Sequence record: MW822011
Length of the DNA stretch: 64,000 nt
Direction: 5' to 3' (one strand)
Source of the DNA: Shigella phage TB004
Positions 1 to 64,000 of the stretch are shown one piece after another; within the stretch, counting starts at the first letter, position 1; every line of letters begins with the position of its first letter. The translations under genes were made by a program, and so were the position numbers. The notes under the pieces were generated by a model. That model did not search any database, was not told the origin of the DNA, and worked only from the letters and a program-made list of their open reading frames with translations.

Positions 1-849
1 TTTCTGCGTAGCGATAACTTTAACTGCTGCTCTCATACCGACAGTTGAAGAACTTATAGTCGCCGTTACATAATTTTCTTTAATACTAAATGCAATATTA
101 GCGATTTCGTCTTCTTCGGTTTCATTCCCAACTCGCATGACAGCATATTCAGAAGAAATGACCTCTGAATTAACAGTATCCACAAGAATATTTATTTCTG
201 CTGTTTTAATTTTTCTTCCATCTACTGATTGGCACGTAACTAACAATTTAGCCATATTGTATTCAGTACGATGAAATAGTGGAATATCAACTGATCCAGA
301 TGTAGAAATATTCCATGTACCTTCAGCTGGTGATTCCTTTTGTCCAAACATGCTTTCAATAGAATAATTCCAAACCGATGTAGAATTATCAGATGAAATA
401 CAACGTAAAGTTACTTTACTATATGGGCTAGTTACTACTAAATTACCTGAAACACCTTTAATTGAATCAATGGCTTGAATTGTTAAAGGATTAGTAACTG
501 ATATTGATCCATTTGAGTTAATAAATTCAACACAGTCGCCAAGTTCGCCTCTTTCAATGATAACTTTAACACCTACAGTAGAAGTATCAATATCGTGCCT
601 AGTGCCAACTTTTACTGGAGTTGCGTACTCTGCAATAGAGTGTTTTTGATAATATCCAGTAGCATGGATAATTTGGCCATCTGCTCCAGTTCCATTTGCT
701 ACTGCCATTTTACGTTGATCGCCAAACGCATTATAAATTGCGTTAAAATCACTATTAATTTTATTACCACCGTCGAATAAGATATCACCAGTAGAAGCGT
801 TACCAATTTCGCCGGTATCAATCAATTTCTTTGGTTCTTGAATGAACAT
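1..849 (-). CDS. 9: baseplate wedge / long-tail-fiber socket protein gp9, 283 codons from the start; 3' end lies beyond the window
   Basis: Minus-strand translation from ATG at 849 reads MFIQEPKKLIDTGEIGNASTGDILFDGG..., recognisable as T4 gp9; TATAAATA late promoter about 25 nt upstream. Confidence 0.85.
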   Translation of the reverse strand, partial: MFIQEPKKLIDTGEIGNASTGDILFDGGNKINSDFNAIYNAFGDQRKMAVANGTGADGQIIHATGYYQKHSIAEYATPVKVGTRHDIDTSTVGVKVIIERGELGDCVEFINSNGSISVTNPLTIQAIDSIKGVSGNLVVTSPYSKVTLRCISSDNSTSVWNYSIESMFGQKESPAEGTWNISTSGSVDIPLFHRTEYNMAKLLVTCQSVDGRKIKTAEINILVDTVNSEVISSEYAVMRVGNETEEDEIANIAFSIKENYVTATISSSTVGMRAAVKVIATQK

Positions 850-873
850 AGCGGTTTCCTTATGAGTTTATAG

Positions 874-881
874 TATTTATA
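874..881 (-). promoter_or_regulatory. T4-type late promoter TATAAATA for gene 9
   Basis: Exact TATAAATA on the minus strand about 25 nt upstream of the gp9 ATG. Confidence 0.6.
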
Positions 882-889
882 AAGAAAAA

Positions 890-907
890 GGGAGCCCATG
901 GGCTCCC
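890..907 (-). terminator. stem-loop between gene 8 and gene 9 (GGGAGCCC-ATGG-GCTCCC)
   Basis: Perfect 7-bp inverted repeat directly downstream of the gp8 stop. Confidence 0.45.
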
Positions 908-912
908 TTAAG

Positions 913-1917
913 TTAAAATGTAAACAGAATATTGATTTCTTCTGTTTGATCCATTGCCATGATAATAGGTGGCCTATTTTCCATATAAATCATTTCGCCC
1001 GAATGCCTCATTAAATCTTCCGGATCATAATAATCCTTTTCAGCTTTAACGTTTGGGTCATTTGGATGAGCTTTAGCTTCAAGAGGATTCGTGATTATTG
1101 ATATTTGCCTAAATCCTTTATTTCCCGGCAGTGCAGCTTCAGGAAAATAAACTGAATCTAAATATGCTTTAAAACGGATAGTATTTGCCTTAACACGGTA
1201 AATTAATCCAAAATCATCTTGTTGCCAAGTGAGGTTATCTTCATACCCCCATCTAGTCGGGTCTTCTTTTAATTCTTCCGGCCAAGGAACCACGATATAT
1301 TCATTCGTACATCTATTTATAGATACATCAGGCGGAATCTCAAAAAGATATTCCCATACATACCCGTCTCCAGGTTCGATTGTTCCTTCCGCGTCTCCTC
1401 GACCTTCAGGAGGAGTCATTGACCTAGCAGAAGGAGTCCATTTTCCACCTAACTTAAGGCATTCATCCTTATTAGTTAAAGACTCAATTGAACACATTCC
1501 TGTGTCAGGAACATCTAAACAGCGATATACTAACCAGCCTGCGCCTGATTCGGTAGCATTGTAAGGAGCTGAGTTACATACTACAATATCGTTAATTCTA
1601 AATGTGTATGGATCCGGATATCTAGTATCTCCCCAATCTCTACGAGGAATAACTGCATCGAGCATAGATGGAAGAACCTTTACAGTTCCCATCATATGAG
1701 TCCACATGTCAGTTACACCTAATACAGAATCGGTGGGATAAGGTGGGGCAAATCCCACCTCATTTTCATTTGATGACCATGGTTCTGATCTTCCAAATGT
1801 GATAAAGATAGTGTTTTTATCCGGACCACTTCCAATTGAATTATAAAAATTCAACATTTTTTCTGTTCTAAATTTTGAAGTAACTATCGCACGATAGATA
1901 ACACTTGAATCATTCAT
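913..1917 (-). CDS. 8: baseplate wedge protein gp8
   Basis: 334-aa ORF; position and size match T4 gene 8 between genes 7 and 9. Confidence 0.8.
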   Translation of the reverse strand: MNDSSVIYRAIVTSKFRTEKMLNFYNSIGSGPDKNTIFITFGRSEPWSSNENEVGFAPPYPTDSVLGVTDMWTHMMGTVKVLPSMLDAVIPRRDWGDTRYPDPYTFRINDIVVCNSAPYNATESGAGWLVYRCLDVPDTGMCSIESLTNKDECLKLGGKWTPSARSMTPPEGRGDAEGTIEPGDGYVWEYLFEIPPDVSINRCTNEYIVVPWPEELKEDPTRWGYEDNLTWQQDDFGLIYRVKANTIRFKAYLDSVYFPEAALPGNKGFRQISIITNPLEAKAHPNDPNVKAEKDYYDPEDLMRHSGEMIYMENRPPIIMAMDQTEEINILFTF

Positions 1918-4900
1918 CTATTTTAACCTGTGTTGGATTTTCAGGGTCTCTTGGATTTCCTATATTATCTTTTAGACGTTTATTAACTAAATCTCTAAAT
2001 TGCGCAAATGTTGTTCCAGATGCATCAAATAAAGGACTCATTAATTTGCGTCGTTCAGATGGCAATTGACCTTGAAATATTGAATTATTATTTTCAGCAT
2101 TATAGTCATCAGGAAGAGGATATTTTACACCAGCCATTGGGCCAGGTTCATAAATTGCTTCGCCTGTTACCGAATCATGCTCAATTTCACCGGTTGGAGT
2201 TAATTTAGCTACTCTATCAGCATATTCAGTAGGCAATCCAGAATCCCATTTGTAGTTTTTGTATTTATTAATTATAGTCTCTGTGTGTTTAAGAGTTAAA
2301 CCAACATTAATAAACATTGTTAAAAGAGTAATTGCTATAAATCCAAATCCTACTGGATGAACAAAACGAATAACGTCAGATTTCCAGCGGGAAGAAGGTA
2401 AATTGGATTTAATTTTCATTACATAATATGATCTACTTCTATTAATATAGTCTATATTATTTTGAAGCAAATCCTTCCCTTTAACCCCGCGAATAATTTC
2501 GCCTTCAAAACTAGGGAGTCTTTCTGCTTTAACTTCTTGACCGGCAATTAATCTTCCCAAAAGATTATGAATAGTTACGGTCCATTGCAATTTACCGTTA
2601 GAATAACTTCTTTCTATATAAGTAACATTACATCTTCCTGTGGCTGTATAAATCGTTTGTCCTACTAAGTCTTCAGTCAAAGAATCAGATTGAACGATTA
2701 TATCATATTCAGTACCAGCCCCAGATTCAATTTCAATTTCAACCTCTTCATTATAAAGAACTTTAAAAAGAAATTTGTATGATGCTTCAATTCCTTTAGT
2801 AGAATAAAAATCATAGCTACGTGATTCAAAAAATCTTGCAACAGCATCACGTTTGTCAGCATTTAAATAAATGTTTCTTTTATATATCTCTGACCACAAA
2901 TATTCCCATGCATGCTCTTCTCGTGGATATTTGTTACGAATTAAATTTCGTAAATTGTTATACTGAGTTCCATATCCATCAGAAAGATATTGAATATATG
3001 CTTCGCAAAATGCTTCAAAATTCGAATCCTGTAACAAATAAGAATCAGGCATCATTGTGCCAATCAACGGTCTTAAATCAGGGTCAGCTAATCCACGCTC
3101 TTCTTCGGGCGACCAAGGAGTTTCATGCTCTTGGTTTTGTAAAAATGCTTTTAAAAATACTTCAGTTGGCTTCCAAATAATTTCGACAGTGTCTCTAACA
3201 CGATAGTTAAAATCATAGTAAGAAATTATTTCACCAGAGGCTTTATAGAAAAGCATCCCAGATGCATATTTTTTAAATCCAGTGAATTTAACATTTGGCA
3301 TTACTATAGTGCAATCGCCATCGTCCCAATATTCATGAACTAATCTATCTGGTGATGTTTCCGGAATATTTTCTATAACTTTAGTGTATTTTAAATCAGC
3401 ATAAACTACTACAACCCTATCAGAGTTGTTTATCCAACAACGTGTGTTAGATTTTTTAGACCAGTTAAAGAATGGTTCAGCGTAGTATTTCATCGGCTGA
3501 GGAGTAAAAGTTTCCCAATCAGACTTTTCATCTGCTATAAATGCCATCATATGATAATGCTTATCAGCTAGCCATTCACGAGGAAATTCATATTTAACGG
3601 CACCGATTAACTGATATTTTGCTGCAGTTTCAGGGTCATTAACAACATTATCACTTAAAAATTTAAAATTACTCGATGATAGAGAAACTAATTTACCATC
3701 AGTTGACATATTCGCATACCCTGGTTGAATACGTCTTCTTTCTTCTTCAGTGTTGCCAAAAACTCTTTTCCATGTTTTTGTGTCATGATTTAAAACATAT
3801 ATTCCTTTATCAGCAGAATCAATTATTTTTGATGTTCTAGGATTAGCATTTAATGTTTCAACTTCACCAATAATAAGAGCAAAAACTTTATCACCGACAG
3901 AATCCATTTTATAGCATACTGCTTTAGGATTTCCGGTTATAGTCATTGTATCAGGTTCAAAAAGTCTTTCCGAATATGTCGGAGATAATGGATCAGAATC
4001 TATAGGTGCATTACTAGTTTTTATGTATCTAACTTTGTCTCTGGCGACAACGTAAATGTAATCATCGGTGCAAGTAATAGCTTCTGCAATACGGTATACA
4101 TTCGCCGGTAAAGTCGCGTAAGTAGCAAAAATTTCTACATCAAATCCTAAATGTAATTGGTCGCCAAGTTTAGCGAATGTTATATCCTGAGAACTAAATC
4201 TGACATCATCAGCTGACCATCTAACATCAGTCGATTTGCGGCCATAGAAAATCTTGTCGTATCCTAGAACGTATGTTGTGTTCGCAGATTGGTAATATAC
4301 TGTCTTAGATAAAGGATATCCTACGCGGTCATTGAAGAGCTTTACAGCTTTCCAAGTTTGTCCTTTATCATTGGATACTTTAACTACAGGTTGATAACGC
4401 TCAAAAAGGTATAAAATCCCTTCTGATTCCATCAAATAAACTCGGTTAATATCCTTACATACTTGCTGAATAGAACCTTGTATTTCATGATACTCATTTT
4501 CACCAATAATAAAATTGCTTATTGATGAAACGTCAACATATGATGGGCTGAACTGAAATGATTCATTCATTAATGCAGCCATTATAGTGTCATTATTAAA
4601 ATTGACATAATCAGAATTATTAAGAGTAAATTTTTCCTGAATGAATTTATTAGCTAATTGCATTTCAATCATGTTTTGAAATGTATAAGCATTTGTAGCA
4701 AAAGTTTCAAACTCTTCGGTATAAATCCAATCAGACTGCTCAAAATCTTGTGCAGCTGTAGCTACTCTAATAACGTATGATGTCAATGGGTCAGCATCAT
4801 CAAAAAAGAAGCTGTTATTTGCAGTATATCCTAAGTTAATCCATCTGTATTGATTACTCGGGAGATTTTCCCCCGAGTTTGTTTTTGTCTCAGCGATTTC

Positions 4901-5008
4901 TACAAAATAGTAGAAATTAGCACCAACGTCATCCCAGCGTACTTGCACCTGATTTGCGGATAACTTGGAAATTCTGAGACTAGTGACTGAAGGTGCTTTT
5001 ACTGTCAT
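1910..5008 (-). CDS. 7: baseplate wedge protein gp7
   Basis: 1032-aa ORF; size and synteny match T4 gp7. Confidence 0.85.
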   Translation of the reverse strand: MTVKAPSVTSLRISKLSANQVQVRWDDVGANFYYFVEIAETKTNSGENLPSNQYRWINLGYTANNSFFFDDADPLTSYVIRVATAAQDFEQSDWIYTEEFETFATNAYTFQNMIEMQLANKFIQEKFTLNNSDYVNFNNDTIMAALMNESFQFSPSYVDVSSISNFIIGENEYHEIQGSIQQVCKDINRVYLMESEGILYLFERYQPVVKVSNDKGQTWKAVKLFNDRVGYPLSKTVYYQSANTTYVLGYDKIFYGRKSTDVRWSADDVRFSSQDITFAKLGDQLHLGFDVEIFATYATLPANVYRIAEAITCTDDYIYVVARDKVRYIKTSNAPIDSDPLSPTYSERLFEPDTMTITGNPKAVCYKMDSVGDKVFALIIGEVETLNANPRTSKIIDSADKGIYVLNHDTKTWKRVFGNTEEERRRIQPGYANMSTDGKLVSLSSSNFKFLSDNVVNDPETAAKYQLIGAVKYEFPREWLADKHYHMMAFIADEKSDWETFTPQPMKYYAEPFFNWSKKSNTRCWINNSDRVVVVYADLKYTKVIENIPETSPDRLVHEYWDDGDCTIVMPNVKFTGFKKYASGMLFYKASGEIISYYDFNYRVRDTVEIIWKPTEVFLKAFLQNQEHETPWSPEEERGLADPDLRPLIGTMMPDSYLLQDSNFEAFCEAYIQYLSDGYGTQYNNLRNLIRNKYPREEHAWEYLWSEIYKRNIYLNADKRDAVARFFESRSYDFYSTKGIEASYKFLFKVLYNEEVEIEIESGAGTEYDIIVQSDSLTEDLVGQTIYTATGRCNVTYIERSYSNGKLQWTVTIHNLLGRLIAGQEVKAERLPSFEGEIIRGVKGKDLLQNNIDYINRSRSYYVMKIKSNLPSSRWKSDVIRFVHPVGFGFIAITLLTMFINVGLTLKHTETIINKYKNYKWDSGLPTEYADRVAKLTPTGEIEHDSVTGEAIYEPGPMAGVKYPLPDDYNAENNNSIFQGQLPSERRKLMSPLFDASGTTFAQFRDLVNKRLKDNIGNPRDPENPTQVKIDE

Positions 5009-6987
5009 TGTGATATAGGCTCCAAATCGATAGTTAAGTATTGTGGACGTAAGTCATTTTCAAATACAATCAGTGAACCATCGCGAGTAAAGATAACATC
5101 ATCGGTTGGGTCAGAATATAATTCAATAGTCTGAACTTCAAATTTTTCAGATGTTAAATTAATTTTAGCGATATTCCAATAAATCACATCAGCTGGGTAA
5201 TTTATTTCACCGATAACATAGTATTTGTCGCGTCCATCAGAATTTGCTAATTTGTTAAAATCGTTGCCTGTATATGGCTGAATGTTTTCATTTTCTGTAA
5301 CATCGCCAGAAGCAAATGGACCAATAATAACTTTACCAATTCCTTTAGAATCTCGGTCTGTTGATACTATGCGAACGTCATATAATACATCTTCTTCTAA
5401 ACCAGTATCAGGATTCACAACCTTTCGTCCAGAATTAAATGAAAACGTATTAGATTCCATAGAACGATCTTTTATTTGATTATTGTATTTAATACCTGCT
5501 TCAGGCGTTTTATAGAAGTTTTGTACTTCACGAACAATTTGAATTGTCGCTGATGAACCAATGATAGAATGATCTGCATCATCTACATATGTCAACATCT
5601 TAGATTTAGCGAAAGATGAGTTAAAAATTTCTACGTCTTCGGTATAATAACGATCAATTTTATCAATTATTTGACCTTCAAGCCACTGTTCGGATTCTTG
5701 CAACTTATTTAAAGCATATGTGACTTTTAAATTAGTCTTAATAAAAAGATAATTAGGAGAAATAATTGATGGCGTAATAGGAGCTAAATTATAGTCTTTG
5801 AGATAATTTTTAATATCTTCGCGTTGTACAGTAGTTAAATACAACCCTGATTTAGGTTTAGCAGCAATAAATGCATAACCAGGTTTAGTAGAATCAGTGA
5901 AAGTCTGAACTGCTTGAATAATAGAACCAAATCTCTCTGAAACGAATGTATCATAGTCAGTCGCAGTTACGCAGCGTTGCTGGGTTTCGCGTTTAATAGT
6001 ACCCAATTCGCGAATACGCTCAATATCTTCTGGATCGCCGCCGCCATCTGCCCCAACAAAATCTGGGTCATCGTTTGGATTTTCATTAATGTTGATGACA
6101 GTTATATTTGTCAATGTATCTGCATATGAAAATCCGACAGCGCCATTCGCATCTGCGCCGTTAGTACTGATGTACTCAATAACAATCGTAGAGTTCTGGG
6201 TAGGTTTAAGACCCCCAATATAATTAGCAGTCAATGCTCCTTCTGCCGCATTAACAGAAATCTCACCTTCACCAAAATAAAACTCAGTATTTCCATCAAT
6301 AGTTTCACGCATGTAGTAAATTGTTGATGTAGAACCAGCATGAACCATTGACTTTCTTGTCCAGTTAATCCATTCTGCTCCATCAACGTATAGTTTAACT
6401 TGGTTTCTATCTATATTTTTGTCATAAATGATAATAGGTGTTAATTTATCATAAATGATTTCAGTTCTTACTATACGTCCCTGGGCCAATTTTAAACGCG
6501 GAAAATATTGGTTATTTTTATCGCGAATAGCAATAACATCTTCGGTAGAGACAAAGTTATAAGGATTAACTGAAGTATCTTTTGCATATGCTAAAAAGCG
6601 AGTACCACGAGGAATAGTAATGTAATTTCTATTCAATGCGTCTGTACAAGTTAGCATAATTTCAGTTTGAGCAGCTGATTTTGAAGTAGGTAAATATCCA
6701 TTATCTTGTGCAGCTTGAACTACTGAACTGCGCAAATTAGCAGTACGCATAAAGCTTTCATATACGGCAGCATTACCAAACTGCTGAATGTATAATGTAT
6801 TATAAGCCAAAAGGTCGCACAGAACGTTTAATCTTGAGCCTTCAAAATCATAATCCAAAAATTCATTTTGGCCATTAAGCCATTCAATGAGGTTTTGTTT
6901 TATTTCAGCAAATGTACCCCCGACGAATATCTCGGGAATAGCATTTGCTGTTCTTGTTAATTGATAATTTACAGGGGTATTTGCCAT
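5005..6987 (-). CDS. 6: baseplate wedge protein gp6
   Basis: 660-aa ORF; size and synteny match T4 gp6. Confidence 0.85.
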   Translation of the reverse strand: MANTPVNYQLTRTANAIPEIFVGGTFAEIKQNLIEWLNGQNEFLDYDFEGSRLNVLCDLLAYNTLYIQQFGNAAVYESFMRTANLRSSVVQAAQDNGYLPTSKSAAQTEIMLTCTDALNRNYITIPRGTRFLAYAKDTSVNPYNFVSTEDVIAIRDKNNQYFPRLKLAQGRIVRTEIIYDKLTPIIIYDKNIDRNQVKLYVDGAEWINWTRKSMVHAGSTSTIYYMRETIDGNTEFYFGEGEISVNAAEGALTANYIGGLKPTQNSTIVIEYISTNGADANGAVGFSYADTLTNITVININENPNDDPDFVGADGGGDPEDIERIRELGTIKRETQQRCVTATDYDTFVSERFGSIIQAVQTFTDSTKPGYAFIAAKPKSGLYLTTVQREDIKNYLKDYNLAPITPSIISPNYLFIKTNLKVTYALNKLQESEQWLEGQIIDKIDRYYTEDVEIFNSSFAKSKMLTYVDDADHSIIGSSATIQIVREVQNFYKTPEAGIKYNNQIKDRSMESNTFSFNSGRKVVNPDTGLEEDVLYDVRIVSTDRDSKGIGKVIIGPFASGDVTENENIQPYTGNDFNKLANSDGRDKYYVIGEINYPADVIYWNIAKINLTSEKFEVQTIELYSDPTDDVIFTRDGSLIVFENDLRPQYLTIDLEPISQ

Positions 6988-6995
6988 TTTAAATC

Positions 6996-7289
6996 CTATT
7001 TAATGAATACTTTAGATGATGCCTGAGCCACAGTATCACCGCATGATATTGGATCAGCCATTTGAACAGCTTTCTTTCCAGTGACATATACCTTAGAAGT
7101 TCTAGGTTGTGTCACTCCGCCATGTGTTTCATATGGCTTTTTAATTTCTGTATGTTCTGTAATTGGATCACCTGCCACGAGAACAGCAATTCCTCCAGTG
7201 AATACTTTACTTTGTGTGGCATTCACAACCGTTGGAGGCCACGCTTCATGGCCAGCAGTAACACACTTATCATAACTTAATCCTGACAT
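6996..7289 (-). CDS. 5.4: PAAR-like spike tip protein gp5.4
   Basis: 97-aa ORF immediately upstream of gene 6, as in T4. Confidence 0.7.
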
Positions 7290-7848
7290 TTATGGCCCTC
7301 TCATACACGTAGCTTCTCAATTTATTAGCCCAACGACTCCAATTTCCAACTATAGTTTTTGTGTAATTTTTAACAAGAGTTTTTCTTATTGGAGCTGGAG
7401 GATTCGTTGGTTCAGTAGTATCAGAAGATGACCTAGAATTACTGCCAGAACCTCCAGATTCACTTTGTTCTTGGTAGTCATATATTAATGTTACTTCGTA
7501 AGTGAATGTCTTCTGGAGGTTTTGAGGAGCTTTCCATAGATATAACTGAGTGTTAGAATCAGTTGGAAGGTCTTCCCATGAAGCAGCGGTTTTAAATTCA
7601 TTATCTAAACGATATTTCAACGCATCATTTCCAAATCCAAATACAGATTCATACGTTCCATATAAACGATTTTCTTCTACTAAAACCCCAGGAGTTTCTT
7701 CGTAACTAGTTATATTTATAGATACTAACGTTTCACCTGTTTCTAATTGAGCGGTAAAGGTGACGTCGATAGAAGAACCTTCCATGGATTCTCCTAAATC
7801 AGCGCTCATTGGAAGTATATTAGCCAATGTCAATCCTCGATCCATCAA
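7270..7848 (-). CDS. hypothetical protein in the gp5.1 position, Ser/Gly-rich linker
   Basis: 192-aa ORF between genes 5 and 5.4; start overlaps the gene 5 end (alternative start at internal Met possible). Confidence 0.5.
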
Positions 7849-9547
7849 TTGTGTATTGTCCAGATGAAATAGAACTCATAGATGCCATTTTTTCTGTCCA
7901 ATCACCACCAACGTCCCAATCAACTGTCCCAGCAACCTTCCAAGAAAGATTTCCATTTACTGTATTAGTCTGATTTCCTTCAACTAAAGTAGTAGCATCC
8001 CCTTTAACTGTAATGTCAGCATTACCTTCAACTACAATAGTAACATTACCTTTGACTAGGATAGTTCCATTACCTTCAACCGTCTTAGTTTCATCGCCAC
8101 GCACAAATATTGTATTGCTTCCATCTATTTGGTGGAGACGATTATCCATGTTGTAATAAATTTCTGATCCACCGACGTTAGTCTTTTTATCACCGGCTAC
8201 CAAAAAATTACCATCAGCATTTGTTATATCATACAAATTATCGACAGTTTTTCTTGTTCTTCTTCCTGATGGTGATACTTCTTCATAAGTTCCTGTCGGA
8301 TGAACTAATCTGTATCGTTCTTGTCCCGGGGTATCATCAAATTCTTGAATATGACCGCTTTCAGTTTCCATTGTATGCACATAAGGATATTCGCCTTTAT
8401 ATGAAGAAACTGGTTCTTTGAATAAAATTCTCGAGTCATTTGGAATAGGAGGGTCAGCAGGGTCAGAAGATTTAGCTACAGTAGCAGCCATTGCTGATAG
8501 AGACCTAGCTGGGGTTTTCACTTCAACACCGTATGATTCCAAATTTCCCGTAAGAATAATCATGGTAACACGGGATGCACGGCCTTTTGTTTGTTGATAC
8601 CACAATGAATCACGACCGGCTTTATATGCTTTTTCCCAATCTCCGGCTAACATAGCTGTTAACATTGTGTTAAATTTAGCTACACCGCCAACGCCCATCT
8701 GAAATGCCATATTTTCTAATGCCATTTGACGAGAACGATTAACTGCTTTCCAAACTGGGCCAACTTTAGAATGTGATTTAATGTCACGTTGCATATCAGC
8801 TAAATCACGTTCAAATAAAGTTACCGCTTCTTCCATTGTAATAGAACCCGGATTTCCGGTAATTTCACGACCAACTTGTTTTGATAAAACTTTATTAATT
8901 TGAGTCATATCACGAACTGGCTGCTTCATGATAAGATGACCAATACCAATTGTCGGATATCCTTCGGTATCCCAATAAACTTTTAGTCTTAATCCTTCAT
9001 CACGGCGAAGCATTTCAGCCATTGACATATTTGGATTATCATCAGTTGGAATCTCTGATAGTGGTCTATCATCGGGATTTATCGCAGTATCTAAATTACT
9101 ATCTTGGATAATATTAGAAGACGAATCATATCCTACTTCACCACCTTGGTTTAATACGTTCGTATCACTACCTAAACGTCGCGGATACTGGCCTGTCGGG
9201 TCTGAAAAACCTTCAAGTCTATTAGGCTTTTCACGTACTATTCCGCCATATGTACCAAGTACAATCCCGTTTGTTTTCCATTTGTCTAAAAAATGACCAT
9301 AAACTCTAGTTCCTTCTACCGGACCAGTAACGGAGCCTCCAATTCCAGACATTGCTGCAGAAGTTATAGGTTGAATAACTGACATCCATGGTAATTTATC
9401 GGTTGGAATACCCATTACGTCGCCTTGCGCTCTTTGAGGTGGATGCAGACCAACTACACGAACACGAACACGACCTAATTTTAATGGGTCCATTCTATCT
9501 TCAACAACACCAACAAACCAATTGAGGTTATTACTTATCATTTCCAT
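7820..9547 (-). CDS. 5: baseplate hub / cell-puncturing protein with lysozyme domain gp5
   Basis: 575-aa ORF MEMISNNLNWFVGVVEDRMDPLKLGRVRVRVVGLHP...; internal lysozyme-like segment (YWDTEGYPTIGIGHL). Confidence 0.9.
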   Translation of the reverse strand: MEMISNNLNWFVGVVEDRMDPLKLGRVRVRVVGLHPPQRAQGDVMGIPTDKLPWMSVIQPITSAAMSGIGGSVTGPVEGTRVYGHFLDKWKTNGIVLGTYGGIVREKPNRLEGFSDPTGQYPRRLGSDTNVLNQGGEVGYDSSSNIIQDSNLDTAINPDDRPLSEIPTDDNPNMSMAEMLRRDEGLRLKVYWDTEGYPTIGIGHLIMKQPVRDMTQINKVLSKQVGREITGNPGSITMEEAVTLFERDLADMQRDIKSHSKVGPVWKAVNRSRQMALENMAFQMGVGGVAKFNTMLTAMLAGDWEKAYKAGRDSLWYQQTKGRASRVTMIILTGNLESYGVEVKTPARSLSAMAATVAKSSDPADPPIPNDSRILFKEPVSSYKGEYPYVHTMETESGHIQEFDDTPGQERYRLVHPTGTYEEVSPSGRRTRKTVDNLYDITNADGNFLVAGDKKTNVGGSEIYYNMDNRLHQIDGSNTIFVRGDETKTVEGNGTILVKGNVTIVVEGNADITVKGDATTLVEGNQTNTVNGNLSWKVAGTVDWDVGGDWTEKMASMSSISSGQYTIDGSRIDIG

Positions 9548-10121
9548 AAGATTTCTCCATTATACGTATAAGGTCGTTCATAAATGAATTGATGTCTGAT
9601 TTTGCTATTATTTTTATTTGACGAAGTTTTTCATTTTCAAGAACAGCAGCTTCATACGTATCGACCGCAGCAAGTGCTCCTTCATATTGAGGATATTTTC
9701 TAGCTTTATCGCCTTTGTCATACCAAACATATGGATTATCATCGTATGATATTAAATTATAGAATTTTTCACCGTTCTCATTCACATGATATACTATTTG
9801 GTCTCCACCTACGTTTTTGTATTTTTGTATAGATGCTTGATAAGCAGCTTCTTGCGAAGTAATCCATCCATAATACGGATCATAATTATCGTTACACATC
9901 AATAAAACCCAATACAACTGCGGATTTCCATATATAGCATTTGCTAATTCTTCCGGTCGTGGTGAACCTTTAATATAATAAGTACGTAAGCGGTATCCCG
10001 CAAGAGCACGTTTGAAATAGTCTTTATAGTTTCTAAAAATATCTGTCATAGGAATAGTCGGCGCGTTTTTATTCACCGTTTTGGCCGCATATTCAATCGG
10101 ATCAAAAAATGTAAAGAGCAT
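9531..10121 (-). CDS. 53: baseplate wedge protein gp53
   Basis: 196-aa ORF upstream of gene 5; size and synteny. Confidence 0.75.
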   Translation of the reverse strand: MLFTFFDPIEYAAKTVNKNAPTIPMTDIFRNYKDYFKRALAGYRLRTYYIKGSPRPEELANAIYGNPQLYWVLLMCNDNYDPYYGWITSQEAAYQASIQKYKNVGGDQIVYHVNENGEKFYNLISYDDNPYVWYDKGDKARKYPQYEGALAAVDTYEAAVLENEKLRQIKIIAKSDINSFMNDLIRIMEKSYGNDK

Positions 10122-10134
10122 GGGCCCTCCTGTT

Positions 10135-10142
10135 TATAAATA
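10135..10142 (+). promoter_or_regulatory. late promoter TATAAATA for gene 4
   Basis: Exact TATAAATA about 27 nt upstream of the gp4 ATG. Confidence 0.55.
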
Positions 10143-10149
10143 TATTATC

Positions 10150-10157
10150 TATTTATA
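10150..10157 (-). promoter_or_regulatory. late promoter TATAAATA for gene 53 (divergent from the gene 4 promoter)
   Basis: Exact TATAAATA on the minus strand upstream of the gp53 ATG. Confidence 0.55.
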
Positions 10158-10168
10158 AGGAGAATCCA

Positions 10169-10621
10169 ATGGCATATTCTGGAAAATGGGTTCCTAAAAA
10201 TATATCAAAATATAGAGGTGACCCTAAAAAAATTATGTATAGATCAAATTGGGAAAAATTCTTTTTTGAATGGTTAGATAAAAATCCAGAAATTATTGCA
10301 TGGGGTAGTGAAACAGCAGTAATTCCTTATTTTTGTAATGCAGAAGGGAAAAAACGTAGATACTTCATGGATATTTGGATGAAAGATTCTTCTGGGCAAG
10401 AATTTTTTATTGAAATAAAACCTAAAAAAGAAACACAACCACCAGTTAAACCGGCACATCTAACAACCGCAGCGAAGAAAAGATTTATGAATGAAATTTA
10501 TACATATTCCGTTAATACTGATAAATGGAAAGCAGCGCAAGCTTTAGCTGAAAAGCGTGGAATAAAATTTAGAATTCTAACAGAAGATGGATTAAGAGCT
10601 CTTGGCTTTAAGGGGGCATAA
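10169..10621 (+). CDS. 4: head completion protein gp4
   Basis: 150-aa ORF; synteny 53/4/2/3/1. Confidence 0.7.
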
Positions 10622-11445
10622 TGGCTATTTTTCAAATAATTAATGAAAGCACTCCCCAAGTTCCAAAGGTTAAGCAATCATTAAACGAAAAGAAATGGAT
10701 TCAGATAGGTCTTGAATACAAAAAGGCCAAAGCAAAAGGAATGACAGGAAAGCAATTTGCTGAAGAAAGAGGAATCAAATATTCTACGTTTACTTCGGCA
10801 ATGTCAAAATATGCTTCAGGAATTAAAACTGCTGAAAAGATTCAAAAGCTTGAATCAAAACCAATGAATAAACTCAATAAGCAAGAAAGACAACTGCTTA
10901 TGATAAATTCATTCAGGCAAACGTTGCGTGATAAAATTCGTAATGAAGGTGCAGCAATTAATAATAAAACCAGAAAGTGGTTTGCTGAAACTATTAAGCA
11001 GGTAAAAGGACATAAAGTTGTTCGCCCGCAGCCGGGACGAATATATGCTTTTGCTTATGATGCTAAACACAAAGAAACTCTTCCTTATTGGGATAAATTT
11101 CCTTTGATAATTTACCTCGGTTTAGGTAAACATAATTTAATGTATGGATTGAACTTGCACTATATTCCACCTAAAGCTCGTCAACAGTTTCTAGAAGAGC
11201 TTTTAAAGCAATATTCAAATACACCTACTATTACTAATAAAACAAAATTAAAAATTGATTGGAGTCAAGTGAAAGGATTTAGGGGTGCAGACCAAATGAT
11301 TAAGGCATATATACCCGGTAATATTATGGGTAGCCTTGTTGAAATCGCCCCGAAAGACTGGGCGAACGTTGTGTTAATGCCACTTCAGCAGTTCGTTTCA
11401 AAAGGAAAACGTTTCTCTGCAAACAAAGTCTGGTCAAATATCTAA
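10621..11445 (+). CDS. 2: DNA end protector protein gp2
   Basis: 274-aa ORF; size and synteny. Confidence 0.7.
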
Positions 11446-11551
11446 TTCTATTATCTTCCATTCTTTTCTATTGTTTGTTCTAATTGGAATTGAATGGAAG
11501 GGACTTAGACCCATTATACCACCAACATTTATAAAGCATTATGAGGAATAT

Positions 11552-12082
11552 ATGTCGCAAGCACTGCAACAAATTTTTAACCAAGCAAATACAACTAACT
11601 TTGTAGTATCAATACCGCATAGTAATACTACATCTGCTTTTACTTTAAATGCTCAGTCAGTTCCTATTCCAGGAATTAGAATACCTGTTACTGATACCGT
11701 GACTGGGCCGTTTGGACTAGGCCGAGCACAGCGTCCAGGAGTTACATTTGAGTACGATCCACTCATCGTGAGATTTATAGTTGATGAAGAGCTTAAGTCG
11801 TGGATAGGAATGTATGAATGGATGCTAGGAACTAGTAACTATCTTACAGGCGAAAATACTGCCCAAAAAACAGGTCCTGAATACATTACTCTTTACATTT
11901 TAGATAATAGTAAAACTGAAATCGTGATGTCAATAAACTTTTATAAGCCTTGGGTTTCTGACCTGTCTGAAGTAGAATTTAGCTACACGGAAGATTCAGA
12001 CCCAGCCTTAGTATGCACAGCAACGATTCCTTATACGTATTTTCAAGTAGAAAAAGATGGTAAAATTATAGCAGAAGTTTAA
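11552..12082 (+). CDS. 3: tail completion / sheath stabiliser gp3
   Basis: 176 aa from internal ATG (MSQALQQIF...); ORF-track start is a TTG-extended artifact. Confidence 0.65.
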   Translation: MSQALQQIFNQANTTNFVVSIPHSNTTSAFTLNAQSVPIPGIRIPVTDTVTGPFGLGRAQRPGVTFEYDPLIVRFIVDEELKSWIGMYEWMLGTSNYLTGENTAQKTGPEYITLYILDNSKTEIVMSINFYKPWVSDLSEVEFSYTEDSDPALVCTATIPYTYFQVEKDGKIIAEV

Positions 12083-12131
12083 TGCTTAAGTTTCATGTGT
12101 TATAATCTTAACTAAATTTGAGGAGAAACAT

Positions 12132-12844
12132 ATGAAACTAATCTTTTTAAGTGGTGTAAAGCGTAGTGGAAAAGATACTACTGCAGATTTTATCATGAAT
12201 AATTATTCTGCAGTTAAATATCAACTTGCTGGTCCTATTAAAGATGCATTGGCTTATGCATGGGGTGTATTTGCAGCAAACACTGACTATCCTTGTTTAA
12301 CTCGTAAAGAGTTTGAAGGAATTGACTATGATCGTGAAACTAATTTAAATCTGACTAAATTAGAAGTAATTACGATTATGGAACAAGCATTTTGCTATCT
12401 TAATAGTAAAAGCCCAATTAAAGGTGTGTTTGTTTTTGATGACGCAGTTAATTTCGTAGCATTTAACAAGATTGCTGACGTTATAAATAATATTGAAGAT
12501 CAATGGTCAGTCCGTCGTCTGATGCAAGCCCTAGGTACGGATTTGATTGTTAATAACTTCGACCGCATGTATTGGGTAAAATTATTTGCTTTAGATTATC
12601 TTGATAAATTTAACTCAGGTTATGATTATTATATCGTTCCTGATACTCGTCAAGATCATGAAATGGATGCGGCTAGGGCGATGGGTGCTACAGTAATTCA
12701 TGTAGTTCGTCCTGGTCAAAAATCCAATGATACTCATATTACAGAAGCTGGATTGCCAATTCGTGATGGCGATTTAGTAATTACAAACGATGGTTCTCTT
12801 GAAGAACTTTTTTCTAAAATTAAAAATACACTAAAGGTACTATA

Positions 12845-12845
<1 letters not shown>
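12132..12845 (+). CDS. 1: deoxynucleoside monophosphate kinase gp1
   Basis: MKLIFLSGVKRSGKDTTADFIM... P-loop; recognisable as T4 dNMP kinase. Confidence 0.85.
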
Positions 12846-13542
<697 letters not shown>

Positions 13543-13549
13543 TTTCACA

Positions 13550-13585
13550 AAGTTATTTACACGGGGTTTTAGTTGTGATACTATT
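13550..13585 (+). promoter_or_regulatory. T4-type early promoter (TTTACA, 17 nt, TACTAT with TGTGA extension)
   Basis: sigma70-like -35/-10 with T4 early consensus GTTTAC...TGnTAtaAT upstream of ipI. Confidence 0.5.
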
Positions 13586-13620
13586 ACCCTATCAAAACAA
13601 ATGAGTGATTGGAGAATAAA

Positions 13621-13893
13621 ATGAAAACATTTAAAGAATTTATCAATGAAGCTACTTTTAACGAAAAAGTAAAAATTAGTAAAGCTGTCAAGACTTTGAT
13701 TGCTGACATCAATTACCTATATGATATTGATTTAACTGACTATGTAACAGTTGGTAACAAACGTAACTTTTTCGTGTTTGACATCTCTGAACTTGACCAG
13801 AATCAAATTAACAACATTGAGCGTTTTGCTAATGATAAGGGTCTTCGTCATGAGTCAGCGGGTTATAAAAAATACGCAATTTATTTAAAATGA
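13621..13893 (+). CDS. ipI: internal protein I-like, N-terminal capsid targeting sequence MKTFKEFINEA
   Basis: ATG with GGAG RBS; N-terminus matches the MKTYQEFIAE-type targeting sequence of T4 internal proteins; position after 57B. Confidence 0.6.
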   Translation: MKTFKEFINEATFNEKVKISKAVKTLIADINYLYDIDLTDYVTVGNKRNFFVFDISELDQNQINNIERFANDKGLRHESAGYKKYAIYLK

Positions 13894-13925
13894 GTTTACT
13901 TTTAAATAGGGTTGTGGTACTATTA
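13893..13925 (+). promoter_or_regulatory. T4-type early promoter
   Basis: GTTTAC ... TACTAT cassette. Confidence 0.45.
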
Positions 13926-13953
13926 TCTCATCAAAATTAATTAGGAAAATAAA

Positions 13954-14262
13954 ATGAAAACATTTAAAGAATTTATCAATGAAGCGGCTGCGCCAAAGAC
14001 ATTCGTTATTAATACTCAGGCGAGTCTTGATGATGAATACGCGGAGGCAATTCTGAAGTCACTTGCTAAGAACGGTGTTGAAGTAATTGCTTCGGACTTT
14101 AAGAAAGGGGCTTCCGAGATGTTTATTTCTATAACTAAAGGATCTAAAGCTAAGATTAAATCATCATTCGGAGTTGCTCGTACCGATCAAATCGACAATC
14201 ATGACTTTAAACAAACTGGTGCTAAACGGCAGAATACAATTGCATCACGCGGAATAAAATAG
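13954..14262 (+). CDS. second internal-protein-like gene with identical targeting sequence (MKTFKEFINEAAAP...) and different cargo
   Basis: 102-aa ORF with the same leader and first 11 codons as ipI. Confidence 0.55.
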   Translation: MKTFKEFINEAAAPKTFVINTQASLDDEYAEAILKSLAKNGVEVIASDFKKGASEMFISITKGSKAKIKSSFGVARTDQIDNHDFKQTGAKRQNTIASRGIK

Positions 14263-14272
14263 TTTATAAAAA

Positions 14273-14306
14273 CAGTTTACTTTTAGATAGGGTAGTGATA
14301 CTATTA
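14273..14306 (+). promoter_or_regulatory. T4-type early promoter, near-identical to the 13550 copy
   Basis: GTTTAC...GTGATACTATTACCCTATCAA. Confidence 0.5.
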
Positions 14307-14332
14307 CCCTATCAACTACAGAGGAGAATAAA

Positions 14333-14518
14333 ATGAAACGTTGTGAATTAATTCGAAATGTTGCTATTGCAATTTCTGCTTCCGCTTTTAGTTTTTCAAT
14401 GTTTGTTGGATTTATATGCGGATTATTAACTACAGCAGAAAATGTGTTTTCACTTGTAGTAGCATTTTTAATTGGTTTAATTGCTATCGTTATGGATAAA
14501 ATTTCTAAAGGTGAATAG
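14333..14518 (+). CDS. small predicted membrane protein (61 aa)
   Basis: ORF with hydrophobic segments behind the same GGAGAATAAAATG leader. Confidence 0.4.
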   Translation: MKRCELIRNVAIAISASAFSFSMFVGFICGLLTTAENVFSLVVAFLIGLIAIVMDKISKGE

Positions 14519-14519
14519 A

Positions 14520-14900
14520 ATGTATAAAGTGTATGCGGATTATCAGGCTAATCCATCTGAAAAGCCAGGTTGTCAAATTGGATGGGCTCATGATACTTTG
14601 CTTGAAGCAGTAGATGCTGCTCAAAAATTGGGATATAAATATGTAGAGATTGTTCAACCGTCAGGAAAAGTTATTACTCTTGAAGAGTTCAATAACATTA
14701 AACCAAACTTTTTACTTTTTGCAGGTGATAATTATTATCCTCGTGGTGGATATGCTGATTTAATCGCGAAAGCCGCCACTGAAGATGAACTCCGTGATAT
14801 TATCAAAGAAAATGAAAACAAACTGATGTATGGTTCTAATCGCTTTGATTGGTGGCAAATTGTAAATGCCCATACTCATACTATTGTTGATGAAGGCTGA
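14520..14900 (+). CDS. hypothetical protein (126 aa)
   Basis: ATG-initiated ORF MYKVYADYQ... Confidence 0.45.
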   Translation: MYKVYADYQANPSEKPGCQIGWAHDTLLEAVDAAQKLGYKYVEIVQPSGKVITLEEFNNIKPNFLLFAGDNYYPRGGYADLIAKAATEDELRDIIKENENKLMYGSNRFDWWQIVNAHTHTIVDEG

Positions 14901-14902
14901 TA

Positions 14903-15190
14903 ATGATTCTTTATGCGAAAGTATCGTCCGTTGAAAATGGATATAAATATGATCAAGATGCGGCTAAAGCCTTGATTGATGATTATGGCATTTTAACATG
15001 TTTTGAAGTTGAAAAGGTTTACATTGACCGTTCATCTTCTCAAGTTAAATTAGTAAAGGAAGACCGTAAATTTAATACAGTAAATTTTGATTTCTTTATT
15101 GAAACAGAAAAAGGTCCTCTTGAATATGATATTTTCAAGAATCCTTTGGGTCTTGAATGCATCGTAAATATGTATTATCATAAATGGTAA
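14903..15190 (+). CDS. hypothetical protein (95 aa)
   Basis: ORF packed against the upstream gene. Confidence 0.45.
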   Translation: MILYAKVSSVENGYKYDQDAAKALIDDYGILTCFEVEKVYIDRSSSQVKLVKEDRKFNTVNFDFFIETEKGPLEYDIFKNPLGLECIVNMYYHKW

Positions 15191-15219
15191 ATATGCTTTA
15201 AGAAATATTTGTTATTATT
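15190..15219 (+). promoter_or_regulatory. candidate middle promoter (MotA-box-like ATGCTTTA, 15 nt, TATTAT) upstream of the tRNA cluster
   Basis: TGCTT motif and -10-like hexamer at appropriate spacing. Confidence 0.35.
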
Positions 15220-15287
15220 AACTCATATCGCACTGATTAATACCCTCTATCATCAAGGGTTCTTGCTTGAGAGCCTTTGTTAATAAT

Positions 15288-15360
15288 TGGGAATTAGCCA
15301 AGTTGGTAAGGCACTGGATTTTGATTCCAGGATGCAAAGGTTCGAGTCCTTTATTCCCAG
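15288..15360 (+). tRNA. tRNA-Gln (anticodon TTG)
   Basis: Hand-folded cloverleaf, GGTTCGAGTCC T-arm; no encoded CCA. Confidence 0.8.
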
Positions 15361-15361
15361 C

Positions 15362-15448
15362 GCGAGAATGGTCAAATTGGTAAAGGCACAGCACTTAAAA
15401 TGCTGCGGAATGATTTCCTTGTGGGTTCGAGTCCCACTTCTCGCACCA
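15362..15448 (+). tRNA. tRNA-Leu (anticodon TAA), long variable arm
   Basis: Acceptor GCGAGAA/TTCTCGC, anticodon loop CTTAAAA, CCA encoded. Confidence 0.8.
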
Positions 15449-15453
15449 AATTT

Positions 15454-15527
<74 letters not shown>

Positions 15528-15537
15528 ATTTAATTTA

Positions 15538-15611
15538 CTCCGTGTAGCTCAGTTTGGTAGAGCGTCTGCTTTGGGAGCAGAATGTCGCAGGTTCAAATCC
15601 TGCCGCGGAGA
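15538..15611 (+). tRNA. tRNA-Pro (anticodon TGG)
   Basis: D-stem GCTC/GAGC, anticodon loop TTTGGGA, GGTTCAAATCC T-arm. Confidence 0.8.
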
Positions 15612-15613
15612 CT

Positions 15614-15703
15614 GGAGGCGTGGCAGAGTGGTTTAATGCACCGGTCTTGAAAACCGGCAGTCGCTCCGGCGACTCATAGGTTCAAATCCTATCGCCTCCG
15701 CCA
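15614..15703 (+). tRNA. tRNA-Ser (anticodon TGA), class II
   Basis: Long variable arm, anticodon loop CTTGAAA, CCA encoded. Confidence 0.8.
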
Positions 15704-15708
15704 GTTTT

Positions 15709-15784
15709 GCTGATTTAGCTCAGTAGGTAGAGCAACTCACTTGTAATGAGAAGGTCGGCGGTTCGATTCCGTCAATCAGCACCA
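15709..15784 (+). tRNA. tRNA-Thr (anticodon TGT)
   Basis: Anticodon loop CTTGTAA, GGTTCGATTCC T-arm, CCA encoded. Confidence 0.8.
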
Positions 15785-15785
15785 A

Positions 15786-15860
15786 GGCCCTGTAGCTGGA
15801 AGGTTCAAGCAAGCGACTCATAATCGCCAGATGGTGGTTCAATTCCACCCAGGGCCACCA
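15786..15860 (+). tRNA. tRNA-Ile/Met-type (anticodon CAT; the T4 homologue is the AUA-reading tRNA-Ile)
   Basis: Acceptor GGCCCTG/CAGGGCC, anticodon loop CTCATAA. Confidence 0.7.
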
Positions 15861-15873
15861 AATTAAGAATTAA

Positions 15874-15960
15874 GGGGAGTTATCCCGTAGAGGTAGCGGT
15901 GTGGACTGTAAATCCATTGTCATTGCGACTCGGGTGGTTCGACTCCATCACTCCCCACCA
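15874..15960 (+). tRNA. tRNA-Tyr (anticodon GTA), class II; not in the T4 set
   Basis: Anticodon loop CTGTAAA, long variable arm resembling E. coli tRNA-Tyr, GGTTCGACTCC T-arm; D-arm atypical. Confidence 0.6.
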
Positions 15961-15964
15961 ATTT

Positions 15965-16038
15965 GGATGTGTAGCTCAGTGGTAGAGCAGTTGACTGTTA
16001 ATCAATTGGTCCATGGTTCGAATCCATGCATGTCCGCC
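15965..16038 (+). tRNA. tRNA-Asn (anticodon GTT); not in the T4 set
   Basis: D-stem GCTC/GAGC, anticodon loop CTGTTAA, T-stem CATGG/CCATG. Confidence 0.7.
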
Positions 16039-16164
16039 AAATTTGTGACAACTGTCACATTAATATCTACTTGACGCGATTATAGGGTTGAACTGATCAC
16101 TCTTCTCTTAATTTCGTGTGAAGACATCTTGATTGTTGGAGTAGGTATTAATGTGAACTAATTA

Positions 16165-16241
16165 CGGGGTGTAACTCAATTGTATAGAGTAGCGGTCCTC
16201 TAAACCGCAGGTTAAAGGTTAGAATCCTTTCACCCTGGCCA
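16165..16241 (+). tRNA. tRNA-Arg (anticodon TCT)
   Basis: Anticodon stem GCGGT/ACCGC, loop CCTCTAA, CCA encoded. Confidence 0.7.
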
Positions 16242-16262
16242 AATTATTGAGAGAATAATATT

Positions 16263-16817
16263 ATGAGAAGTGATGTAGACTGGGACCAAATTAATTTGGC
16301 TATAAAAGCTGGATTAATATACCGTGGTAATTTTGAAATAACACAAGAACTAATTGAAAATGTTGCTTTTCTTAAAATAACAGACAAGAAAAAATTCTTT
16401 TCTATGACTAAAGCCAAACGCTTGTCAATATGGAAAGTATTTTGTAGGACTGCCGCCCTAAATCTTTTGAAATTTAAAGATGAATTTGATATAGAAAAAA
16501 GCTATCGGCAAGCTTTCGTATACATAATGGTAGATACTACAAATCCTAATTATTATAAAATAGGAAGAAGTATAGAACCCGATGTTAGAGTTATAACAGC
16601 AAATACATTTTCACCGTTTAAAAGTTTTAAAATAGTATCATTTAGATATTCCCAGGATGCAGTAGAACTTGAAAAATATATGCACAGCATTTATAATCAG
16701 GACCATATAAATGGCGAATGGTTTTTCTTTCATGACATAAGTTCCATAGTTAAAAAATTAGATACTAAATCTACACAATTTGAAATACCAAATGAGAAGC
16801 CGGGTCGCTACCGGTAA
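16263..16817 (+). CDS. T5orf172/MUG113-like (GIY-YIG superfamily) domain protein, possible homing-endonuclease relative
   Basis: 184-aa ORF with FVYIMVDTTNPNYYKIGRS motif, directly after tRNA-Arg. Confidence 0.5.
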   Translation: MRSDVDWDQINLAIKAGLIYRGNFEITQELIENVAFLKITDKKKFFSMTKAKRLSIWKVFCRTAALNLLKFKDEFDIEKSYRQAFVYIMVDTTNPNYYKIGRSIEPDVRVITANTFSPFKSFKIVSFRYSQDAVELEKYMHSIYNQDHINGEWFFFHDISSIVKKLDTKSTQFEIPNEKPGRYR

Positions 16818-16889
16818 GTCGTCGGACTGATGTTCCCTGCGTAAGGACTGGTCTTAATAAATCTTTACGATTTGTTAATATCCCCTTAC

Positions 16890-17065
16890 ATCACAGCAGA
16901 AACGGCGCACCGAATTATCGATTCGAGGAAATATCTTTGCCGTAAGCCGAGTAGCGTTTTTGACGGAACGTTCGGATATGGTCGAGATATGGCCTTTTAA
17001 AAATATTGAGTAGCGTCAACTACTTAATAACCGGGTTCGAATCCCGGCGTTTCGTACAAACACTT
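16890..17065 (+). ncRNA. candidate small stable RNA with tRNA-like T-arm, in the position of the T4 tRNA-cluster stable RNAs
   Basis: About 350 nt without a credible ORF; CCGGGTTCGAATCCCGG T-arm-like hairpin; terminator follows. Confidence 0.3.
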
Positions 17066-17097
17066 GCCTTAGCAGGTGGAACCCCGACAAGGTATAT

Positions 17098-17127
17098 AGC
17101 CCCTTCCGAAAGGTTGGGGCTTTTTTG
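17098..17127 (+). terminator. rho-independent terminator (AGCCCC...GGGGCT + T6)
   Basis: 6-bp GC stem followed by TTTTTT. Confidence 0.6.
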
Positions 17128-17135
17128 TATAAATA
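17128..17135 (+). promoter_or_regulatory. late promoter TATAAATA
   Basis: Exact TATAAATA 35 nt upstream of the ATG at 17171. Confidence 0.5.
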
Positions 17136-17170
17136 TAGTAAACAATAAACCTACTTTCTAAGGACCATCA

Positions 17171-17551
17171 ATGTATACTTTTAATGAATTTTTAGCCGAA
17201 ACGGAAGTAATCACCGAAGCCGGCGTACGTATGACAAAAGAGAAATGGCAAGCTGCTTACGATGCTATTTCTGGTACAAAAACTAGTACAGAGTTTTTCA
17301 AAAACGTTCAAGCCATGTACGGTATCGACACTTCTAGCCAAAAAGAATATTACAGAGCTTCTAAAGCATTCAAAGATATTGTTAGTGGTGGTGTTTCTGC
17401 TAAATCGGGTTCGCCTAAAGTAAAACCTGCTCCTACCATTCCTAAACCTGCGACCCCTAAAGCAAAACCTGAGCCTAAGCCGGAAGTAAAAGCACCTCCT
17501 AAAGCTCCTGCTCTTAAGTTTGATACTTCTAGCCTGGAAAAAAAAATATAA
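17171..17551 (+). CDS. hypothetical protein with internal-protein-like N-terminus (MYTFNEFLAE) and Pro/Lys-rich tail; ends inside an A9 tract
   Basis: 126-aa ORF; N-terminus resembles the targeting sequence of the ip genes; stop is 2 nt after a run of nine A. Confidence 0.5.
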   Translation: MYTFNEFLAETEVITEAGVRMTKEKWQAAYDAISGTKTSTEFFKNVQAMYGIDTSSQKEYYRASKAFKDIVSGGVSAKSGSPKVKPAPTIPKPATPKAKPEPKPEVKAPPKAPALKFDTSSLEKKI

Positions 17552-17792
17552 ACAACTATCTTCGCTTGTTCGTGATATTGAATCCGATACATCTTCACTC
17601 GTTCGTGAATTCAATAGTCTTCGCAATGGCCAACATATCAACAACCTTGATACCCCAGACCTTTATCGTCTTTATTTGACTATCGAAGGTTTGAAGTATA
17701 CTCAACCACTTCACGATGCGATTAAAGAAAAACTTCGTCAGGCAGGTCGTTTGGCTGCTGACGCTGCTCAGTATGCAAAAACCCGTAAATAA
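17520..17792 (+). CDS. reading frame continuing the upstream gene after the A9 tract (no ATG of its own)
   Basis: Open frame with no in-frame ATG; one fewer A would fuse it to 17171-17551. Confidence 0.35.
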   Translation: MILLAWKKKYKQLSSLVRDIESDTSSLVREFNSLRNGQHINNLDTPDLYRLYLTIEGLKYTQPLHDAIKEKLRQAGRLAADAAQYAKTRK

Positions 17793-17867
17793 TTAAGTTA
17801 CAATCACTTAAGCCCCTTCCTATGGTTGGGGCTTTCGGGCATCTAGGGCAGATAAATTTTTCACAAA

Positions 17868-17900
17868 GTTGTTTACTTCTCCTTGAGGTATGATACTATA
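17868..17900 (+). promoter_or_regulatory. T4-type early promoter
   Basis: GTTTAC ... TATGATACTAT. Confidence 0.5.
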
Positions 17901-17929
17901 GACCTATCAAAACAAATGAGGAAAACATT

Positions 17930-18433
17930 ATGAGTCTTTATACTGAACTGAATAAAAAATCTGAAGAATCGCGTGACGTTGTTTTTAAAAATGTACAAAA
18001 GCGTATTTTGGAAAAGATGTATGATGCTGCATCTAAAGGTGAAAAATCATGCCGCTTTCCGATGAGATGTTCTACAGATTTATGCTCAAATACTATTGAA
18101 TGGTTAGAAAGCGAAGGTCTTACTGTAGAGAAAAACCCGGCGACTTCTATTGACGGTGAATCATATATTAGTATTTCTTGGGATAAACCACAGGTTAATG
18201 AGAAAGACGGTGATTGGGTTGTGGATGTTAAGACTTCTGATGGTGGACGTTCTGTTGAAGTTTCAGCCGTAGTTAAAGGTACACATGGGCAAAATAGCTG
18301 GGGATGTGGTGGTGAAGAAAAAGAAATTGTTCTTAGTGTGATTGCAAGGTCCACTAGCAATAAAATTGCCCAGAGCATCATCTATGCTGCGTGCATTGAA
18401 GCTGGAAAAATTTGCAAAATTAAAAATAAATGA
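17930..18433 (+). CDS. hypothetical protein (167 aa)
   Basis: ATG-initiated ORF behind an early promoter. Confidence 0.45.
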   Translation: MSLYTELNKKSEESRDVVFKNVQKRILEKMYDAASKGEKSCRFPMRCSTDLCSNTIEWLESEGLTVEKNPATSIDGESYISISWDKPQVNEKDGDWVVDVKTSDGGRSVEVSAVVKGTHGQNSWGCGGEEKEIVLSVIARSTSNKIAQSIIYAACIEAGKICKIKNK

Positions 18434-18494
18434 TGTACAAACACCAAGGACGGTGTTACTATAGACCTATCAAATCAAATGAGAGGAAAATAAA

Positions 18495-18722
18495 ATGGCT
18501 AAAGTTAGTATTGATGTCGTTGATTATGAATACACAGAAGAAGTTATTCGCAACCGCCACCCTGAAGTTCGTATCGATTCAGTCCAAGATTCCAAGTTCT
18601 GGACAACTGAGCTTAATCTGAGTGGTTCTTATGAAGCCGTTAAGAAGTTCATGGTTGAAGAATACTGCGAAGGCATGCACCCGGAAGACGCCGAGTTTTA
18701 TGTCAATTTGATTAAAAAATAA
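18495..18722 (+). CDS. hypothetical protein (75 aa)
   Basis: ORF behind a promoter-like cassette at about 18434-18462. Confidence 0.45.
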   Translation: MAKVSIDVVDYEYTEEVIRNRHPEVRIDSVQDSKFWTTELNLSGSYEAVKKFMVEEYCEGMHPEDAEFYVNLIKK

Positions 18723-18792
18723 TTTACAAACTCTTGAGAGCAGAGTATAATGCTCTCATTGGATAATAAACCACCAATTGAAAGGTAATAAT

Positions 18793-19386
18793 ATGAACAC
18801 ACTGAAGAAACTTGTTGAATTCATCCGCACTAAACTGGGTACTGCTATGGCTAAAAATCTGACTGTCGAAGAACAGTATAACGCAGCTGCAGATAAGTTG
18901 ATTACCCAGATCAAAGAACTAAAAATGGCTTCTGTTAAATCTATTAATGAAGAAAAACGTATTCGCGAACTTGTTATTGAAAAGAATAAGCAAGCCGCTT
19001 CTAAGGAACGTGAAATTCGTAAGCTCCTGGCTGAAGGACAAGATGTTACCATGCATGCCAAGCTTGGTCTTCTGTATCGTCGAACTGCCGAACAACTTAA
19101 TACAAAAGCTGACGGGTATGCCGCTATGCGAATTGAAATTGCTCGTAAGGTTGTTGAACTTGACGATGCTCGTCAGAATCTGGCAATCAAACTCGAATAC
19201 ATTCGTGAAACTCGAGCAGCTAATGCCCTTGGTATCTCTACGGCTGATGATGTAATTGAAATCGCTGCACTGACTAAGGTTGATATCGAAGACACTCTGA
19301 CTCGTGTTGAAACGTTCAATGGTAATATTTCTGGGGTTGAAACTACCTCTGCCGATGTTCAGGAATATATTAATTCTCTGAAATAA
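18793..19386 (+). CDS. coiled-coil protein, possibly PspA/IM30-like
   Basis: About 198 aa, heptad-rich, from ATG 18793; terminator hairpin follows. Confidence 0.45.
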
Positions 19387-19390
19387 TGAT

Positions 19391-19407
19391 AAGGGGCTTC
19401 GGCCCTT
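19391..19407 (+). terminator. GGGGCTTCGGCCC-type UUCG hairpin
   Basis: AAGGGGC-TTCG-GCCCTT. Confidence 0.5.
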
Positions 19408-19427
19408 ATTACTTGGAGTAAATAGGA

Positions 19428-20042
19428 ATGAAAATGAAAATGCAAAGTGATTTCAATTCAATGTTTGAAGAGTTCCAAAGACAGGTTGATGTTCCAGACC
19501 AATTACTAAATGCTCTTAAACGTATGGCAGAAGGACGTAATTATTATTGGGGTTCTTCATATGAAACTGATGAAAGTCTTTCTGGAAGATTTTCCAGAGG
19601 TAAAAAGTCTTTAATACGTCCTGGAATACTTATTAACAATATTGAATCAATTCATTTATTGACATGTGATTTTGATGTTGAATTTACTGATTTCATTTCT
19701 CCTGAATGGACAGTTTGTTATTTAAACGACGATTTTGATTATCTCGGTGTTTATAGTTTAAGTGACGCATGGTTTAAACGTAACTTACAAAAGTCAAATT
19801 TATTCTATATTGATACTACAGTAAAATTTCAGGGAAAGAAATATTTCTTTACTCTTATAGTTGATTCTGAAACGAAGCATGAAAATAAACGTATTCTTAG
19901 TAAAAGAAATATCTTGAATATTGTTGATGATCTTTTTGATAAATTAGTGGAAAATCCTAATTTTGAAAGTGATTTATTACTAGAAAAATTTGTTAAGGAA
20001 TGTAGAGAATATGTCAAAGCCATCACTATACCTTCCAAGTAA
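19428..20042 (+). CDS. hypothetical protein (204 aa), C-terminal KFVKECREYVK
   Basis: ATG with GGAG RBS. Confidence 0.5.
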   Translation: MKMKMQSDFNSMFEEFQRQVDVPDQLLNALKRMAEGRNYYWGSSYETDESLSGRFSRGKKSLIRPGILINNIESIHLLTCDFDVEFTDFISPEWTVCYLNDDFDYLGVYSLSDAWFKRNLQKSNLFYIDTTVKFQGKKYFFTLIVDSETKHENKRILSKRNILNIVDDLFDKLVENPNFESDLLLEKFVKECREYVKAITIPSK

Positions 20043-20403
20043 ACCTGTGAAGTATGAACTAAAGCGTCAGCTAATTCCTACTGATGTATTAATAGGTCCT
20101 GTGACAGCTATATCATTTGTAATTCTATTGATTGTTGGAATGGTTATAGACTTTATGACTGATATTGAATCTGGCGTAATATTTTTGTTAGTATTAATTC
20201 TTCCATTAGTAGTTCCATTTTTATTGGTACCTGTAAATTGGGTAGGATATTGGTATCAAGGAAGGCATTATCGTAAACGTGTACGTGAATGGAAAGCTCA
20301 GTGTAAAAAGATTGAAAAGGAACACCGGCTTAAACTCGCTGCGTATGAATTTGACGAAATTATGAAATTTGTTAAGGAATCACGATGCAAAAGCCAAAAC
20401 TAA
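20011..20403 (+). CDS. small two-TM membrane protein, paralog 1
   Basis: Two hydrophobic helices; C-terminal KFVKESRCK. Confidence 0.5.
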   Translation: MSKPSLYLPSKPVKYELKRQLIPTDVLIGPVTAISFVILLIVGMVIDFMTDIESGVIFLLVLILPLVVPFLLVPVNWVGYWYQGRHYRKRVREWKAQCKKIEKEHRLKLAAYEFDEIMKFVKESRCKSQN

Positions 20404-20759
20404 ATAAAGTCAAATATTCGCTTCCTGAGTCATTTTTAATTTTTGCTGTGGCGTTGGCTGCAGCTCTTGCCGGTAGTCTTATTGGATTAATGATTGACTG
20501 TATTATTTTAAACATCCGCAGTAACGTCAGCGGTATAGTAGATATAATAGAAGTTTGGAGTGAACTTCATTATACTATAGCAATTTCATTATTTTCATTC
20601 TTTAGCATCATTTTATATTTTCATTATGATAATTTTAAAATAAATTGGCAAAGAAAAAAGGATTACAAAATACAATTAAAAGAATATAATAACTACATGT
20701 CTTATATTGAAAATGAATCAATGAAAGAGTTTGTGAGTGATTGTAGGAAAATCAAATGA
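20385..20759 (+). CDS. small two-TM membrane protein, paralog 2
   Basis: Two hydrophobic helices; C-terminal EFVSDCRKIK. Confidence 0.5.
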   Translation: MQKPKLNKVKYSLPESFLIFAVALAAALAGSLIGLMIDCIILNIRSNVSGIVDIIEVWSELHYTIAISLFSFFSIILYFHYDNFKINWQRKKDYKIQLKEYNNYMSYIENESMKEFVSDCRKIK

Positions 20760-20874
20760 TTTTAAAAACTCGCTGGTATGATTTAGATGATGGGGACGAT
20801 GGCATTTCAGTCGATAGAGTTGACTGGAGCGGCTGTTCCGAAGATATGAAAATTTGCTGATTAGGGAGTTTAGA

Positions 20875-21239
20875 ATGGGATATCAACCAGTTAAGCCATC
20901 TACTGCAACAGATGATAAATTCGTGTGTATTCGAAACGGCCGCGCTAAATTAACGAACGCTGATTGGTTTACAGGCAAGAATATGCTTCTATGGTATATC
21001 ATTAGTCTTCCTGTGTCATCATTCGTATTTTATTTCTTTGGAAAAAATCCAATGGATAGAATAGGAGATTGGGCTCTTTTTACTCTGCTTGTTAATATTT
21101 TTATAACAGCAATACTATCAGGAATATGGTGCGTGTTCATTGAAATGCCATGGCGGTTACGTAGACAGCAAAAGATTTTTGATGAAAAGAAATATACTCA
21201 AAATTTAAATAATTTTATCACCGAATGCAGGAAATTAAA

Positions 21240-21243
<4 letters not shown>
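20875..21243 (+). CDS. small two-TM membrane protein, paralog 3
   Basis: Two hydrophobic helices; C-terminal NFITECRKLK. Confidence 0.5.
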
Positions 21244-22210
<967 letters not shown>

Positions 22211-22212
22211 AG

Positions 22213-22246
22213 TTGTTTACTTTCTCCTAAAACTGTGATAGTATAT
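22213..22246 (+). promoter_or_regulatory. T4-type early promoter
   Basis: GTTTAC ... TGTGATAGTAT. Confidence 0.5.
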
Positions 22247-22281
22247 TCACAGTTACTAATTAAAATATTTAAAGGAAACAC

Positions 22282-22849
22282 ATGAAAACCTATAAAGAAT
22301 TTATCGCTGGAAAAGGCCAAAGGCATTAATAAAGATGAGTGGACTTACCGAGGAAACGGCTTTGACCCTAAAACAGCCCCTATTGAACGATACTTAGCTA
22401 CAAAAGCTTCCGACTTTAAAGCTTTCGCTTGGGAAGGACTTCGCTGGCGTACCGATCTAAATATTGAAGTTGATGGGCTTAAATTTGGCCATATTCAAGA
22501 TGTTGTTGCTAGTAACTTGGATGCAGCTTTTGTTAAAGCTGACGGTGACCTTCGTCGCTGGAATTTAAAACTATTCTCTAAACAGAAAGGCCCGGTGTTT
22601 GTGCCTAAAGCTGGTAAATGGGTTATTGATAATAAATTAGCTAAGGCTGTCAACTACGCTGGTCTTGAATTCGCCAAGCATAAATCATCATGGAAAGGTC
22701 TTGATGCAATGGCCTTCCGTAAAGAATTTGCTGATGTTATGGCTAAAGGCGGCTTTAAGGCAGAAATAGATACCTCTAAAGGTACGTTTAAAGACGCTAA
22801 TGTTCAGTACGCTTACGCTGTTGCTAATGCAGCCCGTGGTAATTCTTAA
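22282..22849 (+). pseudogene. ipIII: internal protein III-like gene interrupted by a +1 frameshift after codon 13
   Basis: MKTYKEFIAGKGQRH-stop, then an open shifted frame (KGINKDEWTYRGNGFDPKTAPIERYL...) to 22849; removing one C near 22317 restores a single ORF of about 189 aa. Confidence 0.65.
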
Positions 22850-22957
22850 TAAAGCCGAGTTCGAACCCGGTAATAGATAAATATAGAAACAGACAATTCG
22901 CACGCATGAATTGTCCCAAACTTAAAGAATAAAACTATTTACATTTAAAGGAAACAC

Positions 22958-23260
22958 ATGAAAACATATCAAGAATTTATTACTGAAGCGCGAGTGAGTG
23001 CAGGTAAATTAGAAGCCGCTATAAATAAAAAGGCCCATTCATTTCACGATTTGTCCGATAAAGACCGTAAGAAACTTGTAAGCCTTTATATTGACAAAGA
23101 GCGTATTCTCGCTCTTCCTGGCGCTAATGAAGGTAAACAGGCCAAGCCTTTGAATGCTGTCGAAAAGAAAATTGATAACTTTGCTTCTAAATTCGGTATG
23201 TCTATGGATGACCTTCAGCAAGCGGCTATCGAAGCAGCTAAAGTAATTAAAGGTAAATAA
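22958..23260 (+). CDS. ipII: internal protein II-like (100 aa) with MKTYQEFITEA targeting sequence
   Basis: Targeting-sequence N-terminus; size and position between ipIII and denV. Confidence 0.65.
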   Translation: MKTYQEFITEARVSAGKLEAAINKKAHSFHDLSDKDRKKLVSLYIDKERILALPGANEGKQAKPLNAVEKKIDNFASKFGMSMDDLQQAAIEAAKVIKGK

Positions 23261-23261
23261 C

Positions 23262-23294
23262 AGTTTACTTTCTCCTAGAATTGTGATAGTATAT
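23262..23294 (+). promoter_or_regulatory. T4-type early promoter, near-duplicate of the 22213 copy
   Basis: GTTTACTTTCTCCT...TGTGATAGTATATTCA. Confidence 0.5.
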
Positions 23295-23317
23295 TCATAA
23301 TTACTTGGAGGGGTAAA

Positions 23318-23682
23318 ATGACTCGTATTAATTTGACTTTAGTATCTGAACTTGCTGATCAACATTTAATCGCGGAATACCATGAATTGCCGCGTGTTTT
23401 TGATATAATTCGTAAACACGCGGCAAATGGAAAAATGATTATAATCCATGCAAATCAGCTATTAAGTTGAGTCAACAACGACTCGATGAAAAAATTTTAA
23501 TGAAGCCGCATTGGTATAAGTATTACGGCAAAAATATTTACATTCAAATAACATGGGAACAAGCTGGACCTCATGATTCTGTGAGGGATTCCCGCCAACC
23601 TGTAATAAGGTCGAGCCCAAGTGCGGTAATGGGTAAATACAGAAATGGACAATTCATGCGCCACGGAATGGCCCAAATTTAG
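23318..23682 (+). pseudogene. denV: denV (endonuclease V, pyrimidine-dimer glycosylase) with internal deletion and frame change
   Basis: N-terminal 46 aa [17 protein letters not shown]... then stop at 23470; C-terminal remnant SQQRLDEKI..KPHWYKYYGK in another frame. Confidence 0.65.
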
Positions 23683-23692
23683 AGATAACAAA

Positions 23693-24232
23693 ATGAGAAC
23701 ATTTTTAACTGGTCCTTATCTATCCCTGATGAATGCTTTTACACACCATTCTGATGCTAGAGTAGAAGAAATTTGTAAAAATGATTATATCCCACCATTC
23801 GAAGACTTACTCAAACAGTATTGCACACTTCGACTAGATGGTGGACGTCAATCCGGTAAATCAACTGCAGTAACTAATTTTGCCGCTAATTGGTTGTATG
23901 ACGGTGGAACAGTTATTGTTCTTTCTAATACTTCAGCTTATGCTAAAATTTCTGCGGGCCACATTAAAAAAGAGTTTTCTCGTTATTCTAGCGATGATAT
24001 TCGATTCCGCTTATTTACCGATTCTGTCCGTAGTTTTATCGGTAATAAAGGAAGCAAGTTCAGAGGTTTATCGCTTTCGCGGATTTTGTATATAATCGAT
24101 GAGCCTGTTAAATCTCCTGATATGGATAAAATTTACGATATTCATATTGAAACTGTGCACCACTGTTGCAATAGTAAATGCTGCATTGGTGGTATTACTC
24201 GTCCACAGTTTTTCATAATCGGAATGCAATGA
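23693..24232 (+). CDS. small P-loop NTPase
   Basis: Walker A GGRQSGKST, Walker B ILYIIDEP. Confidence 0.5.
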   Translation: MRTFLTGPYLSLMNAFTHHSDARVEEICKNDYIPPFEDLLKQYCTLRLDGGRQSGKSTAVTNFAANWLYDGGTVIVLSNTSAYAKISAGHIKKEFSRYSSDDIRFRLFTDSVRSFIGNKGSKFRGLSLSRILYIIDEPVKSPDMDKIYDIHIETVHHCCNSKCCIGGITRPQFFIIGMQ

Positions 24233-24558
24233 TGACAGACACGCAACTTTTCGAATATCTTTATTTTTCGCCAAAAACTATTAAAAATAAATTGGTGAAT
24301 CATTTTGAAATTTTGGCAAATAACAACGTCTTGAGCGAATTTTATCCTAAGCAATACAAATTACAAAAAGGTGTATTCAAAGGATGCAGAGTTTTGTGCA
24401 CTGCTCCTAATGCAAGATTAATGAATAAAATTCCATATTTTACCATGGAATTTATTGATGGGCCTTTTAAAGGACTAATTACCCAAAGTTTAATGGCATA
24501 TGATTCTGAGCCATTTTTAATTAAAGAGCAATCTTGGATAAATTTATTTTCTAATTGA
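24229..24558 (+). CDS. hypothetical protein (109 aa)
   Basis: ATG-initiated ORF overlapping the upstream stop. Confidence 0.4.
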
Positions 24559-24566
24559 GAGGTTAT

Positions 24567-24929
24567 ATGAAAGCATATCAAATTCTTGAAGGCACGCATA
24601 AAGGTACTATTTATTTTGAAGACGGTATTCAAGCACGAATTATTGTCTCTAAAACTTTTAAAGAGGACTCTTTTGTAGACCCAGAAATTTTCTATGGTTT
24701 GCATGCCCGTGAAATTGAAATTGAAACACAACCTACAGTTAAAATTGAGGGTGGTCAACACCTGAACGTTAACGTTCTGCGTCGTGAAACTCTGGAAGAT
24801 GCAGTTAAGCATCCGGAAAAATATCCACAGCTGACCATCCGTGTATCCGGTTATGCAGTTCGCTTTAACTCTCTGACTCCGGAACAACAGCGCGATGTTA
24901 TCGCTCGTACCTTTACTGAGAGCCTGTAA
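24567..24929 (+). CDS. autonomous glycyl radical cofactor (GrcA/YfiD-like)
   Basis: C-terminal [55 protein letters not shown], essentially the E. coli GrcA glycyl-radical domain. Confidence 0.85.
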
Positions 24930-25150
24930 TGGCAAAGATAATTATTGAAGGTTCTGAAGATGTGTTAAATGCTTTCGCCGAGTGGTTTAGTAATTCAGGC
25001 GAACAGCAATTTAATGAAGCGTGGAATATGGGTGATATTGATGGAATTTATCCTACGACAGAAATTTCTGTTCAAGGATATGGAATTCATGAGCCTATTC
25101 GTTTAGTTGAATATGATTTAGGTACTGGTGAGGAAGTAAAATATGATTGA
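24929..25150 (+). CDS. hypothetical protein (73 aa)
   Basis: ORF in the denV-regB interval. Confidence 0.4.
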   Translation: MAKIIIEGSEDVLNAFAEWFSNSGEQQFNEAWNMGDIDGIYPTTEISVQGYGIHEPIRLVEYDLGTGEEVKYD

Positions 25151-25409
25151 AGATATTAAGGGTTATAAGCCACATACTGAAGAGAAAATCGGTAAAGTGA
25201 ATGCTATTAAAGACGCTGAAGTTCGTTTAGGACTTATCTTTGATGCTTTATACGACGAATTCTGGGAAGTGCTAAATAATTGTGAAGACTATGAATTCGC
25301 GAAGAATTATGCTGAAAGCATCGATCAGTTAACTATTGCTAAAACGAAACTCAAAGAAGCCAGTATGTGGGCTTGTCGTGCTGTGTTCCAACCAGAGGAA
25401 AAATATTAA
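25143..25409 (+). CDS. hypothetical small helical protein (88 aa), syntenic with the T4 vs.3-vs.5 interval
   Basis: ORF; position only. Confidence 0.4.
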
Positions 25410-25687
25410 TGGCTCAATTAAGCGCAGGGTTTGGTTATGAGTATTATACTGCCCCTCGTCGTGTATCTGTTGCTCCTAAGAAAATTCAAAGTCTTGATGA
25501 CTTCCAGGAAGTAGTCCGTAAAGCTTTCCAGGACTATGCGCGTTATCTTAAAGAAGATTCACAGGACTGTCTCGAAGAAGATGAAATTGCTTACTATGAG
25601 CAGCGTCTTGAACAGCTTAAAAACCTACATGAGGTTCGTGCAGAAGTTTCAAAGTCTATGAATAAATTGATTAGATTTAAAGAATAA
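25409..25687 (+). CDS. hypothetical small protein (92 aa)
   Basis: ATG overlapping the upstream stop. Confidence 0.4.
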
Positions 25688-25721
25688 CTGTTTACTTTTC
25701 CTCTTGACTGTGGTATAATTT
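25687..25721 (+). promoter_or_regulatory. T4-type early promoter
   Basis: GTTTAC ... TGTGGTATAAT. Confidence 0.55.
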
Positions 25722-25746
25722 TTCTATCAGTTAAGAGGAGAATAAC

Positions 25747-26208
25747 ATGACTATCAACACAGAAGTTTTTATCCGTCGAAATAAGCTCCGTCGTCACTTT
25801 GAGTCGGAGTTTCGTCAAATTAACAATGAGATTCGTGAGGCATCAAAAGCAGCAGGGGTCTCATCGTTTCATCTAAAATATTCTCAACATCTTCTTGATC
25901 GTGCAATTCAACGGGAGATTGATGAGACATATGTTTTTGAATTATTCCACAAAATAAAAGACCATGTTTTAGAAGTTAATGAATTCCTGAGTATGCCTCC
26001 ACGCCCTGATATTGACGAAGATTTTATTGATGGTGTTGAATATCGTCCTGGGCGTTTAGAAATCACAGATGGAAATCTTTGGCTTGGATTTACAGTTTGT
26101 AAACCTAATGCGAAGTTCAAAGACCCGTCGCTTCAATGCAGGATGGCAATTATCAATAGTCGTCGTTTACCGGGAAAGGCTTCTAAAGCAGTAATTAAAA
26201 CTCAATGA
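25747..26208 (+). CDS. regB: RegB endoribonuclease
   Basis: 153-aa ORF MTINTEVFIRRNKLRRHFESEF...; size and position. Confidence 0.7.
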   Translation: MTINTEVFIRRNKLRRHFESEFRQINNEIREASKAAGVSSFHLKYSQHLLDRAIQREIDETYVFELFHKIKDHVLEVNEFLSMPPRPDIDEDFIDGVEYRPGRLEITDGNLWLGFTVCKPNAKFKDPSLQCRMAIINSRRLPGKASKAVIKTQ

Positions 26209-26215
26209 GGTAAGC

Positions 26216-26761
26216 ATGAGAAAAGCACTACTCGCTGGTCTATTGGCCATTTCAATGATGGCACATAGCTCCGAGCATACTTTCAGTAATGTCCAACTCG
26301 ATAACATGCGTTACGCGTATCAATTCGGGGAACAATTTTCTAAGGATGGAAAATATAAAACACATAAAAATATCCACAAGAGCGGATTAGGTCATATAAT
26401 GGCTGCTATTTTATGGCAAGAAAGCTCCGGCGGAGTTAATTTAAAATCTAAACCAAAGCATCACGCCTATGGAATGTTCCAAAATTATTTGCCGACCATG
26501 CGAGCAAGAGTTAAGGAACTTGGTTATAATATGACCGATGCCGAAATAAAAAGAATGTTGAATAAACGGTCCAATTCAGCTTCCTGGGCGTACATTGAAC
26601 TTTCTTATTGGTTAAATATACATAAGGGCGATATAAGAAAAGCAATATCCTCTTATAATTCGGGATGGAATGTTAAAGCAGGTTCTAAATATGCTTCTGA
26701 AGTCCTAGAAAAGGCTAACTACCTTAAAAATAATAAACTACTGGAAATAGTAAATGACTAA
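26216..26761 (+). CDS. secreted lytic-transglycosylase-like protein
   Basis: Signal peptide plus SLT-like motif AAILWQESSGG...YGMFQ. Confidence 0.55.
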   Translation: MRKALLAGLLAISMMAHSSEHTFSNVQLDNMRYAYQFGEQFSKDGKYKTHKNIHKSGLGHIMAAILWQESSGGVNLKSKPKHHAYGMFQNYLPTMRARVKELGYNMTDAEIKRMLNKRSNSASWAYIELSYWLNIHKGDIRKAISSYNSGWNVKAGSKYASEVLEKANYLKNNKLLEIVND

Positions 26762-27101
26762 AATTTTGGTTTTATGTATAGGATTAATTTCATTTTCTGC
26801 TTCTGCGTCAGCAGATACATCATATACTGAAATTAGAGAATATGTAAACCGTACTGCCGCGGATTATTGTGGGAAAAATAAAGCATGCCAAGCTGAATTT
26901 GCGCAGAAATTAATATATGCATATAAAGACGGAGAAAGAGATAAAACAAGTAGATACAAGAACGATACTTTATTAAAACGATATGCTAAAAAGTGGAATA
27001 CCTTAGAATGTTCAGTTGCGGAGGAGAAAGATAAAGCCGCTTGTCATTCAATGGTTGACCGTTTGGTAGATTCTTATAATCGAGGATTGAGTACTAGATG
27101 A
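26754..27101 (+). CDS. secreted small protein (115 aa)
   Basis: N-terminal signal peptide MTKILVLCIGLISFSASASA. Confidence 0.45.
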   Translation: MTKILVLCIGLISFSASASADTSYTEIREYVNRTAADYCGKNKACQAEFAQKLIYAYKDGERDKTSRYKNDTLLKRYAKKWNTLECSVAEEKDKAACHSMVDRLVDSYNRGLSTR

Positions 27102-27577
27102 TTGTAAAATATATCAAGGGCGATATTGTCGCCCTATTTCTTCAAGGTAATATTATTGCGCACGGGTGCAATTGTTTTCATACTATGGGTTCAGGTGTAG
27201 CGGGTCAATTAGCAAGGGCCTATCCTAAAATTTTAGAAATAGATAAAACCACTACTGAGTACGGTTCTCGCGATAAATTAGGCGATATGTCTATTGTTTT
27301 TAAACATAGTCCTACGGGATTTGGCATATGCTATAACCTGTATACGCAATACGAACCGGGTCCTAATCTTGATTATGGTGCTTTAGTAAACTGCATGATA
27401 GAATTAAATCTACAGGCAGAAACCCTTTTGTTTAAACCAGTAATTTACATTCCACGCATAGGTTGTGGTATTGCTGGCGGCGATTGGGATAAGGTTTCTA
27501 AATTAATCGACATGTTTACTCCTGATATTGATTTAATAGTGGTGGATTATGAAAGCACATTACCCGCATCCGTTTGA
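27098..27577 (+). CDS. macro-domain protein (ADP-ribose binding/processing fold)
   Basis: HGCNCFHTMGSGVAGQL and IPRIGCGIAGG motifs resembling macro-domain glycine loops. Confidence 0.55.
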   Translation: MIVKYIKGDIVALFLQGNIIAHGCNCFHTMGSGVAGQLARAYPKILEIDKTTTEYGSRDKLGDMSIVFKHSPTGFGICYNLYTQYEPGPNLDYGALVNCMIELNLQAETLLFKPVIYIPRIGCGIAGGDWDKVSKLIDMFTPDIDLIVVDYESTLPASV

Positions 27578-27761
27578 CCCTAAAAACAAAGCAGAAATTA
27601 TTCGTCAATGGGAACGCATTTGCCGTACTAAATGCCCAATTAATAGTCCACATGATGTAGATAAAGACTATATTGGAACATTCGTTGAATATACCTTTAT
27701 TGATAAGAAAGGTCGTAAACAGCACGTAGAAGAATATTGCTTAAAGGTTACATGGTTATGA
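27549..27761 (+). CDS. hypothetical protein (70 aa)
   Basis: ORF. Confidence 0.35.
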   Translation: MKAHYPHPFDPKNKAEIIRQWERICRTKCPINSPHDVDKDYIGTFVEYTFIDKKGRKQHVEEYCLKVTWL

Positions 27762-27964
27762 GCCAAACTAGTATTCTTAAAAATGCGCATTGTGAAAAGT
27801 GTAAATGGCCTGTTGTTTTTGCTTTATGCAATGATGAAATGGCTTGTGATTTCGATTATTGGTGCTATTGTTCTAATAAAGGATGCATAAATCATAAAGG
27901 CGAAGGATTTTATTCGGGATTTTATCCTTATCCCGATTTCATTAAAGAAGGTAAACCAAAATGA
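27737..27964 (+). CDS. Cys-rich small protein (75 aa)
   Basis: CEKCKW...CDFDYWCYCSNKGC. Confidence 0.4.
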   Translation: MLKGYMVMSQTSILKNAHCEKCKWPVVFALCNDEMACDFDYWCYCSNKGCINHKGEGFYSGFYPYPDFIKEGKPK

Positions 27965-28130
27965 ATAATTTTGAGTTACAATATGAAGTGTTACGTGAGC
28001 TTGATAATTTAATTGAACTCGCTGTTAATAAAGGTTTTGCCATTGGAATTGGTCAAAAAGATACTGATCATTTAACTATGGAAATATTTAAGCAAAAGCG
28101 AATTATTTTAAAACTTCTGGAAATTAATAT

Positions 28131-28316
28131 ATGAGTCTAAGCATTAGTCAGAAAAGTAGATTATTTGAGCTTATTCATGAACTTCTAGATGAGCATGCAG
28201 AAGCAAACACCTTTTATGATGAATACGGCCCGCTATCTCCCGAACAACAGGAAGAATTTGCTGACCGGTTTGATAAGAAAGAAAACGAATTAATAGCTTA
28301 TGTGAATACGCTTTAA
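28131..28316 (+). CDS. hypothetical small acidic protein (61 aa)
   Basis: ORF. Confidence 0.35.
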   Translation: MSLSISQKSRLFELIHELLDEHAEANTFYDEYGPLSPEQQEEFADRFDKKENELIAYVNTL

Positions 28317-28325
28317 GAAGGTGAT

Positions 28326-28907
28326 ATGGCTAGTTTAATTTTTACTTATGCAGCAATGAATGCTGGAAAATCTGCTTCTCTTTTGACTGCTGCACATAAT
28401 TATAAAGAACGCGGAATGAGTGTATTAGTTCTTAAGCCTGCTATTGATACTCGCGATTCTGTTTGTGAAGTCGTTTCTCGCATTGGAATTAAACAGGAAG
28501 CGAATATTATTACGGATGATATGGATATTTTTGAGTTCTATAAATGGGCTGAAGCACAAAAAGATATTCATTGTGTATTTGTAGATGAAGCCCAGTTTTT
28601 AAAAACTGAACAAGTGCATCAATTAAGTCGAATTGTTGATACATATAATGTTCCTGTTATGGCTTATGGTCTAAGGACTGATTTCGCTGGAAAATTATTT
28701 GAAGGTTCTAAAGAACTTTTGGCGATTGCAGATAAACTTATTGAACTAAAGGCAGTTTGTCATTGCGGTAAAAAAGCGATTATGACGGCTCGATTAATGG
28801 AAGATGGAACACCAGTTAAAGAAGGTAATCAAATCTGTATTGGTGATGAAATTTATGTTTCTTTGTGCAGAAAACATTGGAATGAATTAACTAAAAAGCT
28901 CGGTTAG
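28326..28907 (+). CDS. tk: thymidine kinase
   Basis: 193 aa; P-loop AAMNAGKS; recognisable Tk. Confidence 0.9.
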   Translation: MASLIFTYAAMNAGKSASLLTAAHNYKERGMSVLVLKPAIDTRDSVCEVVSRIGIKQEANIITDDMDIFEFYKWAEAQKDIHCVFVDEAQFLKTEQVHQLSRIVDTYNVPVMAYGLRTDFAGKLFEGSKELLAIADKLIELKAVCHCGKKAIMTARLMEDGTPVKEGNQICIGDEIYVSLCRKHWNELTKKLG

Positions 28908-28916
28908 TGCAAAAGT

Positions 28917-28924
28917 TATAAATA
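28917..28924 (+). promoter_or_regulatory. late promoter TATAAATA
   Basis: Exact TATAAATA 25 nt upstream of the ATG at 28950. Confidence 0.45.
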
Positions 28925-28949
28925 GGTTTATCTAACTAAAGGGGTATAT

Positions 28950-29162
28950 ATGCTACAATTAACTGAAAAGCAACTTCGCAATCTTACTGTTCTTCAATTA
29001 GATGAAATTCGTAGGGAAGTTGGAAATATCATTTCAGCTTTGCGTCGAGAAGTATCACTCAACCAATCTCCGGCAGACTATACTAGATTGCGAAATTTTG
29101 AAAAATACCTTGATAAAGTTAAGGCCGTGCATCGGCATAAAGTAAATACAGGACAAAAATGA
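28950..29162 (+). CDS. hypothetical protein (70 aa, rI.1 position)
   Basis: ORF. Confidence 0.45.
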
Positions 29163-29174
29163 TAGGAGGCCTTT

Positions 29175-29468
29175 ATGGACTTAAAAGCAACGGCATTATT
29201 CGCCATGCTAGGATTGTCATTTGTTTTATCTCCATCGATTGAAGCGAATGTCGATCCTCATTTTGATAAATTTATGGAATCTGGTATTAGGCACGTTTAT
29301 ACACTTTTTGAAAATAAAAGCGTAGAATCGTCTGAACAATTCTATAGTTTTATGAGAACGACCTATAAAAATGACCCGTGCTCTTCTGATTTTGAATGTA
29401 TAGAGCGAGGCGCGGAGATGGCACAATCATACGCTAGAATTATGAACATTAAATTGGAGACTGAATGA
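29175..29468 (+). CDS. rI: lysis inhibition regulator rI-like (97 aa, signal-anchor)
   Basis: Size and position next to tk; N-terminal hydrophobic segment. Confidence 0.65.
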   Translation: MDLKATALFAMLGLSFVLSPSIEANVDPHFDKFMESGIRHVYTLFENKSVESSEQFYSFMRTTYKNDPCSSDFECIERGAEMAQSYARIMNIKLETE

Positions 29469-29851
29469 AATTCAGCGACTTTTCACAAAGTGGAAAACCT
29501 TCAAAGGCAGATGAATACTTAGGTTTATTAATGGCTGCACAAGCTTATTTTCATTCTGCGCATTTTGAAACTAAAAGTTATGCTAGACACAAAGCATACG
29601 ATTTTATTTTTTCCGAGTTGCCAGATTTGATTGATAAATTTGGCGAGCAATATTTGGGGTATTCTGGTAGAAAATACACACCTTCAATTCCAGATGCCAG
29701 TAAACTTCCTACCGACACAATTAAAATGATTGATCGCATATTAGACCAATCTAACAGCATTTACAAAGAAATGCCTCCAGCCATTCAAAGCACGATAGAT
29801 GATATTACTGGAATGTTTTACCAGAGTAAGTATCTTCTTTCCCTCGAATAA
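29465..29851 (+). CDS. hypothetical protein (128 aa)
   Basis: ORF. Confidence 0.45.
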   Translation: MKFSDFSQSGKPSKADEYLGLLMAAQAYFHSAHFETKSYARHKAYDFIFSELPDLIDKFGEQYLGYSGRKYTPSIPDASKLPTDTIKMIDRILDQSNSIYKEMPPAIQSTIDDITGMFYQSKYLLSLE

Positions 29852-29858
29852 CATTAGT

Positions 29859-30008
29859 CTCCTTCGGGAGTCCTTTTTTCATTTTGCCAGTTTACTTTCC
29901 AAAATGAGTATGGTATAATAAAACTATCTTATAGATCGGGAGTCCTTTTTTCATTTTGCCAGTTTACTTTCCAAAATGAGTATGGTATAATAAAACTATC
30001 TTATAGAG
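29859..30008 (+). repeat. tandem direct duplication (2 x 72 bp) of a terminator-hairpin + early-promoter cassette
   Basis: GGGAGTCCTTTTTTCATTTTGCCAGTTTACTTTCCAAAATGAGTATGGTATAATAAAACTATCTTATAG occurs twice in tandem; first copy preceded by CTCCTTCGGGAG hairpin. Confidence 0.8.
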
Positions 30009-30017
30009 GAGAACATC

Positions 30018-30206
30018 ATGAAAATTGAAGCACTTAATCAAGAAGGAAATATCTACGTTATCATTAATGGTGATTTTTTCGTCGACATGGATGAAGTTAC
30101 TAGTGAAGAACTTGTAGAACTTCTTAAGAAACGTTATGATATGTGTGATGAAGCTGCAACTCATATGGCGTGTGCAATATTCTCTCTTTCATATGTGGTG
30201 GAATAA
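30018..30206 (+). CDS. hypothetical small acidic protein (62 aa)
   Basis: ORF behind the duplicated promoter. Confidence 0.4.
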
Positions 30207-30409
30207 TGATTAGTATCGAACAAGCAGATAAAATTAAAGAATTGGTAGCTTTAATTCGCAAAGCAGACGAGGAACTTAGTGACTTTGCTTGGTTTTCGTC
30301 AGGCATTGCAAATAAAGGTGCTGAAGAACTTGAAGCTAAGGTTGATAATGCCGTAGAAGCTTTAGATATGTTTCTTGATGAAATTATCGATCATAATACG
30401 AGAGTTTAA
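30206..30409 (+). CDS. small helical protein, member of a 4-member paralog set
   Basis: [23 protein letters not shown]... Confidence 0.4.
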   Translation: MISIEQADKIKELVALIRKADEELSDFAWFSSGIANKGAEELEAKVDNAVEALDMFLDEIIDHNTRV

Positions 30410-30411
30410 GT

Positions 30412-30606
30412 ATGCTAACACGTGAACAGTTTGAAAAAATCATTAAATTAGCACGTGATGTTGAAATAGATTCATACCAATTGGCAGTTGAGCATTGTGA
30501 AGGATATTCATACGATGGTATAGAAGCGGCTAAAAAGGATTTGGATAAATCCAAAGCTAAGTTAGTTCAATATCTTGAAATGATTAGGTGGAATAATGAA
30601 AACTGA
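30412..30606 (+). CDS. small helical protein, paralog
   Basis: MLTREQFEKIIKLARDVE... Confidence 0.4.
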   Translation: MLTREQFEKIIKLARDVEIDSYQLAVEHCEGYSYDGIEAAKKDLDKSKAKLVQYLEMIRWNNEN

Positions 30607-30769
30607 AAAGCAGATGTTTTTAATGAAGCTAATTGAAGAATATGCTAATGCAGTTTCTGACTATGAGTATTCTTCTCGTGAAAGAGGTACAGCTTTCGCA
30701 AAGGAAGAAATGAAAATCATGGTTGATGCTCACACAAAGCTTCAGAATTTTATTGAAAACGTCATTTAA
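30596..30769 (+). CDS. small helical protein, paralog (57 aa, below ORF-track cutoff)
   Basis: MKTEKQMFLMKLIEEYANAV... read manually. Confidence 0.35.
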   Translation: MKTEKQMFLMKLIEEYANAVSDYEYSSRERGTAFAKEEMKIMVDAHTKLQNFIENVI

Positions 30770-30770
30770 T

Positions 30771-30802
30771 GGTTTACAAGTTGGCAAGGTTATGGTATAG
30801 TA
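30771..30802 (+). promoter_or_regulatory. T4-type early promoter
   Basis: GTTTAC ... TATGGTATAGT. Confidence 0.45.
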
Positions 30803-30933
30803 ATCTTGTCAACTGCCAAGGAGAAGAGAATGAAAATTTTGTTTGTTGTGTATGTGATGATTCAATATAATTACCCAATGTTTACTTATAATCTAGTGAA
30901 CAACATTATTGATATTATTCAAAGGAGTATGTA

Positions 30934-31119
30934 ATGACAAGTGAGCAGGCTTTTAAATTAAGAGAATTAATTGAGATGTATAGTAAAGCTGTTCATACAT
31001 CAACAGTTATTGATGAATCAGCTTTCTCTGGATATGCTAACAAGATTAAATACAAAACTCTTATGGAAGAAGCTAAAGTAAATCTTGATTCTTATATTGA
31101 AACTTTAACTGGTGAATAA
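30934..31119 (+). CDS. small helical protein, paralog
   Basis: MTSEQAFKLRELIEMYSKAV... Confidence 0.4.
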   Translation: MTSEQAFKLRELIEMYSKAVHTSTVIDESAFSGYANKIKYKTLMEEAKVNLDSYIETLTGE

Positions 31120-31120
31120 C

Positions 31121-31387
31121 ATGAGCTTTCCTAAATTAGAAGTAGGCGATTTAGTTTTAACAAAATTATGGAATGGTGTTCAATCAGTAGAAATCTGCCA
31201 ATATCGTGGAGCAACAGGTAATTTGATGTACACGATTTATAATCCAGAAATTTTGTTAGAGTGTCATTTGGAACGCTTTATAAAAGACACCGATAGTATG
31301 CCTTATAGTGTATCAATTGTACGTAAATCTGATACAAAGGAATATTCTAAAATTTTAGAACAAATTCGTGCCAATAAAAAGGATTAA
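31121..31387 (+). CDS. hypothetical protein (88 aa)
   Basis: ATG-initiated ORF. Confidence 0.4.
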   Translation: MSFPKLEVGDLVLTKLWNGVQSVEICQYRGATGNLMYTIYNPEILLECHLERFIKDTDSMPYSVSIVRKSDTKEYSKILEQIRANKKD

Positions 31388-31388
31388 T

Positions 31389-31922
31389 ATGAAACGATTA
31401 GTATTAGAAGTTAGTCCGCTTTTTGGTGAATTGGCTATAGAAAAAGTAAATAACATGTATCGTTTGACGCAAGAAGACGATATGCTATATTTTACGCCTA
31501 GTGAAATCATTCATTTAACCCAAATTGAATATCCTTATACTGATAAAATAGTAAGCATCAATGATGAGCACAAAATTCATTTTTATTCTTCATGCCCAGG
31601 ATTTAATATTAAAAGTGAGTCAATGTGTTTATCAGTTATCCATTGGGATAGTTTTATAGATAAGATTAAATATTTTTATTATTCTAATGAAAGAAAACAT
31701 AGTTTAAAATGGCTCAAAAATTGCAATGCTATTATTACTAACGCTTGCAATCAGAATGATGAAACTCTTTTAAATGTATCAAAATGTTATGAAGAAGGAG
31801 ATGTCTTAACTATTCGTCAAATTGACGATTTTCGATCACATATTGTCACATTTACCAAAGACGAAGCTATTGCGCTAAAGACTTATCTTGATTCTGTCAT
31901 TCCAACTATGATTTCAAAGTGA
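31389..31922 (+). CDS. hypothetical protein (177 aa), tandem paralog A
   Basis: C-terminus ...EAIALKTYLDSVIPTMISK. Confidence 0.45.
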   Translation: MKRLVLEVSPLFGELAIEKVNNMYRLTQEDDMLYFTPSEIIHLTQIEYPYTDKIVSINDEHKIHFYSSCPGFNIKSESMCLSVIHWDSFIDKIKYFYYSNERKHSLKWLKNCNAIITNACNQNDETLLNVSKCYEEGDVLTIRQIDDFRSHIVTFTKDEAIALKTYLDSVIPTMISK

Positions 31923-31928
31923 GGAAAT

Positions 31929-32450
31929 ATGTTTATTTCAAGTGAAAGTGGTTTAATTCGTGTTGAATTTAAAAATGACATCTTCCTTATTCAAGGAGAT
32001 GATATTATTAAAATGAGTTATGATGAAATCAAGAAAATTTGTCATGCTCTTGAAAGTCATGGAAAAGTAAATGCTACTATCAATATAGGTGATTTATGGG
32101 TGACACTTTATGAAGTATCCGAAGGATTTAACATTGAAGATGAAAACAACATCTTAGCTATTGATAAAAGAAGTGATTTGTTTGATGTATTAAAAGTTTA
32201 TGAACAGTCAAACGGTGGAAGAAAAGCTGTATTGATTTATCAAAAACCACATTCATGTGGAACTGCTTCAATCATTTCAAATATTGAAGATGAAACTGAT
32301 ACTTATATGTGTGTTTTAAAAGCTGGTGGTGACCATCATCCAGATTTTATTTCTATTCGTCAAAACAATGGAGAAATTTCATTATCAAAATCAGAAGCTG
32401 AAGCTATGATTAAGTATTTAACAACTGTTACACCTTCAATGAAAGGATAA
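31929..32450 (+). CDS. hypothetical protein (173 aa), tandem paralog B
   Basis: C-terminus ...EAEAMIKYLTTVTPSMKG. Confidence 0.45.
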   Translation: MFISSESGLIRVEFKNDIFLIQGDDIIKMSYDEIKKICHALESHGKVNATINIGDLWVTLYEVSEGFNIEDENNILAIDKRSDLFDVLKVYEQSNGGRKAVLIYQKPHSCGTASIISNIEDETDTYMCVLKAGGDHHPDFISIRQNNGEISLSKSEAEAMIKYLTTVTPSMKG

Positions 32451-32452
32451 TT

Positions 32453-32914
32453 ATGATTATTAATGAAAGCTCTTGGCACTATAAATTATTCAAAATGTTT
32501 AATGATGAATGGAAACGACCTAAGACATTGTGCGCGTATTTTTGGTCTATTGTCATTCCTACATTCTTCGCTTCTTTTTTCGGATGTACTATACTCGCAG
32601 GTCTAACTATCATCTGCGCAGAAATCATGCAGAAATGGCTTATTTTTGGTAGTTTATGGACTCTTATTCCATCAGCATTTATACTTGCTATTTTGCTTGT
32701 TTTACTTATTATTGGTTCATTTGTTATTCCTGCACAACTGCGTGAAAAATATAAAGATTATAAATGGAAAAAGGATTATGCTTTACATGTAGAAAATATT
32801 GATAGGGCGTATAAAGGTTTACCTCCTATTCAACCCAAGAAATCTATTATCGTCGAATTTTTAAAAACGCGTAAAGCTAAAGTATGTCCTGTTATTGAAT
32901 ATAAGGTTGAATAA
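32453..32914 (+). CDS. predicted membrane protein (153 aa)
   Basis: Several hydrophobic helices. Confidence 0.45.
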   Translation: MIINESSWHYKLFKMFNDEWKRPKTLCAYFWSIVIPTFFASFFGCTILAGLTIICAEIMQKWLIFGSLWTLIPSAFILAILLVLLIIGSFVIPAQLREKYKDYKWKKDYALHVENIDRAYKGLPPIQPKKSIIVEFLKTRKAKVCPVIEYKVE

Positions 32915-33924
32915 TGAAAACTGTAGTTAAGTCTTATTTTGGTAGTCATCTTTATGGAACTTCTACTCCAGAATCTGATGTAGATTTTAAAGAAATCTTT
33001 GTTCCTCCTGCTCGTGATATTCTTATTGGAAATGTTAAAGAGCATATGAGCAAAAACACTAACAACACATCATCTAAAAATACTAAAGATGATATTGACC
33101 ATGAACTATACAGTCTTAAGTATTTCTTTAAATTAGCAGAAGATGGTGAAACCGTAGCATTGGATATGCTCCACACTCCACCTGAACTGGTAGTTAAATC
33201 TGATTTGCCTGATGTATGGAAGTTTATTCAAGACAATCGTTCTCGTTTTTATACGACTAACATGAAATCCTATTTAGGATATGTCCGCAAGCAAGCTTCT
33301 AAATATGGTGTTAAGGGTTCTCGTTTGGCCGCATTGCGTGATGTATTGAAAGTAGTTAATCAAATCCCCGATCAGTGGGTTGATTACCGAGAAGACGGTT
33401 CCATTAAGCAGCGCCGCACTAAAGTTGAAGATATTAAGCATCGTCTTCCAGAAAACGAGTTCTGTGAATGGGTGTTTCATAATCATGAGAAAACAGGCCC
33501 GCAAACGTTCTACACTGTGTTGGGTCGTAAATATCAGACAACACTTTCTCTTATTGAGCTTAAGCAGTCTTTGAATAAACTTGATGCCGAATACGGTGAA
33601 CGTGCTCGTAAGGCTGAAGCGAATGAGGGCATTGACTGGAAAGCTCTGAGTCATGCTTGTCGTGGTGGACTCCAATTGTTGGAAATTTACAAAACTGGTG
33701 ACTTGGTCTATCCACTTCAAGATGCTCCATTTATTCTCGACGTGAAGCTGGGTAAGCATCCATTTAAAACTGTTCAAGAGTTTTTGGAAGATGTGGTCGA
33801 TCAAGTAGAAGCAGCATCCATTGAAGCTTCTAAGAACGGTATGCAGCAAAAAGTAGACATGGGTTTCTGGGATGACTTCCTTGAGAGGGTTTATCTTGAA
33901 AACCATCGAAGTTATTATAAATGA
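32914..33924 (+). CDS. predicted polymerase-beta-superfamily nucleotidyltransferase (336 aa)
   Basis: N-terminal GSHLYGTSTPESDVDF (G-S-x9-D-x-D) and downstream acidic VALDML, the minimal NTase signature. Confidence 0.55.
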   Translation: MKTVVKSYFGSHLYGTSTPESDVDFKEIFVPPARDILIGNVKEHMSKNTNNTSSKNTKDDIDHELYSLKYFFKLAEDGETVALDMLHTPPELVVKSDLPDVWKFIQDNRSRFYTTNMKSYLGYVRKQASKYGVKGSRLAALRDVLKVVNQIPDQWVDYREDGSIKQRRTKVEDIKHRLPENEFCEWVFHNHEKTGPQTFYTVLGRKYQTTLSLIELKQSLNKLDAEYGERARKAEANEGIDWKALSHACRGGLQLLEIYKTGDLVYPLQDAPFILDVKLGKHPFKTVQEFLEDVVDQVEAASIEASKNGMQQKVDMGFWDDFLERVYLENHRSYYK

Positions 33925-33926
33925 TA

Positions 33927-33951
33927 GGGAGCCTTCGGGCTCCCTTTTTTT
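33927..33951 (+). terminator. rho-independent terminator (GGGAGCC-TTCG-GGCTCCC + T7)
   Basis: 7-bp GC-rich stem, UUCG loop, T-run. Confidence 0.65.
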
Positions 33952-34005
33952 ATTTCTTATGGTACTATACAACTATCAACTACTGATACAGATTTGGAGA
34001 ATAAA

Positions 34006-34974
34006 ATGAAAACTGTAACTATCAATAAGGGTATCTACTTCGGTAAAGAAATCTCTGGAACTTTTGAGCTCTTAGGCGAATGGTTCCCAGATAATGCTCC
34101 GGTAGATGCACAAGGAGATGGTAAAGTTTTTGTTGAAATTGACGGTAAACGTCGCGGTGTTTGGGTTTACAAATCAGATATTTCATATGATGGTGTAAAA
34201 GTTGAAGAAGTTAAAGAATCGTATGAAGATATGAAAATCCGCATTAATAAAAGATTTAATGTTATGGGAATGATGACGAATGGTATTATTAACGGAAATA
34301 TTCGTTCATTAATTATCTCTGGCGCAGCAGGTATTGGTAAAACGTATTCTTTAGATAAAGCTTTAAATAAAGCAAATGATAATGAATACATTGAATATAA
34401 AAGCATTAATGGTAAAATCTCTGGTATTGGTCTTTATGAGCAGCTTTGGAATAATCGTGAAGAGAATTCTGTCCTTTTGATTGATGATGTGGATGTTTTC
34501 TCTGATATGGACATTCTTAATCTTCTAAAAGCTGCTCTGGACACTGGAGAGACCCGTAAAGTCTGCTGGAGCACTGCATCTTCTTACTTAGAAGAAAAAG
34601 GCATTGACCGTGAGTTTGAATTTAAAGGAACGATTGTTTTTATCACAAACGTTGACATTGACCGCGAATTAGACCGTGGTACTAAACTTGCCCCACACTT
34701 ACAAGCATTAGTGTCCCGCTCGGTTTATTTGGATTTGGGTGTTCACACTAATGAAGAAATTATGGTCAGGGTTGAAGATGTTATTCTTTCAACTGACATG
34801 ATGCAAAAGCGCGGTCTTTCTGATGAAGAAACTTATAAAGCATTATCATGGATGAAAGTTAATGTTAATCGTTTACGTAATGTTTCACTGCGTACTGCAC
34901 TTTATCTTGCTGACTTTATTATGACCGACAAAAACCATTGGGAAGAAATTGCTGAAACGGTATTATTAAAATGA
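34006..34974 (+). CDS. P-loop ATPase (322 aa)
   Basis: Walker A SGAAGIGKT, Walker B VLLIDDVD; same GGAGAATAAAATG leader as the ip cassettes. Confidence 0.55.
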   Translation: MKTVTINKGIYFGKEISGTFELLGEWFPDNAPVDAQGDGKVFVEIDGKRRGVWVYKSDISYDGVKVEEVKESYEDMKIRINKRFNVMGMMTNGIINGNIRSLIISGAAGIGKTYSLDKALNKANDNEYIEYKSINGKISGIGLYEQLWNNREENSVLLIDDVDVFSDMDILNLLKAALDTGETRKVCWSTASSYLEEKGIDREFEFKGTIVFITNVDIDRELDRGTKLAPHLQALVSRSVYLDLGVHTNEEIMVRVEDVILSTDMMQKRGLSDEETYKALSWMKVNVNRLRNVSLRTALYLADFIMTDKNHWEEIAETVLLK

Positions 34975-35690
34975 AAAAATATTTTACTATCTATAAAACT
35001 GAAATATTAAATTTAAAGACAGGTATTAAGAAATACTATTATGGTCGACATATAACTAATAACATCAATGATTCGTATGTTGGTAGTGGAAATTATATAG
35101 AACGTGTAAAAGTGTCAAATAACCACATATTATCAAAAACGGTTTTAGAAGTTTTTGATAATTATGATAAAATGGTACAAGCTGAAATATTATATATCAT
35201 GGCAGGTAAATTGAAATATGGAAAAAACTGTGTTAACCTGTCATACGGGGGTGAAGGAGGAAAGGTTGCAGATGAAACTAGGATAAAATGCAAAAAGCAT
35301 TCTATAAATTTATGGAAAAATCCTAATCATATACAGCATATGAAGAAAAAGATGAAAGAGGTCACATCCACGCCGGAAGCTAAATTAAACACTTCAATAA
35401 AAACTTCGCAACGATATAAGGACCCAGTTTTTGTTAGAAAAGTTAGTAATATTATTAAAAAGAAACTAAGCAATCCTGTAGTAAAAGAAAAGCATATTAA
35501 TGGAATTAAAGCTGCAAAGCGTTCTCATTTAACTATATGGCAGTATGAAGATGAATTATTCGAGCTTTGGAAAGAAACTAAATATGGATGGAGAAAATTT
35601 ACAAAGGAAGCTATAAAACACGGGTATCCAAATGAACCGTATCGTAGTATGGTATCAACTTTTCAGAAAAGACATTTAGAAGAATCCTAA
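34971..35690 (+). CDS. GIY-YIG-type (Seg-like) homing endonuclease candidate
   Basis: N-terminal TIYKTEILNLKTGIKKYYYGRH...YVGSGNY resembling the GIY...YIG motif; basic C-terminal region. Confidence 0.55.
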   Translation: MKKYFTIYKTEILNLKTGIKKYYYGRHITNNINDSYVGSGNYIERVKVSNNHILSKTVLEVFDNYDKMVQAEILYIMAGKLKYGKNCVNLSYGGEGGKVADETRIKCKKHSINLWKNPNHIQHMKKKMKEVTSTPEAKLNTSIKTSQRYKDPVFVRKVSNIIKKKLSNPVVKEKHINGIKAAKRSHLTIWQYEDELFELWKETKYGWRKFTKEAIKHGYPNEPYRSMVSTFQKRHLEES

Positions 35691-35769
35691 GACAAAAAGG
35701 CAGTTCAGAAATAGATTATATGGACTGCCATCAAAAAGATGACTAGAATTAAACTGGTAAACGGAGGTA

Positions 35770-36075
35770 GTGATGTTATACTCAAAGGCTCGTGAAATTT
35801 ACGAAACTAAGATTAAAGAAGCTGTATTTCAGTTCGCAACGACAATGCGATGGACAAATGATTGGGAGTATTCAAAAAATCATAAGAAGCCCATGGTGAC
35901 AAGAAAGGCTCATATGTTAGTGTTAATAGACCGTGAGCAGATTAAAGCCCGAGAAGCCCTCCAGAATCATAAAAAGGCTGCCTTTGAATGGTTTATGGAT
36001 AACACTGCTCCTAAGACTAAGAAAGCAGTGAGCGCATGGTTCAGTGGAAAAAATTGTGAAAGAAGTTTCTTTTAG
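35770..36075 (+). CDS. hypothetical protein (101 aa)
   Basis: ORF. Confidence 0.4.
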   Translation: MMLYSKAREIYETKIKEAVFQFATTMRWTNDWEYSKNHKKPMVTRKAHMLVLIDREQIKAREALQNHKKAAFEWFMDNTAPKTKKAVSAWFSGKNCERSFF

Positions 36076-36110
36076 TGGTTTACAAGACTGTTCCTCTGTG
36101 GTACTATACA
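36076..36110 (+). promoter_or_regulatory. T4-type early promoter with conserved leader GGTACTATACAACTATCAACTAC
   Basis: GTTTAC ... TGTGGTACTAT; leader shared with copies near 33958 and 62436. Confidence 0.5.
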
Positions 36111-36135
36111 ACTATCAACTACGGAGGAACAGAAA

Positions 36136-36663
36136 ATGAACGCTAAAGATATTTTCAACTTGGTAAATTACAACGATGGTAAATTTAAATCTGAAGCACA
36201 AAGCAAGTTCTTTAACGACATCTCAATCGGAGGTGAAATCACTGTTGATGGAGGACAAATTTACAAATCCCGTTGGAATTGGATCGTTATTATTGATGAG
36301 ATTGGTATTGTAGAAATTTACAAAAATACGAATAAAAATCGTACATTACACTGGTCTCGTGATACTAACGAACAGTACAAAAAGAATAAAGCATCTAAAT
36401 TATCTCGTGTAACTCAAGAAGATATTGAGTTCATCAAGAAAGATATTTTAATGTATGATAACTTAATTGCTGAAGAGCAAGCTGTTATTGATAAATTTGA
36501 TGAGATTAAAGCTTCTCGTGAAATTCCTGATTTTATGAAAGAATCAGTAAATGAACGATACACTCTCATTTCAGAGCGTATTGAAACTTACAAAAAGCAA
36601 AGAGCTGAACGCCAAAATACTCTTCGGAAGTTTGAAGAACGGTTAAAGACGGTACTCGCATAA
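36136..36663 (+). CDS. hypothetical protein (175 aa)
   Basis: ATG-initiated ORF. Confidence 0.45.
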   Translation: MNAKDIFNLVNYNDGKFKSEAQSKFFNDISIGGEITVDGGQIYKSRWNWIVIIDEIGIVEIYKNTNKNRTLHWSRDTNEQYKKNKASKLSRVTQEDIEFIKKDILMYDNLIAEEQAVIDKFDEIKASREIPDFMKESVNERYTLISERIETYKKQRAERQNTLRKFEERLKTVLA

Positions 36664-36718
36664 CCGCTTTATACCAAGGATGGTATAATGGTTCTAAGCC
36701 CTTTTAATTGAGATTATT

Positions 36719-37126
36719 ATGAAACAGTTGATAATTAAAAGATTGAATTTATTGATATGTTGTTTATGTGTAGTAGTTGCATACGGTTATTACGCAATTA
36801 ATGATTATATGCATTATAAAGATTATGATGTTACTGTAGTTAATACCATTACAGGAACACAAGGAAAAGGGTCTAGTTTATCGTTTATTGCCGTATATGA
36901 ACTCAAAGACGGTTATAGATTTAGTGAATATATTTCCCCAGAGATGTATTCTTCAATAGAAAAAGGTGATAATATTACTGTAAGTTTACGTCCTTTCGAC
37001 GTAAAACAGACACTGTTTGATAATATTGTTTGGTTCTTTGGAATGGTATTAGTTCAATCTGTGCGTGGTGCTTATGTAGTCTGTTCAATCATATTCTGTG
37101 TATTTAGCAAAATTGAAATTGAGTGA
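36719..37126 (+). CDS. predicted membrane protein (135 aa)
   Basis: N- and C-terminal hydrophobic helices. Confidence 0.45.
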   Translation: MKQLIIKRLNLLICCLCVVVAYGYYAINDYMHYKDYDVTVVNTITGTQGKGSSLSFIAVYELKDGYRFSEYISPEMYSSIEKGDNITVSLRPFDVKQTLFDNIVWFFGMVLVQSVRGAYVVCSIIFCVFSKIEIE

Positions 37127-37133
37127 GGAAAAT

Positions 37134-38024
37134 ATGTCAGTAGTAATTAATAATGTCAATGCAGTAATTAAATCTTTAGTTAATAAAAAAATGATGAATG
37201 AATGGACTGTATTTCGCAGTGCAGAGCCAGATAAATTTTTTCATAGATTTAACCCAACTTTGGATTTGAATGTTATCGACAAAGATGTTCATGCAGAAAT
37301 TTTAGATAAGTTTAAAGTTGATATTGGATTTGGATTAGAAAAACATCTACAGCGAACAAATGGGTCTGGAATGAGTTTATCTAATCGCATTATGAAAGCC
37401 CTTAATAAAATTGGAGCGTTGTCTCGTATTAATGCGAGTGAAATTCTTCGTAATTATAATAAAGGATATGACCTTTATGGTCGACTAATGCCAAAATTAT
37501 CATTCGATCAAATGATTGCGGATTTGTGGGAAAATCAACGACGATTATTAGCATTGGGCGCTCGATTAGCTAAAGGTCTAGATAAACAAATGATTTTTAA
37601 GACCAATAACACAGAAGACCTTAAATGCTTTAAATTTAGTATTCGTGGAGATGATTATTACATCAGAGCTCACTCTACAGATTATGTTAATATGGGGCAT
37701 CATCTCTGTTTAGCTTTTGAAGTTTTAAAAGAAGCTGGAACATTAGAATATTCATCTGGTGCAAAATGCCCTATTGGTTCAAGTTGTATTTTAATTTATC
37801 GCCCGAATGAATCCAGTTCAACTACATTGCCTACAAAACCTGTACCAGTTCGTAGTAACGAAAAACATTCTGAACAAATTGATTATTTTAATAAACAGAT
37901 TGAAGAGCTGAATATTTCTATTCAACAATATGATGATGAAATTTTCAGACTATCTGGATTGAGTAGTAAAGCTAAATCTGAGCGTGAAAAGTTAATTAAA
38001 ATTGTTGATTTACTTAAATCTTAA
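37134..38024 (+). CDS. coiled-coil-tailed protein, paralog 1 of 4 (296 aa)
   Basis: Internal ALGARLAKGLD motif and C-terminal heptad-rich tail. Confidence 0.5.
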   Translation: MSVVINNVNAVIKSLVNKKMMNEWTVFRSAEPDKFFHRFNPTLDLNVIDKDVHAEILDKFKVDIGFGLEKHLQRTNGSGMSLSNRIMKALNKIGALSRINASEILRNYNKGYDLYGRLMPKLSFDQMIADLWENQRRLLALGARLAKGLDKQMIFKTNNTEDLKCFKFSIRGDDYYIRAHSTDYVNMGHHLCLAFEVLKEAGTLEYSSGAKCPIGSSCILIYRPNESSSTTLPTKPVPVRSNEKHSEQIDYFNKQIEELNISIQQYDDEIFRLSGLSSKAKSEREKLIKIVDLLKS

Positions 38025-38032
38025 GGAACACC

Positions 38033-39061
38033 ATGAAAACTCGTTCTCAAATTGAAGATATGGTTCGTAATGCCAGCTATACTCGTGATGTTATGACATT
38101 TTTATGTGAAAATAATTTAGACCCTGATAAAGTTAATCGTGTTATTCATCACTTTAAGTATACGAATAGCAGTGAATGGATGCGTAATTTTAGTAAAGCG
38201 GGGTATATTACACAAATGACTGCTCGTGAGCAGCTCACCGATTTCTGTAAAACTATTGATTATAAAAATCCTCTATTTGTTCAAGGCGTTGGTCAAAGTA
38301 AGGTCGATTTATCATCTGGATTTTTCAATCCAAATCATTATCGTATTGAATGGAGATTTATTGCTCTGTTCCGTAGACAATTAAAGCAAATTTTATCAAC
38401 TGCGAGTCGATTAAAAGGTTCTGATATTAACTTAAAGAATCTGAAATTTGATGGTTATACTCTTCAGATGGAAGTAAGACCATTAAAAGAAAATAATAGA
38501 ACTGCACGAATTAGCTTTAAACCTAACACAAAAAATTCTCTTTCAATTTGCGAGTGCCTTAAATCGCAGTTGACAGAAGCATTTAAGTATATGGACGTTG
38601 TTGCCGCTGTTCAGTCTAAGATTTTACCTCGTTTTGAGCGATTTAAATTAGACACAACAACATATGAACTTGATATGATCGTTTCATTTAAATACGATTT
38701 TTTGAGAAAGGACGAAGTCCCACAAGAGAAAAAGCAAGAAGTACAAGATAACTTAAATTTAAATTTATCCAATTACTCATCAAACGATCCTAAATTTTGG
38801 ATGTATAGGTCAAGCAATATAGATGCATGTAAACTTAATAAAGTGAGTTTTCTTCCTACTGAAAATTCAAATTTTAAACCTGTAGAAAAATGGCACGCTG
38901 ACGCGATTGAGAAGTCTCTTAAGGCAGTAGATGATGAACTCGTTAAAGCGACCAATGAAGTGCTAGAAGCTGAAAAGGTGTTAGAACAAGCTCAGTCAAG
39001 GGTTCAAAATCTGACAAAGCAACGTTCTAAACTGAACAATGCACTAAATGCACTGAACTAG
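38033..39061 (+). CDS. coiled-coil-tailed protein, paralog 2 of 4 (342 aa)
   Basis: Internal STASRLKGSD motif and C-terminal coiled coil. Confidence 0.5.
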   Translation: MKTRSQIEDMVRNASYTRDVMTFLCENNLDPDKVNRVIHHFKYTNSSEWMRNFSKAGYITQMTAREQLTDFCKTIDYKNPLFVQGVGQSKVDLSSGFFNPNHYRIEWRFIALFRRQLKQILSTASRLKGSDINLKNLKFDGYTLQMEVRPLKENNRTARISFKPNTKNSLSICECLKSQLTEAFKYMDVVAAVQSKILPRFERFKLDTTTYELDMIVSFKYDFLRKDEVPQEKKQEVQDNLNLNLSNYSSNDPKFWMYRSSNIDACKLNKVSFLPTENSNFKPVEKWHADAIEKSLKAVDDELVKATNEVLEAEKVLEQAQSRVQNLTKQRSKLNNALNALN

Positions 39062-39090
39062 TTTACTTTGCCACAAGGATGTGGTATAAT
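39061..39090 (+). promoter_or_regulatory. T4-type early promoter
   Basis: GTTTAC ... TGTGGTATAAT. Confidence 0.5.
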
Positions 39091-39118
39091 GTTCTTACTT
39101 TCTACTGAGGAGATTAAT

Positions 39119-40120
39119 ATGACTCGTAACGAATATATCAAATCATTCAATAGTGTTATTGATGATAAAGCTATACCGATGTTTGGTCAAAATAGCGTTA
39201 TTTCTATTATCAATCAATGGCTCAATAGTGTTGATGCAGGTATTGTTTCTTCTACTAAATTTATTCATGAAATTCGTAAAATTTCTAGTCGTGTAGATAA
39301 AGATGTTATCAAGAAAACCTTTAAAGAGTCTCGTCTTCTTTCATATTTGGTTAATCGTGATATTCTTGGTAATTTTGGGAAAGAAATTAAACGAACCAAA
39401 GATGTAGTAGGATATAATTGGTTCGGTGATGTTAATTCTTATCATCTTAATAATAAAGAAGACCCTGAGAATATTTTTACTCGTCGTTGGATTAGTAATT
39501 TCAGACTTTTCAAAGGACAGATTCTAAAATCAGCTTCTAAATTATGTTATGGCGATTATCGTCAAATTCATCCCTTAGCTGATGATATGATTATCATAAA
39601 AGAATATGAACTTGATAAAAATAAAGTATCTATTTTTGTGAATTATGGATTTTTTACACCAGAAACTAACCAAAAGAACATTAATAAATTTTTCTCAATT
39701 GCTAGCACTATAACTCGTCAATTAGAAACCGCATTACTTTGTATGGAAACAGTAGAAAATATTCATACGTATCCTTTTAAGAATATATGCGGTTGGGAAG
39801 GATATAAAATTGTAGTTAGTCTTCGTGAAGTGAAATGTGCGTACTCACCGACTGATAAAGAAATTTACCAACAAAAATGTGATGAAATTGTGAATACTCC
39901 TAAAGAAGAAATTACACTTGAGGAACTAATGGATAATCTTGATGATTCGCCTGAACCTGTAGAAATTCGTCCAGAAGTTATTGCACTAGAAAAGGCTTAT
40001 AAAGAAGTTCTAGAAATTTCTAATAAAGCGCAGAAAGAATATGAGCAGGCTAAAAGGATTTGGGAAGAATCTGTTAATCGCCTGGATCGTCTTGAACAAG
40101 CTTTACAGTTAATTAAGTAA
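39119..40120 (+). CDS. coiled-coil-tailed protein, paralog 3 of 4 (333 aa)
   Basis: Internal SASKLCYGD motif and C-terminal coiled coil. Confidence 0.5.
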   Translation: MTRNEYIKSFNSVIDDKAIPMFGQNSVISIINQWLNSVDAGIVSSTKFIHEIRKISSRVDKDVIKKTFKESRLLSYLVNRDILGNFGKEIKRTKDVVGYNWFGDVNSYHLNNKEDPENIFTRRWISNFRLFKGQILKSASKLCYGDYRQIHPLADDMIIIKEYELDKNKVSIFVNYGFFTPETNQKNINKFFSIASTITRQLETALLCMETVENIHTYPFKNICGWEGYKIVVSLREVKCAYSPTDKEIYQQKCDEIVNTPKEEITLEELMDNLDDSPEPVEIRPEVIALEKAYKEVLEISNKAQKEYEQAKRIWEESVNRLDRLEQALQLIK

Positions 40121-40172
40121 TTTAAAGCCAAGGATGGCTCGGAGTATAAATCATTAACCAAGTGAGAAGAAC

Positions 40173-41102
40173 ATGAAAACTCGTAAACATTATATTGATT
40201 ATTTTGACAGTCTTATTACTAAACACCGCAATTATCAGATCGGACACAGAGCAGTAATCAATAATATTCTTCGTGATTTCCTTCAATATGTTGGCCAGGA
40301 AAATCATATCTGTAAAGATACTCAAAACGCTTATTCTCATTCGTTAGGTAATTTGCTCGAATGGTTTAAACGTTCTCGTTTATTATCTTCTACTGTGGCT
40401 CGCGATAACATTAAAAACTTTATGAAGCCAAGCTTCATTAAAACTACGACATCTATAACCGATTTGGTTGAATTTACTATTGTTAACGATGTTAAAAAGA
40501 CCCATTTGGCTGATTGGTTATCTACCATTCCTGAAACTAAATTTGCTGATAAATTTGCTTGTCAATTCAATACCCAAGTGAATATGCTTTTTAAGCATGC
40601 TCGCAAACTATTTACCGCGGGCGATGACCGTACAAATACAGTTCATGTTAAGGATTGGGTTATTGCTGATGAAGTAACACACAAGCCAGGTGGTTCATCA
40701 GTGTTAATTAATATCCAGGTTCCTTATTATTACTCACGTAATCTCGGCACCATGACAGCTAAAGAAATTAATAAGCACAACAAAACTATTCGTTCGTTGT
40801 CTTATAAACTTCGCATGATGTTAAAAATTATGGACGTAGTGGAAATGTATGACGAAATCGAAGATAATGGTTCAATGTTATACAGTTCACGCATTCTAAT
40901 CAAACTGAAGAACCTTAATGCATATAAGACAGTTGTAAAAGAGCCTAAAGTAGAAAAGGTTGATAACCTGAGCGAAGAACGTGAATATCTCAATGCTCGC
41001 TTAATTGAAGTTGAAGCTCAGATTGCCGAACACACTAAATTGTTAAAAGCTCTTAATGCAAAAGCAAATGGTTTACGTAATGCTATTGAGGTATTGAAAT
41101 GA
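40173..41102 (+). CDS. coiled-coil-tailed protein, paralog 4 of 4 (309 aa)
   Basis: Internal HARKLFTAGDD motif and C-terminal coiled coil. Confidence 0.5.
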   Translation: MKTRKHYIDYFDSLITKHRNYQIGHRAVINNILRDFLQYVGQENHICKDTQNAYSHSLGNLLEWFKRSRLLSSTVARDNIKNFMKPSFIKTTTSITDLVEFTIVNDVKKTHLADWLSTIPETKFADKFACQFNTQVNMLFKHARKLFTAGDDRTNTVHVKDWVIADEVTHKPGGSSVLINIQVPYYYSRNLGTMTAKEINKHNKTIRSLSYKLRMMLKIMDVVEMYDEIEDNGSMLYSSRILIKLKNLNAYKTVVKEPKVEKVDNLSEEREYLNARLIEVEAQIAEHTKLLKALNAKANGLRNAIEVLK

Positions 41103-41416
41103 AAAAGCGTCTATTAGAAGATATTGCAGCTTCAAGTAATTCCAGTCTAATTAAAATTATTATGGCTGGTGAAGAAGACGATCTGGAAATGCGTGGAAAG
41201 ATTCATGGTTGTGACGATTTAGATTTTAAACCTCCAGCTTGGGATGCCATTATGGCTATGGTTGAACGCCGCGAAAGGGCTTCTAAAAACGTTCCTAATT
41301 GTCCTGAATGCGGTACTGAACAGGTTCAATTGGTCCATTGGCAGACTAGTATTCTTCGTTATAAATGTCGTCATTGCAAACACCGATTTGAGAGAGAAGA
41401 AAATGTCCAAGCGTAA
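41099..41416 (+). CDS. small zinc-ribbon protein (105 aa)
   Basis: C-terminal CPECG...CRHCKH. Confidence 0.45.
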
Positions 41417-41654
41417 AGAATATATGAAGACTGCTGAAATGGCAGTCCGCGAATTAGCAATAGCTTATTATTATGAACATGGTAAATTTCCTGATAGATA
41501 CAGCGTGCTTAAATCTGCTTTAACTCGTTCATATAAAAATATGCTATCGGAAGTAAGTGATATTATATACAAACATAAAGAACAAACGGGCCAAAGTCTT
41601 GATTACGACGAGACTTTTAAACAAGTACTAGGAATTAAGGAATATTATGTTTAA
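41402..41654 (+). CDS. hypothetical protein (about 84 aa)
   Basis: ATG within the longer ORF-track frame. Confidence 0.4.
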
Positions 41655-41910
41655 AGTATATGGTTATGATAGCAACATCCATAAATGTGTGTATTGCGAT
41701 AATGCAAAACGTCTTTTGACTGTGAAGAAACAGCCGTTTGAATTTATCAATATTATGCCGGAAAAAGGTGTTTTTGATGATGAGAAAATCGCTGAGCTTC
41801 TGACGAAACTAGGTCGTGATACTCAAATTGGTTTGACAATGCCACAAGTATTTGCTCCTGATGGAAGTCATATTGGTGGATTTGACCAATTGCGGGAATA
41901 CTTTAAATGA
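41647..41910 (+). CDS. nrdC: glutaredoxin/thioredoxin NrdC
   Basis: 87 aa, CVYC active site. Confidence 0.8.
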
Positions 41911-42122
41911 TGCTCGAAGGAACTGATTATATCCATGACTACCGCGGAAGCGCGGTATATGTAGGTGATGAGGTTGCAGTTTATTACGGGTATGGAACTT
42001 TGATGACAGCAAAGGTTATTCAAATTAAAAATAATCGTGCTAAACTCGAAGTTTACTATTCTAATGGTGAAAAGTCTATTTCTAAATGGAAATACGGCGA
42101 TTGTATGGTCAAACTGGGATAA
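41907..42122 (+). CDS. hypothetical protein (71 aa)
   Basis: ORF. Confidence 0.4.
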   Translation: MMLEGTDYIHDYRGSAVYVGDEVAVYYGYGTLMTAKVIQIKNNRAKLEVYYSNGEKSISKWKYGDCMVKLG

Positions 42123-42399
42123 ATATGATTTACGATATTAGTGTATCAAGAACTCCGTCAATGGTTACTATTCCTGCTGAAGAATTAGATCGTCTTCAGA
42201 AAATTGAAGAACTTCTTTGGGAAATTGAATCTGATTTGCCATCAGGACTAGAATCCTGGATTGATTATGAAGAACTTAATAAGCTTCGGGGTTAAACCTT
42301 GGTGGGCGGCTAGATGGGAAACAGTAGAGCCAGAGCCGGAAGAACCGGTTTACACTGATGAAGAAACAGTATATAATGAACCTACAATAAATGACATAA

Positions 42400-42864
42400 T
42401 TGATATGGAGATGGGACATGATTACAGTAGATAAGTGGTTTAGAATTAATCGTGCTGATAAAGGGCTGTGTAATTATTGGCCGGAACTTAGTGCAGGTAC
42501 TGTCTTTAAAGTTCGTGAACTTGCAAAAGAATGTGAAGATGATATAGAACCTGATACTGGAATTATTGAAATTGAACTTTCTGACGGAAAGATTATTAAC
42601 ATCTACGATAAACCAATTACATATTGGTGCTTGTGGAATACTGAATCAGTAGAAAACGGCGAAATTGAAGAAGTCGTAGAACGAGTTGATCAAGCTCTTC
42701 ATAAACCTAAAGCTGGATTTCAAGGTGAACGCATTTCATATGCATTAGCTAAATTAGCTGCACAAGAAAATAACGATGGCTATGAAGGAAATTTGATGCA
42801 AGCTGCAGCAGAATATATTGAATGGCTTGAAACTCAAATTTCTTTTTCTGAACGAGCATTTTAA
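42400..42864 (+). CDS. hypothetical acidic protein (154 aa)
   Basis: ORF upstream of gene 49. Confidence 0.45.
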   Translation: MIWRWDMITVDKWFRINRADKGLCNYWPELSAGTVFKVRELAKECEDDIEPDTGIIEIELSDGKIINIYDKPITYWCLWNTESVENGEIEEVVERVDQALHKPKAGFQGERISYALAKLAAQENNDGYEGNLMQAAAEYIEWLETQISFSERAF

Positions 42865-42912
42865 TACTTGAAAATAATAAATACCCTTATCTATTTAAGG
42901 TAAGGGTTTATT

Positions 42913-43386
42913 ATGTTATTGACTGGCAAATTATACAAAGAAGAAAAACAGAAATTTTATGATGCACAAAACGGTAAATGCTTAATTTGCCAACGAGAAC
43001 TAAATCCTGATGTTCAAGCTAATCACCTTGACCATGACCATGAATTAAATGGACCAAAAGCAGGAAAGGTACGTGGGTTGCTATGTAATCTCTGCAATGC
43101 TGCAGAAGGTCAAATGAAACATAAATTTAATCGTTCTGGCTTAAAGGGACAAGGTGTTGATTATCTTGAATGGTTAGAAAATTTACTTACTTATTTAAAA
43201 TCCGATTACACCCAAAATAATATTCACCCTAACTTTGTTGGAGATAAATCAAAGGAATTTTCTCGTTTAGGAAAAGAGGAAATGATGGCTGAGATGCTTC
43301 AAAGAGGATTTGAATATAATGAATTTGACACTAAAACACAATTAATAGCTTCATTTAAGAAGCAGCTTAGAAAGAGTTTAAAATGA
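42913..43386 (+). CDS. 49: recombination endonuclease VII (gp49)
   Basis: 157 aa with CLICQ...H-D-H-E...CNLCN zinc motif. Confidence 0.85.
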   Translation: MLLTGKLYKEEKQKFYDAQNGKCLICQRELNPDVQANHLDHDHELNGPKAGKVRGLLCNLCNAAEGQMKHKFNRSGLKGQGVDYLEWLENLLTYLKSDYTQNNIHPNFVGDKSKEFSRLGKEEMMAEMLQRGFEYNEFDTKTQLIASFKKQLRKSLK

Positions 43387-45200
43387 CAATTGAAAAAGAA
43401 ATTGAAGGATTGATTCATAAAACTAATAAAGACCTTTTAAACGAGAATGCTAATAAAGATTCTCGTGTTTTTCCAACTCAACGGGACCTTATGGCTGGTA
43501 TTGTGTCTAAGCACATTGCCAAAAATATGGTCCCGTCTTTTATTATGAAAGCACATGAAAGCGGAATCATTCACGTGCATGATATTGATTATTCTCCTGC
43601 TCTTCCGTTTACTAATTGCTGTTTAGTAGATTTAAAAGGAATGCTTGAAAACGGATTTAAATTAGGCAATGCACAGATTGAAACTCCTAAATCAATCGGT
43701 GTTGCTACTGCAATTATGGCACAAATTACTGCACAGGTTGCTTCCCATCAATACGGCGGAACGACTTTTGCGAATGTAGACAAAGTACTTTCTCCTTATG
43801 TTAAACGCACCTATGCAAAACATATTGAAGATGCAGAAAAATGGCAAATCGCTGATGCGTTGAATTATGCCCAATCTAAAACAGAAAAAGACGTATACGA
43901 TGCGTTCCAAGCTTATGAATATGAAGTAAATACTCTCTTTAGTTCAAACGGACAAACTCCTTTTGTAACAATTACATTTGGTACGGGAACTGACTGGACT
44001 GAACGAATGATTCAGAAAGCAATTCTGAAAAATCGCATTAAAGGTCTTGGCCGCGACGGGATAACTCCTATTTTCCCTAAACTTGTTATGTTTGTTGAAG
44101 AAGGTGTTAATCTTTATAAAGACGATCCGAACTATGATATTAAGCAGCTTGCTCTAGAGTGTGCAAGCAAAAGAATGTATCCTGATATTATTTCAGCTAA
44201 GAACAATAAAGCTATCACCGGTTCATCTATTCCTGTTTCTCCAATGGGTTGCCGTAGTTTCTTGAGCGTATGGAAAGATTCGACTGGTAATGAAATTCTT
44301 GATGGACGTAATAATCTTGGCGTTGTAACACTGAATCTTCCTCGTATTGCATTAGATTCTTATATTGGAACACAGTTCAATGAACAGAAATTTGCCGAAT
44401 TGTTCAATGAACGAATGGATTTGTGTTTTGAAGCATTGATGTGTAGAATTAGTTCATTAAAAGGAGTTAAATCTACTGTTGCTCCTATTCTTTACCAAGA
44501 AGGTGCATTCGGGGTTCGTCTTAAACCCGATGATGATATAATTGAGTTATTTAAAAACGGTAGAAGTTCAGTATCCCTAGGATACATTGGTATTCACGAA
44601 TTGAATATTCTTGTCGGTCGTGATATTGGTCAGGAAATTTTAACTAAAATGAATGCACATCTTAAGCAGTGGACTGAAAGAACTGGTTTTGCTTTTAGCT
44701 TGTATTCTACACCTGCTGAAAACCTGTGTTATCGCTTCTGTAAACTCGATACCGAAAAATATGGAAGTGTAAAGGATGTTACTGATAAAGGCTGGTACAC
44801 TAACAGTTTCCATGTTTCAGTAGAAGAAAATATCACTCCGTTTGAAAAGATTTCTCGCGAAGCGCCATATCATTTCATTGCGACAGGTGGTCACATTTCT
44901 TATGTTGAACTTCCTGATATGAAAAATAACCTAAAGGGTCTTGAGGCTGTATGGGATTATGCTGCACAACATTTAGATTATTTTGGTGTTAATATGCCAG
45001 TAGATAAATGTTTTACATGTGGAAGTACCCATGAAATGACTCCTACTGAAAACGGATTTGTTTGTTCTATTTGTGGAGAAACTGATCCTAAAAAGATGAA
45101 CACAATAAGAAGAACATGCGGATATTTGGGAAACCCGAACGAACGCGGATTTAATCTTGGTAAAAATAAAGAAATCATGCATAGGGTTAAACACCAATGA
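43383..45200 (+). CDS. nrdD: anaerobic ribonucleoside-triphosphate reductase NrdD (uninterrupted)
   Basis: 605-aa continuous ORF ending in glycyl-radical motif RRTCGYLGNP and Cys cluster. Confidence 0.9.
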   Translation: MTIEKEIEGLIHKTNKDLLNENANKDSRVFPTQRDLMAGIVSKHIAKNMVPSFIMKAHESGIIHVHDIDYSPALPFTNCCLVDLKGMLENGFKLGNAQIETPKSIGVATAIMAQITAQVASHQYGGTTFANVDKVLSPYVKRTYAKHIEDAEKWQIADALNYAQSKTEKDVYDAFQAYEYEVNTLFSSNGQTPFVTITFGTGTDWTERMIQKAILKNRIKGLGRDGITPIFPKLVMFVEEGVNLYKDDPNYDIKQLALECASKRMYPDIISAKNNKAITGSSIPVSPMGCRSFLSVWKDSTGNEILDGRNNLGVVTLNLPRIALDSYIGTQFNEQKFAELFNERMDLCFEALMCRISSLKGVKSTVAPILYQEGAFGVRLKPDDDIIELFKNGRSSVSLGYIGIHELNILVGRDIGQEILTKMNAHLKQWTERTGFAFSLYSTPAENLCYRFCKLDTEKYGSVKDVTDKGWYTNSFHVSVEENITPFEKISREAPYHFIATGGHISYVELPDMKNNLKGLEAVWDYAAQHLDYFGVNMPVDKCFTCGSTHEMTPTENGFVCSICGETDPKKMNTIRRTCGYLGNPNERGFNLGKNKEIMHRVKHQ

Positions 45201-46036
45201 ATTACGATAGATTTTATCCCTGTGATTTTGTGAATGATAAATTAACTTTAATATTTGAAGAAAATAATGATTTATTATTGTCATATGTTGATTTGATAAT
45301 AAAAAATTATAATAATCCTAAAATAAAGGGGAAAACGGAAGCACATCACGTGCTTCCCAAATCTATATTTCCTGAATATAAAACAGATAAATGGAATATT
45401 GTTAATTTGTCATATTATGACCATGCATTGGCTCATTACTATTTAGCTAAAACAAGTAATAGTAAAATGTGTTATGCCTTTCATAGAATGATAAACTCGA
45501 ATACTGATAGATTTAATACTGATGAATTGGATGAAATTTTTAAATTGTATTCCAAAGAAAGGGAATTATTTCACCGCTCTATGTCAAAATTATCGAAAAA
45601 TATATGGAAAGATGACGATTTTAGAAAAAGACATAGCGAACTAACTAAGTTAGCAATGCAAAAACCTGAAGTTAGAAATAAAACTTTATTAAATTTGTCA
45701 AATGCAATGAAAACTGATAAAGTTAGAAATAAAATTTCAAGGCTAACTAAGTTAGCAATGCAAAAACCTGAAGTAAAAGAAAAACATAGAAATTCATTAA
45801 AGCTGGCGTATGCAAATCCTGAGGTTATGAAAAGGAAACATCAGCGTCTTCGAGAAAAATATACTCTTAATTTATTTGGCGCATATAAAGATGGTGTTCT
45901 TTTAAAAACATTTAATTATATACCAGACGCAGCAAAATATTTTAATATTTCTAGCAAAGGAAATATTTTAAAATGTTTAAATGGCGAACGTAAAAGTGTT
46001 GAAGGCTATAATTGGAAATATATAAATGAATTATGA
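45197..46036 (+). CDS. HNH homing endonuclease (Mob-like) between nrdD and nrdG
   Basis: HNH motif EAHHVLPKS...NIVNLSYYDHALAH; N-terminal 14 codons mimic nrdG; C-terminal DNA-binding module. Confidence 0.7.
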   Translation: MNYDRFYPCDFVNDKLTLIFEENNDLLLSYVDLIIKNYNNPKIKGKTEAHHVLPKSIFPEYKTDKWNIVNLSYYDHALAHYYLAKTSNSKMCYAFHRMINSNTDRFNTDELDEIFKLYSKERELFHRSMSKLSKNIWKDDDFRKRHSELTKLAMQKPEVRNKTLLNLSNAMKTDKVRNKISRLTKLAMQKPEVKEKHRNSLKLAYANPEVMKRKHQRLREKYTLNLFGAYKDGVLLKTFNYIPDAAKYFNISSKGNILKCLNGERKSVEGYNWKYINEL

Positions 46037-46496
46037 CAGAATATATCCGTGTTGCTTTGTTAATGGTCCTGGGTGCCGAACTGTTCTTTTCGTTACGGGG
46101 TGTTTGCATAAATGTGAAGGATGTTATAATAAATCAACATGGAATGCTAGAAATGGCGTTCCATTCACTGGTGAAACACTGGAACAATTAATTGAATGTT
46201 TGAATAATGATTATATAGAAGGATTAACTATAACTGGAGGAGACCCTCTCTATCCTGATAACCGAGATGTTATTCATTGCATCGTTCAAACAGTAAAAAA
46301 TCTTTATCCCAATAAAAGCATTTGGTTGTGGACAGGATACAAGTTTGAAGATATTAAACAACTAGAAATGCTTAAATATGTTGATGTTATTATTGATGGG
46401 AAGTATGAGAAAAATCTTCCGACCAAAAAGCTGTGGCGAGGTTCAGATAATCAGCGACTTTGGTCAAATACCGATGGGGTGTGGAAACATGATTAA
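46026..46496 (+). CDS. nrdG: anaerobic RNR activating protein NrdG (radical SAM)
   Basis: Cys motifs CRTVLFVTGCLHKCEGC. Confidence 0.85.
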   Translation: MNYDRIYPCCFVNGPGCRTVLFVTGCLHKCEGCYNKSTWNARNGVPFTGETLEQLIECLNNDYIEGLTITGGDPLYPDNRDVIHCIVQTVKNLYPNKSIWLWTGYKFEDIKQLEMLKYVDVIIDGKYEKNLPTKKLWRGSDNQRLWSNTDGVWKHD

Positions 46497-46610
46497 ATTG
46501 AATTATATTATGGACACTATAAATGATATGATTTTTCATTTTGGTCCAGAATTTTATTCGCAGTATAGTTTAGTACTTATCAATGCTTGGTTAATCAATT
46601 AAGGGTAAAT

Positions 46611-46826
46611 ATGTATAAATTTCGTAAAGGTTTAGCTGATTTTCTTACAACCGTAACGTTCTTTTTGTTTATGGCAGTTGGTGCTATTTTTCTTATTCCT
46701 TTTATTGCTATATTTTTCGTGATTAGCTTAATTTCTCCAGAAAAAGGCTTATCTTCTAGCGAATTCAATGAGCGTCTGGATAAAATTACTAACAAGCTGA
46801 ATTCTGTTCTTGATAAAAAGGCTTAA
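46611..46826 (+). CDS. small membrane protein (71 aa)
   Basis: MYKFRKGLADFLTTVTFFLFMAVGAIFLIPFIAIFFVISLI... Confidence 0.4.
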   Translation: MYKFRKGLADFLTTVTFFLFMAVGAIFLIPFIAIFFVISLISPEKGLSSSEFNERLDKITNKLNSVLDKKA

Positions 46827-46828
46827 TT

Positions 46829-47140
46829 ATGATTAGTTTTGAGCAGTATGTGGTAGAGAGTTGGAAAGGTTTTGATATGTTCGGTAATGACTATTATTTC
46901 TATGAATGTAGTCTAAATCCTAGTTTTTGGGCTGGACGTGAACGAGAACTCGAAGAAATTAATAACCGTGCTGAATTGTTAGGTGAATTACCTACGGTTT
47001 ATTTTACCTTTGATGCATCTGGATTTGTTATCCAGGTTTATTTTCCTGAAGAAAATTCTGGCGATGATTCTGTTAACCCGCCATACTGGGCTTATCAAGG
47101 AATTATTTCTCGTGGAACAAAACTCGAACTTAAAGAATAA
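46829..47140 (+). CDS. hypothetical protein (103 aa)
   Basis: ATG-initiated ORF. Confidence 0.45.
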   Translation: MISFEQYVVESWKGFDMFGNDYYFYECSLNPSFWAGRERELEEINNRAELLGELPTVYFTFDASGFVIQVYFPEENSGDDSVNPPYWAYQGIISRGTKLELKE

Positions 47141-47141
47141 G

Positions 47142-47435
47142 ATTGAAGTCTATGGAATTCCAGATGAAGTAGGTCGTTGTCCTGGATGTCAATCAGTTAC
47201 AAAACTTCTAAAGGAGCTCAATGCTCCTTTTACTTTCTATAAAGTTCTTACAAATAATGGTAAGATTGAGTATGATCGTCCACTGATTGTATCTCTTGCT
47301 AAACGAGCTGGATTCACATCTCTTAACATTCGTTATCCAGTCATTTTCATCAATGATTCTAGACAAAAGAACATTAAACACTTCAAAGAAACTCTCATTT
47401 CACTTGGATATGATAGAGATATCATAGAAGACTAA
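47142..47435 (+). CDS. glutaredoxin-like NrdH-type protein; start codon uncertain
   Basis: KIEVYGIPDEVGRCPGCQ thioredoxin-fold motif; no in-frame ATG at the conserved N-terminus. Confidence 0.45.
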   Translation: MEVYGIPDEVGRCPGCQSVTKLLKELNAPFTFYKVLTNNGKIEYDRPLIVSLAKRAGFTSLNIRYPVIFINDSRQKNIKHFKETLISLGYDRDIIED

Positions 47436-47438
47436 GAC

Positions 47439-47453
47439 AGGCCCTCTGGGCCT
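47439..47453 (+). terminator. hairpin AGGCCC-TCT-GGGCCT followed by T-rich run
   Basis: 6-bp GC stem after the stop. Confidence 0.45.
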
Positions 47454-47531
47454 TTCTTTCTCACATTCTGTATATTACCATTCTAAGCTATCGTTCCCTT
47501 CTTATCATTCCCTAAAATAATTTTCACAAAG

Positions 47532-47565
47532 TTGTTTACAAGAAGTTCAAACTATGGTATTATTG
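47532..47565 (+). promoter_or_regulatory. T4-type early promoter
   Basis: GTTTAC ... TATGGTATTAT. Confidence 0.5.
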
Positions 47566-47762
47566 ACATATGAATTGCCTTTGAGGATTTGATATGGTTG
47601 ATAAAGAGATTAAAAGGGACCAGTATTATCGTGTTAACGGACATATTGTTATTGTTACAGCAGTAGATGATCTAGATGTTCATTATACTGTACTTAAATG
47701 GAACAAACACATGATTTGTGACCGTGCTGTATTTAGTTCAGTTGCTAAGGAAATTAAACTCC

Positions 47763-48056
47763 ATGGGTAAAACGTATCGTCGTAAAGATTTAAAAGTACG
47801 TGATTATGACTATTTCGGAAAGCGTAAAGCTCCTGATGGTGTAAGTCATAAAGATATGGTTGAAAACATTTTTCGCTCAGATAAATGGCGTAGAATGAAA
47901 GGCATTGATTCAGAAGTTAAAGATGAGCTAAACCGTCAATTGCGTAGTGAAGTAAGAAAGTTGAAAAAATCAGTTTACATTGACGATGATTTTGATTACA
48001 ATACTTCTCAACGAGTTGCTAAGCGTAAATCAAACGAGTGCTATCGTTACAGCTGA
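47763..48056 (+). CDS. hypothetical basic protein (97 aa)
   Basis: MGKTYRRKDLKVRDYDYFGKRK... Confidence 0.4.
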   Translation: MGKTYRRKDLKVRDYDYFGKRKAPDGVSHKDMVENIFRSDKWRRMKGIDSEVKDELNRQLRSEVRKLKKSVYIDDDFDYNTSQRVAKRKSNECYRYS

Positions 48057-48195
48057 GGAAAATATGAATATCAAACGAATGCTTTTTAAACAAGGATTAT
48101 ACACTTTAAATGTTGCTCCAAAAGGCGATACGACCAAGTGGTCAGTAAATGACTGGATTAAATTCATTGATGAAAACGGTAACTGGAAAATTTAA

Positions 48196-48396
48196 ATGAA
48201 TCCTGAATCTAAATTATCACAACGAATTGCTGAAGAACGTGCCAAATTTTTCCAGAACATGAAACACAATGGTATTGAGGATGAAGTTTTTCTAAATTGG
48301 TTCTGGAATAATAAGTATGCAGCATGTGAAGGAGCTTTGTCATTGTCAGTCGCAATGATGTACGAAGGCTGGAAAGGTGCCAAACGGTTTAGCTAA
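48196..48396 (+). CDS. hypothetical protein (66 aa)
   Basis: ORF followed by terminator. Confidence 0.4.
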   Translation: MNPESKLSQRIAEERAKFFQNMKHNGIEDEVFLNWFWNNKYAACEGALSLSVAMMYEGWKGAKRFS

Positions 48397-48416
48397 GGGC
48401 TTCGGCCCTTTTTTGG
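48394..48416 (+). terminator. rho-independent terminator (AAGGGC-TTCG-GCCCTT + T-run)
   Basis: UUCG hairpin plus TTTTTT. Confidence 0.65.
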
Positions 48417-48449
48417 ATAATAAAATTTTAACGTAATTGAGGATAATGT

Positions 48450-48776
48450 ATGACTATTCAAATTAAAAACGCCATCAATTCTTACGCATATGATAAAGTA
48501 GTTTCTTTGCTAGAAAAAGGCGATATTGTAACTCCTCAAATTTTGGATAAATGGGAAAAAGAGCTTCATCAGACGATGAAACAGAATGATCAGAAAATTG
48601 GGCGCAATACTGTCCGTGAATTGTTGGTTCAATATATCTTGTCAGAATTTGATGTTAAAGCTTTTGGTGTAGAATCTAAAGCTTATCAAAAGCGTGAAAT
48701 TTCTGATAAAACTATTCGTCGTATGAAAAATCAACGCAAGAAAAAATTTGCTGATCTGAAAATTACTAAGGCATAA
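48450..48776 (+). CDS. hypothetical protein (108 aa)
   Basis: ORF. Confidence 0.45.
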   Translation: MTIQIKNAINSYAYDKVVSLLEKGDIVTPQILDKWEKELHQTMKQNDQKIGRNTVRELLVQYILSEFDVKAFGVESKAYQKREISDKTIRRMKNQRKKKFADLKITKA

Positions 48777-48778
48777 TT

Positions 48779-48994
48779 ATGAACGAAGCTCTTATTAACG
48801 ATTTGCGTCTTGCTGGATATGAAGTAAATACAAACGGCATTGGTTTAACTCAAATTGAAGGAAATGGATTCATCCTTGAGTATGAATTTAGCCAATGGTG
48901 GTTATACGCTAATTACGGCGAATTGATTGAATACGTTGACCAATTTGATTCACTAGATGCAGCTCTTGAAGCGGCTAAGTTGATGAATGCATGA
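48779..48994 (+). CDS. hypothetical protein (71 aa)
   Basis: ORF. Confidence 0.4.
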   Translation: MNEALINDLRLAGYEVNTNGIGLTQIEGNGFILEYEFSQWWLYANYGELIEYVDQFDSLDAALEAAKLMNA

Positions 48995-49260
48995 AATTTA
49001 TTAATATTTCTATTACTATTGAAAATTATGGAATTTTCTATGTTGACCAATATATGAAAATTTCATTTTTCCCAAATAAGACTGGTGTTGGATATTGGGA
49101 AAGCCATGTTTCTGAATTAAATGAAAGCGAATATGTTAGCACACATGAAAAGTTTTTAGACTTTTTATATCATGCTGATTTAACTAGTCATTACATAGAT
49201 ATTCATGAATTTAAAAAGATGATGGAGAAAGTGTTCCAAGCATACTGTTTACTTAGATAA
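48991..49260 (+). CDS. hypothetical protein (89 aa)
   Basis: ORF. Confidence 0.4.
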   Translation: MKFINISITIENYGIFYVDQYMKISFFPNKTGVGYWESHVSELNESEYVSTHEKFLDFLYHADLTSHYIDIHEFKKMMEKVFQAYCLLR

Positions 49261-49332
49261 CTGATATCCTCTATGCTTTAAGATAGATCTTCAAATATTA
49301 TGATATAATAGATCTATGAATTGAGCTAAGAG

Positions 49333-49896
49333 GTGAAAATGTCAGAAACTAAGCCTAAATATAATTACGTAAACAATAAAGAGCTTTTACAAGCTATTAT
49401 TGATTGGAAAACAGAATTAGCAAATAATAAAGACCCAAATAAAGTAGTTCGTCAGAATGATACTATCGGATTAGCCATTATGCTTATTGCAGAAGGCTTA
49501 TCTAAACGTTTCAACTTTTCAGGATACACCCAATCTTGGAAACAAGAAATGATTGCAGATGGTATAGAAGCTTCTATTAAGGGGCTTCATAATTTTGATG
49601 AAACGAAATATAAAAACCCACATGCATATATAACTCAAGCTTGTTTTAATGCATTCGTCCAACGTATTAAAAAAGAACGTAAGGAAGTTGCAAAGAAATA
49701 TAGTTACTTCGTTCACAATGTCTATGACAGTCGTGACGACGATATGGTTGCGTTAGTAGATGAAACTTTTATTCAAGACATCTACGATAAAATGACGCAT
49801 TACGAAGAATCAACCTATAGAACACCAGGGGCTGAAAAGAAAAGTGTTGTAGACGATTCTCCTAGTTTGGATTTTTTATATGAGGCTAACGATTAA
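49333..49896 (+). CDS. 55: late-transcription sigma factor gp55
   Basis: 187 aa; size and position, [24 protein letters not shown]... Confidence 0.8.
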
Positions 49897-50098
49897 CCTC
49901 TCCGGATTCTTGGAAGAAATACCTGAAGTTGAAGCTATTCCCTATTTACTTAAAATGTATCTCAGGGAAGTTTTAGCTCTTGACATTGATATTGATCCAG
50001 AAAATCCGTATGATACCGCTTTTAAATCTAATGGTGTAGAATTAAACTATCGGTATCATTTAACAGATGATGATTTTTATTTTATATTAGAGAAATAA
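49880..50098 (+). CDS. hypothetical protein (72 aa)
   Basis: ORF overlapping the gene 55 end. Confidence 0.35.
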
Positions 50099-50099
50099 T

Positions 50100-50417
50100 A
50101 TGACTGATAAACCCGAAATTAATGATGAAGTGGAAAAGCTTATTTCTTCTATTGAAGAAAAGAACCGTCTTGAAGCAGAAAGAAAAGCAAATAAGTTATT
50201 GTCTAAAAACAAACGCGAACTGAACCGTCTTTATAAACACGCTCAGATTGCAGCTGAAAACAATAATTTTGCTCAATACGAATATGCTATCAAGAAAAGT
50301 CGGGATATTCTAAAACAGCCATATAACGATGAACTTATTAGTATTCTTTGGAAGACTACTAGATCGCAGATTGAGGATATGATTGATGCTTACACACGTA
50401 AAATTCAAGCGTCTTAA
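50100..50417 (+). CDS. hypothetical protein (105 aa)
   Basis: ORF. Confidence 0.4.
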   Translation: MTDKPEINDEVEKLISSIEEKNRLEAERKANKLLSKNKRELNRLYKHAQIAAENNNFAQYEYAIKKSRDILKQPYNDELISILWKTTRSQIEDMIDAYTRKIQAS

Positions 50418-50589
50418 AATTAATGCAGGATTTACTGAATCTTTGAATGGTCATCTTTGCGTGAAAATTTCTGAAAAAGAATACCATGATAGTTCAATCA
50501 AAGAAGTTAATCCTCCTATTGTAAGAGCAGACCCTAATATGAAAGTGTGGGTTGATTCTTATCAAGTCAAAAAATGGTGGCAACTGTGA
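50383..50589 (+). CDS. hypothetical protein (68 aa)
   Basis: ORF. Confidence 0.3.
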   Translation: MMLTHVKFKRLKINAGFTESLNGHLCVKISEKEYHDSSIKEVNPPIVRADPNMKVWVDSYQVKKWWQL

Positions 50590-50765
50590 AAGATGAACGC
50601 CAGACTTGTGAAATAGATTATAATAAAATTCGTTCCTCTAAAGTAGAAATGATGAGACGCTTTAAAGAGGCTCATGATAAAGCTAAAGCAGAAGGAACTA
50701 TAACATATAAACCCATTAAATTTAGAAGCTCTAATGAGCCTCTGTATGGTGTATTATGTGGATAG
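50574..50765 (+). CDS. hypothetical protein (63 aa)
   Basis: ORF followed by hairpin AGGAGC-TTCG-GCTCCT. Confidence 0.3.
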   Translation: MVATVKDERQTCEIDYNKIRSSKVEMMRRFKEAHDKAKAEGTITYKPIKFRSSNEPLYGVLCG

Positions 50766-50814
50766 GAGCTTCGGCTCCTATATTGCTTTATAAATTTTTG
50801 GTAAAATAATTAAA

Positions 50815-51609
50815 ATGAATTATTTAAATATATATAATTTACTGATAGAAAAAGGACTAAACAGAGGCAATGATAAAAGTCTTTTGACATACTATACTGA
50901 AACTCATCATATAATTCCTAGATGTATGGGTGGTACAGATGATAAAACTAATTTAGTTCTTTTGACACCAGAAGAACATTTTACCGCGCATTTATTATTA
51001 TTTAAAATTTATAGACTTCCTAAATTGGCTTTAGCTATTCGTATGATGTGTTATAGTTCTGACGGAACAAGACTAAATAATAAAATGTATGGATGGATTA
51101 AAACAGCTGTATCTTCCTCAATATCGGAAGGCATGAAAGAGTTCTGGAAAGATGATGATAATAAAAAATACATGTCTAACGCTAGACGAAATGCTGGAAA
51201 ACCAATTTATCAATATGATTTAAATGGAAATTTTATTCGCAAATATAGATGTATTACAGATGCTGCAGAAGATATGTCATATAGCTGTTCAAGTTCAATT
51301 AAACAATGTGTAGATGGGAAAAGGAAAACCGCTGGAGGATTTCAATGGAAATATTATTATTCTGATAACATAGGAAAGCCCTCTAGGATGTCTAATGCAA
51401 CTAAACAAAAAATGTCTAAATCTAAACGTGGGATAACTCAGAAAAGAAATGTGCCAGTATTTCAATATGATACTACTGGAAAATTATTACGAGTATTTCC
51501 TAAAATTAAAGACGCAGCTGTATCCGTTAAAGGATGCATGTCTAATATTAAAAAGTGCATATCTGGAAAAAGCAAAATTGCTTATGGATATGTTTGGGCC
51601 TATTCGTAG
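50815..51609 (+). CDS. HNH homing endonuclease (Mob-like) with two tandem C-terminal DNA-binding repeats
   Basis: HNH motif ETHHIIPRCMGG...NLVLLTPEEH; two repeats of P(I/V)xQYD..G...DAA...IKxC..GK...GxxW. Confidence 0.7.
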   Translation: MNYLNIYNLLIEKGLNRGNDKSLLTYYTETHHIIPRCMGGTDDKTNLVLLTPEEHFTAHLLLFKIYRLPKLALAIRMMCYSSDGTRLNNKMYGWIKTAVSSSISEGMKEFWKDDDNKKYMSNARRNAGKPIYQYDLNGNFIRKYRCITDAAEDMSYSCSSSIKQCVDGKRKTAGGFQWKYYYSDNIGKPSRMSNATKQKMSKSKRGITQKRNVPVFQYDTTGKLLRVFPKIKDAAVSVKGCMSNIKKCISGKSKIAYGYVWAYS

Positions 51610-51667
51610 TGTTTTATAGAAAATAAAATATTATTTACATGATTTATTGAATGAAAAGAGGAAAACT

Positions 51668-52870
51668 ATGCGTATTTGCATTTTTATGGCTCGGGGTCTT
51701 GAAGGTTGCGGTGTAACTAAATTTTCTCTTGAGCAACGTGATTGGTTCATTAAAAATGGCCATGAAGTAACTCTGGTTTATGCTAAAGATAAATCATTTA
51801 CTCGTACAAGTTCTCATGACCACAAATCATTTTCAATTCCAGTTATTTTAGCTAAAGAATACGATAAAGCACTTAAACTGATTAATGATTGTGATATTCT
51901 AATTATTAATTCTGTTCCTGCTAATTCCGTTCAAGAAGCTACGATTAATAACTATAAAAAACTTTTAGATAATATTAAACCTTCTATTCGTGTTGTAGTT
52001 TATCAGCATGATCATTCTGTTCTTTCTTTGCGTCGAAATTCGGGATTAGAAGAAACTGTTCGTCGAGCTGATGTTATTTTTAGCCATTCTGATAATGGTG
52101 ATTTTAATAAAGTTCTGATGAAAGAGTGGTATCCAGAAACTGTTTCTCTGTTTGATGATATTGAAGAAGCACCGACAGTATATAACTTTCAGCCTCCTAT
52201 GGATATTGCGAAGGTTCGGTCAACTTATTGGAAAGATGTTTCTGAAATTAACATGAATATCAACCGTTGGATTGGTCGTACTACTACATGGAAAGGATTT
52301 TATCAGATGTTTGATTTTCACGAAAAACATCTTAAACCTGCTGGTAGATCCACTGTAATGGAAGGTCTTGAACGTTCCCCTGCTTTTATTGCAATTAAGG
52401 AAAAAGGTATTCCGTATGAATATTACGGTAATCGTGAGATTGATAAAATGAATCTCACGCCGAATCAACCGGCACAAATCCTAGATTGTTATATTAATAG
52501 CGAAATGCTTGAACGAATGAGTAAATCTGGCTTTGGATATCAGTTGAGTAAACTTAACCAGAAATACTTACAACGCTCACTCGAATATACTCATCTTGAA
52601 TTAGGCGCTTGTGGTACAATTCCTGTTTTCTGGAAATCTACTGGCGAAAATTTAAAATTCCGTGTTGATAATACTCCTTTGACCTCGCATGATAGCGGTA
52701 TCATTTGGTTTGATGAAAATGACATGGAATCAACATTTGAACGTATTAAAGAATTGTCATCTGACCGAGCTCTTTATGACCGTGAGCGAGAAAAAGCGTA
52801 TGAATTTTTGTATCAGCATCAAGATTCAAGCTTCTGCTTTAAAGAACAGTTTGACATTATTACAAAATAA
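51668..52870 (+). CDS. a-gt: DNA alpha-glucosyltransferase
   Basis: 400 aa from MRICIFMARGLEGCGVTKF...; position between 55 and 47. Confidence 0.8.
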   Translation: MRICIFMARGLEGCGVTKFSLEQRDWFIKNGHEVTLVYAKDKSFTRTSSHDHKSFSIPVILAKEYDKALKLINDCDILIINSVPANSVQEATINNYKKLLDNIKPSIRVVVYQHDHSVLSLRRNSGLEETVRRADVIFSHSDNGDFNKVLMKEWYPETVSLFDDIEEAPTVYNFQPPMDIAKVRSTYWKDVSEINMNINRWIGRTTTWKGFYQMFDFHEKHLKPAGRSTVMEGLERSPAFIAIKEKGIPYEYYGNREIDKMNLTPNQPAQILDCYINSEMLERMSKSGFGYQLSKLNQKYLQRSLEYTHLELGACGTIPVFWKSTGENLKFRVDNTPLTSHDSGIIWFDENDMESTFERIKELSSDRALYDREREKAYEFLYQHQDSSFCFKEQFDIITK

Positions 52871-52885
52871 AGGGCTTCGGCCCTT
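52869..52885 (+). terminator. AAGGGC-TTCG-GCCCTT hairpin
   Basis: UUCG hairpin at the a-gt stop. Confidence 0.5.
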
Positions 52886-53046
52886 TAGCTTTATACGGAG
52901 TTTGATATAATGATATTTCTTGGATATGTGATACTTTTTCTAGCGTTTTATTTGTTCACTAGAGCATGTTGGATTGGGTTCTTTAGCACTCCAGATGGAT
53001 TTATTTCAATAATTTTATTTTGCATTTCAATGACGGTTCTTGATAT

Positions 53047-54066
53047 ATGAAAATTTTAAATTTAGGTGATTGGCATTTAGGTGTTAAAGCCGATGATGAG
53101 TGGATTCGCGGTATTCAAATTGATGGAATTAAACAAGCAATAGAATATTCTAAGAAAAATGGAATTACTACCTGGATTCAATACGGTGATATTTTTGATG
53201 TGCGAAAAGCGATCACGCATAAAACTATGGAGTTTGCCCGTGAAATAGTTCAAATGCTTGATGGTGCTGGAATCACATTACATACTATTGTAGGAAATCA
53301 CGATCTCCACTATAAAAATGTAATGCATCCAAATGCTTCTACTGAGCTTTTGGCTAAATATCCTAATGTTAAAGTATATGATAAGCCTACTACAGTAGAT
53401 TTTGACGGATGTTTGATTGATTTAATTCCTTGGATGTGTGAAGAAAATACTGGTGAAATTCTTGAACACATCAAAACTTCATCTGCTTCTTTTTGTGTTG
53501 GTCACTGGGAACTGAATGGATTTTATTTTTATAAAGGAATGAAATCTCACGGTCTTGAACCTGATTTCCTTAAGACTTATAAAGAGGTGTGGTCTGGTCA
53601 CTTCCATACTATCTCTGAGGCTGCTAACGTCAGATATATTGGGACACCATGGACACTAACTGCAGGTGACGAGAATGACCCTCGCGGGTTCTGGATGTTT
53701 GATACAGAAACAGAACGAATGGAATTTATTCCAAACAACACTACCTGGCATCGTCGAATTCAATATCCGTTTAAGGGAAAAATTGACTATAAAGATTTTA
53801 CAAATCTATCAGTACGTGTTATAGTAACTGAGGTAGACAAAAATCTGACGAAGTTCGAATCTGAACTAGAAAAAGTTGTGCATTCATTACGAGTTGTGTC
53901 AAAGATTGATAACTCTGTCGAGTCAGATGATAGTGAAGAAGTTGAAGTTCAATCTCTTCAGACGTTGATGGAAGAATACATTAATGCAATTCCAGACATC
54001 ACTGATTCTGACCGTGAAGCACTTATTCAATATGCAAATCAGTTATATGTAGAGGCAACACAATGA
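53047..54066 (+). CDS. 47: recombination nuclease subunit gp47 (Mre11/SbcD-like)
   Basis: 339 aa, phosphoesterase motifs (LGDWHLG, GNHD). Confidence 0.85.
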   Translation: MKILNLGDWHLGVKADDEWIRGIQIDGIKQAIEYSKKNGITTWIQYGDIFDVRKAITHKTMEFAREIVQMLDGAGITLHTIVGNHDLHYKNVMHPNASTELLAKYPNVKVYDKPTTVDFDGCLIDLIPWMCEENTGEILEHIKTSSASFCVGHWELNGFYFYKGMKSHGLEPDFLKTYKEVWSGHFHTISEAANVRYIGTPWTLTAGDENDPRGFWMFDTETERMEFIPNNTTWHRRIQYPFKGKIDYKDFTNLSVRVIVTEVDKNLTKFESELEKVVHSLRVVSKIDNSVESDDSEEVEVQSLQTLMEEYINAIPDITDSDREALIQYANQLYVEATQ

Positions 54067-54326
54067 CTTTTGATGAATTTAAAAATGTTATGATGAGTCA
54101 GCATTTTGAATGCGAAGTAAAAGATGATATTGGGCATAAAGAAATTATTGAATATTGGTTTGAACCGCTAGAAGTTGAAGATAATTGTATTAAAAAGGTC
54201 ACGGTCTGCACTGACTGGGCTGTATCTTTTAACTTCAACATTTTAGATAATGACACACCTAAATCATTACAAGATATGGCTGTATCTTGTATTAAGGATG
54301 CATACTGTGAAGTTTTCGACATTTGA
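54063..54326 (+). CDS. hypothetical protein (87 aa)
   Basis: ORF between 47 and 46. Confidence 0.4.
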   Translation: MTFDEFKNVMMSQHFECEVKDDIGHKEIIEYWFEPLEVEDNCIKKVTVCTDWAVSFNFNILDNDTPKSLQDMAVSCIKDAYCEVFDI

Positions 54327-54513
54327 CATTAATGATGAATTCATAGCAAATATTGATTACACCGAAGAAGATTCTAGATATGTTGGAATAATTTATATCA
54401 CATCAAAAGCAGCACAAGGTGTTGTTTGCATGGCTGAATTTGATGAATACTTTTTAGATTATGATGATATGATAGAATGGTCTAAAAGATACATTAAAAG
54501 GAATCTTTTGTGA
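54250..54513 (+). CDS. hypothetical protein (87 aa)
   Basis: ORF overlapping its neighbours. Confidence 0.35.
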   Translation: MTHLNHYKIWLYLVLRMHTVKFSTFDINDEFIANIDYTEEDSRYVGIIYITSKAAQGVVCMAEFDEYFLDYDDMIEWSKRYIKRNLL

Positions 54514-56192
54514 AGAATTTTAAACTAAACCGAGTTAGGTATCAAAATATAATGTCAGTAGGTGGAAATCCTATTGACATTCAATTAGATAAGGTTCAAA
54601 AAACTCTTATTACTGGACGAAATGGCGGTGGTAAGTCTACTATGTTAGAAGCCATCACGTTTGGGCTTTTCGGCAAGCCATTCCGTGATGTAAAGAAAGG
54701 TCAATTAATAAACAGCACAAATAAGAAAGAACTTTTAGTTGAATTGTGGATGGAATATGATGAGAAAAAGTACTATATCAAAAGAGGACAAAAACCAAAC
54801 GTTTTCGAAATCACCGTTAACGGTACACGTCTTAATGAATCTGCCAGCAGTAAAGATTTCCAAGCAGAATTTGAACAGCTTATCGGAATGTCATATGCCA
54901 GTTTCAAACAGATCGTCGTACTCGGCACGGCTGGATATACCCCTTTCATGGGCCTATCCACTCCTGCAAGAAGAAAACTCGTCGAAGACCTGCTCGAAGT
55001 AGGAACATTAGCTGAAATGGATAAGCTTAATAAAGCACTAATACGTGAATTAAATTCACAAAACCAAGTGCTTGATGTTAAAAAAGATAGTATTATCCAA
55101 CAAATTAAAATATATAATGATAACGTTGAACGCCAGAAAAAATTAACTGGTGATAACCTTACTCGTCTGCAGAATATGTATGATGATTTGGCGAAAGAAG
55201 CTAGAACGTTAAAATCGGAAATAGAAGAAGCTAATGAAAGATTAGTTAATATTGTTTTAGATGAAGACCCGACTGATGCATTTAATAAAATCGGTCAAGA
55301 AGCATTTTTAATTAAATCAAAAATTGATTCGTATAATAAAGTCATTAATATGTATCACGAAGGTGGATTATGTCCAACCTGTTTGTCACAATTAAGTTCC
55401 GGTGATAAAGTTGTTTCTAAAATTAAAGATAAAGTTTCTGAATGCACGCATTCGTTTGAACAGCTTTCAACACATCGTGATAATTTAAAAGTTCTTGTTG
55501 ATGAATACCGAGATAATATTAAAACCCAGCAGACGTTGGCGAATGATATTCGCAATAAAAAGCAATCTCTAATCACGACGGTAGATAAAGCTAAAAAGGT
55601 TAAAGCGGCTATAGAAAAAGCATCATCTGAGTTTATTGACCATGCTGATGAAATAGCACTGCTTCAAGAAGAACTTGATAAAATTGTTAAGACAAAAACT
55701 AATTTAGTAATGGAAAAATACCATAGAGGAATTTTGACTGATATGCTCAAAGATTCTGGTATTAAAGGTGCTATTATTAAAAAGTACATTCCATTATTTA
55801 ATAAGCAGATTAACCATTATCTTAAAATAATGGAAGCGGATTATGTGTTTACATTAGATGAAGAATTTAATGAGACAATTAAATCCCGTGGTCGTGAAGA
55901 TTTTAGTTATGCTTCATTTAGTGAAGGTGAAAAAGCACGAATCGATATTGCCCTTTTATTTACTTGGCGTGATATTGCTTCTATCGTATCTGGTGTTAGT
56001 ATTAGTACATTAATTCTTGATGAAGTGTTTGATGGGTCATTTGATGCCGAAGGTATTAAAGGCGTAGCTAATATTATAAATTCAATGAAAAATACTAATG
56101 TTTTTATAATTTCGCATAAAGACCATGACCCGCAAGAATATGGTCAGCATCTTCAAATGAAGAAAGTTGGTCGATTTACTGTAATGGTTTAA
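54510..56192 (+). CDS. 46: recombination ATPase subunit gp46 (Rad50/SbcC-like)
   Basis: 560 aa, Walker A GRNGGGKST, long coiled-coil, C-terminal signature region. Confidence 0.85.
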   Translation: MKNFKLNRVRYQNIMSVGGNPIDIQLDKVQKTLITGRNGGGKSTMLEAITFGLFGKPFRDVKKGQLINSTNKKELLVELWMEYDEKKYYIKRGQKPNVFEITVNGTRLNESASSKDFQAEFEQLIGMSYASFKQIVVLGTAGYTPFMGLSTPARRKLVEDLLEVGTLAEMDKLNKALIRELNSQNQVLDVKKDSIIQQIKIYNDNVERQKKLTGDNLTRLQNMYDDLAKEARTLKSEIEEANERLVNIVLDEDPTDAFNKIGQEAFLIKSKIDSYNKVINMYHEGGLCPTCLSQLSSGDKVVSKIKDKVSECTHSFEQLSTHRDNLKVLVDEYRDNIKTQQTLANDIRNKKQSLITTVDKAKKVKAAIEKASSEFIDHADEIALLQEELDKIVKTKTNLVMEKYHRGILTDMLKDSGIKGAIIKKYIPLFNKQINHYLKIMEADYVFTLDEEFNETIKSRGREDFSYASFSEGEKARIDIALLFTWRDIASIVSGVSISTLILDEVFDGSFDAEGIKGVANIINSMKNTNVFIISHKDHDPQEYGQHLQMKKVGRFTVMV

Positions 56193-56202
56193 TTTATAAG
56201 AG

Positions 56203-56230
56203 ATTATGCTTTAATTTATTAGAGTATAAT
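56203..56230 (+). promoter_or_regulatory. candidate middle promoter (MotA box ATGCTTTA + TATAAT)
   Basis: TGCTT motif about 13 nt upstream of TATAAT, before 45.2-rpbA-45. Confidence 0.4.
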
Positions 56231-56247
56231 CTCTATGGAGGAAAAAC

Positions 56248-56436
56248 ATGGAATATTCAACTGGACAGCATCTATTAACTATTCCTGAAATAAAACGATA
56301 TATTCTGAGAAATAATTTTTCTAATGAAGAGCATATAGTTACTGAATCTATGCTTAAGAATGCATTTAAATCAGAATATACGAAAATAATGTCCAACAGA
56401 AATGAAGCTTGGACTGTTACTGATTATTATGACTAA
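56248..56436 (+). CDS. small protein (62 aa, 45.2 position)
   Basis: ORF. Confidence 0.45.
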   Translation: MEYSTGQHLLTIPEIKRYILRNNFSNEEHIVTESMLKNAFKSEYTKIMSNRNEAWTVTDYYD

Positions 56437-56445
56437 AGGTGTATT

Positions 56446-56835
56446 ATGACTAAAATTACCGTGAATTATACTGTTGATGTAAAAGATATTCAGCCAAAAC
56501 ACGTGCGTTCTGAATCAAATCCGCAAAACCAAAATAAAATTCGTCGAGCATGGGTTTTGTCTCTTTCTGATAACGCGATGGAAGTTATTCAGAATAAAAT
56601 TAAATCTGCACCTGCTCGTCATGCGTATTATGAAGCTATCGATCGTGAAGTAAGTAATAAATGGATTGAATTAATGCGCAAACATACGACAGAATCTTTA
56701 AATGCTGGTGCTAAATTTATTATGACTTCATGTGGTGAACGCCTTGAAGATGATTATTGCGGCAATGCAGATGAACGTCTGATTGTTGCTGCTCAAATTG
56801 TTGCCGAAACAATCGCAACTGATTTTAATCGTTAA
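56446..56835 (+). CDS. rpbA: RNA polymerase-binding protein RpbA
   Basis: 129-aa ORF immediately upstream of gene 45. Confidence 0.6.
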
Positions 56836-56890
56836 TTGCTTTATTAAATTAGTTATAAAATTAAATCTCATTTGAATTGAAGGAAATTAC

Positions 56891-57577
56891 ATGAAACTGT
56901 CTAAAGATACACTGAATATTTTGAAAAATTTCGCTACTATTAACTCTGGTATTATGCTTAAATCTGGTCAATTTATTATGACTCGCGCGGTTAATGGTAC
57001 AACTTATGCGGAAGCAAATATTTCTGACACTATTGATTTTGATGTAGCAATTTACGATTTGAACGGTTTTCTCGGTATTCTGTCTCTAGTTAATGATGAT
57101 GCAGAAATTTCCCAGTCAGAAGATGGTAATATTAAAATTGCTGATGCTCGTTCAACAATTTTTTGGCCAGCAGCCGATCCAAGTACAGTAGTTGCTCCTA
57201 ATAAACCAATTCCATTCCCGGTAGCATCTGTTGTTACTGAAATTAAAGCTGAAGACCTTCAACAGCTATTGCGTGTATCTCGCGGTCTGCAGATTGATAC
57301 AATTGCTATCACAGTAAAAGAAGGTAAAATCGTAATTAACGGTTTTAATAAAGTAGAAGATTCTGCTTTAACCCGTGTTAAATATTCTTTGACTCTTGGT
57401 GATTATGATGGTGAAAATACATTTAATTTCATTATCAATATGGCAAATATGAAAATGCAACCAGGAAATTATAAACTTCTGCTCTGGGCAAAAGGTAAAC
57501 AAGGTGCTGCTAAATTTGAAGGTGAACACGCGAATTATGTAGTAGCTCTTGAAGCTGATTCTACCCACGATTTTTAA
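56891..57577 (+). CDS. 45: sliding clamp gp45
   Basis: 228 aa MKLSKDTLNILKNFATINSGIMLKSGQFIM..., recognisable as T4 gp45. Confidence 0.9.
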   Translation: MKLSKDTLNILKNFATINSGIMLKSGQFIMTRAVNGTTYAEANISDTIDFDVAIYDLNGFLGILSLVNDDAEISQSEDGNIKIADARSTIFWPAADPSTVVAPNKPIPFPVASVVTEIKAEDLQQLLRVSRGLQIDTIAITVKEGKIVINGFNKVEDSALTRVKYSLTLGDYDGENTFNFIINMANMKMQPGNYKLLLWAKGKQGAAKFEGEHANYVVALEADSTHDF

Positions 57578-57581
57578 TAGA

Positions 57582-57595
57582 GGGCTTCGGCCCTT
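57582..57595 (+). terminator. GGGCTTCGGCCC hairpin
   Basis: UUCG hairpin after gene 45. Confidence 0.5.
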
Positions 57596-57628
57596 TATAA
57601 TTTACACTAAAACTTGAATGAGGAAATT

Positions 57629-58588
57629 ATGATTACTGTAAATGAAAAAGAACACATTCTTGAACAGAAATATCGTCCATCTACTATCGATGAATGTATT
57701 CTTCCCGCCTTTGATAAAGAAACCTTTAAATCTATTACAAGTAAAGGTAAGATTCCACATATTATTCTTCATTCTCCTTCTCCAGGAACAGGTAAAACAA
57801 CCGTAGCAAAAGCATTGTGTCATGATGTAAATGCTGATATGATGTTTGTGAATGGGTCAGATTGTAAAATTGATTTCGTTCGCGGTCCTTTGACTAATTT
57901 TGCTAGTGCAGCTTCATTTGATGGTCGTCAAAAAGTAATCGTTATTGATGAATTTGACCGTTCAGGGTTAGCAGAGTCTCAGCGACATCTTCGTTCCTTT
58001 ATGGAAGCTTATAGTTCAAACTGTAGTATTATTATTACTGCTAACAATATTGATGGTATTATTAAACCGCTTCAGTCACGCTGCCGAGTTATTACGTTCG
58101 GTCAACCGACCGATGAAGATAAAATTGAAATGATGAAGCAGATGATTCGTCGATTGACTGAAATCTGTAAGCATGAAGGAATTGCTATAGCTGATATGAA
58201 AGTTGTAGCAGCTTTAGTTAAAAAGAATTTTCCTGATTTTCGTAAAACTATTGGCGAGCTCGATAGTTATTCATCTAAAGGTGTTTTGGATGCTGGTATT
58301 TTATCACTGGTTACTAACGATCGTGGTGCTATTGATGATGTTCTTGAGTCTCTCAAAAATAAAGATGTTAAACAGCTCAGAGCTTTAGCGCCAAAATATG
58401 CAGCTGATTATTCGTGGTTCGTAGGTAAACTTGCCGAAGAAATCTATACACGCGTAACTCCGCAAAGTATTATTCGTATGTATGAAATTGTTGGTGAAAA
58501 TAACCAGTATCATGGAATTGCAGCTAATACGGAATTACATTTAGCATATCTTTTCATTCAATTGGCATGCGAAATGCAGTGGAAGTGA
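57629..58588 (+). CDS. 44: clamp loader large subunit gp44 (AAA+)
   Basis: Walker [11 protein letters not shown]; about 319 aa. Confidence 0.9.
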
Positions 58589-58589
58589 T

Positions 58590-59153
58590 ATGAGCTTATT
58601 TGAAGATGATATTCAATTAAACGAGCATCAAGTTGCTTGGTATTCAAAAGATTGGACAGCTGTCCAATCTGCTGCTGATTCTTTTAAAGAAAAAGCTGAA
58701 AATGAGTTTTTTGAAATAATTGGAGCTATTAATAATAAAACTAAATGCTCTATTGCTCAAAAAGATTATTCAAAATACATGGTTGAGAATGCATTATCAC
58801 AATTTCCTGAATGCATGCCAGCTGTATATGCTATGAATTTAATTGGATCAGGTTTAAGCGATGAAGCCCATTTTAATTATCTGATGGCTGCTGTTCCTCG
58901 GGGTAAAAGATATGGTAAATGGGCAAAACTGGTTGAAGATTCTACCGAAGTATTGATTATTAAGTTACTTGCTAAGCGGTATCAAGTTAATACAAATGAT
59001 GCAATTAACTATAAATCAATTCTTACTAAAAATGGAAAACTTCCTTTAGTATTAAAAGAACTAAAAGGTTTAGTCACGGATGATTTTTTGAAAGAAGTGA
59101 CTAAGAACGTAAAAGAACAGAAACAACTCAAAAAACTAGCATTGGAATGGTAA
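58590..59153 (+). CDS. 62: clamp loader small subunit gp62
   Basis: 187 aa; synteny 44-62-regA-43. Confidence 0.8.
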
Positions 59154-59154
59154 A

Positions 59155-59523
59155 ATGATTGAAATTACTCTTAAAAAACCTGAAGATTTTCTGAAAGTAA
59201 AAGAAACCTTGACTCGTATGGGAATTGCTAATAATAAAGATAAAGTTCTGTATCAGTCCTGCCACATTCTTCAGAAAAAAGGACTATACTATATCGTTCA
59301 TTTTAAAGAAATGCTTCGTATGGATGGCCGTCAGGTTGAAATGACAGAAGAAGATGAAGTTCGTCGTGATTCGATTGCATGGCTGTTAGAAGATTGGGGG
59401 CTGATTGAAATCGTTCCTGGTCAAAGAACTTTTATGAAAGATTTAACTAATAACTTCCGAGTTATTTCTTTTAAGCAAAAACATGAATGGAAACTCGTTC
59501 CTAAATATACGATTGGTAATTAA
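59155..59523 (+). CDS. regA: translational repressor RegA
   Basis: 122 aa; synteny. Confidence 0.8.
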   Translation: MIEITLKKPEDFLKVKETLTRMGIANNKDKVLYQSCHILQKKGLYYIVHFKEMLRMDGRQVEMTEEDEVRRDSIAWLLEDWGLIEIVPGQRTFMKDLTNNFRVISFKQKHEWKLVPKYTIGN

Positions 59524-59525
59524 GC

Positions 59526-59543
59526 AAGGGGCTTCGGCCCCTT
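59526..59543 (+). terminator. AAGGGGC-TTCG-GCCCCTT hairpin
   Basis: UUCG hairpin between regA and 43. Confidence 0.5.
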
Positions 59544-59601
59544 ATTTGGAGTATAATATATCAAGAGCCTAATAACTCGGGCTATAAACTAAGGAATATC
59601 T

Positions 59602-62298
59602 ATGAAAGAATTTTATATCTCTATCGAAACAGTCGGAAATAACATTGTTGAACGTTATATTGATGAAAATGGAAAGGAACGTACTCGTGAAGTAGAATAT
59701 CTTCCGACTATGTTTAGACACTGTAAGGAAGAATCAAAATACAAAGACATTTACGGTAAAAACTGTGCTCCTCAAAAATTTCCATCAATGAAAGATGCAC
59801 GAGATTGGATGAAACGAATGGAAGACATCGGTCTCGAAGCTCTCGGTATGAACGATTTTAAACTCGCTTATATCAGTGATACATATGGTTCAGAAATTGT
59901 TTATGACCGAAAATTTGTTCGTGTAGCTAACTGTGACATTGAGGTTACTGGCGATAAATTTCCTGACCCAATGAAAGCAGAATATGAAATTGATGCTATC
60001 ACTCATTATGATTCAATTGACGACCGTTTTTACGTCTTTGATTTGTTGAATTCAATGTACGGTTCAGTATCAAAATGGGATGCAAAGTTAGCTGCTAAGC
60101 TTGACTGTGAAGGTGGTGATGAAGTTCCTCAAGAAATTCTTGACCGAGTAATTTATATGCCATTCGATAATGAGCGTGATATGCTCATGGAATATATTAA
60201 TCTCTGGGAACAGAAACGACCGGCTATTTTTACCGGTTGGAATATTGAGGGATTTGACGTTCCGTATATCATGAATCGTGTTAAAATGGTTCTGGGCGAA
60301 CGCAGTATGAAACGCTTCTCCCCAATCGGTCGAGTAAAATCTAAATTAATTCAAAATATGTACGGTAGCAAAGAAATTTATTCTATTGATGGCGTATCTA
60401 TTCTTGATTATTTAGATTTGTATAAGAAATTCGCATTTACTAATTTGCCGTCATTTTCTTTGGAATCAGTTGCTCAGCACGAAACCAAAAAAGGTAAATT
60501 GCCGTACGATGGTCCTATTAATAAACTTCGTGAGACTAATCATCAACGATACATTAGTTATAACATCATTGACGTAGAATCAGTTCAAGCAATTGATAAA
60601 ATTCGTGGGTTTATCGATCTAGTTTTAAGTATGTCTTATTATGCTAAAATGCCTTTTTCTGGTGTAATGAGTCCTATTAAAACTTGGGATGCTATTATTT
60701 TTAACTCACTGAAAGGTGAACACAAGGTTATTCCTCAACAAGGTTCGCACGTTAAACAAAGTTTTCCAGGTGCATTTGTATTTGAACCTAAAGCGATTGC
60801 TCGTCGATACATTATGAGTTTTGACTTGACGTCTCTGTATCCTAGCATTATTCGTCAGGTTAACATTAGTCCTGAGACTATTCGCGGGCAGTTTAAAGTT
60901 CATCCAATTCATGAATATATCGCAGGAACAGCTCCTAAGCCAAGTGATGAATATTCTTGCTCTCCGAATGGATGGATGTATGATAAGCACCAAGAAGGTA
61001 TCATTCCAAAGGAAATCGCTAAAGTATTTTTCCAGCGTAAAGATTGGAAAAAGAAAATGTTCGCTGAAGAAATGAATGCCGAAGCTATTAAAAAGATTAT
61101 TATGAAAGGTGCAGGGTCTTGTTCAACTAAACCAGAAGTTGAACGATATGTTAAGTTCAATGATGATTTCTTAAATGAACTATCAAATTACACTGAATCT
61201 GTTCTTAATAGTCTGATCGAAGAATGTGAAAAAGCAGCTACACTTGCTAACACAAATCAGCTGAACCGTAAAATTCTTATTAACAGTCTTTATGGTGCTC
61301 TTGGTAACATTCATTTCCGTTACTATGATTTGCGAAATGCTACTGCTATCACAATTTTTGGTCAAGTTGGTATTCAGTGGATTGCTCGTAAAATTAATGA
61401 ATATCTGAATAAAGTATGTGGAACTGATGGTGAAGATTTCATCGCAGCAGGTGATACTGATTCGGTATATGTTTGTGTAGATAAAGTAATTGAAAAAGTA
61501 GGTCTTGACCGCTTTAAAGAACAAAATGATTTAGTTGAATTCATGAATCAGTTTGGTAAGAAAAAGATGGAACCTATGATTGATGTTGCATATCGTGAGT
61601 TATGTGATTATATGAATAACCGCGAGCATCTAATGCATATGGACCGTGAAGCTATTTCTTGTCCTCCACTTGGTTCAAAGGGCGTTGGTGGATTTTGGAA
61701 AGCGAAAAAACGCTATGCTCTGAACGTTTATGATATGGAAGATAAGCGATTTGCTGAACCACATCTAAAAATCATGGGTATGGAAACTCAACAGAGTTCA
61801 ACACCAAAAGCAGTACAAGAAGCTCTCGAAGAAAGTATTCGTCGCATTCTTCAGGAAGGCGAAGAGTCTGTCCAAGAATACTATAAGAACTTTGAGAAAG
61901 AATATCGTCAACTTGACTATAAAGTTATTGCTGAAGTAAAAACCGCGAACGATATAGCGAAATATGATGATAAAGGTTGGCCAGGATTTAAATGTCCGTT
62001 CCATATTCGTGGTGTGCTAACTTATCGTCGAGCTGTTAGCGGTTTAGGTGTAGCTCCAATTTTGGATGGAAATAAGGTAATGGTTCTTCCATTACGTGAA
62101 GGAAATCCATTTGGTGACAAGTGCATTGCTTGGCCATCAGGCACAGAACTTCCAAAAGAAATTCGTTCTGACGTACTATCTTGGATTGACTACTCAACTT
62201 TGTTCCAAAAATCGTTTGTTAAACCGCTTGCGGGCATGTGTGAATCAGCAGGTATGGACTATGAGGAAAAAGCTTCGTTAGACTTCCTGTTTGGCTGA
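59602..62298 (+). CDS. 43: DNA polymerase gp43 (family B)
   Basis: 898 aa with exonuclease and polymerase motifs (YGDTDS); recognisable T4 gp43. Confidence 0.95.
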   Translation: MKEFYISIETVGNNIVERYIDENGKERTREVEYLPTMFRHCKEESKYKDIYGKNCAPQKFPSMKDARDWMKRMEDIGLEALGMNDFKLAYISDTYGSEIVYDRKFVRVANCDIEVTGDKFPDPMKAEYEIDAITHYDSIDDRFYVFDLLNSMYGSVSKWDAKLAAKLDCEGGDEVPQEILDRVIYMPFDNERDMLMEYINLWEQKRPAIFTGWNIEGFDVPYIMNRVKMVLGERSMKRFSPIGRVKSKLIQNMYGSKEIYSIDGVSILDYLDLYKKFAFTNLPSFSLESVAQHETKKGKLPYDGPINKLRETNHQRYISYNIIDVESVQAIDKIRGFIDLVLSMSYYAKMPFSGVMSPIKTWDAIIFNSLKGEHKVIPQQGSHVKQSFPGAFVFEPKAIARRYIMSFDLTSLYPSIIRQVNISPETIRGQFKVHPIHEYIAGTAPKPSDEYSCSPNGWMYDKHQEGIIPKEIAKVFFQRKDWKKKMFAEEMNAEAIKKIIMKGAGSCSTKPEVERYVKFNDDFLNELSNYTESVLNSLIEECEKAATLANTNQLNRKILINSLYGALGNIHFRYYDLRNATAITIFGQVGIQWIARKINEYLNKVCGTDGEDFIAAGDTDSVYVCVDKVIEKVGLDRFKEQNDLVEFMNQFGKKKMEPMIDVAYRELCDYMNNREHLMHMDREAISCPPLGSKGVGGFWKAKKRYALNVYDMEDKRFAEPHLKIMGMETQQSSTPKAVQEALEESIRRILQEGEESVQEYYKNFEKEYRQLDYKVIAEVKTANDIAKYDDKGWPGFKCPFHIRGVLTYRRAVSGLGVAPILDGNKVMVLPLREGNPFGDKCIAWPSGTELPKEIRSDVLSWIDYSTLFQKSFVKPLAGMCESAGMDYEEKASLDFLFG

Positions 62299-62310
62299 TA
62301 GAATAAATCT

Positions 62311-62332
62311 AGGGACCTCCGGGTCCCTTTTT
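62311..62332 (+). terminator. rho-independent terminator (AGGGACC-TCC-GGGTCCCT + T-run)
   Basis: GC stem plus TTTTT after gene 43. Confidence 0.6.
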
Positions 62333-62413
62333 CATACAAGTAATATAAATCTATACTTAGGAAAAATAGATGATTCTGGACCTCTGGAATTCATTAAAAA
62401 TTTTTTCACAAAA

Positions 62414-62447
62414 CTGTTTACATCTCTGTTCTTCCGTGGTACTATAC
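62414..62447 (+). promoter_or_regulatory. T4-type early promoter with conserved leader GGTACTATACAACTATCAACT
   Basis: GTTTAC ... CGTGGTACTAT. Confidence 0.5.
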
Positions 62448-62479
62448 AACTATCAACTGATACGGATTTGGAGAATGAA

Positions 62480-62860
62480 ATGAAAATCGCTATTTTGGTT
62501 ATTGCATTGGGTCTTACTGGTTGTGTAGCTCAAGGACCAGTAGTAAATCAATCTGATGTAGGAAAAATTGTAAACTGTTCAAGCAAATTTTATAATCCTA
62601 ACGTCAAGTGTTATAAAGAAGCTCCAAAACAGACAGTAGAACAGATGCAGGCAAATTTTGACGAAGCGATTCGTCCAGATGAATCTGCTCAAGCATATCG
62701 TAATTCAGATGTAATTACACGCGAAGAAAAAATTGAAAACTACTGCGCTGAGCTTTGGGCTAATTGGGCTAATAATTACCAATGGCGTACTGGTAAAAAT
62801 GCTCCGATGGAGTATGTAGTGAATTCTTATAATTCATGTGTAAAAAATTTGACTAAGTGA
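62480..62860 (+). CDS. predicted lipoprotein (126 aa) upstream of imm
   Basis: Signal peptide with lipobox LTGC (MKIAILVIALGLTGC). Confidence 0.5.
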   Translation: MKIAILVIALGLTGCVAQGPVVNQSDVGKIVNCSSKFYNPNVKCYKEAPKQTVEQMQANFDEAIRPDESAQAYRNSDVITREEKIENYCAELWANWANNYQWRTGKNAPMEYVVNSYNSCVKNLTK

Positions 62861-62867
62861 GGAAAAC

Positions 62868-63119
62868 ATGGAAACTTTAGTAGCAGGTTCAATTTTTATG
62901 GTTTTAGTTTCAGGTGTGTTGGCTATTATTATATACATGCTTCCGTGGTTCATCGCCTTGATGCGTGGGTCAAAATCGACAGTAGGAATCTTTTTCACAT
63001 CTTTACTGTTTAACTGGTCAATCATTGGTTGGTTTATTACTTTTATTTGGTCAATTGCAGGTGAAACTAAAAAATCTGTACAGCAAAATCAAGTAATTAT
63101 CATCAGAGAGAAGGAATGA
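62868..63119 (+). CDS. imm: superinfection immunity membrane protein Imm
   Basis: 83-aa two-TM protein between 43 and 42. Confidence 0.65.
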   Translation: METLVAGSIFMVLVSGVLAIIIYMLPWFIALMRGSKSTVGIFFTSLLFNWSIIGWFITFIWSIAGETKKSVQQNQVIIIREKE

Positions 63120-63267
63120 AAAGCAAAATTTTAGCAGTATTGCTTTTAATCTTGATGATTATAATAAGTATATACTATAGCGTAGCAGTTCCTTGTATGA
63201 TTCCAACCCTTATTATAGGGTGGAGTTTATTACTGTTACAAGTTAAATATGAATGCATCAATTGAGG
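63118..63267 (+). CDS. small hydrophobic protein (49 aa)
   Basis: MKSKILAVLLLILMIIISIYYSVAVPCMIPTLIIGWSLLLLQVKYECIN read manually. Confidence 0.3.
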
Positions 63268-63271
63268 TTTA

Positions 63272-64000
63272 AATGATTAACGATTATATGACAGTTGAAG
63301 AAATCCGTCTTGATTTGGGTCTTGCATTAAAGGAAAAAGATTTCGTAATTGATAAAACCGGGGTTAAAACTATTGAAATTATTGGTGCATCATTTGTAGC
63401 AGATGAACCTTTTATTTTTGGCGCTCTTAATGATGAATACATTCAGCGTGAACTTGAATGGTATAAGTCTCAAAGTTTGTTTGTTAAAGATATTCCAGGT
63501 GAAACACCAAAGATTTGGCAGCAGGTAGCATCTTCTAAAGGTGAAATTAACTCGAATTATGGTTGGGCCATCTGGTCAGAAGATAACTATGCCCAATATG
63601 ATATGTGTTTAGCTGAACTTGGTCAAAATCCTGATTCTCGCCGCGGTATCATGATTTATACTCGTCCATCCATGCAGTTTGACTACAATAAAGATGGTAT
63701 GTCAGATTTCATGTGTACGAATACAGTACAGTATCTGATTCGTGATAAGAAAGTCAATGCAGTGGTTAGCATGAGAAGCAATGATTGCTGGGCAGGCTAT
63801 CGTAATGATTATGCATGGCAAAAATACGTACTAGATAAATTAGTATCTGATTTGAATGCAGGCGACCCATCGCGGCAATATAAAGCAGGTTCTATTATAT
63901 GGAACGTTGGAAGTCTTCATGTGTACGAAAAACAGTTTTATTTAGTTGACCATTGGTGGAACACTGGTGAAACTCATATTGCTAAAAAGGATTATACTGG
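63272..64000 (+). CDS. 42: dCMP hydroxymethylase gp42, about 243 codons from the start; 3' end beyond window
   Basis: MINDYMTVEEIRLDLGLALKEKDFVIDKTGVKTIEIIGASF..., recognisable as T4 gp42. Confidence 0.9.

Follow-up and report, generated by a model that had tools for sequence, protein, structure and literature searches.

The spacer between rI.-1 and mobD.5 in the 64-kb stretch of DNA analysed here (the window) carries a 72-bp unit twice in perfect head-to-tail order, and this unit is of the type that lies between soc and mrh.2 in related phages and not of the type native to the rI.-1 locus. The PeSLs (promoter-early stem-loops) of T4-type phages are small composites of a terminator and a promoter that end in the Shine-Dalgarno (SD) sequence and start codon of the next gene (PMC2839356, PMC4122927), and we consider that the locus is probably a PeSL-type cassette that was ectopically replaced from soc-mrh.2 and tandemly duplicated.

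The window belongs to a Tequatrovirus (T4-like), its best 20-kb match being phage vB_VIPECOOM01 (96.4%), and its plus strand is the direction of early transcription. According to the annotation of T4, Shfl2 and VIPECOOM01, the genes are ordered tk, rI.1, rI, rI.-1, cassette and mobD.5 (Table 1), the stop codon of rI.-1 being placed just 5' of the cassette. Three of these genes, rI.1, rI and rI.-1, make up an operon, read both from a late promoter that lies between tk and rI.1 and from an early one 3.3 kb upstream (PMC2962797), and this operon should finish with the hairpin at 29859.

Table 1. Features of the duplicated cassette and its neighbourhood, with positions in the window
Feature	Position	Strand	Basis or remark
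DUF7438 / PHROG 653 small genes	28131-28316, 30209-30409, 30412-30606, 30596-30769, 30934-31119		
tk	28326-28907		T4-based annotation
rI.1	28950-29162		T4-based annotation
rI	29175-29468		T4-based annotation
rI.-1 (MobD.6, DUF5856)	29465-29851	+	ORF, annotated orthologues, Pfam; last gene of the rI.1-rI-rI.-1 operon
Chimeric, weakened intrinsic terminator (predicted)	29857-29879	+	fold energies
Hairpin core CTCC-TTCG-GGAG (CTCCTTCGGGAG)	29859-29870	+	12 nt identical in rI-type and soc-type cassettes
Copy 1, soc-type	29864-29935	+	3' hairpin arm, T-run, -35, extended -10, presumed start
Copy 1 promoter	-35 GTTTAC 29890-29895; extended -10 TGGTATAAT 29911-29919	+	start inferred near 29926
Copy 2, 100% identical to copy 1	29936-30007	+	lacks the 5' hairpin arm
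Copy 2 promoter	-35 29962-29967; -10 29983-29991	+	start inferred near 29998
AGAGGAGA, Shine-Dalgarno region of mobD.5	30005-30012	+	common to both cassette types; unit ends within it, at 30007
mobD.5, 62 aa, no Pfam match	30018-30206	+	first gene served by both promoters

TRF reports an array at 29864-30007 with a period of 72, 2.0 copies, 100% matches and a score of 288, the sole long-period array that it finds in the window, and a separate repeat search recovered the same two 72-nt copies as 100% identical. With up to 3 mismatches allowed, the 72-mer occurs at these 2 sites only in the 64 kb, against an expectation of 0 from shuffled sequences. The perfect 72-bp tandem duplication announced in a preliminary description of this DNA is thus confirmed, but the extent given there, 29859-30008, has to be narrowed to the repeat proper. 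Each unit spans roughly -62 to +10 relative to the presumed transcription start, from the second base of the TTCG loop to one base into AGGAGA, and comprises the 3' hairpin arm, the T-run, the -35, the extended -10 and the start site. Copy 1 leads into copy 2, and copy 2 into GGAG (30008-30011) and the mobD.5 ATG at 30018. The outer bases discontinue the repeat (T at 29863 against A at 29935, and G at 30008 against T at 29936), so that the junction between copy 1 and copy 2 has 0 bp of microhomology. As a separate observation, TCTCCT (29858-29863) and AGGAGA (30007-30012) form a 6-nt inverted repeat, the inner edges of which coincide, within one base, with the outer ends of the array. Rfam covariance models gave 0 matches at E up to 1 on both strands of 29400-30400.

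The hairpin had been described as preceding the first unit; in fact it straddles the left boundary, at 29859-29870, and the unit begins within the TTCG loop. With the left end of the unit in the loop, duplication has reached the T-run and the 3' arm but not the 5' arm, which leaves copy 2 without a stem-loop (-0.7 kcal/mol by RNA folding). Only half of the terminator is therefore duplicated, and the unit is not the terminator-plus-promoter cassette for which it had been taken: the architecture is one weak terminator followed by two identical promoters, and not two terminator-promoter cassettes. The remaining hairpin is chimeric, its 5' arm (AGTCTCC) being that of native rI.-1 and its 3' arm (GGAGTCC), followed by a T6 run, that of soc. 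The stem at copy 1 has 4 contiguous bp (4 bp plus 1) and a UUCG loop and folds at -5.7 kcal/mol, whereas both parental hairpins are stronger (T4 rI.-1, -10.8 kcal/mol; T4 soc, -15.1 kcal/mol); 11 of 200 shuffles fold as well as the copy 1 stem, and none of 200 does so for either parental hairpin. A terminator scan listed nothing at 29859, where the T6 run is present and the stem, with 4 pairs, falls below the 5-bp rho-independent criterion. Such a weakening of the rI-operon terminator predicts more read-through, which should be increased out of the rI operon in this phage.

The foreign character of the unit is apparent from comparison with both cassette types. The native rI.-1/mobD.5 spacer, as found in T4, Shfl2 and VIPECOOM01, reads CTCCTTCGGGAGAC-T6/7-CATTTTACCGGTTTACTTTCCGTTTGAGCTGTGGTACTATACAAC.ATCGGATAAAGAGGAGAACATCATG and is clearly unlike the unit of the window, which is nearly identical to the soc-mrh.2 spacer, about 41-43 kb away in the genomes of relatives. 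The unit matches the W143 soc cassette at 71 of 72 positions (one substitution), that of ECO07P1 entirely except for one T fewer in the ECO07P1 T-run, and that of T4 at 65 of 72 (7 differences). When diagnostic sites were taken from an alignment of five loci of each cassette type, all 18 sites inside the unit were soc-type and all 17 in the flanks (7 left, 10 right) were of the native rI-locus type. The left switch falls within CTCCTTCGGGAG (29859-29870), between the last native site at 29858 and the first soc-type site at 29871, and the right switch around AGAGGAGA, soc-type sites continuing up to 30006 and native ones resuming at 30016, with a shared block of about 8 nt at 30005-30012. Both ends of the unit (29864 and 30007) lie inside the two identity blocks that bound the imported tract.

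The rI-type was found at 8 of 8 extracted orthologous rI.-1 loci and in all 19 of 20 further assemblies from which the spacer was extracted, and the soc-type at the 10 Tequatrovirus soc loci recovered and at 3 more that were examined. For the soc cassette of T4, GenBank X01416 gives the putative terminator t15.02 and the early promoter P(E)14.98, and for that of ASO78A the annotation is a rho-independent terminator and a T4 early promoter. Judging from these alignments, the native rI.-1/mobD.5 cassette is replaced by a soc-mrh.2 cassette and the unit is foreign to the locus. The donor would be the soc cassette as it is known from relatives, the phage's own soc locus lying outside the 64-kb window, by expectation some 7-9 kb past its right end; exact-protein look-ups with MobD.5, RI.-1 and gp43 led to relatives of at most 97% identity. 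In at least many Tequatrovirus genomes, a soc-mrh.2 query (L002 2239-2795) matches at megablast only over ~139 bp (query positions 238-376), an island made of the soc-mrh.2 cassette and about 30 nt of mrh.2, with both flanks unmatched; to judge from these matches, the soc cassette is conserved while the genes around it vary, which is what a recombination joint would be expected to show.

A T4 early promoter close to the consensus, GTTTAC-N14-ATGGTATAAT (the motif can also be written GTTTAC...TATGGTATAAT), is present in both copies, and the two rank top in a promoter scan of the window, with 10 of 12 hexamer matches, a 17-nt spacer and a TG extended -10; transcription starts were placed about 7 nt past the -10. 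The T-run at about -50 is a probable UP-like element. Both copies fit exactly the PST/T4 PeSL consensus TTTACW-N17-TAYWAT (29891-29919 and 29963-29991), which has 13 matches in the window, all on the + strand, where 0.34 are expected; a clear upstream hairpin is seen at only a few of the 13. The earlier proposal that two promoters feed the downstream accessory block is upheld, as two complete T4-type early promoters point towards mobD.5 and the accessory genes, and the statement that promoters are doubled is correct as a count, with one in each copy. Their combined output need not double, as closely spaced identical promoters may interfere. The footprint of RNA polymerase extends from about -55 to +20; with starts 72 bp apart, two footprints would nearly abut, so occlusion or interference is possible. 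The -10 hexamer of the imported promoter is the consensus TATAAT, against TACTAT in the native one, and this better -10 together with the second promoter predicts stronger early transcription of mobD.5 and the genes behind it, which should hold in this phage.

Two further regulatory effects were considered and rejected. A second terminator in copy 2, attenuating promoter 1, is contradicted by the second T-run having no hairpin before it, and transcripts from promoter 1 should therefore not terminate there. An extra RegB site in the longer leader is unlikely, the added GGAG being followed by UCCUUUU, far from the RegB cleavage consensus GGAGRAYARAA (PMC1702504). Leaders from promoter 1 fold at -21.6 kcal/mol over 135 nt and those from promoter 2 at -3.1 over 63 nt, a comparison too soft to carry an interpretation.

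Downstream of mobD.5 are small DUF7438 genes, two T4_y05I paralogues, a membrane protein and nrdC.11 (RlaP), and the next strong terminator after this block, at 33926-33945, gives the presumed extent of the transcription unit. This is a symmetric hairpin on the + strand just past nrdC.11, AGGGAGCC-TTCG-GGCTCCCT with T-runs, of 8 bp and 6 G-C pairs. Transcription from the duplicated promoters probably comes to its real end here, and the loop is UUCG, as in the rI.-1 and soc hairpins. Small DUF7438 / PHROG 653 paralogues (tk.2, mobD.4, mobD.3 and others) occur on both sides of the rI operon and share end motifs, for example GGTGGAATAATGA at 30197 and 30587, and their number varies among relatives (loci L031-L050). 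Relatives also vary downstream of mobD.5 in their numbers of DUF7438, Y05J and Tudor genes. Three loci from gut metagenomes (L031, L041 and L043) do not have the block between the mobD.3 homologue and nrdC.11 (RlaP) (about 1895-3089 in L031), and in them a 66-71-aa DUF7438 ORF overlaps RlaP directly; the missing block bears out the hyperplastic character of what follows the cassette.

Several other sites in the window recall parts of the cassette. At 30773-30838 an early-promoter-like TTTACA-N17-TATAGT, in which TATGGTATAGTAA resembles the -10 region of the unit, is followed by AGGAGAAGAGAATGAAAATT, resembling the SD and start of mobD.5. A G+C-rich hairpin is not obvious there, and the site has the look of another, diverged member of the cassette's family within the accessory block. 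The early promoters at 36079-36121 and 62417-62460 share the native rI-type -10 and downstream module (GTGGTACTATACAACTATCAACT...), which indicates that promoter sub-modules are reused among cassettes, and TRF flags ACTATACA repeats at 33964 and 36103. Finally, 13556-14304 holds three early-promoter matches 340-380 bp apart (13556, 13895 and 14276), each followed by an SD and an ATGAAA... start, and looks like a classic array of promoter-plus-small-ORF modules.

The distribution of the arrangement was studied among relatives and in public collections. Each of the 40 top-ranked relatives has one copy, the 1101-bp region being aligned over only about 1030 bp among those listed. With a query collapsed to one copy, the best full-length match in 50,697 phage records was 92.6%, and none of these records has a soc-type cassette at rI.-1/mobD.5. 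In an evenly spaced sample of the ranking, 36 of 36 full-length Tequatrovirus records were colinear and in one piece, over 852-875 bp for the 873-bp query. A further 20 assemblies that encode an identical MobD.5 or RI.-1, from isolates and from gut or other metagenomes, have a gene-to-gene spacing of 95 nt, where the window has 166 nt; the 19 spacers measured in this set (the extraction pattern left L050 unmatched) are rI-type and 88 nt long, against 159 nt in the window.

Searches for the junctions agree with this. The duplication junction is absent from the phage collection, both by megablast with 34 nt and by blastn with 60 nt; the BLAST low-complexity filter could blunt the 34-nt megablast, and the colinearity and span checks were used alongside it. 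By exact scan it is also absent from IMG/VR, the JGI metagenomes and the GTDB genomes, and the hybrid left junction (rI.-1 flank and soc-type arm) is absent from metagenomes, IMG/VR and GTDB genomes; as a positive control, the native junction was found at 4 loci. A single-copy intermediate, with a soc-type cassette at rI.-1, was found in none of the phage records, metagenomes, IMG/VR and GTDB genomes. One native cassette in the relatives and the absence of both junctions from the collections scanned point to a private, probably recent variant. Within public data, transplant and duplication are both confined to this genome. The suggestion that the duplication is very recent agrees with this, every readable relative having one copy and the collections lacking the junction.

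These observations are best accounted for if gene conversion or an ectopic patch recombination copied the soc PeSL, of the same genome or of a co-infecting relative, into the rI.-1 PeSL. Its end points would be in the hairpin block CTCCTTCGGGAG and the SD block AGAGGAGA, the only blocks that both cassettes share. The imported segment is present twice, head to tail. The outcome would be an rI operon with a weakened chimeric terminator and two identical promoters, 72 bp apart, directed at mobD.5 and the accessory genes. An origin of the duplication by microhomology or slippage was rejected, as the junction has no shared base and the closest candidate, GGAG, misses the register by 3 nt. Without junction microhomology, and unlike documented T4 duplications, the duplication step has no established mechanism. 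T4 recombination operates on patches of <50 bp (Singer et al. 1982, as cited in PMC2839356), and two perfect copies of 72 bp would therefore be expected to gain or lose a unit with ease. The variant probably either arose not long ago, or is mixed in copy number within the stock, or owes its persistence to selection.

Transplant and duplication could also be products of a single complex break-repair, in which a double-strand break in or near the native cassette would have let both ends copy the soc donor before being joined out of register. We regard this as possible, with perhaps a quarter of the weight. Its appeal lies in the ends of the unit, 29864 and 30007, which are both inside the identity blocks, a coincidence that two independent events would not predict and that hints at one break-repair event over two unrelated ones; the internal junction without microhomology and the left boundary in the hairpin loop, where crossovers of RB49 PeSLs map (PMC2839356), fit as well. 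The scheme is, however, purely inferential, homology-free end joining is not a documented major pathway in T4, and a conversion followed by an unrelated illegitimate duplication could give the same picture. An intermediate of either the break-repair or the two-step route was found in none of the collections searched.

An error of assembly or finishing is unlikely in our opinion. There would then be one true copy, of either type, and the second would come from a mis-resolved soc repeat or an untrimmed contig join, and the perfect identity of the copies, the uniqueness of the arrangement among the relatives examined, the expected recurrence of the unit at the soc locus of the same genome (a typical source of assembly trouble) and reads of 150 nt, which hardly span a 144-bp array, would all suit such an error. 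However, the longest exact run common to rI-type and soc-type cassettes is about 12 nt, too short for k-mer assemblers to have produced the hybrid joints with the flanks, and a de Bruijn assembler needs TATAGA|TCGGGAG in its reads to emit the internal one. A naive end-to-end join of contigs with the shared repeat at their ends predicts a period of 82 nt (CTCCT, unit and GGAGA) rather than 72, the even number 72 is not a usual k-mer overlap, and the window has no N and no other long tandem repeat. These are arguments and not tests, and they suggest that the array is real.

Inheritance from an unsampled T4-like lineage with a soc-like cassette, single or double, at this locus, acquired during co-infection by ordinary homologous recombination through the flanks, is improbable. 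In its favour are the strong mosaicism of T4-type phages, the many genomes in which the soc cassette is conserved and its flanks vary, and the differences in gene content past mobD.5 among relatives. Against it, no such lineage is present in the 50,697 phage records, IMG/VR, the JGI metagenomes or the GTDB genomes, native sequence resumes within about 12 nt on each side, which marks a short patch rather than a long import, and the ectopic event would merely be shifted to an earlier ancestor. Least probable of all, to our mind, is that the ends of the unit are the footprint of a specific activity that cuts or joins PeSL stem-loops, on which Arbiol et al. 2010 speculated (PMC2839356); TCTCCT immediately precedes the left end, in the hairpin loop, and the right end falls one base into the inverted copy AGGAGA. 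If true, PeSL exchange by such an activity would be site-specific and not merely homology-driven, and this naturally formed locus would preserve both cut sites.

On the reading that we prefer, ectopic replacement from soc together with tandem duplication, the locus shows cleanly, in nature, an outcome that the PeSL model foresees and that is rarely seen directly. A cassette would have overwritten its paralogue at a distance of about 41-43 kb, with no more in common than about 12 nt at the hairpin and 8 nt at the ribosome-binding site, leaving the flanking genes untouched. Such exchanges may rewire regulation: here the terminator of rI (lysis-inhibition) would be weakened while the mobD.5 block would gain two promoters of greater predicted strength. 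Copy number in this genome is likely to be heterogeneous at the 72-bp direct repeat, and the extra soc-type copies create new homology between distant regions of the genome.

The cassette fits the known PeSLs. The order is the same, an early promoter of TTTACW-N17-TAYWAT and then an SD and start codon behind a stem-loop terminator, which in the window is reduced to the weak chimeric stem of copy 1, and so is the situation, intergenic (rI.-1/mobD.5) in a hyperplastic accessory region of a genome with several related copies. PeSLs are concentrated in hyperplastic regions and were proposed to mediate modular shuffling by recombination between copies (PMC2839356, PMC4122927), and their crossovers have been mapped in or beside the stem-loop (PMC2839356, PMC4122927), those of RB49 in the hairpin loop (PMC2839356); in the window, too, the exchange points are inside the cassette, stem-loop included, and recombination is deduced from the pattern of sequence. 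There are also differences. Published PeSLs flank ORFs that are inserted, deleted or swapped, whereas here a PeSL replaced a distant PeSL and no ORF moved; the imported PeSL is doubled with nothing between the copies, copy 2 has no stem-loop and copy 1 has no SD or start codon. Comeau et al. (PMC4122927) describe degraded multiple copies of -35 and -10, which are attributed to 'recombinational slippage', and do not mention a perfect tandem pair. The T4 soc-mrh.2 cassette (X01416) belongs to the same sequence family as the unit, which differs by sitting after rI.-1 instead of soc, by being present twice and by having a hybrid, destabilised hairpin.

Tandem duplications are known in T4 from rII, genes 16-18 and dmd-tifA (Kumagai 1993, Wu 1991, Srikant 2022 PMC9391042), and those documented arise at microhomologies of 2-10 bp (PMC9391042). 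Like them, the present array is head-to-tail, in a T4-type genome, and may raise the expression of accessory genes. They are, however, hundreds of bp to kb long and contain genes, whereas this array has a period of 72 bp and no gene, and they keep one 2-10 bp copy of the microhomology at each junction, whereas the junction of this array has none.

Tandem promoters are familiar from T7 A1-A2-A3 and rrn P1-P2, and the array is like these in having two sigma-70 promoters in series for one transcription unit. The T7 and rrn promoters differ from each other in sequence and are fixed, whereas here the promoters are identical, come from a private duplication and have footprints that nearly abut. The locus is thus no new kind of element or mechanism: it is a PeSL-type cassette, in a known style of T4 genome plasticity.

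Follow-up and report, generated by a model that had tools for sequence, protein, structure and literature searches.

A free-standing HNH-type homing endonuclease cassette probably lives inside the coding sequence of nrdG in Shigella phage TB004, where it has captured the start of its target gene and replaced it with another one. The DNA analyzed here (sequence record MW822011) is a stretch of 64,000 nucleotides, hereafter the window. As judged from the sequence, the endonuclease lacks its own start codon, is read from the original ATG of nrdG and has the first 13 residues of NrdG as its own. Because this ATG overlaps the stop codon of nrdD, the endonuclease would inherit the translational coupling of nrdG to nrdD. 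The 3' end of the cassette provides a substitute ATG with 13 codons, which overlaps the end of the endonuclease gene, and a full-length nrdG is therefore rebuilt downstream. The locus and its reference site consist of the following parts:

43383..45200, + strand: nrdD, anaerobic ribonucleotide reductase large subunit, 605 codons, intronless (ORF list and nrdD label in matching phage records)
45197..45236, + strand: left copy, nt 1-40 of the resident nrdG (ATG and 13 codons)
45237..46065, + strand: inserted cassette of 829 bp, comprising the endonuclease body and the substitute 40-nt nrdG 5' end
45197..46036, + strand: endonuclease ORF, 279 aa, divergent HNH type (PHROG matches, BLASTP to the T4 MobC core)
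45329..45448, + strand: putative HNH catalytic core, aa 45-84, GKTEAHHVLPKSIFPEY...WNIVNLSYYDHALAH (alignment, AlphaFold model)
45641..45774, + strand: internal direct repeat (LTKLAMQKPEV twice), in a region resembling NUMOD3 DNA-binding repeats
45899..46012, + strand: C-terminal NUMOD1 / I-HmuI-like helix-turn-helix region, aa 235-272, weak match
46026..46065, + strand: right copy, nrdG nt 1-40 as borne by the cassette, variant allele MNYDRIYPCCFVN (I6, D10C)
46026..46496, + strand: nrdG, radical-SAM activase of NrdD, intact, 156 aa (Pfam Fer4_12, E 3e-48, and Radical_SAM)
54510..54560, + strand: start of gene 46 (sbcC-like; GTG, VKNFKLNRV...), unoccupied site of the T6-type paralogue, used as empty-site reference

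A first-pass annotation of this DNA had described nrdD as uninterrupted, in contrast to its T4 counterpart. This holds, as nrdD is a single ORF and an Rfam search of positions 42800-47000 returned neither a group I intron nor any other RNA family at E<=1, whereas in T4 the I-TevII intron divides nrdD into two pieces. T4 is more than an intron-bearing counterpart, since the same slot is filled there by a different HNH gene of 210 aa, mobC. The ORFs of nrdD, the endonuclease and nrdG overlap and leave no non-coding flanks. As had been noted, the HNH gene opens on the nrdD stop, with its ATG inside an ATGA overlap; its own stop lies 11 nt within nrdG, so that the right copy also contains the final three codons and the TGA of the endonuclease in a different frame.

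The insertion point within nrdG

In most of the 741 matching phage records the site is empty, and the stop codon of nrdD there overlaps the ATG of nrdG. Comparison with these insert-free relatives, which had been proposed as a check, located the breakpoint inside nrdG. The query spans 1501 nt at occupied and 672 nt at empty loci, a difference of 829 nt, and the breakpoint follows ...TTTGTGAATG in Tequatrovirus and Jiaodavirus alike. The insertion is thus not situated between nrdD and nrdG, as first described, but after nt 40 of nrdG and in frame.

The HNH ORF does carry a copy of the nrdG 5' end, but the identity of about 80% originally given for it is slightly too high: 31 of 40-41 nt agree (about 77%), and within one genome there are 9 mismatches between the left and right copies over 40 positions. 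At the protein level 11 of 13 residues are identical (MNYDRFYPCDFVN vs MNYDRIYPCCFVN). All 40 positions of the left copy match nrdG of phage HY01, where the site is empty. In Jiaodavirus the left copy reads MNFDRIYPSDFVN, exactly as nrdG begins at the empty Jiaodavirus sites L022 and L031. The polymorphisms of empty sites recur in the left copies of PST, SA20RB and BF15, whereas I6 and C10 are constant in their right copies. This variant right-copy allele (I6, D10C) was present at all occupied Tequatrovirus and Jiaodavirus loci examined, but at none of 10 empty Tequatrovirus sites. It is nearly identical between the two genera, whereas the left copies are genus-specific. Reading base by base covered four occupied Tequatrovirus loci and two Jiaodavirus loci only.

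Fixed differences between four occupied and 10 empty alleles were restricted to nt 12, 18, 24, 28, 29 and 30 of nrdG, and none was detected in 290 nt of nrdD or in nt 41-471 of nrdG. From about nt 60 onwards nrdG resembles the empty-site alleles, the identity to HY01 being 22, 22 and then 26-30 per bin of 30 nt. The variant 5' allele was also found in four of five segH-bearing genomes (RB3, PP01, fPS-2 and KIT06) and the common allele in the fifth, Pu-Krd-SF1, which indicates that the variant is not specific to the HNH cassette. The alleles compared identify the upstream copy as the 5' end of the resident nrdG and the downstream copy as an imported allele, carried along by the cassette across genera. 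Because this imported allele also adjoins segH, no duplication was made at insertion, contrary to the first-pass annotation, which had the endonuclease gene duplicate the 5' end of its target.

The endonuclease and its relatives at other genes

The endonuclease matches PHROG 655 'homing endonuclease' (E 1e-36) and PHROG 12434 'HNH endonuclease' (E 9e-15), and BLASTP aligns it to the HNH core of T4 MobC (38% over 60 aa, E 1e-7). The protein itself has no match to Pfam HNH; its residues 45-84 align to the stretch of T4 MobC that matches this family. His50, His51, Asn67, His76 and His80 are invariant in an alignment of seven relatives. The AlphaFold model (pLDDT about 85-90 here, low confidence past residue 210) comprises strands at 47-51 and 68-72 and a helix at 73-84, and the HH...N...H motif falls within this predicted beta-beta-alpha unit, as in HNH nucleases. 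Structure searches with the model returned only helical-repeat noise and did not recover HNH structures. Matches to I-HmuI_NUMOD-like (E 2.4e-4, 21.1 bits, cut-off 27) and NUMOD1 (E 5e-3, 17.4 bits, cut-off 22.8) stayed below the curated cut-offs, and NUMOD3 had no Pfam match in the protein; the relative P0007 exceeds the cut-offs for all three. The internal repeat reported initially was confirmed and is underlain by a perfect 32-nt direct repeat with copies at 45641-45672 and 45743-45774, which are 102 nt or 34 codons apart. The two copies co-vary within lineages, and a natural variant of 242 aa (P0003) lacks exactly one repeat unit. No further in-frame ATG occurs between the captured start and the HNH motif.

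The closest relatives of the endonuclease have the same layout at other genes. A paralogous ORF in T6 opens with the first 17 nt of the window's gene 46 (GTGAAGAATTTTAAACT), and a new start of gene 46 (ATGAAATCATTTAAACTT) follows the insert. Start capture was checked against empty sites in two cases, for T6 against gene 46 of the window and for the VR7 endonuclease at gene 49.1 against VR26. A metagenome protein upstream of a dexA-like gene (P0004) was judged from the ORF pair alone, in which the first 11 nt are common to both ORFs. The insertions lie in frame at a depth of 13 codons in nrdG, six in gene 46, five in gene 49.1 and three to four in the dexA-like gene. Its recurrence at three further genes suggests that this layout is no accident but follows a rule. 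We see an even chance that the small HNH subfamily with the core motif GKTEAHHVLPKSIFPEY has a general, so far undescribed, intragenic lifestyle that consists of start-codon capture and 5'-end replacement. Its members would then lack a translation start of their own and use the initiation signals of their targets, and the variant spare 5' end would rebuild the target and might render it uncuttable.

At the nrdD-nrdG site, the free-standing HNH-type homing endonuclease gene is present in some phages and absent from others, as the first-pass annotation had held. The cassette is carried by about 31 of about 750 related phage records, namely 21 Tequatrovirus among the 741 matching records and, in addition, 10 Klebsiella phages of the genus Jiaodavirus. 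Other records harbor segH (about 7 of 60 evenly sampled records) or T4 mobC. A dN/dS of 0.07 relative to the Jiaodavirus copy indicates purifying selection on the endonuclease. Its dS between Tequatrovirus and Jiaodavirus (0.90) is below that of nrdG (1.97), nrdD (2.65) and gp49 (saturated), which indicates transfer of the gene after the genera had split. Stages of decay are also seen, namely the frameshifted copy in BF15 and the variant P0003 with its one-repeat deletion.

Several other explanations were weighed against capture and replacement of the nrdG start. The region is AT-rich and both gene starts begin with ATGAA, but the probability that the 5' similarity reflects chance or low complexity is negligible. 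The similarity is above chance, as first proposed: against 31 of 41 matching nt, the next best match in the window reaches 23 on either strand and the best of 300 shuffled queries 28. Among 99 adjacent same-strand ORF pairs of the window, the endonuclease/nrdG pair is an outlier with 28 matches in nt 4-40 (mean 11.5, sd 3.8), and the complete identity of the left copy to alleles of other genomes likewise refutes this explanation. A transposon-like target-site duplication at each insertion would account for the two direct copies of the same 40 nt that flank the insert body, but we regard it as highly improbable. The copies are non-identical, the right one is shared across genera while the left ones depend on the genus, and the right-copy allele also lies downstream of segH, where the left copy is absent. 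All six loci read argue against such a duplication, and to our knowledge 40 nt far exceeds the stagger of any HNH cut.

It is also very unlikely, if slightly less so than a target-site duplication, that the gene is an ordinary intergenic orthologue of T4 mobC with an N-terminal likeness to NrdG that stems from a Mob-family motif, MNYxxIYxxL(I/V), instead of captured DNA. The gene is named mobC in the GenBank records of PST and SA20RB, and MNYxxIY recurs as a family motif in a MobB-like ORF of the window (MNYLNIYNLLIEKG) and a MobC-like protein of phage Miro (MNYQKIYDSLISKY). T4 mobC occupies the same slot and shares the homologous HNH core and PHROG family 655. It begins on the nrdD ATGA overlap with nrdG-like codons (MNYDRIY) and ends in WKYKDEL* (common pattern ...WKY..EL*) on the same overlapping nrdG ATG, with a TGA formed from nrdG codons 3-4. 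However, the similarity is confined to 60 aa of the core, with none detectable beyond, so that orthology by full-length similarity is not supported, and the proteins differ in length (210 vs 279 aa). A tblastn search with T4 MobC gave about 32 records at >=95%, none of which contains the window-type endonuclease. The first 40 nt of the endonuclease gene are identical in DNA sequence to resident nrdG alleles elsewhere and follow the host genus, which a protein motif cannot explain; this identity rules out the motif as their source. In addition, the relatives at genes 46 and 49.1 open with the first codons of those genes instead of MNY. T4 MobC has only seven nrdG-like codons, and as these also fit the Mob N-terminal motif, capture is ambiguous in T4; that its MNYDRIY start has the same capture origin is speculation. 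The nrdG gene of T4 retains D10 and has silent changes of its own (TTC GTT AAC) immediately 5' of nt 40. Finally, the gene could encode a resident, non-mobile nuclease or DNA-binding protein that serves the phage, for example in co-infection exclusion or nrdG regulation, its patchiness being due to recombination and loss. Strong purifying selection is consistent with this, as are an intergenus dS that speaks against recent transfer, flanks that recombine freely with the population, 40-nt direct repeats as a route to precise loss, and the right-flank haplotype of occupied alleles in the empty alleles L008, L009 and L024. We nevertheless consider a resident gene unlikely. Two genera between which silent sites of the flanking genes are saturated (dS about 2 or more) have one and the same breakpoint, frameshifted and truncated copies are known, three different endonuclease genes contest one slot, and an active homing endonuclease would show purifying selection as well.

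Proposed homing cycle and comparison with known systems

In T4-like phages, the usual description of free-standing homing endonuclease genes is that they are intergenic and cut a neighboring gene. For most of them it is a standing question how the host gene is spared, how they are expressed and how they move to new sites. For the TB004 cassette, we infer from the sequence that the endonuclease cleaves and homes. It would cut cassette-free nrdG at or near nt 40, a position derived solely from the breakpoint and the short converted tract; the presumed cut region is the conserved GAY TTT GTG AAT GGC CCT GG, coding for DFVNGPG. In a mixed infection, repair of the break would copy the cassette from the carrier genome, guided by homology to nrdD and nt 1-40 of nrdG on the left side and to the remainder of nrdG, from nt 41, on the right side. 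The carrier would be spared because its left junction retains just the upstream half of the site and because the site rebuilt at the right junction belongs to the variant allele, with constant changes that include GAY to TGC (D10C). Immunity of this allele to cutting is our conjecture. SegH and Hef reportedly cut their own genomes as well, and self-immunity may therefore be unnecessary. The exact insertion point predicts a cut site in the DFVNGPG-coding stretch, use of the captured nrdG start codon in translation and resistance of the variant 5' allele (D10C) to cutting. This architecture probably arose when an endonuclease gene upstream of a foreign nrdG entered a genome without homology to its upstream flank. 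In the ensuing repair, the right end would have been joined by homology and the left end illegitimately, and the endonuclease would have stayed translated only if joined in frame to an expressed start.

Like the endonucleases of introns and inteins, such as I-TevII in T4 nrdD and I-HmuI, the cassette is inserted in conserved coding sequence, where it interrupts the site it presumably recognizes but leaves gene function intact. The putative modular order, with HNH followed by NUMOD3-resembling repeats and a helix-turn-helix, resembles that of I-HmuI. In contrast to these elements the cassette has no intron (Rfam) or intein motifs, and a spare 5' end makes nrdG whole again in the DNA itself, without RNA or protein splicing. 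If true, start capture would be a DNA-level alternative to introns and inteins that lets an endonuclease gene reside at its own recognition site in essential coding sequence. A fungal mitochondrial endonuclease ORF is said to be fused in frame to its host gene in the Allomyces atp6 hybrid gene. The principle is shared by the fungal mitochondrial cases, which include LAGLIDADG insertions in rps3 and in which the host gene stays intact thanks to a second, foreign version of the end that was displaced; they differ from the TB004 cassette in that they concern gene 3' ends, other endonuclease families and organelle genomes.

Among phage endonucleases, mobE of Aeh1 is likewise an HNH gene inside a ribonucleotide reductase gene of a T4-like phage whose host function is kept, as far as the accounts cited describe it (Friedrich et al. 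2007 PNAS; Crona et al. 2011, PMC3045599). There, nrdA is reported to stay split into two genes whose products assemble as proteins, whereas in TB004 a single nrdG ORF is restored and the 5' end left behind now forms the N-terminus of the endonuclease. In the review of Edgell et al. 2010 (PMC2988022), the activity of MobC is listed as 'not determined' and its target as unknown. SegH is, as summarized in that review, a free-standing homing endonuclease of the GIY-YIG family that takes the place of mobC in RB3, PP01 and others (Sandegren, Nord & Sjöberg 2005, via PMC2988022). It occupies the same nrdD-nrdG slot and is linked to the same variant nrdG 5' end (MNYDRIYPCC), and KIT06 shares even the window's GGTCCTGGGTGCCGAACT. 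It differs in its unrelated catalytic family, with a Pfam NUMOD3 match and weak matches to SegE_GIY-YIG and an I-TevI DNA-binding domain. A left copy of the nrdG 5' end is absent, and the last ~70 nt of nrdD are swapped for a diverged version. That the cassette and segH are accompanied by the same variant nrdG 5' end suggests competition of two unrelated endonucleases for a single target, with a resistant allele common to both.

In existing annotations, the endonuclease gene of the cassette is labeled mobC, 'activating protein' or hypothetical, and the start of nrdG is sometimes misplaced.

Gene order and the repeated nrdG start

The window phage is T4-like and belongs to the genus Tequatrovirus, with Escherichia phage Ec_MI-02 as its closest record (98.4% over 1.5 kb). 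The genes around the endonuclease ORF are arranged as follows:

42913-43386, gp49, endonuclease VII
43383-45200, nrdD, a single ORF of 605 codons
45197-46036, HNH-type endonuclease ORF of 279 codons, starting on the nrdD stop (ATGA) and ending 11 nt into nrdG
46026-46496, nrdG, a typical radical-SAM activase (Pfam Fer4_12, E 3e-48)

As stated in the first-pass annotation, nrdD is unbroken and intronless, unlike T4 nrdD, and the start of the HNH gene overlaps the nrdD stop. The intron of T4 nrdD is I-TevII. An Rfam search gave no match in 42800-47000. A promoter and terminator scan of 42800-46900 detected fewer promoter-like sites than were present in shuffled sequences (15 versus 18.8), and therefore no embedded promoter is claimed.

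The similarity between the 5' ends of the HNH gene and nrdG, which had been put at about 80%, is real, but the count is 31 of 40 nt. Its significance was checked in several ways. The next-best site for the 41-mer anywhere in the window reaches 23 matches compared to 31 at nrdG, and none of 300 shuffled 41-mer queries gave a match count above 28. Over nt 4-40 the endonuclease/nrdG pair shares 28 nt and is an outlier with respect to the 99 adjacent ORF pairs of the window (mean 11.5, standard deviation 3.8). Thus the agreement between the two 5' ends is not due to chance.

Insertion inside nrdG and origin of the second 5' end

The HNH gene is not universal at this site, as most related phages lack the ORF. 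At the empty site of phage HY01, the nrdD stop directly overlaps the nrdG ATG. Compared to empty sites, the window harbors 829 additional bp (1501 versus 672 nt). The HY01 nrdG 5' end is identical to the first 40 nt of the window endonuclease ORF (the left copy) and diverges exactly after ...TTTGTGAATG, whereas the divergent copy is the one now heading the window nrdG (the right copy, with I6, D10C and silent changes). This indicates that the insertion point lies inside nrdG, in frame after nt 40, with the cassette spanning 45237-46065. The HNH gene had been described as lying between nrdD and nrdG, but the comparison of the junction with empty sites places the insert within nrdG.

The same endonuclease occurs in Klebsiella phages of the genus Jiaodavirus (85% nucleotide and 88% amino acid identity). 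There the ORF opens with MNFDRIYPSDFVN, the exact nrdG start of the Jiaodavirus empty sites L022 and L031; the breakpoint is identical to that of the window and the rebuilt nrdG likewise opens with MNYDRIYPCC. Three further occupied Tequatrovirus phages, PST, SA20RB and BF15, show silent polymorphisms of the empty sites in the left copy and retain I6 and C10 in the right copy. Between the four occupied and ten empty alleles, fixed differences are located only at nrdG nt 12, 18, 24, 28, 29 and 30; the 290 nt of nrdD compared contain none, nor do nrdG nt 41-471. This confinement indicates a sharply bounded mobile unit, whose flanks undergo free recombination with the population. Three empty sites from IMG/VR (L008, L009 and L024) possess the right-flank haplotype of the occupied alleles (T42, A55, C56), but the common D10. 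These alleles could reflect precise loss of the cassette by recombination between its 40-nt repeats, or else the background of its first landing. Jiaodavirus, but not Tequatrovirus, also harbors a 77-aa DUF7415 ORF between nrdD and nrdG that overlaps both (Pfam E 2e-11):

2798-3031 of locus L002 (Klebsiella phage SmallBear), DUF7415 ORF, also present in L022 and L031

The first-pass annotation attributed the repeated start to duplication of the target's 5' end on insertion. However, the right copy is a variant allele that also accompanies segH, a GIY-YIG gene occupying the same slot in other phages. It was found in the segH phages RB3, PP01, fPS-2 and KIT06, the last of which shares the window's unusual GGTCCTGGGTGCCGAACT; the segH phage Pu-Krd-SF1 is an exception and carries the common nrdG allele. 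None of the ten Tequatrovirus empty sites read contains the variant. This distribution over segH phages, occupied sites and empty sites indicates that the variant 5' end represents a class of nrdG allele associated with an endonuclease gene in the nrdD-nrdG slot. Since the variant gave no match in IMG/VR, this association is based on GenBank phages only. The right copy is thus best regarded as an imported allele and not as a fresh duplication, and is a natural candidate for a cleavage-resistant target. Overall, the observation made in the first-pass annotation was confirmed, but its interpretation was right only in part, as neither "between" nor "duplicated" describes the insert.

In the segH phages (RB3, PP01, fPS-2, Pu-Krd-SF1 and KIT06; L046-L050) the last ~70 nt of nrdD are swapped for a diverged version (...TPSVVPWNLGKMKEMVKRVKHA, followed by the stop). 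The segH ORF starts with ATGCATAGG, and the same 9 nt are located 21 nt before the stop of the resident nrdD. Capture of resident codons by SegH was considered and dropped, as the sequence preceding the start does not look like the resident one and the 9-nt match may be due to chance. In the annotation of RB3 the segH gene is named segD, and the nrdG start is placed at an internal codon.

The endonuclease and its proposed mode of spread

The 279-aa protein matches PHROG 655 "homing endonuclease" (E 1e-36) and PHROG 12434 "HNH endonuclease" (E 9e-15), and its relatives already carry the annotation "putative homing endonuclease" in records. Pfam yielded C-terminal NUMOD1 / I-HmuI-like matches only, all of them sub-threshold. 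A search of PDB-chain sequences gave no match (best E 0.36), and fold searches with the endonuclease model were uninformative. Residues H50, H51, N67, H76 and H80 are invariant among the relatives and sit in a beta-beta-alpha unit that is predicted with good confidence. BLASTP aligned 60 aa around the HH motif with T4 MobC (38% identity), and the same part of MobC passes Pfam HNH. However, MobC is a distinct 210-aa protein in the same slot, and the window protein does not resemble it outside the HNH core. The internal protein repeat noted earlier was found again, encoded by two identical 32-nt direct copies that begin at 45641 and 45743. A 242-aa natural variant (P0003) lacks exactly one 34-codon repeat unit, and within lineages the 32-nt copies vary in concert.

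The literature already describes the nrdD-nrdG slot as a hot spot for endonucleases, occupied by mobC in T4 and by segH in further phages (Sandegren et al. 2005, as cited in PMC2988022 and bioRxiv 10.1101/2022.08.31.505936). In 60 records evenly sampled from 741 matching ones, the slot was empty in about 44 and occupied by segH in about 7, by T4 mobC in 2 and by the window type in 2, plus one Klebsiella record. The T4 mobC type is present in ~32 records, and the window endonuclease belongs to a very small subfamily, with 7 clusters in 5.8 billion proteins.

The endonuclease is under purifying selection, with a dN/dS of 0.07 between the Tequatrovirus and Jiaodavirus copies. Its dS between the genera is 0.90, well below that of nrdG (1.97), nrdD (2.65) and gp49 (saturated), which points to transfer of the cassette between the genera after their split.

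For this cassette with in-frame junctions, a resident left copy and an imported right copy, which is polymorphic in its presence, selectively maintained and shared across genera, we propose the following mechanism. The enzyme would cut nrdG alleles that lack the insert, close to nt 40 in the stretch coding for DFVNGPG, where the two invaded genera have almost the same sequence, and the cassette would be copied in by double-strand-break repair. Translation would start from the captured ATG, coupled to nrdD. On the left, the carrier would escape cutting because its site is split, and on the right because it holds the variant allele. The layout probably arose by repair with homology on the right side and an illegitimate join on the left, in a genome without upstream homology to the donor. 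Such donors exist, as the Klebsiella phage Miro (L036, Slopekvirus) harbors a MobC-like HNH gene, 45% identical to T4 MobC, directly upstream of nrdG, and in Slopekvirus nrdD does not adjoin nrdG.

The first ~20 nt of Miro nrdG differ from Slopekvirus-like empty sites. T4 nrdG (L004, NC_000866 42446-42916) is a mosaic with respect to L001 and L002: Klebsiella Jiaodavirus nrdG is matched at 26-30 of 30 per bin over nt ~61-330, and Tequatrovirus alleles at 29-30 of 30 per bin in the last third. This looks like a ~300-nt co-conversion tract beside T4 mobC. Just upstream of nt 40, T4 nrdG also has three silent changes in a row (TTC GTT AAC).

Related endonucleases at other genes

A paralogue with 36% identity is located upstream of gene 46 in T6 and opens with GTGAAGAATTTTAAACT. 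This is the exact start of gene 46 in the window (GTG at 54510), an empty site for the T6-type paralogue. In T6, gene 46 restarts at a new ATGAAATCATTTAAACTT, and the insert follows nt 17 of gene 46 in the same capture-and-replace layout. The relative in VR7 opens with GTGACCGTTAAGCC, which is the gene 49.1 start in the empty relative VR26; in VR7 itself, gene 49.1 has a new start, ATGAATAAACCTTGG. The metagenome relative P0004 has its first 11 nt in common with the following dexA-like gene; P0007 (metagenome, L040) has no adjoining downstream gene, so that no capture pattern could be assessed. Two copies represent decay stages of endonuclease genes: in BF15 (L037) the reading frame is shifted after ~36 codons, and in RB68 the T6-type paralogue (P0006, RB51/RB68) is truncated to 208 aa.

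The capture architecture is not described in the literature searched, where Sandegren et al. 2005 was represented by citations. This applies to the nrdG-internal insertion with start-codon capture, to the spare 5' end common to segH phages and to the recurrence at three other genes. Among the closest analogies is Aeh1 mobE, which splits nrdA. Fungal mitochondria offer a further close analogy, with endonucleases fused in frame and gene ends duplicated.

In contrast to this endonuclease subfamily, the window's MobB-like gene uses a start of its own, with no copied gene start:

50815-51609, + strand, MobB-like HNH gene upstream of the alpha-glucosyltransferase gene; Pfam NUMOD1 (two matched stretches), I-HmuI_NUMOD-like and HNH

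Its N-terminus, MNYLNIYNLLIEKG, contains MNYxxIY, a motif of the Mob family with a coincidental likeness to the NrdG start MNYDRIYP. The N-terminus of T4 MobC may thus represent either a captured nrdG start or this family motif. Another duplicated gene start, with no endonuclease involved, is found in two adjacent small ORFs of the window (13621-13893 and 13954-14262, + strand), which share an identical 43-nt stretch comprising the ribosome-binding site and codons 1-11 (MKTFKEFINEA) and then diverge completely.

What the first reader, a model, noticed from the sequence alone, without database searches (positions are those of the whole stretch)
62414..62860. Promoter-driven lipoprotein gene immediately upstream of imm
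A 126-aa protein with a lipobox signal peptide (LTGC) and several Cys/Trp residues has its own early promoter and sits beside the superinfection-immunity gene. It is a plausible periplasmic exclusion or envelope-modifying factor.
Basis: inference. Interest (0 to 1): 0.35.

Follow-up and report, generated by a model that had tools for sequence, protein, structure and literature searches.

The report
T4 imm.1 lipoprotein gene beside imm
This is the already catalogued but functionally unstudied T4 gene imm.1, an early-expressed envelope lipoprotein that in every lineage examined sits next to the superinfection-immunity gene imm, so it is a good untested candidate partner of Imm.

Summary
Window 62480-62860 (+) encodes a 126-aa protein with a rule-conforming lipoprotein signal peptide (MKIAILVIALGLTG|C15). 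It follows the gene-43 terminator (62311-62328) and a T4-type early promoter (62416-62445), and lies 7 nt upstream of imm.

It is not new. It is the ortholog of T4 imm.1 (old name ORF 42.2; Pfam DUF5481, PHROG 1754), 99% identical to T4 and 100% identical to many Tequatrovirus proteins. T4 imm.1 is early at both RNA and protein level and dispensable in a laboratory knock-down screen. I found no paper assigning it a function.

What I add:
- The family is confined to T4-like phages.
- It is under strong purifying selection (dN/dS 0-0.05 between the window and T4, T2 and ime09).
- In the window and all 30 fetched loci that carry it, it lies on the same strand within 151 nt of imm. This holds across three flanking contexts and both gene orders.
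- One clade replaces the lipobox with an ordinary secretion signal, so a periplasmic location is the shared feature.
- No known fold or family matches.

Best reading (about 0.45): an outer-membrane-tethered periplasmic accessory of Imm-mediated superinfection immunity. That function is inferred, not shown.

The parts
62311..62328 (+). Intrinsic terminator hairpin (AGGGACC-TCCG-GGTCCCT followed by TTTTT) ending gene 43. Together with the promoter below it forms a PeSL-type terminator-promoter composite.
   Evidence: 7-bp stem, 5 GC pairs, T-run. The same site is annotated as a potential terminator in T4 record M37159. Conserved in T4 and T2. PeSL consensus from PMC4122927.
62416..62445 (+). T4-type early promoter: -35 GTTTACA (62416-62422), 17-nt spacer, extended -10 TGg (62437-62439), -10 TACTAT (62440-62445).
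   Evidence: 9 matches in the window versus 0.02 expected, all on the + strand. (one match per related locus; directly upstream of the cassette in 11, upstream of frd.3 in L008). (conserved in T4 and T2). T4 imm.1 is classified as early RNA.
62470..62473 (+). Shine-Dalgarno GGAG, 6 nt upstream of the imm.1 ATG.
   Evidence: Read directly from the sequence.
62480..62860 (+). imm.1 coding sequence (126 aa plus stop): Pfam DUF5481, PHROG 1754.
   Evidence: 100% identical to many Tequatrovirus proteins; dN/dS 0-0.035 against ime09, T4 and T2.
62480..62524 (+). Lipoprotein signal peptide MKIAILVIALGLTG plus the lipidated Cys15 (codon 62522-62524). Residue +2 is Val, which by the E. coli +2 rule predicts Lol sorting to the outer membrane.
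   Evidence: rule-based check. The lipobox is conserved in T4 (LAGC), Mosigvirus, Gelderlandvirus, Jiaodavirus, Dhakavirus and Gaprivervirus homologs.
62868..63119 (+). imm (83 aa), the superinfection immunity inner-membrane protein. Its GAGG ribosome-binding site overlaps the imm.1 stop codon and no terminator lies between the two genes.
   Evidence: PF14373, E=7.8e-16; PHROG 1039; sequence.
63116..63265 (+). 49-aa hydrophobic mini-ORF (PHROG 3610) whose ATG overlaps the imm stop codon (ATGA). It is a possible third member of the cassette in many lineages.
   Evidence: E=4.4e-25; present directly after imm in T4, T2, L006-L008, Dhakavirus and Gaprivervirus.

Best explanation
**Shown or strongly supported.** The ORF is the ortholog of bacteriophage T4 imm.1. 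It is transcribed with imm, and probably with the 49-aa ORF and gene 42, from a T4-type early promoter that follows the gene-43 terminator.

**Inferred from sequence rules.**
- The precursor is exported and lipidated at Cys15.
- A roughly 35-residue low-confidence tether, containing the conserved YNPNVKxY motif, holds a roughly 75-residue helical domain in the periplasm.
- That domain carries an invariant Cys89/Cys120 pair, which may form a disulfide.

**Inferred from gene neighbourhood only.** Imm.1 is the periplasmic, outer-membrane-side accessory of the Imm superinfection-immunity module. It would help the inner-membrane protein Imm stop DNA transfer from secondary T-even phages. Two routes seem most plausible: binding a conserved part of the incoming tail tip or tube, or acting at the envelope site where the tube meets the inner membrane. 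It improves immunity rather than being essential for it.

**Confidence.** Identity, export and early expression: about 0.95. The superinfection-immunity role: about 0.45, which is the figure given for this explanation as a whole.
For: **Identity.**
- DUF5481, E=5.4e-72, 239 bits against a cut-off of 27; PHROG 1754, E=5e-44.
- 99% identical to T4 ORF 42.2/imm.1 and 100% identical to ime09 imm.1 and many others.

**Expression.**
- The promoter belongs to a 9-member class in the window.
- T4 imm.1 (T4p046, UniProt P18057) is classified 'early-RNA_early-Protein' in PMC9697503 supplements.

**Export.**
- The lipobox rule is met and no Asp is at +2.
- Lipoboxes are conserved in six genera.
- Clade P0004/P0008 has a plain Sec-type signal ending ...AHA instead, so a periplasmic location is the shared feature.

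**Selection.** dN/dS is 0-0.035 between the window and ime09, T4 and T2.

**Linkage to imm.**
- In the window and all 30 fetched loci that carry a PHROG 1754 member, imm is on the same strand within 151 nt.
- This holds in three flanking contexts: 43...42; dmd...sp-61 in Mosigvirus, where imm.1-imm-sp are contiguous; and after frd.3.
- It holds in both orders: imm.1 then imm, or imm, PHROG 3610, then PHROG 1754 in Dhakavirus and Gaprivervirus.
- Record counts in the phage collection match by identity band. High-identity band (taken to be Tequatrovirus): 501 with imm.1 and 501 with imm. Lower band (taken to be Mosigvirus): 155 and 156.
- An early-promoter motif precedes the cassette in every locus where the motif is found.
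Against: - No experiment links Imm.1 to exclusion. I found no paper on its function.
- From my memory of Lu and Henning 1989 (paper not held), plasmid-borne Imm alone excludes T4 and disruption of imm alone abolishes immunity. Imm.1 is therefore at most an enhancer.
- CRISPRi-ART knock-down of T4 imm.1 scored 'Not Fit'. That screen does not assay superinfection, so it is only weakly informative.
- Adjacency could reflect co-mobilisation of a promoter-flanked cassette (PeSL shuffling, PMC4122927) rather than joint function.
- Imm homologs outside the T4-like phages lack the family (Obolenskvirus and Skatevirus).
- The structure model is only moderately confident (mean pLDDT 66-67) and gave no informative fold match.
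Confidence: 0.45

Rival explanations
1. Imm.1 is an envelope-protecting or envelope-remodelling factor that acts independently of Imm. Examples would be resistance to lysis from without, stabilising the link between outer membrane and peptidoglycan, or inhibiting a host periplasmic enzyme. It would simply share an immediate-early operon with imm.
For: Periplasmic or outer-membrane location. Early expression. At least 97% identity among Tequatrovirus phages isolated on E. coli, Shigella, Yersinia, Salmonella and Citrobacter suggests a conserved target. In Mosigvirus it clusters with sp, the factor for resistance to lysis from without.
Against: Independence from Imm does not explain why the pair stays contiguous through relocation and order inversion in about ten lineages. 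No similarity to known enzyme inhibitors or peptidoglycan-binding domains.
Confidence: 0.2
2. Imm.1 is a receptor-masking lipoprotein of the T5 Llp or Cor type. It would bind an outer-membrane phage receptor from the periplasmic side and block adsorption or triggering by later phages.
For: Same general design as Llp: a small lipoprotein made early and predicted to sit in the inner leaflet of the outer membrane (Llp as described in PMC9586334 and bioRxiv 10.64898/2026.03.26.714494, listed).
Against: Imm.1 is 98-100% identical in T4, T2 and other Tequatroviruses. By established knowledge these use different receptors (OmpC, FadL/OmpF, Tsx), so receptor-specific masking is unlikely. One clade lacks the lipid anchor. 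No sequence similarity to any other Pfam family. By established knowledge, T-even superinfecting phages still adsorb to infected cells.
Confidence: 0.08
3. The linkage is not functional. imm.1 is a passenger that travels with imm because both lie inside one promoter-bounded mobile cassette. Its role would be unrelated, for example counter-defence or exclusion of unrelated phages.
For: The locus has the terminator-plus-early-promoter (PeSL) architecture reported to mediate modular shuffling in T4-type genomes. T2-type phages carry an extra 83-aa ORF inserted just behind the same promoter.
Against: In Mosigvirus, imm.1 and imm each have their own promoter-like site yet remain adjacent. Dhakavirus and Gaprivervirus keep the genes together in the reverse order. 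The matching record counts in about 650 Tequatrovirus and Mosigvirus genomes suggest neither gene is lost alone.
Confidence: 0.15
4. Imm.1 is a lysis protein: an outer-membrane spanin subunit.
For: It is a small outer-membrane lipoprotein with periplasmic Cys residues.
Against: It has an early promoter, and the T4 ortholog is early at RNA and protein level. There is no adjacent type-II inner-membrane spanin or lysis cassette; the neighbours are the DNA polymerase, imm and the dCMP hydroxymethylase. By established knowledge, T4 spanins are PseT.3 and PseT.2.
Confidence: 0.02

Closest known systems
Bacteriophage T4 Imm.1 (T4p046, UniProt P18057; ORF 42.2 of M37159); Pfam DUF5481 (PF17578); PHROG 1754
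   Same: Same gene: 99% amino-acid identity, same position between gene 43 and imm, same promoter and terminator.
   Different: Only T13 versus A13 in the lipobox (LTGC versus LAGC) and one extra C-terminal Lys. Neither has a known function.
T4 Spackle (Sp, gp61.3)
   Same: A small, early, exported helical protein of the T-even superinfection-exclusion repertoire. In Mosigvirus its gene directly follows imm.1-imm.
   Different: No detectable sequence or fold similarity: nothing significant in the PDB searches, which should include the Spackle structures. Sp is soluble, whereas Imm.1 is usually lipid-anchored. Sp's target, the gp5 lysozyme, is known (PMC7677548); Imm.1's target is not.
T5 Llp and phi80/N15 Cor superinfection-exclusion lipoproteins
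   Same: An early-made small lipoprotein predicted to sit in the inner leaflet of the outer membrane, encoded by a virulent coliphage.
   Different: No homology. Imm.1 is invariant across phages with different receptors. It always sits next to the inner-membrane protein Imm rather than next to a receptor-binding-protein gene.
PeSL (promoter-early stem-loop) composite motifs of T4-type phages
   Same: The terminator hairpin 62311-62328 plus the promoter TTTACA-N17-TACTAT match the PST/T4 consensus TTTACW-N17-TAYWAT (PMC4122927).
   Different: This describes only the regulatory flank, not the protein.

Membership tests
T4 Imm.1 / DUF5481 (PF17578) / PHROG 1754 | Profile HMM score above the curated threshold over the full domain | tested here: met
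   PF17578: 239.2 bits against a cut-off of 27, profile positions 1-103 of 103. PHROG 1754: E=5e-44, positions 2-148 of 148.
T4 Imm.1 / DUF5481 (PF17578) / PHROG 1754 | Position next to imm on the same strand in a T4-like genome | tested here: met
   7 nt separate the imm.1 stop and the imm ATG in the window. The same adjacency holds in all 30 related loci that carry the family.
Bacterial lipoprotein (signal peptidase II substrate) | Positively charged N-region, hydrophobic core, lipobox [LVI][ASTVI][GAS]C with Cys between positions 15 and 35 | tested here: met
   K2, core IAILVIALG, LTGC with Cys15; hand-coded PS51257-type rule satisfied. SignalP and LipoP were not available.
Bacterial lipoprotein (signal peptidase II substrate) | Actual diacylglyceryl modification and globomycin-sensitive cleavage | not testable with these tools
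   Needs labelling or globomycin experiments. T4 proteomics detects the protein but not its lipidation.
Outer-membrane (Lol-sorted) lipoprotein | No Asp at position +2 after the lipidated Cys (E. coli +2 rule) | tested here: met
   +2 is Val. The lipobox-bearing homologs examined have V, A, G, S or Q at +2.
Imm (PF14373 Imm_superinfect); many public records label imm.1 'immunity protein' | Match to the Imm_superinfect profile; two-transmembrane inner-membrane protein | tested here: not met
   Imm.1 has no PF14373 match, while the neighbouring ORF 62868-63119 matches at E=7.8e-16. The 'immunity protein', 'iduronate sulfatase' and 'Phage immunity' labels are annotation carry-over.
Llp / Cor type receptor-blocking lipoproteins | Sequence or fold homology to Llp or Cor | tested here: not met
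Llp / Cor type receptor-blocking lipoproteins | Binds and inactivates the phage's own outer-membrane receptor | not testable with these tools
   Indirect argument against: at least 98% identity between T4 and T2, which use different receptors (established knowledge).
Outer-membrane spanin subunit | Late expression within a lysis cassette, next to or embedded in an inner-membrane spanin gene | tested here: not met
   Early promoter. The T4 ortholog is early at RNA and protein level. Neighbours are gene 43, imm and gene 42.
T4 early promoter / PeSL composite | TTTACW-N17-TAYWAT preceded by a stem-loop | tested here: met
   TTTACA-N17-TACTAT at 62417-62445 and a hairpin at 62311-62328. Consensus from PMC4122927. 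Enrichment: 9 matches versus 0.02 expected.
Known anti-phage defence proteins (PADLOC) | Significant match to a defence-system model | tested here: not met
   Only a 14-bit chance-level hit.

The most novel reading that the evidence does not exclude
Imm.1, Imm and, in many lineages, the 49-aa PHROG 3610 membrane peptide form one envelope-spanning superinfection-immunity machine. In this reading Imm.1 is the missing periplasmic or outer-membrane component that recognises or obstructs the incoming T-even tail tip. That would explain how a tiny inner-membrane protein can stop DNA ejection half-way.
Probability: 0.3. Interest if true: 0.6.

Novelty: already known. Interest (0 to 1): 0.33.

Why it matters
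How T4 Imm blocks DNA entry has stayed unclear since the 1970s-80s; a 2019 review still calls its action "less easily understood" than Spackle's (PMC6832632). Imm is always accompanied in T4-like phages by a conserved exported lipoprotein, and often by a mini membrane peptide. That gives a concrete, cheap test: delete or co-express Imm.1. The gene itself is ordinary annotated T4 content. The practical value is a sharper hypothesis and a correction of widespread mis-annotation ('immunity protein', 'iduronate sulfatase').

Tried and rejected
**Structure.**
- Two AlphaFold2 runs, with 7-row and 19-row alignments, gave mean pLDDT of only 66-67. Only the region from about residue 80 to 125 is confident.
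- Foldseek against PDB found nothing at E<=0.001.
- Foldseek against BFVD found only the family itself.

**Sequence families.**
- Pfam, NCBIfam and PADLOC gave nothing beyond DUF5481.
- hhalign of the family profile against the JD18 and Melville proteins aligned only the N-terminus. Homology of those proteins rests instead on full-length PHROG 1754 matches.

**Deep protein searches.**
- 1.84 billion cluster representatives yielded 6 hits.
- The 5.8-billion-sequence collection yielded 3, 8 and 18 clusters in three searches. Every context I looked up (P0004, P0005, P0007, P0008) is phage-like. There is no convincing bacterial homolog: the one 'Xanthomonas' entry, P0021, looks like a Jiaodavirus fragment.

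**Literature.**
- 'DUF5481' returned 0 papers.
- 'imm.1' returned 1 paper, which only lists it as a T4-group marker and speculates about exclusion.
- Miller et al. 2003 (PMC150520) is not held. The Lu and Henning papers could not be read and are cited from memory only.
- The HIDEN-SEQ preprint main text does not mention imm.1.

**Other.**
- The search for related loci with the broad alignment failed for lack of a conserved block. The narrower alignments mostly re-found known isolates.
- The 189-aa TTG-initiated extension of the ORF (62291-62860) is rejected because it runs through the terminator and promoter.
- The spanin and Llp-like readings are rejected under the rival explanations.

Full report
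**1. The observation**

The window ends with the T4-type gene order 43, small ORF, imm, mini-ORF, 42.
- Gene 43 (DNA polymerase, 898 aa) ends at 62298.
- A GC-rich hairpin with a T-run lies at 62311-62328.
- A promoter follows at 62416-62445: GTTTACA, 17 nt, TGgTACTAT.
- GGAG is at 62470-62473, and an ATG at 62480 opens a 126-codon frame ending with TGA at 62858-62860.

The finding's start coordinate, 62414, is therefore the promoter.

The protein starts MKIAILVIALGLTGC. It has K2, a nine-residue hydrophobic core, the lipobox LTGC and Cys15, and it meets a PROSITE PS51257-type rule coded by hand. Val at +2 predicts Lol sorting to the outer membrane by the E. coli +2 rule.

The next ORF, 62868-63119, is imm (PF14373, E=7.8e-16). 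Its GAGG ribosome-binding site overlaps the imm.1 stop codon.

**2. More than chance**

- The promoter motif GTTTAC-N15-17-TGNTAYWMT occurs 9 times in the window, all on the + strand, against 0.02 expected from shuffles.
- The ORF matches Pfam DUF5481 at E=5.4e-72 and PHROG 1754 at E=5e-44.
- Against ime09, T4 and T2 the gene shows 11-13 synonymous but only 0-2 non-synonymous differences, giving dN/dS of 0-0.035. It is a real gene under strong purifying selection.

**3. Identity**

This is T4 imm.1.
- The T4 record M37159 calls it ORF 42.2, with a putative terminator annotated just upstream.
- ime09 and PP01 annotate it imm.1.
- It is 99% identical to the T4 protein (LAGC instead of LTGC, and one extra C-terminal Lys here) and 100% identical to proteins of many Tequatroviruses.

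For T4 itself:
- Supplementary tables of PMC9697503 classify imm.1 (T4p046, UniProt P18057) as 'early-RNA_early-Protein'.
- The CRISPRi-ART screen (PMC11879866) lists its function as unknown and its knock-down as 'Not Fit', meaning dispensable for plaque growth in the laboratory.
- Full-text searches found no functional study. 'DUF5481' returned 0 papers. 'imm.1' returned one paper, which only names it as a T4-group marker and speculates on exclusion.

Many public records mislabel it 'immunity protein', 'Phage immunity' or 'iduronate sulfatase'. It has no similarity to Imm.

**4. Distribution**

The family is very narrow.
- An exhaustive HMMER pass over 1.84 billion cluster representatives gave 6 hits.
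- Three searches of the 5.8-billion-sequence collection gave 3, 8 and 18 clusters. All contexts I looked up are phage-like.

By tblastn against the phage collection:
- 656 records carry a detectable relative of the window protein. Of these, 501 are at 95% identity or more (taken to be Tequatrovirus) and 155 are at about 33% (the Mosigvirus relatives sampled).
- More distant members are recognised through full-length PHROG 1754 matches:
  - Salmonella Gelderlandvirus (Melville 'putative conserved lipoprotein', E=4e-46)
  - Klebsiella Jiaodavirus (JD18, E=2e-15)
  - Dhakavirus (JS98, E=9e-52)
  - Gaprivervirus (VR26, E=3e-47)
- The JD18-type and Melville-type proteins add 148 and 112 records, the latter also including Citrobacter and Enterobacter phages.
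- Imm itself is found in about 1,010 records.

**5. The main new result: conserved neighbourhood**

In the window and all 30 fetched loci that encode a family member, imm lies on the same strand within 151 nt.

| Lineage | Gene order |
|---|---|
| Tequatrovirus and metagenomic relatives | 43, imm.1, imm, (PHROG 3610), 42 |
| Gelderlandvirus, Jiaodavirus | 43, imm.1, imm, 42-like |
| Mosigvirus | ...dmd, one ORF, imm.1, imm, sp... toward 61 |
| Metagenomic contig L008 | frd.3, imm.1-like, imm, PHROG 3610 |
| Dhakavirus, Gaprivervirus | 43, imm, PHROG 3610, PHROG 1754 lipoprotein |

- In Mosigvirus the pair has moved to a different region and sits directly before sp, the other known exclusion gene.
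- In Dhakavirus and Gaprivervirus the order is inverted. One Dhakavirus-like locus, L026, lacks the mini-ORF and has imm directly followed by the lipoprotein gene, 12 nt apart.
- Record counts match by identity band: 501 with imm.1 against 501 with imm in the high band, and 155 against 156 in the lower band.
- An early-promoter motif precedes the cassette wherever the motif is found. It is directly upstream in eleven loci and upstream of frd.3 in L008.
- Imm homologs in unrelated small phages (Obolenskvirus, Skatevirus) lack the family.

**6. Protein anatomy**

- Across the family only Tyr38, Cys89 and Cys120 are invariant or nearly so. The closer set also shares YNPNVKxY and AQAYRxSD.
- AlphaFold2 gives a low-confidence N-terminal stretch of about 35 residues after the lipid anchor. 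Helices follow at 53-64, 68-74, 81-104 and 110-125. Only the last two are confident (mean pLDDT 66-67).
- The invariant Cys pair lies on those two helices, so a disulfide is plausible. I could not measure it.
- Two clusters (P0004, P0008) replace the lipobox Cys by Phe or Ser and end their signal peptides with ...AHA, as in a signal-peptidase-I site. The shared feature of the family is therefore periplasmic export, and the lipid anchor is usual but not universal.

**7. Mechanism**

Shown or strongly supported: the gene's identity, its purifying selection and its linkage to imm. Early transcription and translation are measured in T4; here they are inferred from the promoter.

Inferred from rules: lipidation, outer-membrane sorting, a periplasmic helical domain.

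Inferred from neighbourhood only: a role as the periplasmic arm of Imm-mediated superinfection immunity.

Points in favour of that role:
- The persistent adjacency through rearrangement.
- The imm.1-imm-sp cluster in Mosigvirus.
- Early timing (by established knowledge, exclusion is set up within minutes).
- Near-invariance across phages with different receptors and hosts, which points to a conserved target such as the incoming tail tip or a conserved envelope site.

Points against:
- No phenotype is known.
- By my recollection of Lu and Henning 1989, Imm alone suffices for exclusion from a plasmid.
- T4-type early genes are shuffled as promoter-flanked cassettes (PeSLs, PMC4122927), and this locus has exactly that architecture. 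Physical linkage alone is therefore weaker evidence here than in most genomes.

I put the superinfection-immunity role at about 0.45. The rivals are an Imm-independent envelope function (0.2), an unrelated passenger (0.15), Llp-like receptor masking (0.08) and a spanin (0.02).

**8. Verdict**

The finding is a correct reading of a known but uncharacterised T4 gene. The locus is ordinary T-even content, so it is 'already known'.

What is worth carrying forward is the comparative result. The lipoprotein, Imm and often a 49-aa membrane peptide form a conserved cassette. This turns the old question of how Imm works into a simple set of deletion and co-expression experiments.

Noticed in passing
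window 63116-63265 (+): A 49-aa very hydrophobic mini-ORF (PHROG 3610, E=4e-25) whose ATG overlaps the imm stop codon (ATGA). It is conserved directly after imm in T4 (unannotated in M37159), T2, several metagenomic relatives, Dhakavirus and Gaprivervirus. It is frameshifted in ime09 and absent in Mosigvirus, Gelderlandvirus and Jiaodavirus. It may be a third cassette member.
   Followed up: partly
L012 1879-2379 (JS98) and L011 1892-2395 (VR26): Dhakavirus and Gaprivervirus encode a longer (166-167 aa) PHROG 1754 lipoprotein with an LLSGC lipobox. It lies downstream of imm rather than upstream, so the gene order is inverted while adjacency is kept.
   Followed up: yes
L004 1645-1896 (phage T2), compared with window 62446-62480: T2-type relatives carry an extra 83-aa ORF inserted between the shared early promoter and imm.1. 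It is absent from this window and from T4, and is mis-annotated 'tail tape measure protein' in the T2 record. This is consistent with PeSL-mediated cassette insertion.
   Followed up: partly
P0004 (L008 718-1086) and P0008 (L009 5001-5372): One clade of Imm.1 homologs has lost the lipobox Cys (LAGF, LAFS) and has an ordinary ...AHA signal-peptidase-I type site. These are probably soluble periplasmic variants.
   Followed up: partly
window 29890-29919 and 29962-29991 (+): Two identical copies of the early-promoter motif (GTTTACTTTCCAAAATGAGTATGGTATAAT) lie 72 bp apart, apparently a tandem promoter duplication.
   Followed up: no
window 62568-62596 (+), inside imm.1: A sigma-70-like site TTGTAA-17-TATAAT (10 of 12 matches) lies within the imm.1 coding sequence and could be an internal promoter for imm. 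In Mosigvirus ST0 a separate promoter-like site lies between imm.1 and imm (L003, about 2867-2900).
   Followed up: no
L016 1142-1435 (Salmonella phage SeSz-2, Skatevirus): An unrelated 97-aa protein with a Sec-type signal peptide and two Cys (PHROG 2315) lies directly upstream of this siphovirus's imm homolog. It may be an analogous periplasmic partner, but this is a single observation.
   Followed up: no
public records; P0021: imm.1 is widely mis-annotated as 'immunity protein', 'Phage immunity' or 'iduronate sulfatase'. An 86-aa 'Xanthomonas campestris' protein (P0021) is nearly identical to the C-terminal part of the Jiaodavirus lipoprotein and is probably phage contamination.
   Followed up: partly
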